DNA of 64,000 nt from Gemmatimonadota bacterium (GCA_965116475.1 OZ220691.1:96001-160000); one strand, 5' to 3'; numbered from the stretch's first letter, positions 1-64,000 are shown. Numbers and translations are program-made. The notes: generated by a model not told the origin, from the sequence alone.

Positions 1-5
1 CTTCG

Positions 6-1451
6 TCACCCTCGCTCGCGGACGCGCAGCCATTCGTGGACGAGCCGGACGCCGACCCCGGTGGCGCCCTTCGGCTGCCAGCCCCGCGCCTCCTTCGCCC
101 ACGCCGTGCCGGCGATGTCGAGGTGGGCCCAGGGCACGTCGTCCGACACGAACTCGCGCAGGAACCAGCCCGCGGTGATCGTGCCCGCGCCCCGGCCGCC
201 GATGTTCTTGATATCCGCGATGTCGGAGTCGAGCTGCGCCCGATACGCCTTCCACAGCGGGAGGGGCCATGTCCGTTCCCCGGTCGCGTCGCCGGCTTCC
301 GACAGCTCGTCGGCGATGCCCCGGCCGTTCGCGAGCACGGCCACCGCGTGGTGGCCGAGCGCGATGACGCAGGCGCCGGTCAGGGTGGCCATGTCGACGA
401 TCGCCACCGGGTCGAGCCGCTGCGCGTAGGTGAGGGCGTCGGACAGGATGAGCCGGCCCTCCGCGTCCGTGTTGATGACCTCGATCGACGTCCCCGACAG
501 GCCGCGGATCACGTCCCCCGGCTTCACGGCATCCCCCGCCGGGAGGTTCTCCGTCGCGGGCACGAGGCCGATCACGCGCTGCGGGATGTCGAGGCGCGTC
601 GCCGCGATCATCACCCCGAACACGGCCGCGGCGCCCGCCATGTCGTACTTCATGTCCTCCATGCCCGAGGCGGGCTTGAGCGAGATCCCTCCCGCATCGA
701 AGGTGACGCCCTTGCCGACGACGACGACGGGGTCGCCCCCCGATCCCTCATGCTCCATCTCGATGAAGCGCGGCTCCTCGACGGATCCGCGGGCCACCGT
801 GAGGAGGCCCCCGAACCCCTCCTCCTCCAGCCGCGCCCGATCCCGCACCTCGACCCGGAAGCCGTGTTCCTCCGCCAGCCGCTCCGCCTCCGCCGCCAGG
901 TAGCGCGGCGTCGCCACGTTGCCCGGCAGCGTCACGAGTTCGCGGGTGGCGTTCTGCGCCTCGGCGAGCACGCGGCCCCGCCGCACGGCGGCTTCGGCCT
1001 CGCGGTCGGCCCGGCCCACCGCGAGGAGGACCCGCTCGCCGGGCGCGGCGGTGCGGCCTTCCGCGTCGCGGAGCCCGTCGTAACGCCAGTCCCCGAGGGC
1101 GAGCCCTTCGGCGGACGCCTGCCACACCGTGCCGTCCGCCGTCTCCGGCACGCGGAACCCGACGGACCCGAGGCCCCGCTCGCGCGCCGCTCTGACCCCG
1201 GCCCCCGCCGCCCGCCGGCACGACTCGGCCCGCGGTCTCGCTCCGGCATCGAGGCGCACCACGAAGAGGTCCGGGGTCTCCGCGGCTCCGAGCCGCGCCC
1301 AGGCCGACGCCTCACCGGAACGTCCATGGCCCTCCAGCCACGCGGCCGCCGGGCCTTCCCACCACTCTCCCGTCGACTCCGCGTCATCGAACCACGGGAC
1401 CACGAGAGCGTCCAGTTCCCGTTCGACGGGTATCCCCGAGCGTATTTCCAC
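6..1451 (-). CDS. pepA: Leucyl aminopeptidase (M17)
   Basis: M17 motifs VGKGVTFDAGGISLKP, MKYDMAG, NTDAEGRLIL and WAHLDIAGT. Start trimmed to GTG 1451 (or 1457) after an AAGGAAGG RBS; the longer ORF-track N-terminus overlaps citrate synthase. Confidence 0.93.
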   Translation of the reverse strand: MEIRSGIPVERELDALVVPWFDDAESTGEWWEGPAAAWLEGHGRSGEASAWARLGAAETPDLFVVRLDAGARPRAESCRRAAGAGVRAARERGLGSVGFRVPETADGTVWQASAEGLALGDWRYDGLRDAEGRTAAPGERVLLAVGRADREAEAAVRRGRVLAEAQNATRELVTLPGNVATPRYLAAEAERLAEEHGFRVEVRDRARLEEEGFGGLLTVARGSVEEPRFIEMEHEGSGGDPVVVVGKGVTFDAGGISLKPASGMEDMKYDMAGAAAVFGVMIAATRLDIPQRVIGLVPATENLPAGDAVKPGDVIRGLSGTSIEVINTDAEGRLILSDALTYAQRLDPVAIVDMATLTGACVIALGHHAVAVLANGRGIADELSEAGDATGERTWPLPLWKAYRAQLDSDIADIKNIGGRGAGTITAGWFLREFVSDDVPWAHLDIAGTAWAKEARGWQPKGATGVGVRLVHEWLRVRERG

Positions 1452-1460
1452 CGACACCTT

Positions 1461-1503
1461 CCTTGTCTCGACCCTCGACCCTTGTCTCGACCCTTGTCTC
1501 AAC
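1461..1503. repeat. Short tandem repeat CCTTGTCTCGAC x3 with one 7-bp partial unit
   Basis: Read directly: 1461-1472, partial 1473-1479, 1480-1491, 1492-1503 (one mismatch). Abuts the pepA RBS. Confidence 0.85.
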
Positions 1504-1618
1504 GAAAGAAGCGGGCTCGGCAGCCCCCTGGAGGCCTGCGGCCCGCTTCCGTTGGCGTGATGGCCGGCGCCGGACGCGGCGGGCCCCGGCCCCTTCCGCG
1601 ACTTCGGCTCAGCGCCCG

Positions 1619-2743
1619 TCAGCGCTCGTCCATCGGCACCCAGCGCAGGTCCATCTCCCCCACATACTCCGCACGCGGACGAATGAGCCGGTTGTCGGCG
1701 TGCTGCTCCATGACATGCGCCGTCCAGCCGCCCATCCGTCCCATTGCGAAGAGCGGCGTGTAGAGGTCGATCGGAATGCCGAGCGCGTAGTAGACGGTGG
1801 CGCAGTAGAAGTCGACGTTCGGGTTGATCCCCTTCTCGGAGATCATCCTGTCCTCGAGCTTGCGGGACATCTCGTAGAATTTCCCGAGGCCCGCCTGCTG
1901 CGTGAGCACGCGGGACATCTCGCGCAGGTGCGTCGCCCGCGGATCCTCCGTCTTGTAGACGCGGTGGCCGAAGCCCATGATCTTCCGCTTCTCGGCGAAG
2001 GCCCGGTCGAGCCACGGTCCGACGTTCTCCGTGTCGCCGATCTCGAGCAGCGTGTGCATGGCCCGGGCGTTCGCTCCGCCGTGCAACTCGCCCTTCAGCG
2101 CCCCGACACCCCCCGTCACGGCCGAGTGCATGTCCCCGAGCGTGGCGGCGATGACGCGGCAGGCGAACGTCGAGGCGTTGAATCCGTGGTCGAGGTACAG
2201 AAGCAGCGTCCGGTCGAGCGCGTCGACGGCCTCCGCCGTTCCGGGCTCGCCGTTCGCCATCCTCACGAAGTCGGCGGAGAGCGAGAGCGACGGGTCGGGC
2301 TCCAGCGGCTCCAGTCCCTGACGAATGCGGTGGATCGCCGCAATGATCGTGGGAGTCCGCGCGACGAGCCGCTCCGCCTTGCGCCGGTTCGCCTCGATCG
2401 AGTTGTCCTCGGCGTCCGGATCGTACACGCCCTCGAGGGATACCCCCGTCCGAAGGGCGGCCATGGGCACGGTCTCCGCGGGGAGATCCTTCAGGCCGTC
2501 GATCGTTCGCGGATCCAGCGCGCGCTGCGCGGCGAGCGCCGTTTCGAACTCGTCGAGTTCCGAACGCTTCGGCAGGCGCCCGTTCCAGAGCAGGAACACG
2601 CTCTCCGGGAACGAGACGTTGGGCGCGAGTTCGTGGATGTTGTAGCCCCGATAGACGAGGATGCCCTTGAGTCCGTCAATGAAGCTGAGGTGAGTCTGCG
2701 AGGCGACGACGCCTTCTAGTCCTTTCCCGGCGGCGGCGGTCAT
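1619..2743 (-). CDS. gltA: Citrate synthase / 2-methylcitrate synthase family
   Basis: GLEGVV, DHGFNASTF, LKGELHGGAN, IMGFGHRVYK and PNVDFY motifs. The gltA versus prpC distinction cannot be resolved by eye. Confidence 0.9.
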   Translation of the reverse strand: MTAAAGKGLEGVVASQTHLSFIDGLKGILVYRGYNIHELAPNVSFPESVFLLWNGRLPKRSELDEFETALAAQRALDPRTIDGLKDLPAETVPMAALRTGVSLEGVYDPDAEDNSIEANRRKAERLVARTPTIIAAIHRIRQGLEPLEPDPSLSLSADFVRMANGEPGTAEAVDALDRTLLLYLDHGFNASTFACRVIAATLGDMHSAVTGGVGALKGELHGGANARAMHTLLEIGDTENVGPWLDRAFAEKRKIMGFGHRVYKTEDPRATHLREMSRVLTQQAGLGKFYEMSRKLEDRMISEKGINPNVDFYCATVYYALGIPIDLYTPLFAMGRMGGWTAHVMEQHADNRLIRPRAEYVGEMDLRWVPMDER

Positions 2744-2791
2744 TCTTTCACGAGGCCTTTCGGTATGGCGCGGGGGTCACCGCGCGGAAGG

Positions 2792-2842
2792 CCAGCAGCC
2801 CGTGGCAAGAGCCCCGGCGCGGGGTTTGCCGCGGACTGCTAG
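2792..2842. repeat. Imperfect palindromic element (REP/MITE-like) ending in CTAG
   Basis: Left arm CCAGCAGCCCGTGGCAAGAGCCCCG pairs with right arm CGGGGTTTGCCGCGGACTGCTAG. The CTAG supplies the stop of the 2839-3090 gene. The arm recurs exactly (16 bp) at 35684-35699. Confidence 0.6.
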
Positions 2843-3090
2843 CGGATGGCGGGATCGAGTGTCGCTTCCTTGAAGTGCTTCTTGAGATCATCGAGACTGA
2901 GCTGCTCGAACGAACCCTGCGGGAGCCGGAGCCGCCGCTGGGTCTGGTACGGGTCGGAGAAACAGACGAACACGACCGCTTCGAAATCGTCGGGCGGAGC
3001 CTTTTCGTTCGGATCGGGCCAGAAAACCTCGCGGGAAGCGAGCCATGCTTTCCACCGGCGTCCGTCGTCATCCTGGAAGGTCTTTGTCAT
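2839..3090 (-). CDS. Small hypothetical protein (83 aa, MTKTFQDDDGRRW...)
   Basis: ATG at 3090 with a GAGGTGG RBS, natural-looking composition, and it fills the intergenic gap. Confidence 0.75.
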   Translation of the reverse strand: MTKTFQDDDGRRWKAWLASREVFWPDPNEKAPPDDFEAVVFVCFSDPYQTQRRLRLPQGSFEQLSLDDLKKHFKEATLDPAIR

Positions 3091-3264
3091 TTCCACCTCT
3101 GGCAGCCGGGACGGGTCACTCGCAAACGGGCAACGGGACGTTTCCGGCCTGGATACGCATTCCTGGATACGCATTCATCGCAGCCAAGAAAGATAGCGTG
3201 CGATCACGGAATCGGGAAGAAGGTTCGCGGCTCCGAGGGACCGGCGAATGCGGCCTGATTCGGA

Positions 3265-3402
3265 TCAACCCGGCGGGACCTCCCCGTCCGGCGCATCGGG
3301 CGCGGGGAGCCGGCATGCGAACGCGAAACCGCCGCCCATGAGAAGGCCCACGAGCAGTCCGAGCAGAATCGTCACGAGGACGTAGTACAGTGTGATAGTC
3401 AT
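3265..3402 (-). CDS. Putative 45-aa single-TM membrane protein (MTITLYYVLVTILLGLLVGLLMGGGFAFAC...)
   Basis: Strong hydrophobic helix at the C-terminal end of ORF 3265..4404. ATG at 3402 is preceded by CATTCT-6nt (possible leaderless -10). Confidence 0.5.
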   Translation of the reverse strand: MTITLYYVLVTILLGLLVGLLMGGGFAFACRLPAPDAPDGEVPPG

Positions 3403-3467
3403 GCGGGAAGAATGTCGGATCTGACCGCGGATGTCCAGCGCGTGGCGGGCCGCGGCAGAACCCCGCG

Positions 3468-4232
3468 TCAGCGCGGAGAGCGGTGCAGGCGGCGGAGAAC
3501 GCGTTGCTGAAAGGCAATCCGTTCCATGACCCGGTCGACGATCTGCTGGGCGCTCTTCCGCGAACGGCCCTCGGAGGCCAGGTCGTCGTACCGCACGGGC
3601 CGGCCCACGTAGATGGACACCCGCTGCCCGATCCGCGGCAGGCGGGAGCCGATCGGCAGCACGCGGTCCAGTCCGTCCAGCGTGATCGGAACCACGTGCG
3701 GACGGGTTTGGAGGATGACCATGCCGGCACCGGCCCGCCCGCGTCCGACCTCCCCGTTTCGTGAGCGCGTCCCCTCCGGGAAGAGCGTGAGTATGCCCGC
3801 CCGGAGCACGTTCGCCGAGCGGATCATCGCCCTCAGGTCGCGGCGGCCGCGCCGAACCGGAATGCACTGGAACTGGTGGAACACCCAGCCAAAAAACGGG
3901 TTCTTGAAAAAGTTCTCCGCCGCGGCCGCATTCCAGGGCGCGAGGTGCGGCCTGAATGTCTTTTCCGGGAAGAACAGGTAGTAGGCGATGGGAAACGAGT
4001 CGATCATCGACTGGTGATTCGAGAGGACGAGGGTGTTCGGAAGGTGCGGGACGCGGCCGCGGCCGTAGACCCGCGTTCGATTGAGGAGACCGAAGAGAAG
4101 GAAGACCAGGGGTGGGGCCACGAGGTTCGTGATGACCCAGCGAGTGGCCGGCGTCAGCCACCGCGTGATCGGGCCCGGGGCCCAGTCCGGAGGCGATGCG
4201 CTCGCCCGCTTCGGGTTCTCGCGATCCATCAT
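3468..4232 (-). CDS. plsC: Lysophospholipid acyltransferase (PlsC family)
   Basis: NHQSMID (HX4D) and FPEGTRS motifs. Start set at ATG 4232, preceded by TACTCT-6nt. Confidence 0.88.
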   Translation of the reverse strand: MMDRENPKRASASPPDWAPGPITRWLTPATRWVITNLVAPPLVFLLFGLLNRTRVYGRGRVPHLPNTLVLSNHQSMIDSFPIAYYLFFPEKTFRPHLAPWNAAAAENFFKNPFFGWVFHQFQCIPVRRGRRDLRAMIRSANVLRAGILTLFPEGTRSRNGEVGRGRAGAGMVILQTRPHVVPITLDGLDRVLPIGSRLPRIGQRVSIYVGRPVRYDDLASEGRSRKSAQQIVDRVMERIAFQQRVLRRLHRSPR

Positions 4233-4327
4233 CGCCTGAGAGTAGGTTGCCCCGGAATCGGCGGGAAGGCCGGGCGGCCGAAACGCCACCGAACCACGGA
4301 GATCTGGAGCCAGCGCGCGTGCGAAAG

Positions 4328-5563
4328 ATGGATCTTGCCATCATCGGAGGAGGGCCGGTCGGGCTCGAGGCCGCGGCGCGCGCCGCCCGCATGGGCCTCG
4401 CCACCGTCCTGTTCGAGGCCGGCGAGGTGGCGGATCACGTCCGCGCCTGGGGCTGGCTGCGGCTTTTCTCCCCCTTCGAGTGGAACGCGGGACCGGCGGG
4501 GCTGGAGGTGCTGCGCGGCCAGGGGGGCGAACTGCCGGCGGCGGAGGCGTTGCTCACGGGCGCGGAGTTGCGCGCACACTATCTGTTGCCCCTGGCCGCG
4601 GCCCTGCGGTCGCGCGTGGAGGTCCGCGAGGGCGCGCGCGTACGGGATGTCGCCCGGGCGGACCGGCTGAAGGGCGAGGCGCTCGGCGAGGCCGCCCGGG
4701 CCGAACAGCCCTTCCGGCTGCTCGTGGAGGAGAGCGGGGCCGAGACCGAGGCGTTCGCCCGGGCCGTGTTCGACTGCTCGGGGACGTACGGGCAGCCCAA
4801 CTGGGCGGGCCCGGGCGGCACGCCGGCTATCGGCGAGCGATCCGCGCGGCGCGCGATCGAGTACTGCATCCCGGATGTGCTCGGCGCCCAGCGCGGGCGC
4901 TACGCGGCGCGGCGCACGCTCCTCCTCGGGAACGGACATTCCGCCGCTACGACCGCGTGCGGCCTCGGGGCGCTGGCCCGGGCCGTGCCGGGGACACGGT
5001 TCACCTGGGCCAGCCGCGAGGCGCACGGCGTCCCGCTGCGGGCGATCCCCGACGATCCACTCCCCGAGCGGGTGAGGCTCACGCGCCGCGCCAACGCGAT
5101 CGCGGCCGAACCGCCCCCCGGTTGCGAGTGGCTCTCGCAGAGTCGCATGCTCGCCGTCCGGCAGGTCGAGTCGCGGGGACTCGAGGTCGACCTGGAGGTC
5201 GCCGGGGACGTCCGGCGCGACCGTTTCGACCGGATCGTGGCCAACGTCGGCTACGAACCCGACGACCGCCTGTATCGTCAGCTCCAGGTGCACGCCTGCT
5301 ACGCGTCCCTCGGCCCGATGGGCGTCTCCGCGGCGCTCCTCGCCGCCCAGGATCCCCGGGAAGACGCGCCGGCGGACTGCTGTATCGGGTCGGACGCGCT
5401 CGGGCCCGACACGCTGCGCAACCCGGAACCCGGCTTCTTCATCCTGGGCGCCAAGAGCTTCGGCAAGAACTCCGCCTTCCTCATGCGGACGGGGTACGAG
5501 CAGGTCGCCGACGCGTTCTCGCTCCTCGGATGGAACGCCGCGCGCGCGACCGGGGCACGCTGA
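4328..5563 (+). CDS. FAD/NAD(P)-dependent oxidoreductase (flavoprotein monooxygenase-like)
   Basis: N-terminal IIGGGPVG Rossmann motif, DCSGTY, second GNGHSA motif, and C-terminal GAKSFGKNSAFLMRTGYEQV. Confidence 0.8.
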   Translation: MDLAIIGGGPVGLEAAARAARMGLATVLFEAGEVADHVRAWGWLRLFSPFEWNAGPAGLEVLRGQGGELPAAEALLTGAELRAHYLLPLAAALRSRVEVREGARVRDVARADRLKGEALGEAARAEQPFRLLVEESGAETEAFARAVFDCSGTYGQPNWAGPGGTPAIGERSARRAIEYCIPDVLGAQRGRYAARRTLLLGNGHSAATTACGLGALARAVPGTRFTWASREAHGVPLRAIPDDPLPERVRLTRRANAIAAEPPPGCEWLSQSRMLAVRQVESRGLEVDLEVAGDVRRDRFDRIVANVGYEPDDRLYRQLQVHACYASLGPMGVSAALLAAQDPREDAPADCCIGSDALGPDTLRNPEPGFFILGAKSFGKNSAFLMRTGYEQVADAFSLLGWNAARATGAR

Positions 5564-5591
5564 CGCAGCCGGCCGTTTCAGCCCGCGAGGC

Positions 5592-7301
5592 TCACATCCG
5601 CTTGTAGGTCGGGCCGCTGCCGCCCTCCCGCGGCGTCCAGCGCGGACCGAGGACATCGGTCGCCTTGCAGTCGATGCAGTTCGGCGCGTTCACGACCAGG
5701 CGGTCGCCGTCGCGCTCGTACACGCCCGCCGGGCAGAGGCTGGCGTACAGCTCCGCCATCTCCGGCGACACCTCGGTGCCTGCTGCCGTGCCCCCCCCCG
5801 CGCCCGGCTCCGCGTCCGTCAGGAGGTGCGAGGGGATGTCGTCGCGGGTCGCGTTTCCGGAGCGGAAGACCGCGTCGACCTTGGCGACGGCGTGCTCGCC
5901 GTCGTACGCGGACTCGAGCCCCAGCCGCTTGCGACGAGGGCCCGCCGCGTCGGGCTCGCTCGGGATCCGGCCGCCGGGGAACGTGCCGCCCGTGGCCTGC
6001 ATGAGCCCCGCCTTGACGCCCCCGGCGAAGAAGCCGGACTTGAAGGCGAGCCGCTGGTTCCGGTTGCGGTACAGCGGGTCCTGGATGAGGCCCTCCCTCA
6101 GCGCCGCGTCGTAGGATGCCAATCGAGCCGCCGGGATCGCGCCGTCGGCCCCGTCTCGCCGGCCCGACAGCGCTCGGCCGATCGTGTCCGCCGCTAGGAC
6201 GCCCGACCGCATCGCGTAGTGGATGCCCTTGAGGGAGGCGACGTCGACGAGTCCCGCGGCATCTCCCGTGATGAGCAGGCCGTCCCCGCTCAGGCGGTCG
6301 GGGATGGCGTGGTATCCGCCCTCGGGGATCGTCTTCGCTCCCCACTCCACGAGTTCGCCCCCGGCCAGGATCTCGCGCACCAGCGGGTGCTGCTTGAAGC
6401 GCTGCAGCAGCGCGTGCACGTCGAGGTCGACGTACGGCGCCTCGAGACCCACGACGAGGCCCAGCGACACGAGGTTCTCGCCCATGGGATAGATGAAGCT
6501 GCCCCCGAACGCATCCCGCGGCAGCGGCCAGCCCATGGTGTGGGTGACCGCGTCGGGCGGCTGCTCGACCTCCCACAGTTCCTTGACGCCGAGCGCAAAG
6601 ATCTGCGGGTTCGCCGAGGCGACGCCCTCGCGCTCCAGCCAGGCCTGGCTCAGGGGGCCGCGGGTCCCCTCGGCGAGGACGGTGACGCGCGCGGAGAGGT
6701 CGGTGGCCGGCATGTAGCCGCCTGCCGGGTTTCCCTCCCGGTCGAGGCCGGCGGGCGTCGTGCGGACGCCCACGACCTGCCCGCTGCGCATGAGGAGCGC
6801 GTCGGCGGGGAATCCCGTGAACACGTTCACTCCCAGTTCCTCCGCCTGCGCACCCAGCCAGCGCACGATCTCGCAGATCGAGGCCACGTGGTGGCCGTGG
6901 TTCCGCATCGAGGGCGGAGTCGGGAGGCGGATCCTGCCGCGTTCCGTGAGGAGCAGCACGCGGTCGCCCGCCACGCGGCCCCGGAGGGGAAGCTCCGCCT
7001 CGTCGAGGTCCGGGAAGAGCGTGCGAAACGCTTCGGGGTTCACGACGGCCCCGGAGAGGCAGTGCTCACCGAGTTCGCCCGACTTCTCGAGGACGCCGAT
7101 CTCGAGATCGGCGAGCGGCCCGCCCTCGGCGCGGTGGCGGGCCGCGAGTTGCGCCAGCCGGATCGCCCCGGCGAGCCCGGCCGGACCGCCGCCCACGAAG
7201 AGGACGTCCAGCGGCACGGCCTCCGGGTCGGGATCCTCCTCGACGATGAAGCGCGCGCGAGGCAGCGGTTGCTGCGCGGACGCGGGAATCAGCAGTTTCA
7301 C
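5592..7301 (-). CDS. Electron transfer flavoprotein-ubiquinone oxidoreductase
   Basis: VGGGPAGLA, LSGAV, GAKTIPEGG, KGIHYAM and a C-terminal CPAGVYE...NCIDCK Fe-S region. Confidence 0.9.
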   Translation of the reverse strand: MKLLIPASAQQPLPRARFIVEEDPDPEAVPLDVLFVGGGPAGLAGAIRLAQLAARHRAEGGPLADLEIGVLEKSGELGEHCLSGAVVNPEAFRTLFPDLDEAELPLRGRVAGDRVLLLTERGRIRLPTPPSMRNHGHHVASICEIVRWLGAQAEELGVNVFTGFPADALLMRSGQVVGVRTTPAGLDREGNPAGGYMPATDLSARVTVLAEGTRGPLSQAWLEREGVASANPQIFALGVKELWEVEQPPDAVTHTMGWPLPRDAFGGSFIYPMGENLVSLGLVVGLEAPYVDLDVHALLQRFKQHPLVREILAGGELVEWGAKTIPEGGYHAIPDRLSGDGLLITGDAAGLVDVASLKGIHYAMRSGVLAADTIGRALSGRRDGADGAIPAARLASYDAALREGLIQDPLYRNRNQRLAFKSGFFAGGVKAGLMQATGGTFPGGRIPSEPDAAGPRRKRLGLESAYDGEHAVAKVDAVFRSGNATRDDIPSHLLTDAEPGAGGGTAAGTEVSPEMAELYASLCPAGVYERDGDRLVVNAPNCIDCKATDVLGPRWTPREGGSGPTYKRM

Positions 7302-8473
7302 CGCGGCGTCCCGAGCACGCCCGCCTCGCGGAGCAGTTGCAGCGTGGGTTCGAGCGGGAGCGATTCGATCGTCCGTCCCCCGTGCCCCGTCACGGACGTG
7401 GCCCGGAACAGGGAGTTGATGACGGCTTCGTCCGTCGCCTCGACCACGGCCTCGAACACGCGCGACAACGCGCCGCCGCCCCGAACGGCCTCCCCCTCGC
7501 CCTCCGCCTCCCCCGTCGAGAAGGCGATCGCGTAGTCGCCGGAGCCGTGCGACATGTACGACCCGGTGCGGGCGAGCCCCATGAACGAGCGGTCGGCCAC
7601 CCGGTCGAGTTCGCGGTGGGCCAGCGGCAGATCCGTCGCGATCACGATCATCACGGAGCCGTCGCCGTGGTCACCCTGGTCGCGCGCGCCGCGCAGACCG
7701 GCCGCGGCGAGCTTTTCGCCCACGCGCACGCCGTCGATCCGCAGCGCGCCGCCGAAGTTGCTCTGCACGAGCACGCCGACGGTCACGACCCGCCCACCGA
7801 TCTCCACCCGCCGCGACGAGGTCCCGATGCCGCCCTTCCAGCCGAAGGCGATCGTCCCCGTCCCCGCCCCGACCGTCCCCTCTTCCACGGGACCGCTTGC
7901 CGCCGTCCGCAGCGCCGCGCGCACGTGCTCCGGCCGGATCGGGCGCACGCGGATATCGCTCAGGTACCCGTCGTTCGTCTCGCCGACGACCGGGTTCATC
8001 GAGCGCACGTCGCGGTTCGCCGGGAGCGACAGAAGCGTATCGAGGAGCGCGTCGGCCGCGCGGAAGACGCTCAGCGTCCCGGTGAGGAGGATCGGCGTCT
8101 CGATCTCGCCGAGTTCGTTGACCTGGCTCAACCCGACCAGCTTCCCGAACCCGTTTCCGACCGCGATCGCCGCCCGCACCCGACGCTCGAACACGTTGTC
8201 CCCGTGCGGGAGGATCGCCGTGACCCCCGTCCGGATCGAGTCGCCCACCCACACCGTGCGGTGGCCCACGCGCACTCCGGGCACGTCCGTGATCGCATTC
8301 AGCGGCCCCGTCGGCAGCCGCCCGATGAGAACGCCTGCCTCCCGCGCCCGCGGCCGCTCCCCGCCGGCCGGCTGCCTCTCCTGGCCCATGGCGTCAGCGG
8401 GAGGCAACGCCGTCATCGCCGCGAGAACGAGCGCCGCCGACCCTGCCCTGCTTGCCGCCCTCCTAGTTCTCAC
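7298..8473 (-). CDS. DmpA/P1 (S58) family aminopeptidase with signal peptide
   Basis: GPLNAITDVPGVRVGH, NGFGK, VVGETNDGYL and EEGTVGAGTG motifs; autocleavage G-S in DGSVMIVIATD. GTG start estimated. Confidence 0.88.
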   Translation of the reverse strand: MRTRRAASRAGSAALVLAAMTALPPADAMGQERQPAGGERPRAREAGVLIGRLPTGPLNAITDVPGVRVGHRTVWVGDSIRTGVTAILPHGDNVFERRVRAAIAVGNGFGKLVGLSQVNELGEIETPILLTGTLSVFRAADALLDTLLSLPANRDVRSMNPVVGETNDGYLSDIRVRPIRPEHVRAALRTAASGPVEEGTVGAGTGTIAFGWKGGIGTSSRRVEIGGRVVTVGVLVQSNFGGALRIDGVRVGEKLAAAGLRGARDQGDHGDGSVMIVIATDLPLAHRELDRVADRSFMGLARTGSYMSHGSGDYAIAFSTGEAEGEGEAVRGGGALSRVFEAVVEATDEAVINSLFRATSVTGHGGRTIESLPLEPTLQLLREAGVLGTPR

Positions 8474-9149
8474 TGCTGATGGTCGCCCGCTCGATGTAGT
8501 CCAGTTCGGCGAACTCCGCCTCCAGGTAGGCGTTCCCTTCATCCTGGATCCGCCCCTGGCTCGGCCCGCTCCCGCCGGGCGCCCCCTCGCCGTACCCGGA
8601 GTAGAGCGCGTCCACAACGTCCATACCCTCGATGACCTCCCCGATGGCGGCGAACCCCATCCCATCGAGCCGCGAGTTGTCGCCGAAGTTGATGAAGAGT
8701 TGCGTGCTTCGGCTGTTCGGCATCGACGTCTGCGCGAAGCTGATCCGCCCGCGCGTGTTCCCCACTGCCACGGGATCGTCCTGGATATTCGCGTCCCGCC
8801 ACGCGCTCTGGATCTCCGGATTCCCATTGATCCCGAACTGCGCCATGAAACCGGCGATGACGCGGAAGAACCTCACGTCGTCGAAGAACCCGTTCTCCAC
8901 CAGGTTGTAGAAGCGGTCCACGCCGTTGGGGGCCCACTGGCGGTGCGCCTCCACCACGAACGTGCCCTTCGAAGTCTCGAAGCGAGCCTGGAAAGTCTCC
9001 GGTGCCGTCATGTTCACCTCTGCCGAACTCGGGTCCCCGAGGAATTCGCTCGGCCCACCGCCCGGTTCACAGGCGGTCCCCGCCAGCAGACACCCGAGGA
9101 GCAGCCAACCCGGCCTGAAACCGGACCTGGACAGATGCGACCGTGCCAT
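8463..9149 (-). CDS. Cyclophilin-type peptidyl-prolyl isomerase, lipoprotein
   Basis: FETSKG, WAPNGVDRF, FFRVIAGFMAQFG and RSTQLFIN motifs; LAGTAC lipobox-like sequence. Confidence 0.9.
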   Translation of the reverse strand: MARSHLSRSGFRPGWLLLGCLLAGTACEPGGGPSEFLGDPSSAEVNMTAPETFQARFETSKGTFVVEAHRQWAPNGVDRFYNLVENGFFDDVRFFRVIAGFMAQFGINGNPEIQSAWRDANIQDDPVAVGNTRGRISFAQTSMPNSRSTQLFINFGDNSRLDGMGFAAIGEVIEGMDVVDALYSGYGEGAPGGSGPSQGRIQDEGNAYLEAEFAELDYIERATISSEN

Positions 9150-9225
9150 TCTCGACCCCCATCGGCTTTCGTGTTTCCGTGCGCCCCGCCGGGCCGTTTG
9201 CCACGGCCTGCCGGCGGGCGTGCCG

Positions 9226-12200
9226 TCAGATACGGCGTGCCACGATGTAACGATATGCGACCGGAATTGCGACGAGGACAAACAACGTGCTCGAGATCAG
9301 CCCGCCGATGGTCGCCAGCGCGAGCGCGTTCCAGATGTTCTGATCCTGGGAGGGGGCGAAGAGGACGAGCGGCAGGAGTCCGAACACCGTCGTGAGCGTC
9401 GTCATGAGGATGGGGCGCACGCGCTCCAGCGTCCCCTGCACGATCGCCGCGACCGTCGGCATGCGTTTGCGCACTTCGCCGATGTGGTAGACGACAAGGA
9501 TGGCGTTGTTCACGACGATGCCGCCCATCATGATCGTGCCGATGAACGCGGTGCGGGTGAAGGTCGCGTCGGTGTAGAAGAAGATGAGGAAGACGCCGAT
9601 GAGGGCGAAAGGCAGCGAGAAGAGCACCACGAACGGCGCCAGGAGCGACTCGAACAAACCGGCCGTGACCATGTAGATGAGGAGGACGGAGAAGGCGAGG
9701 ACGACCCACATCTGCGTCGTCTCCTCCGTCGTCCAGCCCCCGTAGCGCGATTTTTCGATCCGATAGCCCGGCGGGAGTTCCATCGCGTCCACCACCGCGT
9801 CGCGCACGACATCGCCGAACCGCACCGGCCCCCGGAACTCCCAGGCCACGGTCCGCTCGTACTGCTGGTCTTCGCGCCGGATGCTGGCCAGGACCTGTCG
9901 CTGCCCCACCTCCGCCACGTTGGCGAGCCGGAGTTCCTCGCGGGAAGAGATCGGCACGCGCAGATCGCTCAGGTCGTGGAAGTCGAACTCGCGGTATCCG
10001 TCCACCTTGACGGCGTACTGAACTTCCTCGCCGCCCACCCGGATCCGGCTCCTAGATGGCCGGCCCTGGATGTTGCTCGACACGTAGTTGAGCAACTGCT
10101 GAACGGGGAGGTTGTAGGCCGCCAGCGCCTCCCGGTCCGGCTCCACGTAGTACTCGAACTCCTTGTCGCGCTGATACCAGTTGCCGCTCGCGTTCGGGTC
10201 CACGTCGCGGATGCGCGAGAACCGCGTCAGGCGCGACGCGATCTCCTCGGCGATCTCCTGCACCGTCAGGTAGTTGTACCCGAGCACCTGGAGGCTGTAG
10301 TTGGGCGGACTGGAGCCGCCTCCGTAGAAGCTGGGACCGTAGCCCCGCACAAAGACGTCGACGCCCGAGAACCCGTAGCTGTAGGCCGTCATCTGGTCCT
10401 TGATGGCCACCGGGATCGACGTGTGCTCGAGTTCGTCGGGGAATTCCGCGCGCATGCGGGCGAAGTTCGGATAGACCTGGGCCGAGAAGCGCTCCACCTC
10501 GTCGATCGTGGCGAGCTTCGCCTCGAAGGAGCGCACGAGTTCGTCCGTGCGCTGCAGCCCCGCGCCGCGCGGGAAGCTGATCGTGATCGAAATGAAGCTG
10601 TCGTTCCCGCCGAATCCGCTCCAGTAGCTCCCCCGGCTCACGTGCTCGTCGAACAGGTACCAGCTCCCGGCGAGGCTCCCGAGGCAGAGGATCGCGACGA
10701 GGACGGGGTGCCGCAGCGCGAACCCGAGGAGCGACCGGTATCCCGCGATGTAGAAGGGCTCGGACGGCCGAGTCGGCGCCGACGTGGCCTCGCCCGTCGT
10801 GAGGGACGAATCGACCACCGCCCCGGCGGAATCCCGCATGCGGGCCACGCGCGAGGCGAGGGCCGGGACGAAGGTGAACGCCACGAACAGGCTCGCGATG
10901 ATCGAGAAGCCCACCGCGAAGGTGAGCGGCAGGTAGTAGACCCGCAGCTCCCCCTGCAGGAAGAGGAAGGGGACGAGCACGATCGCGGTCGTCAGCGTCG
11001 CGGCGAGCACGGGCAGGACGACCTGGCGCGCCCCGCGGCTCGCGGCATCGGATGGGCCCGCCCCCGATCGGCGGTGACGCTCCACGTTCTCGAGCACGAC
11101 GATACCGTTGTCGACGACGAGGCCGAACCCCCACGCGAGCCCCCACAGCGTAAGCAGGTTGAGCGAGAACCCGCCGATGTAGAGGAAGTTCACCGCGGTC
11201 AGGACGCTGAACCCGATCGTCGCGAACACGACGAGGACGGCGCCGAGCGAGCGCAGGAAGAGCGTAAGGACGATGAAGATCACGATGGCGGCGGCGATGG
11301 CGCGCAGCCGAAGCTCCGTGAGCTGCTCGCGGATGTTCTCGCTCTGATCGCTCGTCAACTCGAGACCCACGCCCGCGGGGAGCGTCGCGCCCAACTCGGT
11401 CATCGCGGCCTTCACGGCGTCCGCGACCTGGATCACGTTCGTGCCCGACTGGCGGAACACGCTGATCGAGATCGTGGGCTGCGAATTGATGCGCCAGAAG
11501 AACATCGAGTCTTCCGTCTGGTCGCGGACCTGCCCCAGATCGCCCACGCGGACGGGCCCATCCGGCCGCGTGAGGACGATCATGTCCGCGATGTCGGACA
11601 CCTCGAGCGCCCGGGTGCGCACGGCGATGGCGAACTGCCGGCCGTCGAGTTCGACCGATCCGGGGGCCCTCGGCTGGGAAAGCTCGGAGATCCGGCGGCT
11701 GACCTCCTCCGGCCTCAGCCCGAGCGCCTCCAGCCGGCCCCGGTCCAGTTCGACGGCGATCTCGCGGCGCTCGGCCCCCCGGACGTTCACCTCGGACACG
11801 CCCGGCAGCCCCCGCACGAAGGGCGCGATCTCCTCGTCGGCGATCTCGCCCAGGCGCGCGAACGTGTAGGGGCCCGTGAGGGAGAAGCTGAGGAGTTCCT
11901 CTTCTTCCTCGGCGAATTCCGCCGGGACGTACTCGGAGAGGTCGGGCACGACCCCGTCGGGCAATTCGTCGCGGATCGAGTTGATCCGCTCGCTCAGCTC
12001 GAGACGGGCAAATTCCATGCGTGTCTCGCGCTCGAAGTCGACCGTGATCCGGGCGGTGGAGCCGGTCCCGCGCTGATCGGCTTGGGACACCGAGATGACC
12101 TTCTCGACGCCGCCGACCTGCTGGATGACGGTTTCGAGCGGCGCGGTCACGGACGCTTCCAGCGCCTCGGGCGATGCTCCGTTCCAGGTGGCCGTGACCG

Positions 12201-12326
12201 TGAGACTGGGGAACTCGACTTCGGGCAGGTCCTCGACCGGGATGAGCCGGAAGCTCGTCACGCCGAGCGCGAAGAGCGCGATGTAGATGGCGGCGGTCGC
12301 CACCGGCCGGCGGATGGCCAGATCGA

Positions 12327-12330
<4 letters not shown>
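9226..12330 (-). CDS. RND efflux permease (AcrB/AcrD/AcrF family), subunit 2
   Basis: 1034 aa; RRPVAT N-terminus, GLVVDNGIVVLENV, GIVVNNAI and RVRPILMTTLTT motifs. Confidence 0.93.
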
Positions 12331-15755
<3,425 letters not shown>

Positions 15756-15757
15756 AG

Positions 15758-17134
15758 CTAGGGCCTGCCCTCCATGTACTCGGCCAGGCTCGACCACGCG
15801 ATCAGGTAGTCGTACCGGTTCTGAGTCAGCGACGTCTCCGCGCGCTGCACGGCATCGATCGCGCCTTGCAGCTCGAGGAAGCTCCCGGTGCCGAGCCGGT
15901 AGCGTTGCTGCTCCATGTCGAGACGTTCGCGCGAGATCGCGTAGGCCCGGTCCAGCAGGTCGAGGGTCTGCGCCAGCGCCTCGATCTGGGCGCCGAAGCG
16001 CCGGACATCGCGTTCGATCTCGAGCCGCGCCCGCCGATAGTCCTCCTCGGCCTGCCGCCTGGCCGCCGATGCCTGGGCGTTCTGCACCTCACGAGCGAAG
16101 CCGTCAAAGAGATTCCACGAGGCCGAGATGCTGAAGCTACTGCTGGTGTCGCCGGGGTCGAACTGCCAGAACGACGCATCCGCACCGAAGGTCTCACCGC
16201 GTCCCCAGTTGAGAGACGCGGTAATCTGCGGCAGATACCTCGTGCGGGCGGACCACAGCGACGCGGACGCCGCAGACCGATCCGCCTCCAGCGCGGCAAG
16301 TTCGGGGTCCGTCGTCACGGCGGTGCGGATGATCGACTCGATGTCCGGCATGCCCGCCGGCATGCCTTCCTCGCCGGCCAGGACAAGCCCTTCGCCCGAC
16401 TCGGGCGGCAGCCCCATCGAGACCACAAGCTGCCGGAGACCGACGCGCAGCAGGTTCTGCTCCGAGAGAAACCGCATTCGGGCATCCAGGAGGTTCAACT
16501 CGGCAGCGAGCACGTCGGTGCGTTCGACGGCGGCGATCTCATACCGGCGACTGGCGATGTCGAGTTCAGCTTCGCGGTCGGCGATCTGGGCTCGCGTCAA
16601 CTCCAGCAATTCCTGACGCCGCAGAGCATCGAGGAACTCTCTCCTTACCGTCGCGATGACGGCGCGTTGCTGGTCGTCGTAGCGCCGCTGGGCGCCGCGG
16701 AAACTGGCCGCGCTCCGCTGAAGTTCCGCGAACCGCCGGCCCCCATCGAGGATCGTCAGGCTGAGACCCAGCCCCTGATTCGCGGACTGGTTGGTAAAGG
16801 TGAGACGCTCCTGCAGCCGTGCCGCCGGTCCTTCCTCGGCTTCGAAGGTGGATCTGGTAGAACTCGAACGACCCAGCCCCAGGTTCAGGCCCGCCCGCGG
16901 AAGAAACGCCCCCCAGGCCGCGAGCCGGTCAGCGCTCGCCCTGTCCGCCGCGGCAAGGGACGTCCGCAGCACGGGGCTTTCGTTCATGGCGACTCGGACC
17001 GCTCTCTCAATGTCGAGGGTGTCCGGGAGCGTCGGTCCCTGCGCGGCCGCCGGCGATGCGGCTGCAAGTCCCCCCGTGGCCAGCAAGGCCGTTGCAAGCA
17101 CCCGCCGCATGGGCGAGGTCACGGCCAGCCTCAC
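15758..17134 (-). CDS. TolC-family outer membrane efflux protein
   Basis: Signal peptide, two OEP repeats (AFLPRAGL / YLPQITASL, SWNLFDGF, RYRLGTGSFLEL), and its position in the RND operon. Confidence 0.88.
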   Translation of the reverse strand: MRLAVTSPMRRVLATALLATGGLAAASPAAAQGPTLPDTLDIERAVRVAMNESPVLRTSLAAADRASADRLAAWGAFLPRAGLNLGLGRSSSTRSTFEAEEGPAARLQERLTFTNQSANQGLGLSLTILDGGRRFAELQRSAASFRGAQRRYDDQQRAVIATVRREFLDALRRQELLELTRAQIADREAELDIASRRYEIAAVERTDVLAAELNLLDARMRFLSEQNLLRVGLRQLVVSMGLPPESGEGLVLAGEEGMPAGMPDIESIIRTAVTTDPELAALEADRSAASASLWSARTRYLPQITASLNWGRGETFGADASFWQFDPGDTSSSFSISASWNLFDGFAREVQNAQASAARRQAEEDYRRARLEIERDVRRFGAQIEALAQTLDLLDRAYAISRERLDMEQQRYRLGTGSFLELQGAIDAVQRAETSLTQNRYDYLIAWSSLAEYMEGRP

Positions 17135-18393
17135 CGCGAACCGTCCGTGGAGCCGCTCTCCGAGCTATCCGTTGCGCCATCCGGGGCGGGGTCCGCCGGC
17201 GTCGCGAGGTCGCCGTGGTTCTCGATCCGCACCTGCGCGTCGTGCGTGAGGGTGGCGTGACCGTCAACGAGCACGACTTCCCCGCCCGCCGGAACGAAGG
17301 TGTCGTCGCCGTCCGGGCTGTGGATGATCTCGACCTGCGTGTCGTTCTCGAGGCCGAGCGTCACGTACTCCCACTGAGCGCGCCCCGTGTCCGAGCCCGG
17401 CCCCCCCGGCTCGAACACGAACACGACCTGCCGCCGGCTCCGCTCGACGACCGCTTCCTTCGGCACGAACGTCCGGTCCGCGAGTTGACGACCGGCGATC
17501 CGCACGTTCCCCGGCATGCCCGGCACGATTCGAGCCTCGGGATTCGACAGGCGCACGGTGACCCGCGCTGTCTGCGTCTCGGGATCGACGAGAGGGTTCA
17601 CGCTCACGACGCGCCCCTCGAAGATCTCTCCCCGAAGCGCGGGGAAGGTCGCCGTTGCCTGTCGCCCCACCTCCACGAGCGGGAGTTCGGAGTGGAGGAC
17701 CCCGGCGTCGATGTCGATCTCGGAAAGGTCGACGATGGTCGCGATCGAATCGCCCGATCGGACGCGGCTGCCGTGCGCCACGGCGAGGTTCGCCACCAGG
17801 CCGGCGAAGGGGGCGACGATCCTGGTCTTCTCCAGTTCGTAGCGCGCTTCCGCGAGTTGCGCCTCCTGATCGGGGAGGCCCACCCGAATGCGGGCCTGCT
17901 CAGCACGAGCCAGCCGGATCGAATCCGGCAACTCCTCATCGAACAGCACCCGGTCCAGATACTCTGCCTCCGCACGCGCCACCGCGGCTTCCACCCGCTG
18001 CTCCCGGATCTCGTAGAGAGTGGGGTCGATCCGTGCCAGGAGTTGGCCGGCCCGCACCTGCGTCCCCTCCTGCACCGGCACCGCGGTCACGGGCCCCTGG
18101 ACCTCCGCATGGAGCGGGGCCCGGCGCAGGGATGCGGCCCGCCCGCTCGCCGTGACCCAGAGCACGAAGGTGTCACGCTGGATGACGGCGCCTTCGACGG
18201 GAAGGAAAATGTCCGTGGCGAACGCGGCCGCCGAGGCCGTCCCCCGCACCGCCTCGGCCACGGAATCGGCCGCGGCGTCACCGAAGCTCTGCGGCCCCTC
18301 CTCCTCGTCCTCGTTCAGCCGCATGAAGATGCCGACGACGGCCGCACCCGCGACGAGCAGGACGATCAACGTGACCCAATGACGTGCCTTCAT
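17131..18393 (-). CDS. RND periplasmic adaptor (membrane fusion protein)
   Basis: N-terminal TM, lipoyl half-motifs (VQEGTQVRAGQLLARID; IVAPFAGLV) and NPLVDPETQT. Confidence 0.9.
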   Translation of the reverse strand: MKARHWVTLIVLLVAGAAVVGIFMRLNEDEEEGPQSFGDAAADSVAEAVRGTASAAAFATDIFLPVEGAVIQRDTFVLWVTASGRAASLRRAPLHAEVQGPVTAVPVQEGTQVRAGQLLARIDPTLYEIREQRVEAAVARAEAEYLDRVLFDEELPDSIRLARAEQARIRVGLPDQEAQLAEARYELEKTRIVAPFAGLVANLAVAHGSRVRSGDSIATIVDLSEIDIDAGVLHSELPLVEVGRQATATFPALRGEIFEGRVVSVNPLVDPETQTARVTVRLSNPEARIVPGMPGNVRIAGRQLADRTFVPKEAVVERSRRQVVFVFEPGGPGSDTGRAQWEYVTLGLENDTQVEIIHSPDGDDTFVPAGGEVVLVDGHATLTHDAQVRIENHGDLATPADPAPDGATDSSESGSTDGSR

Positions 18394-18676
18394 ATGCCTC
18401 GCACCGCTGTGTTCCGTTCGCGTGATCGACCAATCCGTGTGGTCGCGGCAAGCTCAATCTATCGCAAGACTATCAACCGGCTATCAACCGTCAGGGATCG
18501 AGGCTTTGACACGGGAACGTATCCCAAGAGTTGTACGGCCCCGGCGACCGGTCGCCTGATTCTGCGGGGGAACCTGGGCGAGGGAGGACACCCGGTCAAC
18601 TAATTCAATAGTAGAGAGGGGACGACGGGAGGTGGGGACGAGCGCAGTGCGGCAGGGCGACGTGCGTCCAAACGGA

Positions 18677-18708
18677 GGGAGGGCGGCATCGCGCGATACC
18701 GCCCTCCC
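18677..18708 (-). terminator. Probable intrinsic terminator after the aminotransferase
   Basis: GGGAGGGCGGTATC-GCGC-GATGCCGCCCTCCC hairpin just downstream of the stop at 18715; the U-tract is weak. Confidence 0.55.
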
Positions 18709-18714
18709 CGCGGG

Positions 18715-19881
18715 TCAGATCCAGTTCTTCTTGCGGAAGTCGGTCATGACCTCGGCGAGCTTCTCCATGTCCGACGGGAGGCCCATCGAGAGCCGGCTCC
18801 AGTCCGTCATGGGCGGGAACGGGCGGCCCACGTTGAACCCGGCCTCGAACATGCGCTCGTTGTAGGTCGCGAGTTCGCCCTTGATCCGGTGCATGACGAA
18901 GTTCGTGTGGCTGGGCAGGACCTCGATGTCGAGCTGGCCGAAGGCGTCGTACATGATCGCCTTCGCCTCGTCGTTCGTCTTCACGCTCTTGGCGAAGAAC
19001 TCGTCGTCGGCGAGCGAGGCGACGGCCGCCACGCCCGCGACGTGGTTGGGCGCGTTTCGCGTCGCGAACGGGAGGACGCGCTGGACGGTGGCCTCGTGCG
19101 CGATCCCGTATCCGAGGCGGATCCCGGCCATCGCGTACACCTTCGAGAAGGTGCGGGCGATGATCAGGTTCGGATGCTGCTCGATGAGCGGGACGAAGGT
19201 CTCGTAGCCCGGATCGTCCGCGAGTTCGAAATACGCCTCGTCCACGAGGAAGAGGTGCTGCTCGCCCTCGTCGCGGAGCCAGTCCATGATCGGCCCGGTC
19301 GCGGTGAGGGTGCCGGTCGGGTTGTTCGGGTTGCAGAAGTAAATGACGCTCGGGGCGGACGACTTCGCGACCTCCTCGCGCATGCGGCCGATGTCGTGGG
19401 CGTAGTCGCTCGTGAGCGGCACCGTCACGTGATCATACGCGAACGGCTGCGAGTAACGGGGGACGTCCTCGTACGTCGGCTCGGCGTAGATGAGACGGCC
19501 GCCGGGCGCCGCCCAGGCCGCCGAGGCGATGCGCAGGATCTCGGTCGAGCCGGAGCCGAAGAAGAGCTGCCCTGGCTTGACGCCGAGGCGCGCCACGAGC
19601 GCTTCGCGCACGAGTTCGCCGGTCGCCCCGGGATAGCGGTTCGCCTCATCGAGCCCGTCGATGATCGCCTGCCGCGCCGATGGAGCGATACCGAGCGGGT
19701 TCTCGTTCGAACTCAGCCGGACGGGTCCGTTGTAGTCGCGTCCCGGTCGGCGGGGGTTGAAGATGGTGTCGAGTCCGCGCGCCGTCGTCGCGCCCGCGAG
19801 GGGTGCGGCAAGAGGTGCGGCGGCGATGCCGGCAACGCCGGCGCCCGTGAGTCCGGCTCGGAGAAACGCCCTTCGCTTCAT
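18715..19881 (-). CDS. PLP-dependent class I/II aminotransferase (HisC-like) with Tat signal
   Basis: MKRRAFL twin-arginine leader; LSSNENPLG, CNPNNPTG, VDEAY and RTFSKVYAMAGIRLGY (PLP lysine). GGAGG RBS. Confidence 0.88.
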   Translation of the reverse strand: MKRRAFLRAGLTGAGVAGIAAAPLAAPLAGATTARGLDTIFNPRRPGRDYNGPVRLSSNENPLGIAPSARQAIIDGLDEANRYPGATGELVREALVARLGVKPGQLFFGSGSTEILRIASAAWAAPGGRLIYAEPTYEDVPRYSQPFAYDHVTVPLTSDYAHDIGRMREEVAKSSAPSVIYFCNPNNPTGTLTATGPIMDWLRDEGEQHLFLVDEAYFELADDPGYETFVPLIEQHPNLIIARTFSKVYAMAGIRLGYGIAHEATVQRVLPFATRNAPNHVAGVAAVASLADDEFFAKSVKTNDEAKAIMYDAFGQLDIEVLPSHTNFVMHRIKGELATYNERMFEAGFNVGRPFPPMTDWSRLSMGLPSDMEKLAEVMTDFRKKNWI

Positions 19882-19998
19882 GTGGCCTCCCTGAAGTTCC
19901 GAGGACGCCGCCACCGCGGGGAGGCAGCGCCCGCCCATGCCTGGTTGAAACATGGCCCGCGCGACCCGGAACGTCCAGCGTGCCGGATCATCCGGCGT

Positions 19999-21297
19999 TC
20001 AACGCGGAGGCGGCGGATCCCGGCGTGAAGGGGGCTCTTCGATCGGCTCGCCGCGTGCGGCTCTTCGTTCCGTGACGAGCAGACGGACTCCGGAAATCGC
20101 GCCGCCCATCAGCGAGTCGATCGCCGCCCGCAGTTCCTCGCCGCTGAGGTTCACGAGCTGTGCCCGCACGTCCTCGGGGAGACGCCGGTAGAGTTGGGCG
20201 GCGCCGCGCTCCCGCCATTCGCGGCGGCGGTCGGCCGCGGTGCGCTCGGCATCCGGCGACTCGGTCTCTCCCTCGCGGAACGCGCCGACCGACGTGAGGA
20301 ACGGGAGCGCAAAGGCGCTGTCGAGGGTGGCGGCGCGCTCGTAGTGCGCCTCGGCCTCCTCCGGGCGGCCTTCGCGGTGCAGCGCGTTGCCCCGGTGGAA
20401 GGCGGCGAGGGCCTCCAGGTTCCGCGTGCCGAGGTGGCTGATGCGGACAGCCTCGGACGGCGGTGGCGTGCCTGAGAGGTTGGCCGCGAGCCGCACCGTC
20501 AGCGTGTCGACGAGTTCGAACACATCGTCGCCCCGGGCGAAGTCGGCCGAGGCGATGGTCCCGTTCTCGAGTTCGATCAACTGGGCGTCGATGCGCATGT
20601 CCTCCGACGACCCCGTCACGCTGCCCCAGAGCAGCAGGCGGGCGCCGCTCCCGCGCGCCACCGTCAGCGCCAGCGCCTCCGGGATTTCCTCCTCCTCGGA
20701 GACGCCTCCCTCCATGAGGAGGTCGTAGAGACTCTGCCGGCCCACCACGCGCAGACCGGGGAGTTGCGCCAGGTTCGTGGTGAGCAGGTCGGCGAGACCC
20801 GAACCGAGCCACTCGAGTTCCGGCTCGGGCACGTTGTTGCGGAAGGGCAGGACCGCGAGCGAGTTGGGCCCAAGGTCGGGCGCCGAGCCCACAAAACTCA
20901 GCGCCCCTTCGCCGTCATCCGCACCGTCCGCGGCCGTGGCTGTCGGCGCGGCCTCCACGCCGCCAGCCTGCGATGGTACCGCGGTCGCGATCCGGTAGGT
21001 GCCGATCGCGCCCAACGAGGCGAGGGTGAGCAGGAGCCAGGCTTCGGCCCGGCGGATGCGCTGGGGCCCGCGCTCGCCGTGAAACCAGCCGATGACGAGA
21101 AAGGCGGGGAACCCGAGGATGGCGAGGAAGACGACCGTGTCGAGGATCTTCCTCGAGAACGCGTAGGTCCCGACGATGAAGTCGGTGATCTCGACGCCGA
21201 GCCAGGCCGCGCCCACGTACACGAGCGCGATCTGCACCATGCGCCGCTTCCGGATCTTCTCCAGGATCGACGCGCCGTTCCCCTCGTTGTTCATCAT
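19999..21297 (-). CDS. Membrane protein with TolB-N/CsgG-like domain and TPR-like C-terminus
   Basis: Three N-terminal TM helices, SLAVLPFRN...GLADLLTTNLAQLPGLRVVGRQS, and a TPR-like AEAHYERAATLDSAFA. Confidence 0.7.
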   Translation of the reverse strand: MMNNEGNGASILEKIRKRRMVQIALVYVGAAWLGVEITDFIVGTYAFSRKILDTVVFLAILGFPAFLVIGWFHGERGPQRIRRAEAWLLLTLASLGAIGTYRIATAVPSQAGGVEAAPTATAADGADDGEGALSFVGSAPDLGPNSLAVLPFRNNVPEPELEWLGSGLADLLTTNLAQLPGLRVVGRQSLYDLLMEGGVSEEEEIPEALALTVARGSGARLLLWGSVTGSSEDMRIDAQLIELENGTIASADFARGDDVFELVDTLTVRLAANLSGTPPPSEAVRISHLGTRNLEALAAFHRGNALHREGRPEEAEAHYERAATLDSAFALPFLTSVGAFREGETESPDAERTAADRRREWRERGAAQLYRRLPEDVRAQLVNLSGEELRAAIDSLMGGAISGVRLLVTERRAARGEPIEEPPSRRDPPPPR

Positions 21298-21426
21298 CGT
21301 CCGTCGTCCGTCATCATCCGCCCGTCCCGATCTCCGGAGGTCGCTGGTCCGCCGCTGAAGGCTTGTCGAGCCTTGCGACACCGCCGGAGCGGCGAACGGT
21401 TGCCGCTCCGGCAGGCCGCGTAACAG

Positions 21427-24400
21427 CTACGGGTTCCGGCGGTCGTTCTCTCCGTCGGGTTCGTCCCAGAACCCGAAGCCTTCCTTCCGCACTACCTCGA
21501 GCGGAACCGTGTGGGTTTCGTCGCCGATCGTGATCGCCACCGTGTAGCTCCCCGGATCGGCCAGACCGCCTCCGCCCCCGCCGCCGGCGAAGAAGCGACG
21601 GAAGGTCGACATGCCGCCCCGGTCGCGGACGGCCTCGCCCACCTGCTGGAAGACTTCGCGCATGGCCGCAGGGTCGGCGCCGCTCCGGGCGGCCGCAGCG
21701 GCAGCCATGGCCGCGGTGCGGCCCCCTCCCCGGCCTCCGCCCCGCCCCGCCTGTCCGGGCGGCGGATAGCGCTCGGCGGGCCGTTCCTGCCAGTCGGCGG
21801 CGCCGCCGCCTCCTCCACCACCGCCGCCGGTGAACATGCGGATGATGGCGCCCTGGTTGCCGCCCTGCATCATGTCGAGCACCTGGTCCATCGTCTCCCG
21901 CGCAACCCCTTCGTGCTCGACGAGCGAGTCTCCCACGGTCTCGTAAAGCCGTGCGGTGCGAAGGCTGTCCAACCGATCCGCGGGCGACGGCTCCCTCGGC
22001 GCGCTCCGCCGGTTGAAGGTCCACCGCACCCGCTGCACGCCGGCCGCGGCCGAACCGTTCAGCGTCTGCACGGTATCGCCGGCCGCGTTCAGGATCGCGA
22101 TCGAGGCCTGGGGGCGGTTTCCACCCCGCGCGGCTACGATGCCAGACACTGTAAAGGTGCGGCCCGCCGTGCCCGCGGGCATTGCAACGGCGCGGCCCGC
22201 CGCCGCGGCGCCCGCAGCCTCCTCCTCGGCCTCTTCCTCTTCTTCGGCCTCGGCCTCTCCAGCCGCCGCCTCTTCCTCGGCCGCCTCGGCCAGCGCCTCC
22301 GCCACGTCCTCCGGGACGTAGTAGGAGATCTGGGCCCCGTAGTCGCCGGCGTCTGCCTGGAAGTTGCTCTGTGCGACGAACTCGCCGCCCACCGGCGGAT
22401 CCCCGAACTGGATCGCCGTCTTCGGCTGGAACACCGTGACGGCCTCCGGCACGCGCCCGCCGTCCAGTTGCTGCAGAAGCGAGATGTCCGCCACGAAGAT
22501 GGAGCGCCCGTGCGTTCCGGCGATGATCTCGCTTTCGCGCGGGTGGATCTTCAGGTCATGGACCGGCACCGTGGGCAGCCCGTTCATGAAGCGCGACCAC
22601 GACCCGCCCCGGTCCGTCGACACGTAGGCCCCCACGTCCGTCCCCACGAAGAGCAGGTCCGGGTTCACCGGGTCTTCCCGGATCACCTGCACGAAATCCG
22701 GCGCGCCGGTCGGGAGGTTCGACGAGATCGAGCGGAAGGTCTCTCCGGCGTCGTCCGTCACGTAGACGTACGGCGTGTAGTCGTCGCGCCGGTGGTTGTC
22801 GAACGTCACGTAGAAGCGGTTCGGGTCGTGGCTCGAAGCCTCGATCCGACTCACGTACGTCCCCTCCGGCACGCCGTCGAAGCGGTCCGTGAGTTCGATC
22901 CACTCCGCCCCCTCGGGCGTCCGCCACACGCGGCCGTCGTCGGTCCCTGCGTAGAGTTCGCCCTCGTTGAGCTTCGACTCGGCGAGCGAGACGATCGTGG
23001 CGAAGTTCTCCGCCCCGGTGACGTCCGGCGTGATGCCGCCCGTCGTGTTGTACGCGATCTCGATCTTCTCCGGGTCCGCGTAGGTGAGGTCGTCGGAGAT
23101 CGGCGTCATCTCATCCGTGTCGTACGTCCACTTCAGGACGCGGTTCGCCCCGATGTACAGCGTCTGCGGGTCGTGCGGGGACAGTTCGAGCGGCGTGTTC
23201 CAGTTGAACCGCATGTCGTAGAGCGCCGAGTCCTGCGCGACGAGGGCCTGCAGCTCCTCGATCTGCGCCACGTTGCCGGCCGGCGGGTTGTCCGGGTCGT
23301 CGCCCGTCAGGATCGCGATCGAGTCGCGCAGCGTCTGCGTGCGCTCGCGCCAGTCCGGATGCTGCAACTGGTGGCGCTCGCCTGTGCGCGTGTTCCGCCA
23401 GTAGATGCGCCCCTGCTGCGATTCCCCGAACACGATGTCCGGGTTCGTCGGGTCCTGCGGCGCGTAGAAGCCGTCGCCGCCCCCGATCGAATACCACATG
23501 TGATTGTCGATGGAGCCGCCGGCGCGGGCGCTCGGGCCGCACCACGTATAGTTGTCCTGCAGTCCGCCGCAGACGCGGTAGGGCGTGTCCATGTTGTAGC
23601 TGACCGCATAGAACTGTCCCATGGGAATACGGTTGGGGAACTCGAAGTTGCCGCCCCGGTCCCACGTAATCGCGATCCCGCCGTCATTGCCCAGTATGAA
23701 GTGGTCCGGATTGGTGGGGTCCCACCACAGTGCGTGATAGTCGACGTGTACGCCCTGGGCCGGGTTGCCGACCGTGCGGCCCCCGTCCCGGGAAAAGAAG
23801 AGGGAGGACCAGTAGATGAAGTCGGGGTCGTCCGGCGACACCCAGACGCCGGAATAGTAGAAGGGCCGCGAGTTGTTCGAGTTCATGAACTCCCACGTCT
23901 CGCCGCCGTCGGCGGAGCGGTACAGACCGGAGGCGTGACGGTCCCCGTTCTCATCCGCCTCCTCTGGAGCTTCCGCCTCGACCATCGCATACATGACCTG
24001 CGGATAGCTCGGCGCGATCTCGATCTCGAGCCGCCCCAGCATGGTCTCGGGGAGGCCGTTGCCCTCGACCTTCTCCCACGTGTCGCCGGCATCGGTGGAC
24101 TTCCAGATCGCGCTCCCGGGGCCGCCGCTGTTGAAGAAGTACGGGCCGCGCACGCGTTCCCAGCTCGTCGCCCACAGGATGTCGGGATTCCGCGGATGCA
24201 TGTCGACATCGACGAATCCCGCCTTGTCGGACACGAAGTTGATGCGCTCCCACGTGTCGCCACCGTCCTTCGTCCGGTAGAGCCCGCGCTCCTCGTTGTC
24301 CCCCCAGGGGTGCCCGAGCGCCGCGACGTACACCCAGTCCGCCTTCGTCGGGTGGACGACGATGCGGCCGATCGCCTGCGTGTCCTCCAGCCCCTTCAGC

Positions 24401-24816
24401 TCCCACGTGAGCCCGCCGTCGACGGACTTGTAGATGCCGCCTCCGGGCGAGATCGAGTTGCGCGAGTCTTCCTCGCCGGTCCCGGCCCACACGATGTCCG
24501 GGTTGCTCGGCGCGATCGCCATGTCGCCCATCGAGACGACCCGCTCGTTGTCGAAGACGGGGCGGTAGGTCGTCCCGTTGTTCGTCGTCTTCCAGATCCC
24601 GCTCGACGCGCCCGCGATGAAGAAGGTCCCGGTGCCGGGAATCCCTTCGATGTCGGTGACCCGCCCGGCCATGTTCGCCGGGCCGATGGAACGCCATTCC
24701 ATCTCGGCCATGAAATCCTCATCGGCCACGGCCTCCTGGGCGGCCGCCGGGGCCGGGAGGAGGGTCGGGAGGAGGGCCGTCGCGAAGAGGACGGGGAGAA
24801 ACGCACGCTTCAGCAT
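21427..24816 (-). CDS. Secreted VPS10/sortilin-like BNR-repeat beta-propeller protein
   Basis: WRSIGPANMAGRV, repeated Asp-boxes (KTTNNG, KSVDGG, RTKDGG, KSTDAG, RSADGG) and GGLQDN. Signal peptide after ATG 24816; Glu/Ala/Gly-rich C-terminal inserts. Confidence 0.85.
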   Translation of the reverse strand: MLKRAFLPVLFATALLPTLLPAPAAAQEAVADEDFMAEMEWRSIGPANMAGRVTDIEGIPGTGTFFIAGASSGIWKTTNNGTTYRPVFDNERVVSMGDMAIAPSNPDIVWAGTGEEDSRNSISPGGGIYKSVDGGLTWELKGLEDTQAIGRIVVHPTKADWVYVAALGHPWGDNEERGLYRTKDGGDTWERINFVSDKAGFVDVDMHPRNPDILWATSWERVRGPYFFNSGGPGSAIWKSTDAGDTWEKVEGNGLPETMLGRLEIEIAPSYPQVMYAMVEAEAPEEADENGDRHASGLYRSADGGETWEFMNSNNSRPFYYSGVWVSPDDPDFIYWSSLFFSRDGGRTVGNPAQGVHVDYHALWWDPTNPDHFILGNDGGIAITWDRGGNFEFPNRIPMGQFYAVSYNMDTPYRVCGGLQDNYTWCGPSARAGGSIDNHMWYSIGGGDGFYAPQDPTNPDIVFGESQQGRIYWRNTRTGERHQLQHPDWRERTQTLRDSIAILTGDDPDNPPAGNVAQIEELQALVAQDSALYDMRFNWNTPLELSPHDPQTLYIGANRVLKWTYDTDEMTPISDDLTYADPEKIEIAYNTTGGITPDVTGAENFATIVSLAESKLNEGELYAGTDDGRVWRTPEGAEWIELTDRFDGVPEGTYVSRIEASSHDPNRFYVTFDNHRRDDYTPYVYVTDDAGETFRSISSNLPTGAPDFVQVIREDPVNPDLLFVGTDVGAYVSTDRGGSWSRFMNGLPTVPVHDLKIHPRESEIIAGTHGRSIFVADISLLQQLDGGRVPEAVTVFQPKTAIQFGDPPVGGEFVAQSNFQADAGDYGAQISYYVPEDVAEALAEAAEEEAAAGEAEAEEEEEAEEEAAGAAAAGRAVAMPAGTAGRTFTVSGIVAARGGNRPQASIAILNAAGDTVQTLNGSAAAGVQRVRWTFNRRSAPREPSPADRLDSLRTARLYETVGDSLVEHEGVARETMDQVLDMMQGGNQGAIIRMFTGGGGGGGGGAADWQERPAERYPPPGQAGRGGGRGGGRTAAMAAAAAARSGADPAAMREVFQQVGEAVRDRGGMSTFRRFFAGGGGGGGLADPGSYTVAITIGDETHTVPLEVVRKEGFGFWDEPDGENDRRNP

Positions 24817-24989
24817 GATTCGCGGCTCCTGGCTGTGGTGGTGCTCGTGGGCGCAGTGGCGCCTGATCGGCGCTTTGTCGGTGCCTTGTCGGCGCAAGTG
24901 AGTAGACACCCGCGCGCGGCTTGGCGTTTGAGGAAGCGCCACACCGCGCGGCAAGCGCCAGGCCTGAAGTGCAGCGGGTCGAAGGGTTA

Positions 24990-25073
24990 TGCCGGAGGAG
25001 GGACTCGAACCCTCAAGGGATTGCTCCCACCGGATTTTGAGTCCGGCGCGTCTGCCAGTTCCGCCACTCCGGC
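24990..25073 (-). tRNA. tRNA-Leu (CAA)
   Basis: Reverse complement GCCGGAGTGGCGGAACTGGCAGACGCGCCGGACTCAAAATCCGG...GGTTCGAGTCCCTCCTCCGGCA. Anticodon CAA, long variable arm, CCA not encoded. Confidence 0.96.
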
Positions 25074-25117
25074 GCGCGAGCGCGGCCCTCAGATCTACAA
25101 CGGCGGGCCGCGCGCGG

Positions 25118-26401
25118 CTATTGCATCTCGTCGAGCGCCTGGTACACCAGCGTGCGCAGCTTCGCGTGATCGTCCACGCCGGCCGTCGGGATGAGCTGCG
25201 TGAAGTAGACGACGACGAGATCCTCGGCGGGGTCCACCCAGTAGGTGGAGTGGTACGCTCCACCCCACCCGTACTCGCCCACCGAGCCGGGGGTTCCGCG
25301 CGCCCCGAGATCGGCCAGCACGCTGAACCCGAGGCCGAAGCCGACCCCGCCGTCCCAGTTGAACCGGTCCCCCACGTGGTTGACCGTCATGAGGTCGACG
25401 CTCTTGCTCGACAGGATGCGGGCGCCGTCGAGTTCGCCGCCGTTCAGCATCATCTGGAGGAAGCGGGCGTAGTCGTGCGCCGTGGAGAGGAGCCCGGCGC
25501 CGCCGGAGAAGCTCGTTCGCGGGCCGTCGACGTAGGCGCCCTGGCCGACCATGCCGCCCGGATCGGGCGCCGGCTCGAGTCCGCCCCCGGAAGCCGAGTA
25601 CACGACGCTGAGCCGGTCGCGCTTCTCCTCGGGCAGGTAGAAGTGCGTGTCCACCATGCCCAGCGGCTCGAAGATCCGCGCGCGGAGAAAGCCGGCCAGC
25701 GGCTCGCCCGACACCTCCTCGACGAGGGCGCCGAGGATGTCCGTCGCGTAGCCGTACACGAAGCGTTCGCCCGGCTGCGCGTCCATGGGGAGGGCGGCCA
25801 TGCGCCGCACGGTCTCCCGGACCGGCTCGTCGCGGTGCGCGAAGTACCAGCCCTGAATGCCGGCCTCCTCCCACAGTTCCGCCGCCGCGCCGCCCCCGTA
25901 GCCGATGCCGGCCGTGTGCGTGAGCAGGTCCCGGATCGTGATCGGCCGGTTCGCGGGCACGATGTCGTATCCGCCCGCTCCGTCGGGGACGGCGACCGTC
26001 GTCTCCATGTACTCGGGAAGATAGCGGCCGAGCGGGTCGGAGATGAGGAGTCCTCCCTCTTCCTGGAGGATCATGACGCCGACGCTCACGATCGCCTTCG
26101 TCTGCGAGGCGATGCGGAAGATGTCGTCCGTCTCCATGGGATCGCCGGCCGCGACGTCGCGGTGGCCGACCGCCTCGAGATAGGAGACCTCGCCCCCGCG
26201 CGCGACGAGCGCGACGGCGCCGGCCAGTTCTCCCTCCGTCACGTAGGATTCCAGGGCGCCGCTGAGCCGCTCCAGCCGACCCGCATCCGCGTCCGACTCG
26301 GCCGCCGTCGACGACCCCGGGGCACGGGCAACGGCGAGCGCCCCTCCGACCACGAGCACCGGGAGCACGCCCCACAGGAGGCGCCTGGGCATTCTGTTCA
26401 T
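25118..26401 (-). CDS. Serine hydrolase, beta-lactamase class C/esterase family, exported
   Basis: IASQTKA (SxxK), [22 protein letters not shown] and YGWGGAY motifs; signal peptide. Confidence 0.9.
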
Positions 26402-26518
26402 CCTTCGACTCTCCAGCTTCTCATTCCCTCTTGAAAACGATCGGTCACGCCCCCCTTGATCTTGCCAATTCGAATCGCCTGACACCAGTTAACCGCCGTA
26501 GCACCCCTCCCCACCGTC

Positions 26519-28159
26519 CTAACCACCTGGACCATGGCGTCTCTGCCATTCGAACTCGTCGAGTCCGATCCGAGATAGGTTCCTTGCAACTCGATGTGCA
26601 AGGCGCTGCGCAAACGACGTCTTGAGATCGCCAACCCAAATGAACTGTTCCCCCGATTCGCTCTCAAACATCCAGACACCACCGTCAGCCTCGCTCACCA
26701 CTGTACGCGTAGCTAGGTCAGGTCGAAAAGAAATTGTCGTGATGTGAGAAGGTTTGGCGCTTACCTTCAGGCAGATCTCATCGCCAGCTGTATCCCTCGT
26801 TACTATGTCGAAAATAGAGGTGTCGCGAGACAGCGGTACAAAAAGGAACTGCGTGAGCTCTGTTAAACGGACAGCGTCACAAGCCGGCTGGATGCATATC
26901 AGGTATTCCCCTCCCCGCTGAACAATGCTCCCGAGGCCAAGTTTCGCTCGATAACTTGGCGCAACAGAACGCGGTTCGCGAGCATGCGCACTGACACGAG
27001 CAAACTCCCGATGCGCAGCGACACCGCGCTCCAGGTCGTCGCTCAAGAGCAAGTACAATCGCTTATGGAGCTTCTTTTGTGACTCCGCTCCACTCGCGAC
27101 ATCGGGAATCGCCGCAAGGCCTAATGGGCCTTCGTCGATCAGGTTCATGATATCGGACACAGACACGATCCTAGAACCCTCTTCTGAATCTGTCCGGGTC
27201 ATGAGTCGGAACTCTACCCCCTCGCCTTCACGCTCGTTAAGCGCTGCCTGAAGGGCATCGCGACCGGCGTAAGCTGAGCCAATCATCTGCCCGTCCAGTA
27301 CCGCTAAGAACTCGGAAGCTACAAGATCGACTGCATAATCTTCGGCATCCTCCGGCCACTCGAGCAAAAGCCGATGGGTCACGTACGGGCCGTCAAGTTC
27401 ACGGTGAAACCGGGCGAGCATTCGGTGCGTATCGTCTCGGATCGCGGCGACGCACGCAAGAGCCACGTTTCCGAGGAGTCCCTTTCCGATTTCGACGAAT
27501 TCGTCGATCAACCGATCAGCCAAATCCCGCTCTTCAATCCCGCCGCTGATAGCCGAACTGCGTCCCTTACGGATGAACAGTATCCTTGTCTGGTCTTTTG
27601 CCAAAGCGAGCACGTTGCCGGGTCGTTCCAGCTGACTAAACCCGTCCAGATCATCGTTCACTGAAGCAGAGATGGTGTTTAGATTTGGCTCAGCTGTGTA
27701 GACGACAACTAATCGCAGCCTCCCACCCACCTTCGCATCGTCTTCAATGAGATCGGAAATGATACTTGTCGCTCGGTCTCCTTCGTCTCCAAGCTGCCAA
27801 TCAAGAATCACGATGTCAGCTCGCCGCGACGCACGTAGTGTCTCGGTCGTAGCGTCTTCCGCCGCGTTCGGCGCTAGTACTGTGCAGACCACACCGCGCG
27901 CCGCGAAACTCGTCATGAGGGTCCTCGCATCTAACGGGCCACCTGTGGGCCCCAACTCACCCCCCGTGACCGGATCCGCCATGTCATCTCCGCTGTCGAC
28001 AGCATCCACGGCCTCACCGACAGGCTCCTGTACGGTAGTGGGTTCGTCCGGGCGACCCATGACTGCGCGATCATCCAGTACGACCACGGTTTGAAGAAAC
28101 CGCTCCACTACCGTCCGAGACAGATCTCCAAACGCTGGGAGCGATGCGGAGTGACTCAA
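26519..28159 (-). CDS. Response-regulator receiver domain protein with uncharacterised C-terminal domain
   Basis: Receiver residues are present: VVVLDD, ADIVILDW (phospho-Asp), VVVYT and FIRK. No HTH. C-terminal GSIV...YLICIQPACD...RIGLDEFEW. TTG start 2 nt after the kinase stop. Confidence 0.8.
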   Translation of the reverse strand: MSHSASLPAFGDLSRTVVERFLQTVVVLDDRAVMGRPDEPTTVQEPVGEAVDAVDSGDDMADPVTGGELGPTGGPLDARTLMTSFAARGVVCTVLAPNAAEDATTETLRASRRADIVILDWQLGDEGDRATSIISDLIEDDAKVGGRLRLVVVYTAEPNLNTISASVNDDLDGFSQLERPGNVLALAKDQTRILFIRKGRSSAISGGIEERDLADRLIDEFVEIGKGLLGNVALACVAAIRDDTHRMLARFHRELDGPYVTHRLLLEWPEDAEDYAVDLVASEFLAVLDGQMIGSAYAGRDALQAALNEREGEGVEFRLMTRTDSEEGSRIVSVSDIMNLIDEGPLGLAAIPDVASGAESQKKLHKRLYLLLSDDLERGVAAHREFARVSAHAREPRSVAPSYRAKLGLGSIVQRGGEYLICIQPACDAVRLTELTQFLFVPLSRDTSIFDIVTRDTAGDEICLKVSAKPSHITTISFRPDLATRTVVSEADGGVWMFESESGEQFIWVGDLKTSFAQRLAHRVARNLSRIGLDEFEWQRRHGPGG

Positions 28160-28161
28160 GG

Positions 28162-31158
28162 CTATCCATCCTTCCGCCGCGGCCCTCGCGGCTGTTCTGC
28201 TTCCGAATCTTCTTTCGTGGGAGAGATGCGGAATTGCGCTCCTTCCCCCTCAACGAAGCGGTCCAGCTTCAGCTCGTAACCGATTTCCTTCAGTATCTGC
28301 CTCGAAATGTACAAGCCCATGCCGCGGCCGCCCGGGCGTCTTGTGAACCCCATTTCAAATACGGACGCCGCATCTCGCGGAGGTATCCCCGGCCCGCTAT
28401 CACCCACGAGAAACGCACCACCAGTCGCATCCAGTTCAATTACCCGCTCACGCCCCCGATCTCGACTCGACACCCAGAAAATCGCGTTATCCACGAGGTT
28501 CACAAAACAAGGATAGAAGGAGGAGGGGAATCCAACGATCTCTGCCTCGCGAAACGCATCGGTAGCCGACAACTCAACTTCATGACGCTTTAGGCGTTGC
28601 CCAAAGAGGTCCATAAGAAAATGATACACGTCGCTACCTCGAATCCGGACGCGACGACGTTGCAGTCGTCGATCCAGCGGCGTGAAGAGGGTGAGATATC
28701 CATCGAGATGGTCGAAGTTCGCTCGAATGTCCCGATAAACTATACTCAACTTTTCGTTAGCGTCGGACCACGGCTTAAGGAGTCTCAAATTCGTTCTTAT
28801 GCCCTGGATGGCGCTCGCAAATTCATGATGTACGATACCAAGAGCCATCCCTACCTGCGCCAACTGGAGTCCTGCACTCTCCCTCTCACGTAGAGCTTCC
28901 AATTCCTCCTCCAGAGCGTCCGTCACTTCCGGCAGCTCGAGACCCTCCTGCGTTCCGAGGAGCCTGACGTGCTCTCGTAGGCTCTCCAGGTTCGCCGTCT
29001 CGACATCTCCGACTTCGGCGATTCGCCGTTCCAACTGAGTGCGCACGCTGTCGAAGTCCGCCGCTGCCAGCGAACTCGTATCGGTCCTCTCGAAATCACT
29101 CAACGTCTCGCGGATGGCATTGTGCACAGCCGCCAACCGATCTCGAGTCTCGGACACCACACGCCCCTGGGCTTCCCGTAGTTCGGCCCGCGTGTCACGG
29201 CCGAGGAACGTCGCCCTGTCCAACTGTGCGTCGCTTGCATCCGAAAGGACTCGGCTCAGGCGTCGGCGGTAATCGATATCCGCGCGCAATCGCGTCGTCT
29301 GTCTTGAAACGATGGCGGCAAGTTCCACCGCAGCTGGCTCCCAGACTTTCGTCGTAAGTCGACTTCGTTCGAGCCTGTACGCTTCCCAGTCCGATTGCAT
29401 TCTACGTGTTAGACCAAATCCCCGCGGCCGCGACACCCAATATTCCTCTTGAATCGCGAGCAAGGCCGAATGAGATTCACTCTCAAGATCTAACATGTGT
29501 TGAGCCAGATCTTCACGACCTTCATGCACAGCAAGTCCGTCGAATCGATTCCTCGCCTCCTCCAGAAGCTGCGCAGTGGCGGCCTCAGGCTCACGAGCGT
29601 TAACCGATTCAAAGAAGGCGTCAAGATCTCTTCCAAACTTCGCGCGGCGGACGCGCACCTGTTTCTCACGCCGCCGACGGAGACGCTCGTTCCGCTCCAG
29701 GTCGTCACGCGTTGTTAGGAAGTCCTCGGCATGCAACCCTCCCACGCGAAAGAACTCTCCCGCCAGCTGTACAAAAAAATGCTCCAGAAGGCGCTTCAAC
29801 TGGCGATAGGCAAGGTTTTCGCGAAATCCCTCGCGGCCGGCCTTTTCAACCAGATTTGGGTTTTCCTCGCGGGTGATGTCGATCACACCAAAGATTCGCC
29901 GATAGGAAAAGTAGTAATACGATGCGCTTTTTGTGCGTCGTTGCTCGATATTCAGGAAATCATAATCTGAATTACCGTATGGGAGTATCCGGATGCCGTC
30001 ACGATAAATGTATAGGCCGCCGATGCGATTGAGCTTCGCCTTAAGCCGAGCGTGATCTTCCGGGGGCATTCTCGTGACTCGAGGCTGGCCTTGAACGTAA
30101 GCGAAATTGATCTTCAGCGGCCCACAGCGAAGCCGCCTGCCCCGCGCTTCTGGCCACGGCAGAAGATACTCGACGGGATCTCTCCCATACACTTGGACCG
30201 TCCCCCGAAACTGGCCGAAATCATCGAAGGATCCAGACACGTGATGATCAGCTTTCTCAAACTCCTCCGGCGTAAAGAAGGCCGATCCCGCGATCCGTTC
30301 GTATATTGTTCCGTCCAACGCGTGATCGCGGAAACGTGCCTGAATTGCCTGAGTTCGGCGTCCAGAGGCCATGGTGTTAGTGAAGCCAATTAGAACCTTG
30401 ATGAGTGCTGGAGCGATATCGCTATTTGGGGACCCATCGATATCCTCGGGTAAGGTCTCCTCCGTCGGCAAGATGATGAAGTGGGTCCCACAACCTTCGT
30501 CGATCAGTGTGGGACCCCGTGGCAGCGTCGGATATAGCCCACGCGGGTCAAGGTCGAGATGAGCAAGCTCGGCCAGTATCGGCGTAAGGTGGGACTCAGG
30601 AAGATCGCGAGCCAGGGTAACTACGTTGCTATGTACTTCAGCGACCAGTTCGGCAACTAGAGCACGAGATGGCAGAGTGCCTCCCGGTAGCGCGCGTATA
30701 GGTATGTGGATGTCACTCAGATCTACGCCGGGAAGACGGAAAACACCCCAGTTGATGAAGGCTACTACGAGTTCATCCGGCTCGGCTTTGGAACGTGTAA
30801 GGACAAGGACTTGTGGTCCGATTGCAGCTATGGCGAGACGACCAATGCCCTTCTCGCCCATGATTGGCCGCAGGTCCTGGTCGGGGTCTGAGGGAGGCGG
30901 GTTCAAGCCGAATCCCGCGGCTAACTTACTCTCGGTCCCAAGAGTAAGCCATCGGTCGACAAAGTCCTGGTAAGACATGCCGATCCCATCGTCTCGAAGG
31001 ACGAAGAGACCGGAGCTCCGAAAGAAATCAACTTCGACCCGATGGGCATAGGCATCATGGGCGTTCTTGAAGAGCTCGCTGATCGCGGTTGGCACACCAG
31101 CGATCTGCTGTCTACCCAGCATGTCAAGAGCACGAGCACGAACGCGAATGCCTGGCAT
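28162..31158 (-). CDS. MORC/GHKL ATPase - coiled coil - histidine kinase fusion
   Basis: N-terminal GHKL (ISELFKNAHDA, DDGIGM, GEKGIGR) and S5-like region (GLYIYRDGIRILPYG...EKAGREGF). Long coiled coil, H-box IVHHEF, N-box NLVDNA, G1 DSGPGI, and F/G2 FEMGFTRRPGGRGMGLYI. Confidence 0.88.
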   Translation of the reverse strand: MPGIRVRARALDMLGRQQIAGVPTAISELFKNAHDAYAHRVEVDFFRSSGLFVLRDDGIGMSYQDFVDRWLTLGTESKLAAGFGLNPPPSDPDQDLRPIMGEKGIGRLAIAAIGPQVLVLTRSKAEPDELVVAFINWGVFRLPGVDLSDIHIPIRALPGGTLPSRALVAELVAEVHSNVVTLARDLPESHLTPILAELAHLDLDPRGLYPTLPRGPTLIDEGCGTHFIILPTEETLPEDIDGSPNSDIAPALIKVLIGFTNTMASGRRTQAIQARFRDHALDGTIYERIAGSAFFTPEEFEKADHHVSGSFDDFGQFRGTVQVYGRDPVEYLLPWPEARGRRLRCGPLKINFAYVQGQPRVTRMPPEDHARLKAKLNRIGGLYIYRDGIRILPYGNSDYDFLNIEQRRTKSASYYYFSYRRIFGVIDITREENPNLVEKAGREGFRENLAYRQLKRLLEHFFVQLAGEFFRVGGLHAEDFLTTRDDLERNERLRRRREKQVRVRRAKFGRDLDAFFESVNAREPEAATAQLLEEARNRFDGLAVHEGREDLAQHMLDLESESHSALLAIQEEYWVSRPRGFGLTRRMQSDWEAYRLERSRLTTKVWEPAAVELAAIVSRQTTRLRADIDYRRRLSRVLSDASDAQLDRATFLGRDTRAELREAQGRVVSETRDRLAAVHNAIRETLSDFERTDTSSLAAADFDSVRTQLERRIAEVGDVETANLESLREHVRLLGTQEGLELPEVTDALEEELEALRERESAGLQLAQVGMALGIVHHEFASAIQGIRTNLRLLKPWSDANEKLSIVYRDIRANFDHLDGYLTLFTPLDRRLQRRRVRIRGSDVYHFLMDLFGQRLKRHEVELSATDAFREAEIVGFPSSFYPCFVNLVDNAIFWVSSRDRGRERVIELDATGGAFLVGDSGPGIPPRDAASVFEMGFTRRPGGRGMGLYISRQILKEIGYELKLDRFVEGEGAQFRISPTKEDSEAEQPRGPRRKDG

Positions 31159-32235
31159 TCAGCCGTCGGCTTGCTTGGCAAAGGAGTCGAAATGAGCTCG
31201 GATCGCCTCGCCGAACCGGCGCGCCAACAGCACTGGCACGGCGTTCCCAACCTGTGTGGCCATGGAAGCAAAGCTGCCCCTAAACACAAAATCCCGCGGA
31301 AACGTTTGTAAACAGGCAGCCTCTCGTACGCTCAGGGCGCGGTTCTGGATGGGATGGCCGAACCGTCCGTTAGAAAGACTGACGCAGCGGGTGGTAAGGG
31401 TGCTGGCTGGGCGGTGTTTACTCAAGCGACCGTAGACGTCGGTATGCCCGGCGTGGCCCCGGTGGCAAGGAAGAACCAAGTCCTCTGGCCAATCTCTCCG
31501 ATCACCTCCTTCAGGAGTGCTCTCGATACGTCTGAGGTTCAACGGAGAAAGGGCTGCGGCCCGATGGTTGGGCACTTCGTCATCCCTCCCGCCCGCCGGA
31601 ATCGGAGGCAAATCGCCGATCCACTCCCATACTGTGGAGTGCGGAGCCTTACCATGATGCTCGCCGTGTGTAGGAACCGGCAGCGTGAATGGTCCGAGTT
31701 GACTGGCGGTCATCACCAAGCGACGGCGAGTCTGCGGCACTCCGTAGTCGAGAAAATCCACTACATCGTGGGCAACATCGTAGCCAAGCTCACCGAGCAG
31801 GTCGAGAAAACGGCCGATCGGCCCATCGGACGGTTCGATGCGTTGGATGCCGGGGACGTTCTCCAGGAATACGTACTCTGGGCGGAAGCGACGGACGAAC
31901 CTGTGGAGTTCGTCAAGCAGCGATGCTCGAGCGTCGGATTGTGATTTCTTGCGATTCTGTTTGGAGAAGGGCTGACACGGTGCGCAGGCCGAAAACAGGA
32001 GAGGGTGGTCCCGCTGACGGACCAGATATGGTTCCAGGTCCGATGTCGGAACTTGACGAATGTCTCGGCAGATGAAGTGAGCTTCAGGGAAGTTGGCCCG
32101 GAATGTCGTCGCCGCCTCCACGTCCATATCGATGCCCACGAGAACATCCATACCGGCCTCCCGAAGACCAGCGCTTGTTCCTCCGCAGCCGCTGAAAAAA
32201 TCTACTACCTGTGCCGGCCTTGTTGGCTCATCCAT
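31159..32235 (-). CDS. DNA (cytosine-5)-methyltransferase
   Basis: Motif I DFFSGCGG, IV APCQPFS, VI LENVPG, VIII PQTRRR, IX LSVREAACLQTFP and X QVGNAVP. The stop TGA directly abuts the kinase ATG. Confidence 0.95.
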   Translation of the reverse strand: MDEPTRPAQVVDFFSGCGGTSAGLREAGMDVLVGIDMDVEAATTFRANFPEAHFICRDIRQVPTSDLEPYLVRQRDHPLLFSACAPCQPFSKQNRKKSQSDARASLLDELHRFVRRFRPEYVFLENVPGIQRIEPSDGPIGRFLDLLGELGYDVAHDVVDFLDYGVPQTRRRLVMTASQLGPFTLPVPTHGEHHGKAPHSTVWEWIGDLPPIPAGGRDDEVPNHRAAALSPLNLRRIESTPEGGDRRDWPEDLVLPCHRGHAGHTDVYGRLSKHRPASTLTTRCVSLSNGRFGHPIQNRALSVREAACLQTFPRDFVFRGSFASMATQVGNAVPVLLARRFGEAIRAHFDSFAKQADG

Positions 32236-32455
32236 TCGGGTCACCCTCCGCATCCAACGATGGTAGGCTGAGGCGTGGCTGTGCGGCTAACGCCTCCATT
32301 GAGAGTGACCAAGAGTCGACCAACCTGGAAGGTCCACGCAGGTCTACGGTACACGTCCGGTCCCGGCGGGCGCGGATGCGTTCAATTGGTTCGGCAGCGC
32401 CCTTGCCCCTCGCCGCCGCAATCTTGTTCCGCCTCCACCGACGTCGAACGCTCAT
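32228..32455 (-). CDS. Possible 75-aa basic ORF overlapping the methyltransferase start
   Basis: GGAGGTAACCTAAGGACC-ATG at 32455; the stop overlaps the MTase ATG by 8 nt. No recognisable domain. Confidence 0.3.
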   Translation of the reverse strand: MSVRRRWRRNKIAAARGKGAAEPIERIRARRDRTCTVDLRGPSRLVDSWSLSMEALAAQPRLSLPSLDAEGDPNG

Positions 32456-32627
32456 GGTCCTTAGGTTACCTCCATCTTCCAAGACAACAGGATAGTGCGC
32501 ACCACAACTCACGGCTCCCGAGCAGCCGTGAATGGTCGACAACCCAAATCGGACGATTGGGTTCCCCGCGTTGTATGGGATCGATCCGCCCGACACCAAG
32601 AATATAGCGAACATCCGCCTCCGGGGC

Positions 32628-34292
32628 TCAGTCGAGCGCGGGGTGCCGCGTGTGCCAGTCCGTCGCCGCCTGGAAGGCGTGCGCCACGCTCAGGATCTTG
32701 TCGTCGGCGAACAGGTCGCCGATGAGCGTCGTCGTCAGCGGCTGCTCCGCCTCCTCGCCCTCGGGCCCGAGCGGGCCGAAACCGTACTGGACGACGGCCG
32801 CCGGGTGTCCCGTTTCGTTGGTGAGCCCCACCTCTCCCGAGCCGGTGGCGAACATGTCGAAGCCGTCCATTGCCTCGGCCATGCGCTTCATCACGATGAG
32901 GCGCCGCCGCTGCGCGTGCACGTAGTCCATCGCCAGACCCTCGCGTCCGCGGCGGAAGCGCGTGAAGTCGCGCTCCTCCACCTCGCTGAGCCCCTCCGGC
33001 ACCGGGGGCAGTTCCCCGCCCGGTGCTACGTGGAAGTCGAAGGCCGACGACGACTCGGCGCCCAGCGAACTCGCCGCCTGGGCAGGCAGCTCGCGCATGA
33101 GCCGCGGCCGCGCCCCGAGTTCCTCCAGCTTCTCGACGAAGGAGTGCGGCGCGTCCTCGGTGTATCCGATGGAGAGCGCACCCAGGTCCGGGTTGCGCTC
33201 GAAACGGAACGGGGTCGTGACGGAGGCGGGGTCCTTCTCGTCCGCGCCGTGGATCTCGTTGAACACGAGCGCGCAGTCCTCGATCGTGCGGCACATGGGG
33301 CCCGTCTTGTCCATGCTCCACGAGAGCACCATGCCCCCGTAGCGGCTCACGCGTCCGAAGGTGGGGCGGAGGGCGCTCAGCCCGTTGCGGCGGCTCGGGG
33401 AGACGATCGACCCGCGCGTCTCGGTCCCGATCGAGAAGGCGACGCAGCCCGCCGCCGTCGCCGAGCCCGGCCCGGCGGAAGACCCGCTCGATCCCCAGGC
33501 GAGGTTCCACGGATTCAGCGTCCGGCCGCGGTACCAGCGGTCGCCCCGCGCGAACTCTCCCGTCGCGAGCTTCGCGATGAGCACGGCGCCCGCCGCGTTC
33601 AGCCGGCGCACGACCTCCGCATCCTCCTCGATCATCTGCGTCTGGAACGCGGCCGAGCCCCACGTCGTCCGCGCCCCGACAGTCGAGAAAAGGTCCTTCA
33701 CGCCGTAGGGGATCCCGTGCAGGGGCCCGCGCCATTCGCCCGCGCGGATCTCGGCTTCCGCCTGTTCCGCCTCTTCCCTGCCTCGGTCTTCCAGGATCGT
33801 CACCGCGCACAGCAGCACGGGGTCGTACCGCTTCATGCGCTCCATGTAGATGTCGAACAGTTCCGTCGGCGAGACCCGGCGCTCCCTCACGAGGGCCGAG
33901 AGCCGGTGGACGGGGAGAAAGGCGATCTCCTCCTCGGAGGACGGCACGGGGCCCTCCCAGGGTGCGACGTCGATCGAGGTCTTCTCGAACGGGTTCATCC
34001 CGGCGCGCCAGTACTTTTCGAGCAGCGCCCCCGTCCCGCCCGGATACGCCTGGAACTGCAGGGCCGGCGGCTCCCCGTTCCCAAGCGGGATGACGTCCTC
34101 CTGCACCGCTTCGCGCAGTCCCTCGAACTCCGGAGCATCGGGGGCGAGAGGGATCGCCTCCGGAGCGGCCATGAGCGAGCGCGGATCCAGAGCCCCCGCC
34201 GCAGTCGCCGCAGCCGCCGCCTTCAGAAACCCGCGCCGACCAAAGCCGCTTTTCGCAACGTCCGCACCTCTCCTGTCGAGCCTTTCGGACAC
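32628..34292 (-). CDS. Amidase signature family enzyme with Tat signal
   Basis: GFGRRGFLK leader, GPLHGIPYGVKD, GSSGSSAG and IGTETRGSI (Lys-cisSer-Ser triad). Confidence 0.9.
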   Translation of the reverse strand: MSERLDRRGADVAKSGFGRRGFLKAAAAATAAGALDPRSLMAAPEAIPLAPDAPEFEGLREAVQEDVIPLGNGEPPALQFQAYPGGTGALLEKYWRAGMNPFEKTSIDVAPWEGPVPSSEEEIAFLPVHRLSALVRERRVSPTELFDIYMERMKRYDPVLLCAVTILEDRGREEAEQAEAEIRAGEWRGPLHGIPYGVKDLFSTVGARTTWGSAAFQTQMIEEDAEVVRRLNAAGAVLIAKLATGEFARGDRWYRGRTLNPWNLAWGSSGSSAGPGSATAAGCVAFSIGTETRGSIVSPSRRNGLSALRPTFGRVSRYGGMVLSWSMDKTGPMCRTIEDCALVFNEIHGADEKDPASVTTPFRFERNPDLGALSIGYTEDAPHSFVEKLEELGARPRLMRELPAQAASSLGAESSSAFDFHVAPGGELPPVPEGLSEVEERDFTRFRRGREGLAMDYVHAQRRRLIVMKRMAEAMDGFDMFATGSGEVGLTNETGHPAAVVQYGFGPLGPEGEEAEQPLTTTLIGDLFADDKILSVAHAFQAATDWHTRHPALD

Positions 34293-34509
34293 GCTCCCCT
34301 CCTGTAGCCAAATAACGTCAGAGGGTCACACTGCGGGGAGATGCCGGAGCCGACAAGCCTGCGAATGCGGGTGGAGTGAGGCCGGGGCGCGCGCGACCAC
34401 TTCGGTACATCCGACTTCATCCCAACGTCGTCCCTGCCACAGGAGGGTGATCCGCCGCCCCGGCTTCAGTGGCTGAGACGCGCGCGGTTGGCAGAACGTT
34501 GCTTCGCTG

Positions 34510-35640
34510 CTAGCCCGGCAGGTTGAAGAAGGCGAACCCGAGCAGGACGTACACGGCGAGGAGAAGGACGCCCTCCATCCAGTGCGTCTGGCCGTCATCG
34601 GCGATCTGTCCCACGACGAGGACGGAGACCGCGACCGCCACGACTTCGAGCGGCGAAAAGACGAGGTTCATCGGCTCCGGCCCGATCGCGTAGGAGAGGA
34701 AGACGAGAAGCGGGGCGATGAGAAGGGCGATCTGGAGGGACGACCCCACCGCGATCTGAATCGACAGGTCCATCTTGTTCCGGAGGGCGACGAGCACGGC
34801 GGTTGAATGTTCCGCCGCGTTGCCGACGAGGGCGACGACGATCACGCCCACGAAGACCTCGGTCATCCCCAGGGCGTGGGCCGCCTCCTCCGCCCCGCCG
34901 ACGAGGATCTCGCTCATCCAGCCCACGAGCGCGGCGGCGCCGACGAGGATCGCGAACGACTTGCCCTTCGACCACGCGGGCGCGTGGCCCGCGCCCCCCG
35001 CATGCCCCTCGCCGTCGGCGTGCGCCGTCCCCTGGTACAGTTCCGCGTGCGTACGCAGCGCGAAGACGAGCGAGAGGACGTAGCAGACGATGAGGACGAC
35101 GGAGATTTCGAGGCTCAGCGACCCTGCCGCGGATCCCGAAGCGGATCCCGCAGCCGCTCCGGACTCCCCCCCGTCCCGGAGATAGTGCATGAGCGATGGG
35201 ATGACGAGCCCGACCGCGCTCAGGAGAAGGAGCGTGGAACCCAGCTTGGCCGCCGTCCGGTTGAACACCTGCTTGCGGAACTTCAGGCCGCCGAGCAGCG
35301 CGCTCAGTCCGAAGATGAGGAGGATGTTACCGATGATCGATCCCGTGAGGGACGCCTTCACCAGGTCGTACAGGCCCGCCCTGAGGGCGAAGATCGCGAT
35401 GATCAGTTCCGCGGCGTTCCCGAAGGTCGCGTTGAGCAGTCCTCCGAGACCGGCGCCCACGTGCTCGGCCAGCATCTCGGTGGACTTCCCCATGATCCCG
35501 GCGAGGGGAACGATCGCGACCGCGGAGGTAAGAAAGAGCGTGGTCGCCGACGCATGGACGACGTACTCGAGAACGAGCGTGATGGGAACGAAGACGAGCA
35601 GGAGCAGGAGAACCTGGTCCGCTTTCAGCTTGAGAGCCAA
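34510..35640 (-). CDS. cax: Calcium/proton exchanger (CaCA, Cax/ChaA type)
   Basis: [30 protein letters not shown] and GSSLQIAL motifs; about 11 TMs. TTG start with GGAGG RBS. Confidence 0.92.
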
Positions 35641-35702
35641 CCCGTTTTCCTCCCGTTTTCGCCGGAAAGCACACCGGAAAGCACAGCAGCCCGTGGCAAA
35701 AA

Positions 35703-35773
35703 AGGCGCCGTCCGGATTCGAACCGGAGTAGGGGGCTTTGCAGGCCCCTGCCTAACCACTCGGCCACGGCGCC
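35703..35773 (-). tRNA. tRNA-Cys (GCA)
   Basis: Reverse complement GGCGCCGTGGCCGAGTGGTTAGGCAGGGGCCTGCAAAGCCCC...CCGGTTCGAATCCGGACGGCGCCT. Anticodon GCA. Confidence 0.96.
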
Positions 35774-35870
35774 GGAGTCGCACAGCCTAATGGAGCGACC
35801 ACGCGGACGCTACCGCCCACGCTACCGCCGGAAGGTTCTCCATCGCGCCCCGGCCTGCTATACTCGCGCG

Positions 35871-37532
35871 ATGCATCCGCCGACCCGTCGGGCCCTTCCG
35901 ATCCTTCTCGCCCTCGTCTCCGCAGCCATGGCTCCCGTCCACCTGGCCGGGCAGTTCAGCGACGCGCGACTGCCGAGGCAGGGGAAGCTGTGGCTCACGA
36001 TCGCGCCAACCCTGCTGAACTGGTCCGAACAGTTCGCCTTCGACTCGAGTGCCGGGATTGCCGACGGGGAGCGCGAGCCGCTGGCCGCCCACTTCGACGG
36101 TCCGCTCGCCCGCCGCATGTTCCCTCCCCCCCTTGCCCTGATCCAGGAACTCAACGATGACGCGGAGGCGCTCGGCTTCGAACCCGTGACCGAGGACGAC
36201 TTCTCGTTCGGCGGGCTCGACTTCTCGGCCATGCGGGCGCAGGTGCGCCGACTCGGGCTCGGCGTCGAGGTGGGGGTCCTCGACTGGGTCAGCGTGGGCA
36301 TCCGGGCCCCGTTCACGCTCACGGACATGACGGTGGGCTTCGCCTTCGATTCCACGGCGACCGTGACCGGAAACGGCGCGGCCTTCGAGTCCGGTGCGCC
36401 CTTCCTCCGGGACGCGCGGTCGGCGCTCGACGATCTCGGTGCGCTGATCCGTGGGGGCTCCCTGACGGGGACCGCGCTCGAGGAAGCGATCGCGCTCCGG
36501 AGCGCGACGCAGAATTTCGTCAACACGCTGGGGCAGCGGGCCGGCGCCGGAGCCCTGATTCCCACCGCTTCCAGCGCGGCGGGGACCCAGATGGCGCAAC
36601 GCTTCGCGGATTTCGCGGCGGCGTTCGACGCGCTCGGCCTGACGCTGCCGGAGCTCTCGCTGCCCGAGTTCGCGACGGAGGATGACTTCAACATGTTGTT
36701 CCTGAGTCAGGGCTTGGCGGATCGGCTGCCCAGGGACACGAGGAACGAGCTCGATCTGGGCGAGGTCGAGGTCTCCGTGCGCGTGAACCTCATCGACGGC
36801 ATCACGCGCCGCAGGCCGATCCCCGGGCCGGGCGCGGAGGCCGGCGCGGAATCCGGCTCTGGAGCGGACCCGGAGCGGGGCATTCGGTTCCGTACGAGCG
36901 TGGGTGGACTCGCCCGCGTACCGATCCGAAACCGAAACCTCACGATCTTCGGAGACCCGTCGAATTCGGCGGACATACCGATCGGGGACGGCCAGACCGA
37001 CATCGAACTGGCGTTGTACCAGGACATCGCCTTCGGGAGTCTCTTCATGATCCGTGCTTCCGCCCGCTACGGGATGCAGCGTCCCGACGAGGCGGTGATC
37101 CGCTTCACGCCTCCCGATCGCCCCTATGGTCAGGAAGACCTCGTGGCCCTGATGCGGCGGGATCTGGGAGACTACGTCGCAGTGCTGGTTCGCCCTTCCC
37201 TGCGCTTCAACTCCGCCCTCAGCGTGGGGATCGAGTACGACTACTTCCGGCTGCCCGCACCCACCTACGAGTTCGTCGGGCCCATCGAGGGGCTGGACAC
37301 GAACACGGTGGCGGCGGAGGGGGCGCAGACCCGCCACCGGCTGGGAGTCGGGTTCCTCATCGATATCTCCGAGGCCGGGGGCGTCGAGGAACTGCATGAC
37401 GGGGCCAGGCCGGTGCGCGGCGCCTACCAGTTCGGCATCTCGCTGCGGCGGGCGATTTCCGGCTCTGGAGGGCGAACGCCGGCATCCTTCCGCTACGCGG
37501 CCGAACTCCGCTTCCCGATCAGCATCTTTTAG
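35871..37532 (+). CDS. Hypothetical exported protein, probable outer-membrane beta-barrel
   Basis: Signal peptide, alternating amphipathic strands, C-terminal ...ELRFPISIF. ATG 35871 follows TGCTATACT-6nt. Confidence 0.65.
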   Translation: MHPPTRRALPILLALVSAAMAPVHLAGQFSDARLPRQGKLWLTIAPTLLNWSEQFAFDSSAGIADGEREPLAAHFDGPLARRMFPPPLALIQELNDDAEALGFEPVTEDDFSFGGLDFSAMRAQVRRLGLGVEVGVLDWVSVGIRAPFTLTDMTVGFAFDSTATVTGNGAAFESGAPFLRDARSALDDLGALIRGGSLTGTALEEAIALRSATQNFVNTLGQRAGAGALIPTASSAAGTQMAQRFADFAAAFDALGLTLPELSLPEFATEDDFNMLFLSQGLADRLPRDTRNELDLGEVEVSVRVNLIDGITRRRPIPGPGAEAGAESGSGADPERGIRFRTSVGGLARVPIRNRNLTIFGDPSNSADIPIGDGQTDIELALYQDIAFGSLFMIRASARYGMQRPDEAVIRFTPPDRPYGQEDLVALMRRDLGDYVAVLVRPSLRFNSALSVGIEYDYFRLPAPTYEFVGPIEGLDTNTVAAEGAQTRHRLGVGFLIDISEAGGVEELHDGARPVRGAYQFGISLRRAISGSGGRTPASFRYAAELRFPISIF

Positions 37533-37569
37533 CAGTCCGTAGCGCCCACGGCTGAAACGTCCGCCGGCG

Positions 37570-39234
37570 CTACAGTTGGCCGGCGAGCAGCTCCTCGGCG
37601 TGGGCGCGCGAGGCGCGGCTGGCGGGGTCGCCGCCGAGCATGCGAGCAACCTCGTGGACGCGTGCTCCGCCGGTGAGCACGCGGACCGACGTCCGCGCGC
37701 CTTCGGCTTCCGTGACCTTTCCGACGGAGTAGTGAGCGTCGGCCCGCGCCGCGATCTGCGCGAGATGCGTGACGACGAGCACCTGGTGCGCGGCGGAAAG
37801 CCGCACGAGACGGGCCGCCACGCGGTGCGCCACTTCGCCCCCGATCCCCGCATCGATCTCGTCGAACACGAGCACGGGCAGGTCGTCCACCTCGATGAGG
37901 GCGGTCTCGAGCGCAAGCATGAGGCGGCTCATCTCTCCCCCGGAGGCCACGCGCCGCAGCGGCGCCGGCGGGAAACCCGGATTCAGCGAGACGAGAAACT
38001 CGGCCCCTTCAGCGCCGGTTGCCCGGATCTCGCCATATGCGTCGAGCGCGATCTCGAGACGGCCTCCCCTGAGACCGAGTTCCGGTAGCGCCGTCGTCAC
38101 GGCCTCGGCGAGCGCGCCGGCCGACACCCGGCGCCCCTCGGACAGTTCGGACGCCAGCGCGGCCAGTTCGGCGGACGCAGCCTCCCGCGCCTTTTCGAGC
38201 CGCTCGATCTCCTCATCGGCCCCCTGCACGGTCTCCAACTCGCGCCCTGCCTCTTCGCCCGCGCGGATCACGTCCTCAAGAGAGCCGCCGTACTTGCGCC
38301 TGAGCCGGTAGAGGAGATCCTGCCGGACGCGGATTTCATCGAGCCGTCGAGGGTCGTGCTCGATCGAGTCGCGGTAGGGAGCCAGGCCGCGTCCGAGTTC
38401 CTCCACGTTGCGGAGCGCCGCCTCGATCAGGTCGCGGAAGGGACCCGCCTCGCGGTCGATCGCAACGAGGGCCTCGAGTCGGGCGGCGAATTCGCCCAAC
38501 CGGTCGACGATCGACCCCTCGGCCTCGTACAGCCCGTGGTGGAGCGAGCCCGAGAGTTCGATCAGCTCCTCGGAGTGCGAGAGACGGCGCGCCTCCGACT
38601 CGAGCGCCTCATCTTCGTCCGGTTCGAGACCGGCGGCGGCGATCTCGTCCCGCTTGAAGCGCAAGTAATCGGCCCGCTCGCGCCCCTCGCGCGCGGCGCG
38701 GCGCGTGTCCTCCAGGCGTCCCTCGATGCCGCGCAGCGCGTCGTGTGCGGCCGCCGTCCGGGCGGCGAGCGCCTCGTGACGGCCGTAGGCGTCCAGAATC
38801 CGCCGCTGCCACGCGCGGTCGAGGAGCCGCTGGTGGTCGTGCTGCCCGTGGAGGTCGAGCAGCCGGCCGCCGAACTCGCGGAGCCTGCCGGCCGTGGCCG
38901 GCGAGCCGTTCACCCATGCCCGATGCCGGCCCTCGCGGCGCAACTCGCGACACAGAATGAGCCAGCCATCTTCATGATCGACGCCGGCCTCCTCGCACAG
39001 CGCCCGGAGTCCGTCGAGATCCTCGATCTCGAAGCGGCCTTCGATGCGGGCGGCCCCGGCGCCCGTCCGGATCATGCCCGGCGACGGCCGCCCTCCGACG
39101 AGGAGCGCGAGCGCTTCGACGAGGAGGGATTTCCCCGCCCCCGTCTCGCCGCTGAGCACGCTGAGGCCCGGCCCGAATTCGAGGGTCGCTTCCTCGACGA
39201 CGGCGAAGTTCCGGACCCGAAGCTCCCTCAGCAC
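37570..39234 (-). CDS. recN: DNA repair protein RecN
   Basis: GETGAGKS Walker A, HGQHDHQ, ASGGEMSR, FDEIDAGIGG and VTHLAQIA. Confidence 0.95.
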   Translation of the reverse strand: MLRELRVRNFAVVEEATLEFGPGLSVLSGETGAGKSLLVEALALLVGGRPSPGMIRTGAGAARIEGRFEIEDLDGLRALCEEAGVDHEDGWLILCRELRREGRHRAWVNGSPATAGRLREFGGRLLDLHGQHDHQRLLDRAWQRRILDAYGRHEALAARTAAAHDALRGIEGRLEDTRRAAREGRERADYLRFKRDEIAAAGLEPDEDEALESEARRLSHSEELIELSGSLHHGLYEAEGSIVDRLGEFAARLEALVAIDREAGPFRDLIEAALRNVEELGRGLAPYRDSIEHDPRRLDEIRVRQDLLYRLRRKYGGSLEDVIRAGEEAGRELETVQGADEEIERLEKAREAASAELAALASELSEGRRVSAGALAEAVTTALPELGLRGGRLEIALDAYGEIRATGAEGAEFLVSLNPGFPPAPLRRVASGGEMSRLMLALETALIEVDDLPVLVFDEIDAGIGGEVAHRVAARLVRLSAAHQVLVVTHLAQIAARADAHYSVGKVTEAEGARTSVRVLTGGARVHEVARMLGGDPASRASRAHAEELLAGQL

Positions 39235-40133
39235 TCCGGCCCCCTCCCGCCCCCGGACGGGGGCGACGGGTGTTCGCGGACATCGCCCCAGCGCAGCTTC
39301 CGCCTCAGGACGCTGAAGAACGAATGGCGCGGCAGCCGGACCAGACCCACGGCGTGCCTCGACCGCGAGACCTCCACCCGGTCACCCACCGAGAGACGGC
39401 AGCCCGGCTGACCATCGACGGTCAGTTGCAGGTCGTGGTCTCCCGAGAGGAGCTCGACGGAGATCCGCGTGTCTCCCGAGAACACGACCGGGCGCACGGC
39501 AAGCGTGTGCGGCGAGATCGGCGTCGCGACGATGCCCTCCATCGTCGGCGAGACGATGGGGCCACCCGCGGAGAGGCTGTAGGCCGTCGAGCCCGTGGCC
39601 GTGGCGAGGATGATGCCATCTGCGCTGTAGTGCCCCACTTCGTCGTCGTCGGCCAGCACGCGCAACCCGATCAGGCGGGCGAAGCCGCTCTTGTGAATGA
39701 CGGCGTCGTTGATCGCGTAGAAGCTCCGCCCGTCAGGCCCGCCGGATCCGTTCGGAATCACCCGGACGCGGAGGGCGAGCCGCTTCTCGAGCGCGTAGTC
39801 CCCGCCCGCCACCATCGACATCGCGGCCTCGAGTTCGTCCTCCGACACCATCGTCAGAAACCCGAGCCGGCCCAGGTTGCAGCCCAGCACCGGGATCCCG
39901 CGCGGCGCCGCCAGGCGAGCCGCCCGCAGCAACGTCCCGTCCCCGCCGAGGGCCAGGACGAGCGCGACATCGCCTTCGATCTCCTCCGGCGGGGCGGATT
40001 CGCGCCGCGGCATCCGCGCGAGCGGCGGCTCGAAGACGAGAGAGACCCCGAGTTCCTCCGCCTTCCGCTCGACGCGCTCAAGGAGCGGCTCCAGTTCCGG
40101 GTGATCGGCGATCCCGATGATGAAGAACTTCAC
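39228..40133 (-). CDS. nadK: NAD(+) kinase
   Basis: LGGDGTLL, NLGRLGFL, INDAVI and TATGSTAYSLSAGGP. GTG start at 40133. Confidence 0.93.
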   Translation of the reverse strand: MKFFIIGIADHPELEPLLERVERKAEELGVSLVFEPPLARMPRRESAPPEEIEGDVALVLALGGDGTLLRAARLAAPRGIPVLGCNLGRLGFLTMVSEDELEAAMSMVAGGDYALEKRLALRVRVIPNGSGGPDGRSFYAINDAVIHKSGFARLIGLRVLADDDEVGHYSADGIILATATGSTAYSLSAGGPIVSPTMEGIVATPISPHTLAVRPVVFSGDTRISVELLSGDHDLQLTVDGQPGCRLSVGDRVEVSRSRHAVGLVRLPRHSFFSVLRRKLRWGDVREHPSPPSGGGRGPEC

Positions 40134-40140
40134 GGGGCGC

Positions 40141-41043
40141 TCAACGGTCGCGCTCGAGGACGAGGCGTCCGATCTCGCGCAGCCGGTCCGCGCCCGCGAG
40201 CGGCGAAATCGCGCCCAGCGCCTCGCGGCCGAACTCCTCCGCGCGTGCTCTCGCCCCCTCCAGGCCGAGGACCGACGGCGTCGTCGCCTTTCCCAAAGCT
40301 TCATCCCGCCCGCCGATCTTCCCCATGCGGGTCGAGGATCCCGTCACGTCGAGGATATCGTCCACCGTCTGGAAGGCGAGGCCGATCGCGATCCCGAAGC
40401 GGGTCAGGCGATCGACCGTCTCCTCGGGCGCGCGGGCGGCGACGCCGCCCATGGTGCAGCAGGCCGCGATGAGGCGAGCCGTCTTCCCGCGGTGAATGCG
40501 CTCGAGCGTCTCGAAGCCGACCCTCTTCTTCTCGGCGAGGAGGTCGAGGAGCTGGCCGCCGACCATGCCGTCGCTGCCGGCCGCCGCAGTAAGGACCCCG
40601 ATGAGCCGGCCTGCCACGGGGTCCGGCAGCTTCAGGCCCGCCGCTCCCTCGGCCACCGCGCGGATCGCAAGCGGAAGCAGCGCCGCGCCCGTCATGACCG
40701 CGGCGCGCTCCCCGTATCGGACGTGCACGGTCGGCCGCCCCCGGCGAAGGTCGTCGTCATCCATGCACGGGAGATCATCGTGGATCAGGGAGTACGTGTG
40801 GACGAGCTCGGGTCCCAGCGCCACGCGACGGAGCGCGCGCGCGCCGTTTCCCGCGTCGGGCCCGGCGGCGGCCGCGGCTTCCCACGCCCCGACGAACAGG
40901 AGAGGCCGGATCCTCTTCCCCTTCGCAAGCACGGCGTACCGGAGGGGTTCCGCGATCGGGCCGGTCCCGCGCAGCGTCTCGGCGAGCCAGCGTTCCAGCT
41001 CGTCATCGATGGCGGCACGCAGCTCGTGCAGACCGAGGCTCAC
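40141..41043 (-). CDS. ispA: Farnesyl/geranylgeranyl diphosphate synthase
   Basis: GKRIRP, HTYSLIHDDLPCMDDDDLRRG and FQTVDDILD motifs. Confidence 0.92.
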   Translation of the reverse strand: MSLGLHELRAAIDDELERWLAETLRGTGPIAEPLRYAVLAKGKRIRPLLFVGAWEAAAAAGPDAGNGARALRRVALGPELVHTYSLIHDDLPCMDDDDLRRGRPTVHVRYGERAAVMTGAALLPLAIRAVAEGAAGLKLPDPVAGRLIGVLTAAAGSDGMVGGQLLDLLAEKKRVGFETLERIHRGKTARLIAACCTMGGVAARAPEETVDRLTRFGIAIGLAFQTVDDILDVTGSSTRMGKIGGRDEALGKATTPSVLGLEGARARAEEFGREALGAISPLAGADRLREIGRLVLERDR

Positions 41044-41321
41044 GGTTCGCCGTCCGACCGGTTCCCCGGCTGGTCCCCGGGCGCTTCCAAGGCTTCCAGC
41101 GGCTTCGCTTCCAGCCGTCCCGTGGACGAAGCGATGAGCTCCTCGACCCGGCCACTCGCCGTCTCGAGCCAGCGCCGAGCCTCACCGAGCCGTTCGATTC
41201 CCTGCTCGAAGAGAGCGATCGCCTCGTCCAGACCGATGCCCTCGCGGTCGAGGCGGGAGACGATCCCTTCCAGCTCCCGCATCGCCGTCTCGAATTCGAA
41301 CTCCGTCGAAGGCTTGCTCAT
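41040..41321 (-). CDS. xseB: Exodeoxyribonuclease VII small subunit
   Basis: FETAMRELEGIV...LDEAIALFEQG; lies between xseA and ispA. Confidence 0.92.
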   Translation of the reverse strand: MSKPSTEFEFETAMRELEGIVSRLDREGIGLDEAIALFEQGIERLGEARRWLETASGRVEELIASSTGRLEAKPLEALEAPGDQPGNRSDGEP

Positions 41322-42628
41322 GCTTCAGGCTCCCCGCCGTCCGGATCCGCCGCATCGTGCTCCACGGTGTCCGCCGTCGCCGCGACCTGCCCCCCCGTGA
41401 CCCGCAGCCGGAAGCGCTGGCTGGGCGTGAAGTCATCGATCCGCGTGAGGCGGTGTCCCTCGAGGTCCGTGACGACCGCGTAGCCGCGGGCCACCGTCTC
41501 GAGCGGGCTCCGCGCGTCGAGCGCCGCGGCCAGCTCGGCGAGCCGCGAACGCGAGCCGGCGAGCACGCGCTCCATCCCCGCCGGGAGTCGGGCGGCCATG
41601 GTTTCGAGGCGCAGCTTCGCGACATCGCGCGCGTGCCCCGCGGAGGCCGGCAGGCGTTGCGCCAGCGCTTCCACGCGATCGCTCCCGCGCACGATGAGTC
41701 GGCGCAACCCGCGAGCCAGACCTCTTCCCGCCGTGTCGAGCGAGGCGCGGATGCTCCGGATGTCCGGCGCCGCGAGTTCGGCGGCCGCAGACGGAGTCGG
41801 CGCCCGGAGGTCGGCCACCAGCTCGCACAGGGTCACGTCCACTTCGTGCCCGATGGCGCAGATCACCGGCACCGGACTCGCCGCGACCGCGCGAACCGCC
41901 GTCTCCTCGTTGAAGCACCACAGGTCCTCCACGGACCCGCCGCCGCGGCTGAGGATGATGGCGTCGAGCGTCCGGTCCGGAGCGCTCGCGCCCCAATCCG
42001 CGAGGCGCCCGAGGGCGGCCCGCACCTCCGCGGCGGCGCCCTCGCCCTGCACGCGGCAGTGGCGCACCACGATCTCGACCCACGGGGCCCGCCGACGGAG
42101 CACGGTGATGATGTCGTGAAGCGCTGCGCCCCCGCGCGACGTGACGACGCCCACGCGGCGAGGGAACGCGGGCAGGGCGCGCTTCCGCTCCGGATCGAGC
42201 AGGCCCTCCGCCGCCAGCTCCCGGCGGAGCCGCTCGAAGGCGATCCGCCACAGCCCCTCGCCCGCCGCCTCGAGGGCGCGCACGCGCAACTGGAACCGGC
42301 CCTGCCGTGCATAGAGGGTCGGGCGGCCGTGGACGAAGACCTCCATGCCGTCCTCCGGATCCGCCGGCAGGCGCCAGGCATCCCCCCGGAAGAAGATGCA
42401 CGCGACGCTGGCATCGCGCTCCTGGTCCCGCAGGGAGAAGTAGCGGTGCCCAGCGGAGGAGCGGGTCCAGTTCGTCACTTCGCCGCGGACCCAGAGGTCG
42501 CCGAACCGCTTCTCCAGCGTGCCGCGCGCCGCTTCGTTCAGGTCGGACACGGTGACCGCCCCCTCCGGGGAGCGGCCATCGCGGACGTTCGCCGCGCCGA
42601 ACAGCGAGGTCTGACGCGTCACGTTCAA
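41318..42628 (-). CDS. xseA: Exodeoxyribonuclease VII large subunit
   Basis: WVRGEVTN, GHRYFSL, RGGGSVEDLWCFN, AIGHEVD and RAPTPSAAAE. Confidence 0.95.
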   Translation of the reverse strand: MNVTRQTSLFGAANVRDGRSPEGAVTVSDLNEAARGTLEKRFGDLWVRGEVTNWTRSSAGHRYFSLRDQERDASVACIFFRGDAWRLPADPEDGMEVFVHGRPTLYARQGRFQLRVRALEAAGEGLWRIAFERLRRELAAEGLLDPERKRALPAFPRRVGVVTSRGGAALHDIITVLRRRAPWVEIVVRHCRVQGEGAAAEVRAALGRLADWGASAPDRTLDAIILSRGGGSVEDLWCFNEETAVRAVAASPVPVICAIGHEVDVTLCELVADLRAPTPSAAAELAAPDIRSIRASLDTAGRGLARGLRRLIVRGSDRVEALAQRLPASAGHARDVAKLRLETMAARLPAGMERVLAGSRSRLAELAAALDARSPLETVARGYAVVTDLEGHRLTRIDDFTPSQRFRLRVTGGQVAATADTVEHDAADPDGGEPEA

Positions 42629-43542
42629 CCCGACGCCGCCACCGTCCCCGCCGCGGCGAGGCTTGCGGTCCGCTCCGCCGATGTCACGGTGTTCCGGAGG
42701 AGCATGGCGATCGTCATCGGCCCCACCCCGCCGGGCACCGGAGTGATCCAGCTCGCGCGCTCCGCCGCCTCGTCGAACGCCACATCGCCGACGAGCCGGT
42801 AGCCTCGCTCCGTCGTCGGATCCTCCACCCGGTTCACTCCCACATCGATCACGACGGCCCCCTCCCGCACCATGTCGCCGCGAACGATGCCGGGGACGCC
42901 GACCGCGACGATGAGGATCTCGCCCTGGCGCGTCACGGCGCCGAGGTCCGCCGTCCGGCTGTGGGCCACGGTCACCGTGGCGTTCGCCCCGGGTTCCTTC
43001 TGGAGCATGATCTGGGACATCGGCATGCCGACGATGTTCGAGCGGCCGACGATGACGACGTGGGCGCCGGAGGTCTCCACGCCCGTCCTCCGGATGAGTT
43101 CCTGCACGCCGGCCGGCGTGGCGGGACGAAACGCGCTCGCGTCCCCCTGTGACATTCGGCCCTGGTTCACGGGATGGAACCCGTCGACGTCCTTGGCCGG
43201 ATCGATCCGCTCGGTCACCTCGCGCTCATCGAGGTGTCGCGGCAGGGGAAGCTGTACGAGAATCCCGTGGATGGCCGGATCCGCGTTCAGTTCATCGACG
43301 ATGCCGAGGAGTTCCGCGCGGCCGATGTCGGCGGGCGGCTTAATGTCGCGGGCGTAGATGCCGGCCTCCTCGCAGGCTCGCGTCTTCATCCGGACGTAGA
43401 CGTGCGAGGCGGGATCGTCGCCGACGAGCACGACGCCGAGGCCGGGCCGGATGCCCCGCTCCGCAAGGCCCCGCGCCCGTTCCGCCACTTCCGCCCGGAT
43501 CTCGGCCGCGATCCGCTTCCCGTCGATGAGCTGCGCCGTCAT
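42625..43542 (-). CDS. folD: Methylenetetrahydrofolate dehydrogenase/cyclohydrolase
   Basis: GILVQLPLP, KDVDGFHP, GRSNIVG and TPVPGGVGPMT. Confidence 0.96.
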   Translation of the reverse strand: MTAQLIDGKRIAAEIRAEVAERARGLAERGIRPGLGVVLVGDDPASHVYVRMKTRACEEAGIYARDIKPPADIGRAELLGIVDELNADPAIHGILVQLPLPRHLDEREVTERIDPAKDVDGFHPVNQGRMSQGDASAFRPATPAGVQELIRRTGVETSGAHVVIVGRSNIVGMPMSQIMLQKEPGANATVTVAHSRTADLGAVTRQGEILIVAVGVPGIVRGDMVREGAVVIDVGVNRVEDPTTERGYRLVGDVAFDEAAERASWITPVPGGVGPMTIAMLLRNTVTSAERTASLAAAGTVAASG

Positions 43543-43580
43543 CCATTCTCTCCGCTGTTAGCGTGGTGTTGGCATGTTGG

Positions 43581-45152
43581 TCAGCGTGCGAAGTCCACGG
43601 TTCGCGACTCGCGCACGACGACGACCTTGATCTGCCCCGGGTACTGCAACTCGTTCTCGATGCGGCGGGCCGTCCGCTCCGACAGCCTCGCCATCTCCTC
43701 GTCGGAGACCTTGTCCGGGGTCACCATGATCCGGATCTCCCGTCCCGCCTGAATCGCGTAGACCTTCTCGACCCCGTCCCAGGAACCCGCGATCTCCTCC
43801 AGTTTCTCCAACCGCTTCACGTAGTGCTCAAACGACTCCCGCCGCGCGCCGGGGCGGGCGCCCGAGATCGCGTCCGCCGCCGTCACAAGGAAGGTCTCCG
43901 GGTAGCGAGCGGGTTCCTCACCGTGGTGCGCGCGGATCGCGTTCAGCACGCCGTCCTTCTCCCCGCACTGCTTGCACAGATCGTAGCCGATCTCGACGTG
44001 GCTCCCCTCCTTCTCGTGCGTGAGCCCCTTCCCGATGTCGTGCAGCAGACCCATTCGCTTCACGAGTTGCGTATCGAGCGCGAGTTCCGCGGCCATCGTC
44101 GCTCCGATGAGCGCGACCTCGTGCGCGTGCTGCAGCTGGTTCTGCCCGTAGCTGGTCCGGAAGCGGAGGACGCCGAGCACTTCGCGGAGTTTGGGGTGCA
44201 GGTCGTGGATACCGAGTTCGTACAGGACCTCGTCGGCCGCCTGGCGCATCGTGGTTTGAACATCCTCGCGCGCCTTTTCCACAACTTCCTCGATGCGGCC
44301 GGGGTGGATCCGGCCGTCGCCGACGAGGCGATCCATCGCCAGCCGCGCAACCTCGCGGCGGACGGGATCGAAGCAGGAGAGGATGACGGCCTCGGGCGTA
44401 TCGTCCACGACGACGTCGACGCCGGTGGCCGCCTCGAATGAGCGGATGTTCCGGCCTTCGCGTCCGATGATCCGGCCCTTCATGTCGTCGCTGGGGAGCG
44501 TGACGACCGAGACGGCCGCCTCGGAGGAGTGATCGACGGAGAGCTTCTCGATCGCTTGGGAAATGATCTTGCGGGCCTCCCGCTCGGCCTCGCCACGAGC
44601 CCGCTCGGTGACCTCCCTCACGTGCTGTGCGGCGTCCGCCCGCGCCTCGTCGCGAATCTGCCCTACCAGCTCGCGGCGCGCGGCCTCCCGGCTGATGCCC
44701 GCGATCTCCTCGAGCCGCCGTCCGAGTTCCCGCTCCCGGTCGACAAGCTCCTTCGCCCGCGTGTCGAGTTCGCCGCGCTCCGCCTCGATCTGCTCGCGGC
44801 GACGATCCACCCGCTCCTGCCGCTGGTCGATCTTCTCGAGCTTCCGTTCGAGCGTCTCGCTCCGCTCAAGCGTCCGCTGTTCCAGCCGCTCGAGCTCGGC
44901 GCGCCGGCGCTCCGCTTCCCTGGCCGATTCCTCACGGAGCCGCTGCGCCTCTTCGCGCCCCGCCAGTTCCGCCGCCTTGCGGAGGCTTCCCGCCTCCAGC
45001 CTGGCGGACTCGATGATGTCCCGCCCGTCGCTCTCGAGGCGGCCGCGCGCCCGGCGCAGGCCCCGCCGCTCGATCAGGATCCCTGCGATGCCCCCCGCCA
45101 CGAGACCCGCAATGGCCAACAGCATCGTCGGCACGGTGATGGATTCCAGCAT
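43581..45152 (-). CDS. rny: Ribonuclease Y
   Basis: N-terminal TM, coiled coil, KH domain (MKGRIIGREGRNIR), HD domain (LLHDIGK) and YAIQAGREIR. Confidence 0.95.
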   Translation of the reverse strand: MLESITVPTMLLAIAGLVAGGIAGILIERRGLRRARGRLESDGRDIIESARLEAGSLRKAAELAGREEAQRLREESAREAERRRAELERLEQRTLERSETLERKLEKIDQRQERVDRRREQIEAERGELDTRAKELVDRERELGRRLEEIAGISREAARRELVGQIRDEARADAAQHVREVTERARGEAEREARKIISQAIEKLSVDHSSEAAVSVVTLPSDDMKGRIIGREGRNIRSFEAATGVDVVVDDTPEAVILSCFDPVRREVARLAMDRLVGDGRIHPGRIEEVVEKAREDVQTTMRQAADEVLYELGIHDLHPKLREVLGVLRFRTSYGQNQLQHAHEVALIGATMAAELALDTQLVKRMGLLHDIGKGLTHEKEGSHVEIGYDLCKQCGEKDGVLNAIRAHHGEEPARYPETFLVTAADAISGARPGARRESFEHYVKRLEKLEEIAGSWDGVEKVYAIQAGREIRIMVTPDKVSDEEMARLSERTARRIENELQYPGQIKVVVVRESRTVDFAR

Positions 45153-45185
45153 GGCCAGACTCCAATCCTCGAACCATCTATGAAC

Positions 45186-45370
45186 AAAAAAACCGGCGGA
45201 CTCATCCACCGGTGCATGCCGCTCAGATCGGGCGGAGCGCTACGCTCCGGCCGATCATCTATCTGAAGCTGGGGCCCCGCACGCGCGAAGCCGCCTTACG
45301 GACAGCACAACACCGACTGCTAACTCACGCAAGGAAACGTTGCTCCGGATTCTGCACGCCGCAAGCGGAC
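45186..45370 (-). ncRNA. ssrS: Probable 6S RNA
   Basis: Lies in the zapA-rny spacer, a typical ssrS locus. The 5' CGTGCAGAATCCGGAGC can pair with the 3' GCTCCG...GATCT...GCATG to close a long rod. Ends in hairpin ACCGGTGGA-TGAG-TCCGCCGGT plus a T-run. Boundaries approximate. Confidence 0.7.
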
Positions 45371-45384
45371 GGCGGGCGGGCCGG

Positions 45385-45690
45385 CTACCCCGCGGTGGTG
45401 CCGGCGATGGACTCGAGCCGTTCGGTCACTTCCGTGACGCGCGCCTCTACGGCGGCCGTGAGCTGCTCGACCTCCTGGCGGGCCTGGAGGAGTTCATCGG
45501 TGATCTCGAGCGCGGCGAGAATCGCGGCGCGGTGGGGCTCGGCGACGCCCGCCATGTGCGCACGTTGAATCGCATCGTCCACGTACTTCGCGCAGGCCCG
45601 CGTGTGCGCCTCGCCCCGGTCCGTTCGGATCCGGTATCGATCGCCGAAGATCGTCACGCCGATCGGGGGCGACTCATCCGCTGAAATCAT
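45385..45690 (-). CDS. zapA: Cell division protein ZapA
   Basis: VTIFGDRYRI...AKYVDDAI...AILAALEITDELL; follows pheT. Confidence 0.88.
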   Translation of the reverse strand: MISADESPPIGVTIFGDRYRIRTDRGEAHTRACAKYVDDAIQRAHMAGVAEPHRAAILAALEITDELLQARQEVEQLTAAVEARVTEVTERLESIAGTTAG

Positions 45691-45947
45691 ACCTCATCCT
45701 CCACATGAGCGAGACGGTTGCGCAATCGCACGGCCTTTTCCCTGGCCTCGGCCAACAACTCGCGCAGACGACGGTTCTCCGCCGTCACCGCCTTGAGGCG
45801 CTCTTCGATGTCCGGGGTCGCCGGTCCGCTCGGGCCCGCGACCCGGGGTTCCTTCCGATGGGTCTCGATCCTGCCCGCCGCCCGCGAGAGGCGGTCGAGC
45901 AGTCGCTCGACTTCCCGTTGCCGGTCAGGACCTGCGGATCTTTGCAC
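45687..45947 (-). CDS. Short coiled-coil protein (ZapB-like) between pheT and zapA
   Basis: IEERLKAVTAENRRLRELL...LRNRLAHVEDEV coiled coil; ATGA overlap with zapA. Start uncertain. Confidence 0.6.
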   Translation of the reverse strand: MQRSAGPDRQREVERLLDRLSRAAGRIETHRKEPRVAGPSGPATPDIEERLKAVTAENRRLRELLAEAREKAVRLRNRLAHVEDEV

Positions 45948-48426
45948 CGAACCGTTTCTCCAGGGCGTTTGAGAGCGCGGACATCTCCGATTCGACGTCC
46001 CGATCCGTGAGCGTACGGTCGGGAGCCCGGAAGCGAAATGTCCATGCCAGTCCGAGGCGGCCGCCCTCGATTTCCTCACCCGAATAGACGTCGAAGAGGC
46101 GCACGTCGCGCAGGAGATCGGAGGCCGCTTCTCTCGCCGCCCGTTCGATGTCCGCGGCGGGGACGCCTCGCGGCACCGTCATCGAGAGATCCCGGCGCAC
46201 GGCCGGGAACGGCGATGTCTTCCGGTAGGCGGGCACGGGCCGCCCCTCGACGGCAGCGAGATCGAACTCGAGCGCGAACGCGGGCGCGGCCCACGGGGGA
46301 GCGTCGAGGGACGCCCCGTCCACGGCCCCCGCGACGCCGACCGTGCGGCCGTCCTTCACGGCCCGGAACCCGCCGGGGGAAAGCCAGGGTCCGGCGAGAG
46401 ACGCTCCGCGCTCCGACGCGTCCCCGGCGCCGTCGAGCGGCTCCAGCCTCGCCCCGCACAGACGGTCCGCGAAGGATCCGGCGATCTCCTTGAGATCCCA
46501 CAGGTCGAAGTCGAGGCCCGGCCCCGACCAGTGATCCGGACGCCGGGCCCCGGCGACGACGGCCCCCACCCTTCCGGACTCCTCGAAACGGCCGGTTCCG
46601 TCGACTTCCTCCTCCGGACCGGGGCCGGCCGCGTACCCGAACACGGTGCCGAGTTCGAACAGGCGCACGTTGCGGTTGCCGCGCGCATAGTTGTGTTCCA
46701 GCCGCCGGAGCAGCACGGGGACCATGGCGGAGCGTAGGCAGCTCTCCTCGGCAGAGAGCGGGTTCGGCACCGACACAACGGCGCGATTCCCCCGATAGTC
46801 CTCCGGCATGAAACTCAGGCTGCGCGCTTCGAGGAGTCCGCGTCCGGTGAGCGTCTCCCGCACCCTGGCCGCCTTTTCGATCCGCGGGTCCGCGGGCACC
46901 GCGCTCGGCCGGAACCGGCGGTCCTGGCCCGCCGCGGCGTCGTACCCGACGCGGCGCGCGACTTCCTCCACGAGATCGATCTCCCGGACGACGTCGGTGC
47001 GCCATCCGGGCACGGAGACGCGCAGCAGGTCGCTCGTCCCGCCCGCGCGGTTGCCACTGTCCACGGTGTCCTCGGCGTTTGCGCCGGGGAGCGCCTCGAA
47101 GCCGATCGGCTCGAGCGCGGCGTGGACGTCCGCCCCGTCGAGGCCGAAGCCGAGCACCTGGTTCACGCGACTCACGCGAACGTCGATCGGCGGGGCCGGC
47201 GCCGGCACCGGGCCCGCGCGGAGGCCGACGAGGTCCGCCTCGCCGCCGGCCGTGGCGAGGATGAGTTCCACGCACCGCGCAAGCGCCCGCTCCTGGGCGT
47301 GGACATCGATCCCCCGCTCGAAGCGATAGGACGCGTCGGTGGAGAGCCCCGCGCCGGTCCGGGTCCGCCGCACGCCGGCCGGATCGAACGACGCGCACTC
47401 GATGAGCAGATCGACCGTATCCCCCGTCACCTCCGTGTCGAGCCCTCCCATCACGCCCGCGAAGGCGATCGCGCGATCGCGGTCCGCGATCACCGTCTGG
47501 CCGGGCGTGAGCTTGTGCTCCTGGCCATCGAGCGTCGTCAGCGGCTCGCCCGCCACGGCCGCACGCACGCGGATCTCCGCTCCGGCCAGCCGCGCGAGAT
47601 CGAAGGCGTGCAGCGGCTGGTTCAGCTCGTGGAGGACGTAGTTCGTCGCATCGACGACGTTGCTGATCGGACGCGCCCCCACCGCGAGCAGCCGGCCCGC
47701 GAGCCACGGCGGCGACGGCCCGACCCGGACGCCGCGGATGACGGCCGCCATGTAGCGCGGACACCGTCCCGGATCCTCGATGCGAACCGTGACCCCGGCT
47801 CCGCTCGCCTCGGACTCGCCGTCCCGCCACTCGGGCGACCACGCCGGTCCCCCGAAGTCGCGCGGCGACGGAGGCCCTCCCACTTCCCGCGCGACCCCCA
47901 CGTGGCAGGCGAGGTCGACCCGGTTCGGGTTCAGGTCCAGCGCGAGACGCGTGTCGGGCAGGCCCAGCGCCTCCGCGAGCGGCGTTCCCGGCTCGAGTCC
48001 GTCCGCGAGGCGCATGATGCCCCCCTTGTCGCGGCCCAGCTCGAGTTCGGCCTCCGAGCACAGCATGCCGTGACTCAACTCGCCGCGGATCTTCCGGCTC
48101 TCGATGCGGAAGCCGGCGGGAAGTTCGCCGCCGGGCGCCACGTGCGGATAGCACCCTCCCGTGGCGATGACGGGAGCTCCGCACACCACGTCGAGCACCT
48201 CGCCGCCCCCCCGGTCCACCCTGCACAGGGTGAGCCGGTCCGCGTTCGGGTGCGGACGGGTCTCGAGGACGCGGGACACGACGATCCCATCCAGCCCCGC
48301 CCCCACCGTCTCGACCTTCTCGACCGCGGCGGCGGTCATCGTCAGGCGCTCGGCCAGGGCCCGCGGGTCGCGCAACTCCCCGCGCAGTCCGGCCAGTTCG
48401 TCGATCCAGTTGAACGAGATGTTCAT
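45925..48426 (-). CDS. pheT: Phenylalanyl-tRNA synthetase beta subunit
   Basis: HPNADRL, VVCGAP, SHGMLCS, NVVDATNYV, TDASYRFERG and FPAVRRDLS. ATG at 48426. Confidence 0.96.
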   Translation of the reverse strand: MNISFNWIDELAGLRGELRDPRALAERLTMTAAAVEKVETVGAGLDGIVVSRVLETRPHPNADRLTLCRVDRGGGEVLDVVCGAPVIATGGCYPHVAPGGELPAGFRIESRKIRGELSHGMLCSEAELELGRDKGGIMRLADGLEPGTPLAEALGLPDTRLALDLNPNRVDLACHVGVAREVGGPPSPRDFGGPAWSPEWRDGESEASGAGVTVRIEDPGRCPRYMAAVIRGVRVGPSPPWLAGRLLAVGARPISNVVDATNYVLHELNQPLHAFDLARLAGAEIRVRAAVAGEPLTTLDGQEHKLTPGQTVIADRDRAIAFAGVMGGLDTEVTGDTVDLLIECASFDPAGVRRTRTGAGLSTDASYRFERGIDVHAQERALARCVELILATAGGEADLVGLRAGPVPAPAPPIDVRVSRVNQVLGFGLDGADVHAALEPIGFEALPGANAEDTVDSGNRAGGTSDLLRVSVPGWRTDVVREIDLVEEVARRVGYDAAAGQDRRFRPSAVPADPRIEKAARVRETLTGRGLLEARSLSFMPEDYRGNRAVVSVPNPLSAEESCLRSAMVPVLLRRLEHNYARGNRNVRLFELGTVFGYAAGPGPEEEVDGTGRFEESGRVGAVVAGARRPDHWSGPGLDFDLWDLKEIAGSFADRLCGARLEPLDGAGDASERGASLAGPWLSPGGFRAVKDGRTVGVAGAVDGASLDAPPWAAPAFALEFDLAAVEGRPVPAYRKTSPFPAVRRDLSMTVPRGVPAADIERAAREAASDLLRDVRLFDVYSGEEIEGGRLGLAWTFRFRAPDRTLTDRDVESEMSALSNALEKRFGAKIRRS

Positions 48427-49457
48427 GCGAACTGCTGCAGAAAGCTCATCTCCCCCTCGTAGAGGAGCCGCATATCGGGGATCCCGTGCCGCACCATCGC
48501 GATGCGGGCCGGTCCCATCCCGAATGCATAGCCCGTGTAGCGCTCCGGGTCGTAGCCCACGGCCTCGAAGACGGCGGGGTCCACCATCCCGCTGCCCATG
48601 ATCGTGATCCAACCCGTGCGCTTGCAGGTGGAGCAGCCACCCCCGGCGCACACCGCGCACGACACGTCCACCTCCGCCGAAGGCTCCGTGAACGGATAGA
48701 AGGAGGGCCGAAACCGGCTCTTCGTCCCCGGGCCGAAGAAATGGTGCACGAAGTGCTCGATCGCGGCGCGGAACTCCACGAAATCCACGCCTTCGTCGAC
48801 CGCGAGACCCTCGATCTGCTCGAAGGCGGGCGCGTGCGAGGGGTCGAAGGAGTCGCGCCGGTACGCGAGCCCCGGAACGACGACGCGGACGGGCGGCCGG
48901 AAGGCCTCCATCACGCGCGCCTGGACGGGCGAGGTGTGCGTCCGCAGCACGACACTCTTCTCCAGGTAGAAGGTGTCCATCATGTCCGCGGCGGGGTGAT
49001 CGAGCGGGATGTTGAGCGCCGTGAAGTTGTACCACGTGGACTCGATCTCGGGGCCGAGCACGCTCGTGAACCCGAGTTCGGCGAAGATCTCGCAGATCTC
49101 GTCGATGACCCGGGTCACGGGATGCACGCCGCCGACCCAGCGCTCGCGAGCGGGAAGGGTCAGGTCGATGCGGGCGCGCGGGCCGCGGGTGGCACTCTCC
49201 AGCGCCTTCGCCCGCTCTTCGAGGGCTCCGCGCAGCACCGTCTTCACGGCGTTCGCGCGCTGTCCGACATCGCGCCGGGCCCGCGGCTCGACGGTGCCGA
49301 TCAGGGACATGACGTCGGCCAACTGACCGTTGCGGCCCAGGTATTCGACGCGGGCGGACTCGAGCGCGGCGGCGTCCCCGGCTTCCCCGATCGCGGCGAG
49401 CCCCTTCCCCTCGATGGCGGCGAGCCGATCGAGGAGAGAAGCGCCGGCCACGGTCAT
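48423..49457 (-). CDS. pheS: Phenylalanyl-tRNA synthetase alpha subunit
   Basis: [32 protein letters not shown] and GYAFGMG. ATG 49457 overlaps the rplT stop. Confidence 0.96.
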
Positions 49458-49810
49458 GGGCCGTGCGCTTTGGCCACCTCGACGAGCTTGGTAAAGGCGG
49501 CCGGATCCCGGATGGCGAGGTCCGCGAGCACCTTGCGGTTCAGGTCGACGCCGGCGCTCTTCAGCCCGCTCACGAACCGGGAATACGACATCCCGTTCTG
49601 CCGGGCCGCGGCGTTGATGCGGGCGATCCACAGGCGGCGAAAGTCGCGCTTCTTCTTGCGCCGGTCGACGTATGCATAGGCCCAGCCGCGCTCGACGGAG
49701 TTTTTCGCCGTACGATAGAGCTTCGAACGCGCTCCGAACTGGCCGCGGGCTTCCTTGAGGATCTTCTTCTTTCGACGGTTGCGTGCAACGCTGCTCGTCG
49801 CGCGTGGCAT
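49454..49810 (-). CDS. rplT: 50S ribosomal protein L20
   Basis: [21 protein letters not shown]...[10 protein letters not shown]. Confidence 0.97.
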
Positions 49811-49884
49811 GACCGCACCTCCTGATTCCTGATACTGAGACTGTCCGGATACTGTCCGGGGAACGGGGCGAACCAGTGCCCGAA

Positions 49885-50079
49885 CTAAGTCCCCAGGAGC
49901 CGTTTCACCCGCTTCTCGTCCGCTTTCGCCACCAAGGTCCCCTTACGGAGCCGCCGCTTACGCTTGGGGCTCTTCTTCGTCAGGATGTGGCTGTGGTAGG
50001 CACGCCGGCGTCGGAATTTCCCGCTGCCGGTCTTTCGAAACCGCTTCGCGGCGGACCGGTTCGTCTTCATTTTCGGCAT
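49885..50079 (-). CDS. rpmI: 50S ribosomal protein L35
   Basis: [21 protein letters not shown]...HILTKK. Confidence 0.97.
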
Positions 50080-50178
50080 CTTGCGTATGCTCCGGTTCAG
50101 CTCCGTCCCCGGCCGTCCGAGACGGAGTCGTCGTCCTGGAGTGGACCAGCAGCCGGGCTGCTGCGTGCGCCCGGGCTG

Positions 50179-50691
50179 CTACGTGCGGTGCGGTCCCATG
50201 AGCATGGTCATCGTGCGACCCTCGTGGGAGATGTCCGACTCCACCACCGCGATGTCCTCCAACTCGTCCTTCACCATCTCGAGGATCCGTCGGCCCCGCT
50301 CCGGGTGCGTGACCTCGCGGCCCCGGAACATGAGCGTGAACTTCACCTTGTCGCCATCGCCGAGGAACCGCCGCGCGTGCCGCATCTTGAAGTCGATGTC
50401 GTGCGCCTCGATCTTCGGCCGCAGCTTCACTTCCTTGACGTGGATGATGTGCTGTTTCTTCTTCGCTTCCCGCGCCTTCCTCGCCTGCGCGTACTTGTAC
50501 TTTCCGAAGTCCATGAGCCGACAGACGGGCGGACGCGCGCCCGGCGCCACCTCCACGAGGTCGAGCCCGCGTTCGGCCGCGAGGGCGCGAGCTTCGTCCG
50601 TCGCGACGATGCCTAGCTGGGTGCCCTCTTCATCGATGAGCCGGATGGGGCTTATCCGGATCTTGTCGTTGACTCTGGGATCTCCGTTCAC
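50179..50691 (-). CDS. infC: Translation initiation factor IF-3
   Basis: LDLVEVAP...PPVCRLMDFGKYKY...VKEVKLRPKI...MFRGRE. GTG start, with an in-frame TGA just upstream. Confidence 0.96.
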   Translation of the reverse strand: MNGDPRVNDKIRISPIRLIDEEGTQLGIVATDEARALAAERGLDLVEVAPGARPPVCRLMDFGKYKYAQARKAREAKKKQHIIHVKEVKLRPKIEAHDIDFKMRHARRFLGDGDKVKFTLMFRGREVTHPERGRRILEMVKDELEDIAVVESDISHEGRTMTMLMGPHRT

Positions 50692-50700
50692 TTCACCTCA

Positions 50701-50830
50701 TAAGAAAAGCCCGGTTCGGCGACGGCCGACCGGGCACGAAGGCACGCCCCTCGCGGGGAGTGCGCGTTCGACCCGGCAGCAGCACGATTCCGTGCGCCGA
50801 TAGGGTGGGGGCATCGCGGCCCCGCTTGTC
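50701..50830 (-). promoter_or_regulatory. Putative L20 ribosomal-protein leader with attenuator hairpin
   Basis: Upstream of infC-rpmI-rplT. AAGCGGGGC...GCCCCCACCC...GGGT resembles L20 leaders, followed by GCCCGGTCGGC-CGTC-GCCGAACCGGGC-TTTTCTT. Confidence 0.6.
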
Positions 50831-50847
50831 AGTTTTTCAACGCCCGG

Positions 50848-50876
50848 AAAGTGCCCCCGCGCCGGCCCCCTGTCAA
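50848..50876 (-). promoter_or_regulatory. Sigma70-type promoter for the infC operon
   Basis: TTGACA-17nt-CACTTT on the minus strand. Confidence 0.5.
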
Positions 50877-50904
50877 CGACCGCCAGCGGGAGAACTGGTT
50901 GACC

Positions 50905-52848
50905 TCACGTTTCGAGAGATCGGCTCTCGACGCGAAGGCGGATGCGGGCCATGAAGTCTTCGAGGGGGACGATCTCCTGTTTGCGCTCGGCGCCGCGGGC
51001 GCGGACGGCGACGGTGCCGGCCTCGATTTCGCGGTCGCCGACGACGAGGAGGTAGGGGACCTTCTGCAGTTCGCCGTCGCGGATGCGGTAGCCGAGCGTG
51101 TCGGAGCGGGCGTCGAGTTCGACGCGCAGCCCCTCGGCGGCGAGGCGGTCGCGGATATCCCCGGCGGCGCCGGCGTGCGCGTCCGTGATCGGGAGCACGC
51201 GCACCTGGACGGGTGCGAGCCACGGGGGGAACGCCCCGGCGAAGTGCTCGATGAGCACGCCGGTGAAGCGCTCCAGGGTGCCGAAGATGGCGCGGTGGAT
51301 CATCACGGGGCGGTGCGGCTTGTTGTCCGTCCCCATGTACTCGAGTTCGAACCGTTCCGGCAGGTTGAAGTCGAGCTGGATCGTGGCGCCCTGCCATTCG
51401 CGCCCGATTGCGTCCTTGTACTTGATGTCGATCTTCGGGCCGTAGAACGCGCCCCCGCCCTCGTCCAGTTCGTATTCGAGTCCGCCGCGCTCGAGCGCGG
51501 CGCGCAGGGCGCCCTCGGCCACATCCCACACCTCGTCGCCGCCGATCCGCTTGTCCCCGTCCGGACGCGTGGAGAGATCGAACCGGTAGTCGAGGCCCAG
51601 CGTCGTCATCACGGTGTCCACGAGTTCGAGACAGATGAAGATCTCGTCCTCGATCTGCTCCGGCGTACAGAAGACGTGGCCGTCGTCCATGGTGAGCATG
51701 CGCACGCGCAAGAGGCCGTGCAGCGTCCCCGACCGCTCGTAGCGGTACACGTTCGCGACTTCGGCCAGCCGCACCGGAAGGTCGCGGTAGCTGCGGGGGT
51801 TCGCCGCGTAGATCGTGATGTGGCCGGGACAGTTCATCGGCTTCACGCGGAACGCTTCCCCGTCCTCGTCCTCCATGCGGGGGTACATGTTCTCCGCGTA
51901 GTTCGGGAGGTGCCCGGAGCGCCGGAAAAGCGCCTCGCTGGAGACGTGCGGCGTGTAGACGAACTCGTAGCCGTGCGCCTCCTGCAGGTCCTCGATCCAG
52001 CGCCGGAGTTCGAGCTGCACGCGCGCGCCCTTGGGATGCCAGCACACGAGCCCGGGGCCGATCTCGTCCTGGATCGAGAACAGGTCCAGTTCCCTGCCGA
52101 GCTTGCGGTGATCGCGCTTGCGGGCCTCCTCGAGGCGGGCGATGTACGCATCGAGCGCTTCCGCGGAGTAGAAGGCGGTGCCGTAGATGCGCTGGAGCAT
52201 CTGCCGGCGCTCGTCGCCGCGCCAATAGGCCCCGGCGGCGTTGAGAAGGCGGAAGTGGCGGATCTCGCCCGTCCGGGGGGCGTGCGGTCCCCGGCACAGG
52301 TCGAGGAAGGGCCCGTTCCGGTAGACGGAGATCGCCTCGCCCTCGGGGATCTCTTCCAGCCGCTCCAGCTTGAGCGGGTCGTCCGCGAACAGTTCGAGGG
52401 CTTCGTCGCGCGTGACCTCGCGGCGCTCGAACGGATCGTCCGCCCCCGCGACCTCGGCCATCGTGCGCTCGATCTCCTCCAGGTCCTCCGGCGTGAAGGG
52501 CGCCGGAACCTCGAAGTCGTAGTAGAAGCCGTCCTCGATTGGAGGGCCGAAGCCGATGCCCGCGCCCGGAATCCGTTCGCGCACGGCGGTGGCGAGCGCG
52601 TGCGCCGCGGAGTGGCGGAGGACGTAGAGCGCGTCGGGGTCCTCGTCGCTGCGCGTCACGATCGCGACTTCCGCCCCGTCCGGGAGCGCGGCCGAAAGAT
52701 CCGTGAGCGCGCCGTTCACGCGCGCAGCCACCGCGGCCCGGGCCAGCCCCGGACCGATCGCCGCGGCGAGATCGGCGGCGCTCGATCCGCGCGGCAGGCG
52801 TTTCGAGGAACCGTCCGGGAGCGTGATGGAAATGTGGGAGTCGTTCAT
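50905..52848 (-). CDS. thrS: Threonyl-tRNA synthetase
   Basis: TGS domain, LRHSAAH, DLCRGPH, RDHRKLG, KPMNCPGH, GAFYGPKID and IHRAIFGTLERF. Confidence 0.97.
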   Translation of the reverse strand: MNDSHISITLPDGSSKRLPRGSSAADLAAAIGPGLARAAVAARVNGALTDLSAALPDGAEVAIVTRSDEDPDALYVLRHSAAHALATAVRERIPGAGIGFGPPIEDGFYYDFEVPAPFTPEDLEEIERTMAEVAGADDPFERREVTRDEALELFADDPLKLERLEEIPEGEAISVYRNGPFLDLCRGPHAPRTGEIRHFRLLNAAGAYWRGDERRQMLQRIYGTAFYSAEALDAYIARLEEARKRDHRKLGRELDLFSIQDEIGPGLVCWHPKGARVQLELRRWIEDLQEAHGYEFVYTPHVSSEALFRRSGHLPNYAENMYPRMEDEDGEAFRVKPMNCPGHITIYAANPRSYRDLPVRLAEVANVYRYERSGTLHGLLRVRMLTMDDGHVFCTPEQIEDEIFICLELVDTVMTTLGLDYRFDLSTRPDGDKRIGGDEVWDVAEGALRAALERGGLEYELDEGGGAFYGPKIDIKYKDAIGREWQGATIQLDFNLPERFELEYMGTDNKPHRPVMIHRAIFGTLERFTGVLIEHFAGAFPPWLAPVQVRVLPITDAHAGAAGDIRDRLAAEGLRVELDARSDTLGYRIRDGELQKVPYLLVVGDREIEAGTVAVRARGAERKQEIVPLEDFMARIRLRVESRSLET

Positions 52849-52930
52849 CGGCTTACCCGTCGATGCACGATTGGGCTGGATTCTCGGTGGACGCGGAAGC
52901 TAGGCCCGGGTGCGCGGATCGCCAAACGGA

Positions 52931-54798
52931 TCAACGTGTGCGCACGACGACGATGCGCGCCTCCGCGCCGTTGGGAACGTTGCCGCCGGAGGCGACGGTC
53001 GTCTCGACGATCATCGCGGGGTGGGCCCCCGCCGCGCGCAGGAGGTAGTAGCGGGCCGTCGTGGAGCCGAGATCGAACTCGTCGGTCGACGATACGCCGG
53101 CACCCATCTGGATGATCCGGCGCCGCAGCGGATCGACCCGCGCAATCCCCTGACCCCGGCATTTTGCAGTTCCTCCCACAGCCGCGGCCAGTTCCATGTC
53201 GAGAGCTGGACCCCGCCCGGGAGCGCCGCGTTTGCATCATCCGCGGCCGGAACCGCGAAGTACTCGGCCAGGATGTCGCCCCAGGTCGTCGTCTCGCCCC
53301 CGACGACCTCCGCGGCGCGGAGAAAGTTCTCGTATCCGAACAGGAAGTCGGGGCCTCCCGCCGCAAGTTCGCGGTAGAGGGCCGCCTCGCCCGACCCCGC
53401 CACGATCCCGGCCGGTCCGGCCGGTCCGTAGCGGTCGCCGAACCAGCGCACGAAGAGATATCCCCAGCCGCGCGTCGCGAAGTCGAGCGTGCTGTTGTCC
53501 AGCGCCAGCGGGTTGAAATCGGTGGGTGCGGACAGATAGGCGTGGGCATTCTCCAGATTCCCCTCGAAGAAGTCCCGGAACGCGACAAGATCGGGATCGC
53601 CCGCGATGATCTCCGTGTACCCATAGTTCCGCCGCACTCCCAGCCCCTGCCGATAGAATCCTGTGACTTCCTCTGCGACGTGCGAGAGGCCTTCGTTGAC
53701 CCAGAGGTCGGCGTTCCCCCACGTGTCCCGGCCGCGTTGTCCGCCCAGGCGCTGCGAGGCGTTGAGGAGGTGCTGGTATTCGTGCGCGACCAGACTGCGG
53801 GCGACGCGCTTCACGAAGTCCGCACTGATCTCGATACCGAACTCGGCATCCGGGTCCGGACCGATGAGCCAGACGATTTCCGCCTCGTTGCTCGCCGGAC
53901 AGTCCTCGCGGTCGAAGAGGTTCCCGATCCAGTGGAAGCCGATAACGACGCGCCCGCTCTCTGGCTCGCTGATACGGTTCACCTCGCCCGTGAAGAAGAC
54001 GATCACGCGCTGGTTGCCGTCCAGATCGTCCGGCTCGCCGAAATACTCGTGGCTCACCGGGGCAATGAATTCATCGAGTTCCCGGTCGAGGCCGGCATAG
54101 TCCTCTTCCGTGAAGCGGCCGGCCAGTCGATTGTCCTCGACGATGATGAAGTGCTCGCCCACCGTCCGCACCGTCGACGCGATCGGCGTGTTGGCGGTGC
54201 ACTGGACACCTCCTCCGGGCACGACGGCGGATTTGATGGTGAGCGGGTCGCCCACCCGCGGCACGTCGGAGGCGGCCGCCGCGAGCCCCCGCGAGGCTCG
54301 ATCGATTCTCCCGGCGGGGCGGGCGCGGAGGCGGCGCAACTCGAGTTCCGTCGCGATCATCTGCCGCAGGTGCCAGTCCCTGTCGGGGCGCGGGTCGCCG
54401 GAGAGGCCGCCAAGGCCGCGAGGCGGCTGGATCACGCCATCCCTGCCGGTGCGACTCGTCCGCACGTTGGGGACGAGGCTCGGGCTCACGTCCTCCGCCC
54501 GGGCTCTGACGCGCAGGGGGGTCGTACGTCCCTCCGTGAGCGACGCGCTCATCACGATGACCTGATACTCGCGCCGCTCCGACGCCCCTTGAATCTCAAA
54601 CGCCCGGATCGCGTCGCGTTCGGTGAGTACGCGGACCTCCCCCGGCCGCAAGTTGAGCGTGGCGCCGATCGCCGGACCGGGAGGCGGGGGCGGCGGACCG
54701 GGAGGCGGGGGCGATGTGGGTCCCCCGTCGCCGCCGCAGGCCCCGACCGCCGCCACCGAGACCATGGCGAGGAGGAGTCCCCGTGCGGAGCGGAGCAT
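52931..54798 (-). pseudogene. Lipoprotein Zn-metallopeptidase paralog 3, 1-nt frameshift near 53133
   Basis: AVGAC lipobox, HEYQH...NEGLSH. The C-terminal domain homologous to paralogs 1 and 2 (PLRRR...STTARYY...RIVVVRTR) is in a different frame (ORF 52931..53197). May be a sequencing error. Confidence 0.75.
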
Positions 54799-56732
54799 CA
54801 GCGCGTCCTCAGCACGGTGACCTGCGCCTGCGCCCGTCCGGGGAGGTTCGCGCCGGCCGGGTCCATGACCTCCACGACCAGGCCGGGCGTCGCGCCCGAA
54901 CTCACGAGCGAGAAGTAGCGCCCCGTGGAGGAGTTCACGGTGAACTCGGTCGAGCTGTTCGTCGACACATGCACGTTCACCCTCGAGGGCGTGAGCGGGA
55001 ACGCGCGCGTGAACGGGCAGCGGTCTCCAAGATTGGAATCGCTCAACTGTCGGAACAGCGCCGCGAGATTCCAGGTCTTCCACTGCGTCCGGGGATCCGC
55101 GTCGGCGGACACGCGGTCGTCCGCGATGAGGGAGGTGAAGTACAGCGAGAGCAGTGCCTCCCATTCCATCTCCACTCCGGCGACGGTCCGGAGCGTGCGC
55201 TCCACGTTGGTGACGCCCTTGAAGTGCGCGGGCCCGCCCGAAGCCAGGTGCCGGAACAGTTCCTCCTCCCGGCTCCCGGGCAGCGCTCCCCCGCTGCCGG
55301 ACGCCCCGAACTGGTCGCCGAGCCAGCGCACGAACCCGTACGCGAAGCCACGGAATGAGAGGGACTCCACGCCGCCCGGATCCTCGCCGGACGCGTCGCC
55401 GAGCGCCGGGGCCGCCGCGGGACCGTTGGGATCCGGCGGACAGCCGCCCCGCAGGAAGCGGCCGAGGCGAATCTGGTTCAGGACGTGAAAGTGATTGTAG
55501 GCGGCGAGCTGTTCGTCGCTGGTCGTGATCATGTCGAGATCGAGGTTGGCCCTCGTCCCGAGCCCCGCGGCCCGGAGGCCGGCGATCTCCTCGGCAAGGT
55601 GCGCCATCCCCTCATCGAGCCACGCGACCTCCCGATCGCCGAAGATGTTCCCGCCCCCGAGCGTGACGCGCTGCTGGGTGTTGAGCAGGTGGGCGAACTC
55701 GTGCGCGACCGTCGACCGCGCGAGCCTGTTCCCGAAGTCACGGTCGATTTCTGCGCCGAAATCCTCGTCGGGATCCAGGCCCACGAGATAGAAGATCTCT
55801 CCTTCGTTGGAGGCCTCGCAACTCGATCTTGTCGTGAGATCGCGCGCCAGGAAGAAACCGGCCACGACGCTCTCCTCGCCGGCCGGCGTGAGCTTGTTCA
55901 CTTCGGCCGTGATGAGAGCGAACACGGTCCCGTTGTTGTCGATGTCCGCGGGTTCGCCGAAGTAGGCGACGTCCATCGGATACACGACTTCGTCGAGTTG
56001 CCGGCCGAGCGCCTCGAACTCGGCCTCCGAGAACCGTTCGTCGTCGGGCTGGCTGTGGAACTGGAGGTCTTCCACGATGGTGAAGTGCTCTCCCGCGTAC
56101 CTGACTTCGCCCATGACGGTCGTCGGGTTGCGGCAGTTCACGACCAGGTTCGCGCCCACGCCGACTCTGAAGGAGAGGGTGTCTCCGAGGTCCGGCGGCC
56201 GCAGGGCATCGGCCAGGTCCAGCCGATCGAGCCCTGGCGTTCGAGACCGTATGGGCTGCGCGCCGACCGCGGCGAGTTCCTGCAGATCCCGCTCCCGAAG
56301 GACGCGTTCGCGGGTGAACCAGGACTCCCGGCGACGAAGGTCGCGGCTCAGTACTCCTCCCGGAGCGAGACGGGGGGGCTGGGACGGGGTCACGTGCCCG
56401 GAGGCGCGCTCGGCGCGGACCCGTATGCAGCCGTCCACGCTCTGGCCGGGCGCCTGGGAAGCGTTCTGCACGATGACCTCGTAGTCGCGGGGGCCCTCCG
56501 AACCCGCCAGCCTGAAGGCGCGCACATCGCCGGCGTTGTCCAGCGTGACGTGCTGGCCGAGGGTCAGGTCGAGCGTGACGGACACGGACGGCGTGGCCGT
56601 CCCCCCGCACCCCGTGGCGAGCGGCGGAGGCGGCGGATCCGTTGGGCCGCCGCCGCAGGCCGCGAGGGCGAGACCGGAGATCGCGACGCCCGGACGCGGC
56701 AGCCTGCCGCACCACTTCAGCGCGCTCAGCAT
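54798..56732 (-). CDS. Lipoprotein Zn-metallopeptidase (gluzincin, M30-like) paralog 2
   Basis: LAAC lipobox, FGEPADIDNNG, CEASNEGEI, VAHEFAH...WLDEGMAHLAEE; ends VTVLRTR. Start estimated. Confidence 0.75.
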   Translation of the reverse strand: MLSALKWCGRLPRPGVAISGLALAACGGGPTDPPPPPLATGCGGTATPSVSVTLDLTLGQHVTLDNAGDVRAFRLAGSEGPRDYEVIVQNASQAPGQSVDGCIRVRAERASGHVTPSQPPRLAPGGVLSRDLRRRESWFTRERVLRERDLQELAAVGAQPIRSRTPGLDRLDLADALRPPDLGDTLSFRVGVGANLVVNCRNPTTVMGEVRYAGEHFTIVEDLQFHSQPDDERFSEAEFEALGRQLDEVVYPMDVAYFGEPADIDNNGTVFALITAEVNKLTPAGEESVVAGFFLARDLTTRSSCEASNEGEIFYLVGLDPDEDFGAEIDRDFGNRLARSTVAHEFAHLLNTQQRVTLGGGNIFGDREVAWLDEGMAHLAEEIAGLRAAGLGTRANLDLDMITTSDEQLAAYNHFHVLNQIRLGRFLRGGCPPDPNGPAAAPALGDASGEDPGGVESLSFRGFAYGFVRWLGDQFGASGSGGALPGSREEELFRHLASGGPAHFKGVTNVERTLRTVAGVEMEWEALLSLYFTSLIADDRVSADADPRTQWKTWNLAALFRQLSDSNLGDRCPFTRAFPLTPSRVNVHVSTNSSTEFTVNSSTGRYFSLVSSGATPGLVVEVMDPAGANLPGRAQAQVTVLRTR

Positions 56733-56909
56733 GCGTGTCTCACAGTCGATCTCCCTGGCACGATCCATGCGACCGCCGGCTTTCCCGGCACGCCGCCGCG
56801 AGCGCCCCGCTGCGTTCGAGGAGCGCCTTCCGGCGGCCAAGATACCCGCCCTTCACGATCCGTGCCCGGGGAGGCGGGCACCCCCCCCGCCTTTCCGGCC
56901 GCCGGGACA

Positions 56910-58805
56910 TCAACGAGTCCGGAGCACGACGATGCGGACGGCTTCGGAACGAGGGACGGGAAGCCCGGCCTGCGTCGTGAGCCTCAGACGGATCTCCGGA
57001 TGCGGCCCCTCGCTCGCGAGCCGAAAATAATATCCCGTCGAAGCGGCGAGTTCGAAGTCGATCCGGGCGTCCGTCCCGCCGGCGAGCGGAATGTCCATCG
57101 CCTCGAGCGGGAAGGCGCGCGTGAAGGGAGCCCGTCCGTCCAGTTCCCGGTGCAGGGCGGCGAACACGTCGCGGAGGTGGAAGGTCTCCACCTGCGTCGA
57201 GGCGGGAGCGCCGGGCACGTCGTCCGTGATCGGCGCGAGCGCCCACGCCGCGAGCAGGTCATCCCACGTGCCCGGCCCGCCGAGCGCCGCCGCGACCCGC
57301 TCGACGTTCTTAACGCCGCGCGCGCGGGCCTCCCCCCCTCCCGCGAGGTCGTGAAAGATGGCCTCCTCCGCGGCGCCGCCGAGCCGTCCGCCGCCCTCCG
57401 TCGCGTACTGGTCGGCGAGCCAGCGCAGGAAGAGCCACCCGAAGCCTCGCATCGCGAGCGAGGAGATGCCTGCGGGGTCCCGCGCATAGGCGTCGCCCAG
57501 GGCGGGGGTCCGGTGCGGGCCGAGCAGGTAGAACGCGGAGCGGCGGAAGTTCGGGAAGTGGTAGGTCTCGAAGTGGCTCGAGTGGGCGAAGAGTTCCGAG
57601 AAGCCGTAGTTGCGCCCGGGGCTCAGGGACGCCCCCGACATGCCGACGAACGTCTCCGCCGAATGCGCCAACGCCTCGCTCAGCCACGTTTCTTCGAGGG
57701 AGGCGAACGCGCCCCCGCCGAGCACGGTTCGGCGCTCGGCCGAAATGAGGTGCGCCAGCTCGTGCGCGGCCACGCCGATCGCGCCGGTCGTCGGGAAATC
57801 CGCGGGTACGCGCTTCGAGAACCGACCATCGGGGTCGGCCGCGAGGAGGTAGAGGATCTCGCCGCCGTTGGACGCCGGGCAGTGTTCGGGATCGGCCAGG
57901 TCGGCCGGATTGAAGAACCCGAGGATCCGGGTGTCGCTGTCGCGAGGCGTGGTGCGGTTCACGACGGGCGTGAACAGGACCCATACGACGCCGTTTCCGT
58001 CGATATCCGCCGGCTCGCCGAAATAGGTCGAGAGCACCGGGAAGACGGACCTCTCGAGCGATCCGAGGACGGCCTCGTAGCCCACGCCGGGCACGACGCC
58101 GGCCCCGTCGAGATCCTCCACGACCGCGAAGTTCGGGCCCACCGCGCGGACGACGGCGGTCACGTCGTGGATCCCATCGCAATCCACGTCGAGATTCGGA
58201 TGCACCGCGTTGCTGAAGGTCACCGTGTCGCCGGCGGAGGGGGGCGCCGGGGCGGCGGGCGCCGCGTTCGCGCGCACCATGCCCGGGTTCGGCGCCGCCG
58301 CGGGCGCCGTGCGGAGCGGACGTGCTCCCCGCACGGCGCGGCGGGCATTCGTCCGGAAGGTGAGTTCGGCCCGCGACGCCGCCTCGAGGCCGGATCTGTC
58401 GTCCGCGAAGCCAAACGCGTCGGCCGGCAGCGCCCGCGCCGGAGCGACGACCGGCGGGACCCGCGCGGCCGTCACTCGCCCCGCCTGCGCATCGAGCCTG
58501 AGAGCGGTCGTCGCCCCCGGCTGGCGCAGGGCGCTCTGCACGACGAGCAGATACCGCGCCGCGGCGTTGCCCGCCCCGATCTCCATGACCTGCACGCCCG
58601 CCGCCGGCAGCACGCACATCTCCCCGGCCGCGAGCGACAGCGTGACGCGGGTGGCGCCGCGCCCTGCGACGGCGGGACAGAGACCCTCGCCGGGGCCCGT
58701 CGCGTCCGCGCAGGCCAGCGGCGCCAGGACGGCGAGCCACGGCGCCGCGCGTGCGACTCGGGCGCGTGGCGCCGGAAGTCGGGAACGGGATCCGGGCAAA
58801 CGCAT
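56910..58805 (-). CDS. Lipoprotein Zn-metallopeptidase (gluzincin, M30-like) paralog 1
   Basis: PLAC lipobox, FGEPADIDGNG, CPASNGGEI, AAHELAH...WLSEALAHSAE; ends IVVLRTR. Confidence 0.75.
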   Translation of the reverse strand: MRLPGSRSRLPAPRARVARAAPWLAVLAPLACADATGPGEGLCPAVAGRGATRVTLSLAAGEMCVLPAAGVQVMEIGAGNAAARYLLVVQSALRQPGATTALRLDAQAGRVTAARVPPVVAPARALPADAFGFADDRSGLEAASRAELTFRTNARRAVRGARPLRTAPAAAPNPGMVRANAAPAAPAPPSAGDTVTFSNAVHPNLDVDCDGIHDVTAVVRAVGPNFAVVEDLDGAGVVPGVGYEAVLGSLERSVFPVLSTYFGEPADIDGNGVVWVLFTPVVNRTTPRDSDTRILGFFNPADLADPEHCPASNGGEILYLLAADPDGRFSKRVPADFPTTGAIGVAAHELAHLISAERRTVLGGGAFASLEETWLSEALAHSAETFVGMSGASLSPGRNYGFSELFAHSSHFETYHFPNFRRSAFYLLGPHRTPALGDAYARDPAGISSLAMRGFGWLFLRWLADQYATEGGGRLGGAAEEAIFHDLAGGGEARARGVKNVERVAAALGGPGTWDDLLAAWALAPITDDVPGAPASTQVETFHLRDVFAALHRELDGRAPFTRAFPLEAMDIPLAGGTDARIDFELAASTGYYFRLASEGPHPEIRLRLTTQAGLPVPRSEAVRIVVLRTR

Positions 58806-58837
58806 CGCACGACACTAACCGCGGGAGGCAGATGCGC

Positions 58838-58864
58838 GAAGGCCCGGCCGAAGCCGGGCCTTTC
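58838..58864 (-). terminator. Hairpin/terminator after groEL
   Basis: AAGGCCCGGC-TTCG-GCCGGGCCTT with a cUUCGg tetraloop on the minus strand. Confidence 0.7.
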
Positions 58865-58929
58865 GTGCAACGCCTGACGGCGGGGGGACGGTGCTTCGTC
58901 CCGACCATCCCCCGCGGTGGGCACCCGGC

Positions 58930-60591
<1,662 letters not shown>

Positions 60592-60644
60592 TCATTCGGG
60601 CGCATCAGTCAACGGGTTTGACCCGCCGTCTCCCGCTTCAGCGG

Positions 60645-60953
60645 CTAGAGGACGGCCAGAACGTCGCTTTCCTTCACGATCAGGTAGTCATCGCCATCCA
60701 GCGAAACCTCGGTCCCGGCGTACTTGCCGTAGAGCACCCGGTCTCCGGTCTTGACTTCCATCGGGATGCGGTCGCCGTCGTCGTTCATGCGGCCGGGGCC
60801 GACGGCGACGATGGTACCCTGCTGCGGCTTCTCCTTCGCGGTGTCCGGAATGTACAGACCCCCGCGCATCTCCTCGGTCTCCTCGAGCGGTGCGATGACG
60901 ACTCGGTCGGCCATGGGGGAGATGTTCAGTTTCGTGTTCGAGGCGGTTGCCAT
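60645..60953 (-). CDS. groS: Co-chaperonin GroES
   Basis: PMADRV, GGLYIPDTAKEKPQ, VAVGPG and KESDVLAVL. Confidence 0.97.
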   Translation of the reverse strand: MATASNTKLNISPMADRVVIAPLEETEEMRGGLYIPDTAKEKPQQGTIVAVGPGRMNDDGDRIPMEVKTGDRVLYGKYAGTEVSLDGDDYLIVKESDVLAVL

Positions 60954-61026
60954 CTTGCCTGTCCCTCCTTGGACCTTCGGTATTGGGTGATCCTTCCGAT
61001 GAAAGCCGCGAGGGACCCCGCGGCTG

Positions 61027-61053
61027 TTAGCACTCTGACACAGCGAGTGCTAA
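61027..61053. promoter_or_regulatory. CIRCE operator (HrcA binding site)
   Basis: Perfect TTAGCACTC-N9-GAGTGCTAA upstream of groES. Confidence 0.95.
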
Positions 61054-61062
61054 GGCGAGCCG

Positions 61063-61091
61063 AAGATATGCGGCTGCGCGGTTTCGATCAA
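61063..61091 (-). promoter_or_regulatory. Sigma70-type promoter of groES-groEL
   Basis: TTGATC-17nt-TATCTT immediately upstream of CIRCE. Confidence 0.6.
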
Positions 61092-61159
61092 GGGGGCGCG
61101 GGGGTTATGAAACCCGCCCTGTACACCTATCGTAGGAGCGGGCCAGAAAGGAGGTCGAC

Positions 61160-61378
61160 ATGTTTCGTGCAGCCGTAGTGCTTGTGGCCGCCGGCGCGGT
61201 GGGTCTGTGGGTGACGGGAATCCTCTTCTCCGTCGTCCTGCCCCTCGTGTGGCTGGTGGCAAAGGTCGCGATCTTCGTGGCGGTGTTCTACCTGGTCGTG
61301 CGGATGATCAATCCGGAGTTCGCGAACAAGATGAAGGAGAAGTGCTGCGGAAGCGCCGCCTTCTTCCGCGGGTCCTGA
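61160..61378 (+). CDS. Small two-TM membrane protein (72 aa)
   Basis: Strong AAAGGAGGT RBS, hydrophobic helices, C-terminal KEKCCG. Confidence 0.75.
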   Translation: MFRAAVVLVAAGAVGLWVTGILFSVVLPLVWLVAKVAIFVAVFYLVVRMINPEFANKMKEKCCGSAAFFRGS

Positions 61379-61394
61379 CGCAGGCGTCGCGCCG

Positions 61395-62174
61395 CTAGCC
61401 GTCGGTGGCGGCCGGCGCTCCGAACAGATACCGGTCCGCGATCGCGAGGCCGGTGATCGTGAGCGCCGGTTCGATGCGGTCGACGGTGCGGCAGTGCGGT
61501 CCCACGACCCGCGCGAGTCCGCCCGTCGCGACGACGAGCGGCTCGCGCTCCCATTCCTCTACGATCCGCCGCACGATGCCGTCGATCCCCTCCACCACCG
61601 AGTAGAAGCCGCCGCTTCGCAGGCAGTCCTTCGTATTGCGGCCGATGACCCGGGTCGGTTTCTCCACGTGGATCTGAGGTAGTTGCGCCGTCGCGCGCGC
61701 GAGCTGATCCGTGCCCGCCGTGGGCCCGGGCGCGATGACGCCGCCCACGAAGATGCCATCGGCCGTGATGCAGTCGAAGGTCGTCGCCGTGCCGAGATCC
61801 ACGACCACCGTGTCGCGGCGGTAGAGCTCCGCCGCGGCGAGCGTGTTCGCGATGCGGTCGGCGCCGACTTCGAGAGGGTGGTCGACATCCAGCCGGACCG
61901 GGATGGGAGAGCCGCCGTTGAGGAAGCACAGCGGGGCGTCGAGCGTCCTCCCCACCGCGAGCCAGACCCGGTGCAGGACCGGCACGACGGAGGCGACGAC
62001 GATCCGCTCCGGAGCCGGCAGTTCCCGTGCACCGAGGAGACCCCGGATCTGGAGTCCGATCTCGTCCGCCGTACGGCGGCGGTCCGTGGCGATCCGCCAC
62101 GTGTGCACGGGGGTGAGATCCTCGAACCACCCGAGGACGGATTCGGTGTTCCCGATGTCTACGGTGAGGAGCAT
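61395..62174 (-). CDS. coaX: Type III pantothenate kinase
   Basis: LTVDIGNT, VGADR, VDLGTATTFD and VATGG. Confidence 0.95.
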   Translation of the reverse strand: MLLTVDIGNTESVLGWFEDLTPVHTWRIATDRRRTADEIGLQIRGLLGARELPAPERIVVASVVPVLHRVWLAVGRTLDAPLCFLNGGSPIPVRLDVDHPLEVGADRIANTLAAAELYRRDTVVVDLGTATTFDCITADGIFVGGVIAPGPTAGTDQLARATAQLPQIHVEKPTRVIGRNTKDCLRSGGFYSVVEGIDGIVRRIVEEWEREPLVVATGGLARVVGPHCRTVDRIEPALTITGLAIADRYLFGAPAATDG

Positions 62175-62178
62175 GAGA

Positions 62179-62997
62179 TCAGCTTCCGCCAGGAACGATG
62201 GAGCCCGCGACGACGCGGCGCAGGGCGCCCCCGCGTGGCCGCAGCAGCAGGGCGCCGTCCGGAGCGATCCCGGCCGCGAGGCCGATGGCGGGCTCGCGGT
62301 CGGAGAGCCGGTGCTCGACCCAGCGGTTCTTCAACCAGTCGAGCCGGTCGAGTTCGTCGAGCGACGCCGCATCGAGTGAGGTCGGCGCACGGGGGAGCCG
62401 GCGCTCGAGTCCCGCCACGACCGCGTCCGCAACGTCGACGAGGCGCGCCGGGCCCGTGCAGTCGGCGAGGGCCACCGCTCCGTCCACGTCATTCGGAAGC
62501 CGGCCGGCCTCGACGTTGATGCCGACGCCGACGACGAGGAACACGCCTCCGTCATCGGTCCGGGCCGTCTCCGCCAGGATGCCGCCGAGCTTCCGCTCGC
62601 GCGCCATGAGGTCGTTGGGCCACTTCACGGCCAAGCCGAGGCCCGGGAAGCGCCGGTTCAGTTCGCGGGCGAGATCGACGCCGGCGACGACCGTGACCAG
62701 CGGCGGGACGGTGGCTTCACGCGGGTGAAACGCCATGCTGAGATAGACGCCGCCTCCCGCCGGCGATGCCCAGCTCCGGCCCGCCCTTCCCCGCCCGGCC
62801 GTCTGCTCGCGGCAAAGCACGATCGTGCCGGACGGCGCCCCGGTTTCCGCCAGCTCGCGGGCGAGATCGTTCGTCGAAGGGATGCGGTCGAAGGCGAAGA
62901 CCGACTCCCGGTCCCATCGCTCGCGCAGCGCGGCGACGGGCTCCCCGGCCCAGCCCTCCGCCTGTTCTGCAAGCATGGCCGCTCCGATGTCAGTCAT
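62179..62997 (-). CDS. birA: Biotin-[acetyl-CoA carboxylase] ligase (no HTH)
   Basis: STND, QTAGRGRAGRSW, KWPNDL, KLGGIL and GVGINV. Confidence 0.92.
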   Translation of the reverse strand: MTDIGAAMLAEQAEGWAGEPVAALRERWDRESVFAFDRIPSTNDLARELAETGAPSGTIVLCREQTAGRGRAGRSWASPAGGGVYLSMAFHPREATVPPLVTVVAGVDLARELNRRFPGLGLAVKWPNDLMARERKLGGILAETARTDDGGVFLVVGVGINVEAGRLPNDVDGAVALADCTGPARLVDVADAVVAGLERRLPRAPTSLDAASLDELDRLDWLKNRWVEHRLSDREPAIGLAAGIAPDGALLLRPRGGALRRVVAGSIVPGGS

Positions 62998-63070
62998 TCA
63001 ACAGGCATTCAACGATCATCCAACGATCATCCAACGATCAACCAACGATCAACCAACGGTCAGCCACGCA
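62994..63070. repeat. 11-bp tandem repeat (TCAWCCAACGA), about 6-7 degenerate copies
   Basis: tcattcaacag/gcattcaacga/tcatccaacga/tcatccaacga/tcaaccaacga/tcaaccaacgg/tcagccacgca; fills the whole uppP-birA spacer. Confidence 0.9.
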
Positions 63071-63860
63071 ACGCCGGCCAGATCGCGGCGGCGGCCAGGT
63101 ATCCTCCGCCGATGAGCCAGCAGTACCAGGCGAAGCGGTGGAATACGCGCCGTTCGAGCATCCGCAGGAAGATACGAATGGCGAAGACCCCTGACAGGGC
63201 CGACGCGGCGAAGGCGACCGCGAGGGGCAGCATCCCGACCGCGAGTCCGGCCGCGCCGAGATCCGGCGCCTGCAGCACGGCCGCCCCGCCGATCGCGGGG
63301 ATGGAGAGAAGAAAGGAGAACTCGGCCGCGCGGCGGGGTTCGACGCCGGCGGCGGTCGCCGCGGCCACGGTGCTCCCCGAGCGGGAAATGCCGGGCAGGA
63401 TGGCAAACGCCTGCGCCAGACCGATCGCCAGCGCGCCGGCGACCGTCGGCCGCGCGCGGGTGCCCCGGCGGGACAGGCGCCGGATCGACCAGACGATGGC
63501 GCCGGTGACGAGCAGCATCGCCGCCGCGAGCATGGGCCGCTCGAACGCGGGCTCCAGCGCGCCCCGCAGGCCGACTCCGACGGCGGCGGCGGGGAGCGAG
63601 GCCGCGGCCAGGAGCCCGACATCTCGGAGGCTCTCGCGATCCGCCGCGCACACACCCCGCACCAGCTCCGCGAGGCGTCCGCGATACACCCAGCACACGG
63701 CGCACAGCGTCGCGACGTGCGCGGTGACCTCGAACACGACGCCGGGAAGTGCGATTCCGAACAGCGCCTGCCCGAGCACGAGATGCCCGGAACTCGACAC
63801 GGGCAGGAACTCGGTGAGGCCCTGGACGACGCCGAGGACGAAGGCTTCGAACGGGTTCAC
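63060..63860 (-). CDS. uppP: Undecaprenyl-diphosphate phosphatase
   Basis: LGVVQGLTEFLPVSSSGHL, PGISRSGST and AAEFSFLLSIP. Confidence 0.95.
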   Translation of the reverse strand: MNPFEAFVLGVVQGLTEFLPVSSSGHLVLGQALFGIALPGVVFEVTAHVATLCAVCWVYRGRLAELVRGVCAADRESLRDVGLLAAASLPAAAVGVGLRGALEPAFERPMLAAAMLLVTGAIVWSIRRLSRRGTRARPTVAGALAIGLAQAFAILPGISRSGSTVAAATAAGVEPRRAAEFSFLLSIPAIGGAAVLQAPDLGAAGLAVGMLPLAVAFAASALSGVFAIRIFLRMLERRVFHRFAWYCWLIGGGYLAAAAIWPALRG

Positions 63861-64000
63861 CCGGTCCCCACGCCGGGACCCTCCCCGTCGGCGAGGACGC
63901 TACGGTAGAGCGACTCGTAACGGGGGACGATGCGGTCGATCGTGAAGCGCTCAAGGGCTCGCTCCCGCGACGCGCGCGAGAACGCGTCCCAGCGCGCCTC
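63857..64000 (-). CDS. C-terminal fragment of a GT4 glycosyltransferase (BshA-like), runs off the window edge
   Basis: My translation is EARWDAFSRASRERALERFTIDRIVPRYESLYRSVLA...*, a typical GT4 C-terminal helix. GTGA overlap with uppP. Confidence 0.6.
   Translation of the reverse strand, partial: EARWDAFSRASRERALERFTIDRIVPRYESLYRSVLADGEGPGVGTG

Follow-up and report, generated by a model that had tools for sequence, protein, structure and literature searches.

A methylase-kinase-receiver cassette of the HEF_HK/Response_reg_2 family in a Gemmatimonadota genome, with a predicted toxin-like output module in its receiver

Described relatives and analogues

A trio of methylase, kinase and receiver genes has been described in silico and defines the Pfam families PF19191 (HEF_HK) and PF19192 (Response_reg_2) (Bellieny-Rabelo, Pretorius & Moleleki 2021, PMC8011034). 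According to the available text of that paper, the elements comprise an upstream C5 methylase, a soluble kinase of 'group 1' architecture (HATPase_c_3 + HEF_HK + HATPase_c) and an adjacent receiver gene, often with vsr adjoining; the same text reports no known domain past the receiver and names no effector. The locus studied here lies in a 64,000-nucleotide stretch of a Gemmatimonadota bacterium (GCA_965116475.1 OZ220691.1:96001-160000; the window) and displays the same Pfam families, kinase architecture and gene arrangement, PF19191, PF19192, PF13589, PF02518 and PF00145 all scoring above cut-off. Judged from these profile matches, the cassette belongs to the HEF_HK/Response_reg_2 two-component-like family linked to C5 DNA methylases; nothing essential distinguishes it from the 2021 elements, as far as the available text describes them, and it is best regarded as a further member. 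A preliminary description of the window had presented the trio as novel, a claim that the 2021 paper, with its dedicated Pfam families, had forestalled.

The idea of a phosphorelay-controlled defence system was likewise not new: phosphorelay-based defence has been demonstrated for Detocs and Ambrosia, the closest tested analogues in the accounts available to us. In Detocs, a sensor kinase phosphorylates a receiver that carries a C-terminal cell-stopping effector, defence proceeds by abortive infection, and both the His and the Asp are required (10.1101/2023.01.24.525353, as far as its text is available). It differs, by the same partial text, in having no methylase, in its TPR sensor and PNP ATP-nucleosidase effector, and in a third, 'buffer' receiver gene; neither a PNP-type effector domain nor a buffer receiver gene is found in the window. 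No sequence relation to Detocs is apparent: PADLOC returned only GHKL-only REase_II matches for the kinase and none for the receiver.

Ambrosia, from Pseudomonas aeruginosa, resembles the window in clustering a DNA methylase, a histidine kinase/HATPase and a REC protein; in the available text its phospho-acceptor Asp is required for defence, its behaviour is unlike that of classical restriction-modification (R-M) systems, and it appears to act by transcriptional induction without host toxicity (10.1101/2025.09.30.679545). It is described there as a set of five genes, including an XRE regulator, an N6-adenine methylase, a REC protein said to bear a wHTH and an HNH nuclease. Compared by description, the window differs in its C5 methylase, in the absence of XRE and HNH genes from the insertion, and in its output, and by analogy Ambrosia is possibly a relative of the cassette. 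A gene set of the Ambrosia type was looked for around a Pseudomonadales MAG: PF19192 was detected in 5 of the 401 genomes of the order, and PF19191 passed E <= 0.001 in 8 of the 401 genus genomes and the cut-off in 6. The seven HEF_HK/Response_reg_2 loci examined there contained no N6 methylase or HNH, all being of the C5 methylase-kinase-receiver type.

A further group resembles the N-terminal part of the kinase. It comprises the prokaryotic MORC/paraMORC GHKL ATPases of R-M contexts (Iyer, Abhiman & Aravind 2008, PMC2292703, whose available text mentions neither 'receiver' nor 'two-component') and GHKL-nuclease defence proteins (GHKL-Shedu VcSduA, PMC12137116; Tiamat, 10.64898/2026.09.30.754977), and has in common with the window a HATPase_c_3-type GHKL domain at the N terminus, an association with cytosine methylases and a proposed function in sensing unmodified DNA. 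In the available texts these proteins are paired with or fused to helicases and nucleases, whereas the window protein carries a histidine-kinase core and has a receiver as its partner. The literature searched, in which subscription journals are sparsely covered, yielded no experimental study of the HEF_HK/Response_reg_2 family and nothing on it beyond the in-silico paper of 2021 and brief mentions; this agrees with the earlier statement that no experimental mechanism is known for the kinase-fused type.

The inserted cassette and its relatives

The cassette occupies a discrete island with the following layout.

26408..32627, no strand assigned: inserted island, 6,220 bp, GC about 0.57, three genes only
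32254..32627, no strand assigned: island-borne upstream non-coding stretch inside the insertion, presumably the promoter region
31159..32253, minus strand: C5 cytosine DNA methyltransferase, 364 aa; alternative start Met7 at 32235
28162..31158, minus strand: kinase gene, 998 aa, HATPase_c_3 + HEF_HK + HATPase_c
26519..28159, minus strand: receiver gene, 546 aa, TTG start, Response_reg_2

The three co-oriented genes are tightly packed: the methyltransferase stop (31161-31159) is followed by the kinase ATG at 31158 with a 0-nt gap, and the kinase stop (28164-28162) by the receiver TTG at 28159 with a 2-nt gap. These junctions are as given in the preliminary description, as is the lower GC content of the block, which the GC profile places at 0.55-0.60 over 26.5-32.5 kb, compared to 0.66-0.73 in the flanks. 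Blastn against four same-genus genomes shows the island to be absent from all four: the alignments stop at 26407 and resume at 32628, and in place of the 6,220 bp the relatives have about 30-60 bp. Besides the genes, the island comprises 374 bp on the upstream side and about 110 bp on the downstream side. Neither direct nor inverted repeats stand out at its ends, and no integrase or tRNA was seen. Among 36 genomes sampled from the genus, 3 contain the cassette, and the two other copies are only 32-35% identical. Because a clean 6.2-kb insertion is combined with this patchy distribution of divergent copies, the cassette is, on genomic comparison, a self-contained mobile module acquired horizontally. 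Two ORFs overlying 32254..32627 have no Pfam match; a sigma-70 consensus scan of the island (0 sites, 2.4 expected) and the count of terminator-like sites (7, with 5.5 expected) were uninformative.

The methyltransferase carries a complete catalytic set, with motifs FSGCGG, PCQ, ENV, QTRRR and GNAVP readable in the translation, and matches DNA_methylase (PF00145) over positions 2-322 of 324 (6.2e-52), TIGR00675 dcm (6e-43) and PADLOC MTase_II (6e-88). The enzyme had indeed been called intact; its open reading frame had also been correctly identified, with the start placed at Met7 (32235) instead of at the first ATG (32253).

The family is large. Relatives were confirmed at 206 loci in 185,579 one-per-species genomes, from many bacterial phyla and one archaeal MAG, while a plasmid collection yielded two records with a distant match, one of them an IS5-flanked remnant. 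A neighbourhood survey, proposed in the preliminary description, was carried out on 80 loci kept from the 206: the order methylase > kinase > receiver on one strand is found in 70 of them, the methylase lies on the other strand in six (downstream in 5/80, upstream in 1/80), and no methylase is present in the remaining four. The sole recurrent extra gene is vsr (42/80), an association that points to an active methylase. A gene for a nuclease is not among the recurrent neighbours in the 80 loci, so that any effector must lie within the kinase or the receiver. In the window itself, no restriction endonuclease gene is present in the three-gene island and no nuclease family was recognized in the kinase or the receiver with Pfam, NCBIfam or PADLOC, the last of which has no model for either protein.

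In one relative (L001), kinase and receiver are both intact, and a search for the C5 type found no window-like methylase in its 21.6-kb locus; with unmethylated self DNA as the trigger, a cell could hardly tolerate such an arrangement. This bears on a selfish reading of the cassette, as an addiction module or epigenetic checkpoint that senses cassette loss or failed methylation and whose toxin-like output kills or arrests the cell, thereby stabilizing the cassette. The compactness and mobility of the cassette, its patchy occurrence and clean insertion would suit this reading, as would the toxin-like fold predicted in the receiver output (see below), and post-segregational killing by type II R-M systems is an established phenomenon (treated in the available text of PMC8011034). 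However, the same evidence fits defence, the two roles can coexist, and L001 argues against any methylation-keyed trigger; we consider addiction as the primary function to be rather improbable.

Domains of the kinase and the receiver

The kinase can be divided into five parts, all on the minus strand.

30766..31158, minus strand: residues 1-131, N-terminal GHKL (Bergerat) ATPase of the HATPase_c_3 type (PF13589, 8.7e-12, residues 24-126)
29725..30765, minus strand: residues 132-478, highly conserved middle domain, candidate sensor/transducer (from column conservation)
28879..29724, minus strand: residues 479-760, poorly conserved helix-favouring linker (from composition and column conservation)
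28657..28857, minus strand: residues 768-834, HEF_HK DHp domain with phospho-acceptor H778 (PF19191, 6.8e-27)
28219..28512, minus strand: residues 883-980, catalytic HATPase_c with N, G1, F and G2 boxes (PF02518, 2.8e-15)

Both ATP-binding modules previously noticed in this protein are well preserved. In an alignment of 68 sequences (the window kinase and 67 homologues), conservation reaches at least 97% at the N-terminal ATP site (E28/N32, D56xGxG60, G101-G106) and in the kinase core (H778-E779-F780, N887/D890/N891, G922, F934, G944/G946/G948). The HEF_HK match scores 94 bits against a cut-off of 24.1, and the HATPase_c domain retrieves histidine-kinase CA domains from the PDB (4e-9 and weaker). 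The linker is made up of 57% A/E/L/R/Q/K and 5% P+G, with column conservation of 0.30-0.51; on these features it is a candidate for the coiled coil named in the preliminary description. As had been claimed, no transmembrane segment is apparent: none of the 19-residue windows has a transmembrane-like hydropathy (maximum 1.29 for the kinase). The residue at H+4 is S782, and PF19191 is reported, in the partly available source, to be devoid of the T/N at H+4 that is linked to phosphatase activity; together these features would fit a one-way trigger.

The first 480 residues, comprising the GHKL and middle domains, have a mean column identity of 59% across 52 sequences from many phyla. PF13589 is found in all 52 homologues, and a PDB profile search retrieved the ATPase domains of HtpG, GRP94, MutL and PMS2 (E 1.6e-5 and weaker). 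The best 60 of 173 PDB profile matches consist of Hsp90/HtpG/GRP94 and MutL/PMS2 ATPase domains and one C-type lectin, cover the ATPase domain only and include no MORC protein. The middle domain has D304, H305, R390, Y394, D400, E405, R408, R420 and E438-F445 as invariant residues. Neither Morc6_S5 nor any other Pfam family was detected in residues 132-478 in any of the 52 homologues, and the domain had no match among PDB sequences and only unnamed clusters in the ESM Atlas; the S5 transducer and MORC assignment of the preliminary description are accordingly putative.

These data were weighed with respect to the possibility that restriction is carried out by the GHKL protein, with its middle domain cutting or trapping unmodified DNA while the kinase-receiver part only tunes or reports this activity. 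The GHKL domain is indeed most similar to the BbrUII/HgiDII restriction-enzyme family and to PADLOC REase_II models, the middle domain is the best conserved part of the protein and contains invariant D, H, E and R residues, and GHKL-nuclease defence proteins exist (GHKL-Shedu and Tiamat, as far as the available texts describe them). The likeness to BbrUII/HgiDII nevertheless ends at about residue 127, the NCBIfam model matching the GHKL part only (62 bits against a cut-off of 550), and no nuclease family was recognized in residues 132-478, either with Pfam in the 52 homologues or by the PDB profile search. A restriction activity of the GHKL protein appears very unlikely in our view.

The receiver protein comprises three domains.

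27563..28099, minus strand: residues 21-199, Response_reg_2 domain with a disordered insert at residues 39-72 (PF19192, 7.2e-32, cut-off 27)
26987..27532, minus strand: residues 210-391, helical domain with a predicted homodimer interface (AF2 pLDDT 92.8)
26564..26947, minus strand: residues 405-532, beta domain and C-terminal helix with a MazF/CcdB/Kid-like fold (predicted model)

The TTG codon is the better start since homologues align from residue 3-10; the stored database entry is a 487-aa form starting at Met60, which would remove the DD motif. The canonical phospho-site residues had been reported as retained, and in 43 sequences D29, D120 and K198 are invariant while D30 and T155 are conserved in at least 90%. 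In its AF2 model (pLDDT 87.4), the domain matches response-regulator receivers in fold (Z 11.9, rmsd 2.5, 119 aligned residues). The output module always occurs fused to the receiver: it matches 1,825 cluster representatives at 50% identity, and among the 150 listed, 133 have a length of 516-669 aa and the module at their C-terminus. At the sequence level it resembles little else, with no consistent Pfam family at E up to 10 among 47 members, nothing with NCBIfam or PADLOC, two chance-level rows in the PDB sequence profile search and unnamed clusters only in the ESM Atlas.

The helical domain holds most of the invariant polar residues of the module (conserved R241, H245, D256, H262, R263 and E283) and is predicted to homodimerize. 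The two-copy prediction gave an ipSAE of 0.80, against 0.00 for the best control; 20 of 30 solved homo-pairs and 1 of 23 single chains attain this mark. Contacts agree to at least 88% among the three runs, the pLDDT of the partner is 81, and the predicted interface (model residues 21-199) holds seven of the eight conserved positions of the domain. Fold searches gave no clear match for this domain (best Z 5.7, rmsd 14.6). An assignment as HEPN, suggested by R-x3-H and H-R motifs, is not supported: the HEPN motif follows the rule R-x4-6-H, so the spacing is off, and there was no HEPN Pfam match and no HEPN row in the fold search.

A confidently predicted dimer would also suit a regulatory two-component system, in which the kinase detects infection or the state of the DNA and the receiver, once phosphorylated, uses the helical dimer to bind DNA and so switches transcription of the methylase operon or of unlinked defence genes; indeed, most response regulators are dimeric transcription factors. 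The 2021 authors speculated, in the text available, that the signalling controls R-M systems (PMC8011034), and in the corresponding text on Ambrosia, reporters put in place of cassette genes were induced on infection and REC is said to bear a wHTH (10.1101/2025.09.30.679545). By contrast, the output module contains no HTH or winged-helix Pfam domain in any of 47 members, none appears among the fold-search rows listed, and the three-gene cassette travels without a nuclease or other target gene to induce. Furthermore, we know of no MazF/CcdB-fold domain that serves as a DNA-binding output. A purely regulatory role thus appears unlikely.

The beta domain has G410, C422, C427 and W508 as invariant residues, and its model points to a toxin fold. 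In a wide VIA-align search, the top 11 rows were all MazF/CcdB/Kid toxins (Z 8.7-6.2), the best being MazF-mt3 (Z 8.7, rmsd 2.5, 94 of 105 residues; CcdB Z 7.7-7.8), a score only slightly above the 7-8 that is the tool's usual best for models without a true match. In a second fold search, the best 50 entries all belonged to the MazF/CcdB superfamily (Z 8.7-6.8), and Foldseek gave a probability of 0.92-1.00 at E 0.01-0.08 for the beta domain and nothing at E <= 0.001 for the whole models. The fold was thus seen by two aligners on two models. Sequence comparison did not echo it: hhalign probability was 0.07 against F-plasmid CcdB and 0.07 against 10 MazF homologues, and PF02452 (PemK_toxin) and PF01845 (CcdB) had no match in the output module of the 47 members. 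A scan for the CcdB family in 201 genomes of the class, meant to supply a comparison sequence, gave 0 matches. In the models the domain has the fold of the MazF/CcdB/Kid toxins, a likeness of fold without sequence similarity. The likeness to the MazF/Kid/PemK endoribonucleases and to the gyrase poison CcdB extends to predicted fold only, and the window differs in that the domain comes after a receiver and a helical dimer domain in one protein and has no separate antitoxin gene. MazF and CcdB work as dimers via their shared fold; the predicted dimer leaves the beta domain unused, which counts against a MazF/CcdB-like action. As far as the models go, the resolution of the output module into a helical dimer domain and a MazF/CcdB-fold domain is new here, and it makes the receiver protein itself a candidate site of the effector.

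Proposed working and its meaning

The preliminary description had pictured a two-component system wired as the restriction arm of an R-M-like system. Its account of architecture, residues and linkage stands; since the searches revealed no nuclease, the term 'restriction arm' may misdescribe the system. We infer instead, at roughly even odds (a probability of about 0.5), that methylation marks self, that the GHKL sensor-kinase phosphorylates the receiver, and that a built-in toxin-like effector replaces the restriction nuclease. A His-to-Asp relay onto an effector is reasonable because the catalytic and phospho-acceptor residues are intact and the linkage of the trio is conserved across phyla.

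In such a system, the methylase would mark the host's own DNA, and the soluble kinase would sense inside the cell by means of the GHKL ATPase at its N terminus together with the conserved middle domain, the most plausible cue being unmodified or foreign DNA, or another infection signal. Once triggered, the kinase would autophosphorylate H778 and hand the phosphate to D120 of the receiver, itself presumably a dimer held by the helical domain. Phosphorylation may then free or re-orient the C-terminal output, i.e. the helical R/H/D/E cluster and the MazF/CcdB-fold domain, which would serve as an integral toxin, through either RNA cleavage or poisoning of the gyrase type, so that the infected cell stops growing; the toxin-like output would fill the place of the restriction endonuclease in an ordinary R-M system. 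Precedents are Detocs, with its kinase and receiver-effector, and the paraMORC-HEPN RNase fusions found in R-M contexts and proposed, in the partly available source, to be PrrC-like. Note that the island lies among housekeeping genes in the present genome and not in a defence island, which counts against the toxin-defence reading, as does the apparent action of Ambrosia through transcriptional induction. A more specific version, in which the GHKL clamp reads the absent methyl mark and the phosphorylated receiver unleashes a tethered MazF/CcdB-fold toxin, making a nuclease-free R-M system, is tentative and on balance doubtful.

For the window, the outcome is mainly the correct annotation of a known, uncharacterised cassette together with a structural lead on its effector: the predicted toxin-like fold hints at how the receiver could halt an infected cell. 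The nuclease-free version, if true, would amount to an epigenetically keyed abortive-infection switch, and the receiver output would then be the first MazF/CcdB-fold toxin under phosphorelay instead of antitoxin control. Should the output prove to be a phosphorylation-gated toxin, this large family would join the biology of restriction-modification, two-component signalling and toxin-antitoxin systems, and would offer a convenient model in which to study the reading of DNA state by GHKL/MORC-type ATPases.

Gene content and insertion site

The preliminary description had placed three tightly spaced, co-oriented genes in a block of lower GC content, and the open reading frames bear this out: the stop codon of the methylase abuts the start of the kinase gene (gap 0), 2 nt separate the kinase stop from the receiver start, and the GC content is 0.55-0.60 over the cassette genes vs 0.66-0.73 in both flanks.

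Features of the inserted cassette
26408-32627: inserted island, 6,220 bp, consisting of the three genes with short non-coding ends and nothing else
31159-32253, minus strand: C5 DNA methylase ORF, 364 aa, full-length Pfam match (6e-52)
28162-31158, minus strand: kinase ORF (GHKL and histidine-kinase modules), 998 aa, Pfam HATPase_c_3 at residues 24-126, HEF_HK at 768-834 and HATPase_c at 883-980
26519-28159, minus strand: receiver ORF, 546 aa, TTG start, Pfam Response_reg_2 at residues 21-199

The accompanying claims on the proteins, namely intact methylase motifs, two ATP-binding modules in a 998-aa protein devoid of transmembrane segments and a canonical set of receiver residues, were likewise upheld. 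The methylase motifs are readable in the translation of 31159-32253, and no transmembrane-like segment was found in the cassette proteins. Homologue alignments show the ATP-site residues of both kinase modules, the H-E-F phospho-acceptor and the DD/D/T/K residues of the receiver to be invariant or nearly so. The stored database form of the receiver (P0004, 100% identity across 89% of the query) is a 487-aa protein starting at Met60, a start that removes the first beta strand bearing the acidic pair (DD motif). The TTG at 28159 appears the likelier start, since homologues of 535-548 aa align to the receiver from residue 3-10.

The cassette was acquired horizontally. Its flanks are contiguous in four relatives, with which the window shares sequence as far as 26407 and then from 32628 onwards; the island is therefore 26408-32627, and only ~30-60 bp separates the two flanks at the empty site. 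The flanking genes are ordinary (encoding a beta-lactamase-fold protein, a sortilin/BNR protein, a Na/Ca exchanger, a RecN-like protein and NAD kinase), the right-hand flank is present in 36/36 genomes of the genus, and neither an integrase, a tRNA nor terminal repeats were seen at the island. A receiver of this family is encoded in only 3/36 of the genomes, and the other two are only 32-35% identical to that of the window, a divergence that points to the three copies being separate acquisitions.

The right-flank gene (32628-34311), also conserved in the 36/36 genomes, encodes ~590-600 aa with no Pfam family on either strand; second copies of its central 0.5 kb, 70-73% identical, occur in many of the 36 genomes, that in the window's own genome lying at 519889-520476. 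Elsewhere in this genome, outside the window, there are two vsr genes, at about 1.84 and 2.91 Mb, and four loci of the PemK/MazF family; none of these lies close to the cassette.

A described family and its related loci

The cassette, a very widespread one, belongs to a family already described computationally in 2021 (Bellieny-Rabelo, Pretorius and Moleleki, PMC8011034). That paper, a work without experiments, reports kinase-receiver gene linkage of 91.6% over 644 regions, HATPase_c_3 + HEF_HK + HATPase_c as the predominant kinase architecture (174/222), C5 methylases upstream with frequent vsr, paraMORC ATPases as the likely origin, and a receiver protein without known domain beyond the receiver.

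Our survey of related loci agrees with this account. Scanning one genome for each species yielded 206 confirmed loci, and the best 80 were retained: methylase, kinase and receiver follow one another in this order on one strand in 70/80, while the methylase lies on the opposite strand in six others (downstream in 5/80, upstream in 1/80). The remaining 4/80 have no C5 methylase; two of these lie at the ends of contigs, one has a kinase cut by ISL3 and one is L001, a locus from a Vicinamibacterales MAG. Among the clustered flanking ORFs of these 80 loci, the sole recurrent neighbour occurs in 42/80, its four scanned members being Vsr, and no recurrent nuclease gene was found. Seven more loci, from the order or genus sampled around a Pseudomonadales MAG, comprise C5 methylase, kinase and receiver, with vsr in three.

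Several loci deserve individual mention. L001 (6988-11641) encodes the receiver's closest relative among genomes (52% identity), with kinase and receiver apparently intact; no C5 methylase like that of the window was found within this 21.6-kb locus, and ankyrin-repeat and PQQ-dehydrogenase genes stand in its place upstream of the pair. Decayed copies are found at L034 (6276-9974), whose kinase is truncated at its N-terminal half by an ISL3 transposase, and at L129 (5706-7423), whose receiver is split into ORFs of 216 and 357 aa; on a P. syringae plasmid (L119, 6632-8735), a cassette remnant adjoins an IS5 transposase. In L128 (1176-10411, from the genus sampled around the Pseudomonadales MAG), the cassette lies directly downstream of a McrBC-type 5-methylcytosine restriction pair (AAA_5 + McrBC), an unexpected neighbour for a cytosine methylase. 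In Hymenobacter rubidus (L039, 4604-13152), a RelA/SpoT-domain gene lies upstream of the cassette and a phage-type integrase downstream. Finally, a Methanosarcina MAG contig (L020) carries the complete trio, with a kinase 43% identical to ours: either the cassette has spread to archaea or the contig was binned wrongly.

The most conserved part of the kinase is its N-terminal 480 residues (mean column identity 59% in 52 sequences drawn from many phyla). In sequence, its GHKL domain most resembles the N-terminal domain of BbrUII/HgiDII-family restriction enzymes (62 bits, far short of the model cut-off of 550) and is also near the PADLOC REase_II models; the nearest solved structures are HtpG/GRP94 and MutL/PMS2, and no MORC chain is present among the 60 listed of 173 solved-structure matches to the kinase. 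On these comparisons, the N-terminus corresponds to what the 2021 authors regard as a paraMORC-like GHKL module; the matches do not place it within MORC proper. No family or solved-structure match was found over residues 132-478, previously named an S5 region, and the coiled-coil label given to the linker rests only on its composition and low conservation. A 2026 preprint describes PF19191 (HEF_HK) as being without the conserved T/N four residues past the His that is tied to phosphatase activity; the window kinase has S782 at this position.

Predicted fold of the receiver output module

Because the cassette has no nuclease gene, an effector was sought within the cassette itself. The full receiver protein gave a confident predicted fold (pLDDT 87.4), the N-terminal part of which matches response-regulator receivers (Z 11.9, rmsd 2.5, 119 aligned residues). 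The C-terminal 342 residues, i.e. the output module, were also predicted alone with 47 homologues (pLDDT 92.8). A structural search of this model against representatives returned MazF/CcdB/Kid toxins in all of the top 11 rows (Z 8.7-6.2; MazF-mt3, for instance, aligned over 94/105 residues at rmsd 2.5, and CcdB had Z 7.7), all covering model residues ~201-328, that is, receiver residues 405-532; the unrelated rows that came next had Z <= 5.7 and poor rmsd. When Foldseek candidates were re-checked, the 50 entries listed all belonged to the MazF/CcdB/Kid superfamily (Z 8.7-6.8), Foldseek itself giving the toxin chains probabilities of 0.92-1.00, yet E-values of only 0.01-0.08. Profile comparison of the beta domain with F-plasmid CcdB and ten MazF homologues detected no sequence relationship (probability 0.07), Pfam gave none between the output module and toxin families, and the structural aligner itself cautions that the best score is often Z 7-8 even when a model has no true match. 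For these reasons, a MazF/CcdB-type fold of the modelled residues 405-532 is likely, and a toxin function is only suggested.

The helical domain (residues 210-391) had no clear fold match in the structural search. A two-copy prediction of the output module nevertheless passed, with a score of 0.80 (reached by 20/30 solved homo-pairs and 1/23 single chains) vs 0.00 for the best control, at least 88% of contacts common to three runs and a partner pLDDT of 81. The predicted interface lies wholly within the helical domain (model residues 21-199), outside the toxin-like domain, and comprises 7/8 conserved helical-domain positions (R241, L248, D256, H262, R263, E283 and G344), which suggests either a conserved contact within the dimer or a composite site on its axis. 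Searching with a profile of the output module gave 1,825 cluster representatives. The 150 listed comprise 133 proteins of 516-669 aa, in which the module follows ~190-320 N-terminal residues, and 17 shorter ones.

Proposed working of the cassette

Our proposal starts from what is established for the trio (its genes, their intact motifs and their conserved linkage), together with the predicted folds of the receiver parts and the predicted receiver dimer. The methylase, argued to be active because of the vsr linkage, would mark self DNA; the GHKL and middle domains of the kinase would sense the DNA state or another infection cue; phosphate would pass from H778 of the kinase to D120 of the receiver, whose own C-terminal module would be the effector, acting as a toxin. 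Phosphorelay defence is already established: in Detocs (bioRxiv 10.1101/2023.01.24.525353), the kinase switches on a cell-stopping enzyme fused to a receiver, in a process that needs the His as well as the Asp. Another precedent is provided by paraMORC-HEPN fusions, which occur in R-M neighbourhoods and for which a PrrC-like anticodon nuclease action has been proposed. The central idea of the preliminary description, a two-component system wired into an R-M-like defence, was itself raised in outline in the 2021 paper; in the 2008 MORC paper (PMC2292703), a term search of the available text found neither 'receiver' nor 'two-component'.

Four points count against the proposed working: the likeness to toxins is by fold only; the predicted dimer leaves the toxin-like domain out of its interface; L001 has no nearby C5 methylase like that of the window; and Ambrosia is apparently without host toxicity (bioRxiv 10.1101/2025.09.30.679545). 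The main rival is that the kinase-receiver pair runs a transcriptional circuit, as the 2021 authors speculated and as the preprint proposes for Ambrosia. This validated system comprises five genes, which encode an XRE regulator, an N6 methylase, a kinase, a REC protein reported to bear a wHTH, and an HNH nuclease. The window cassette offers nothing to induce, nor was a DNA-binding domain detected in it; we therefore rank transcriptional control below a toxin output.
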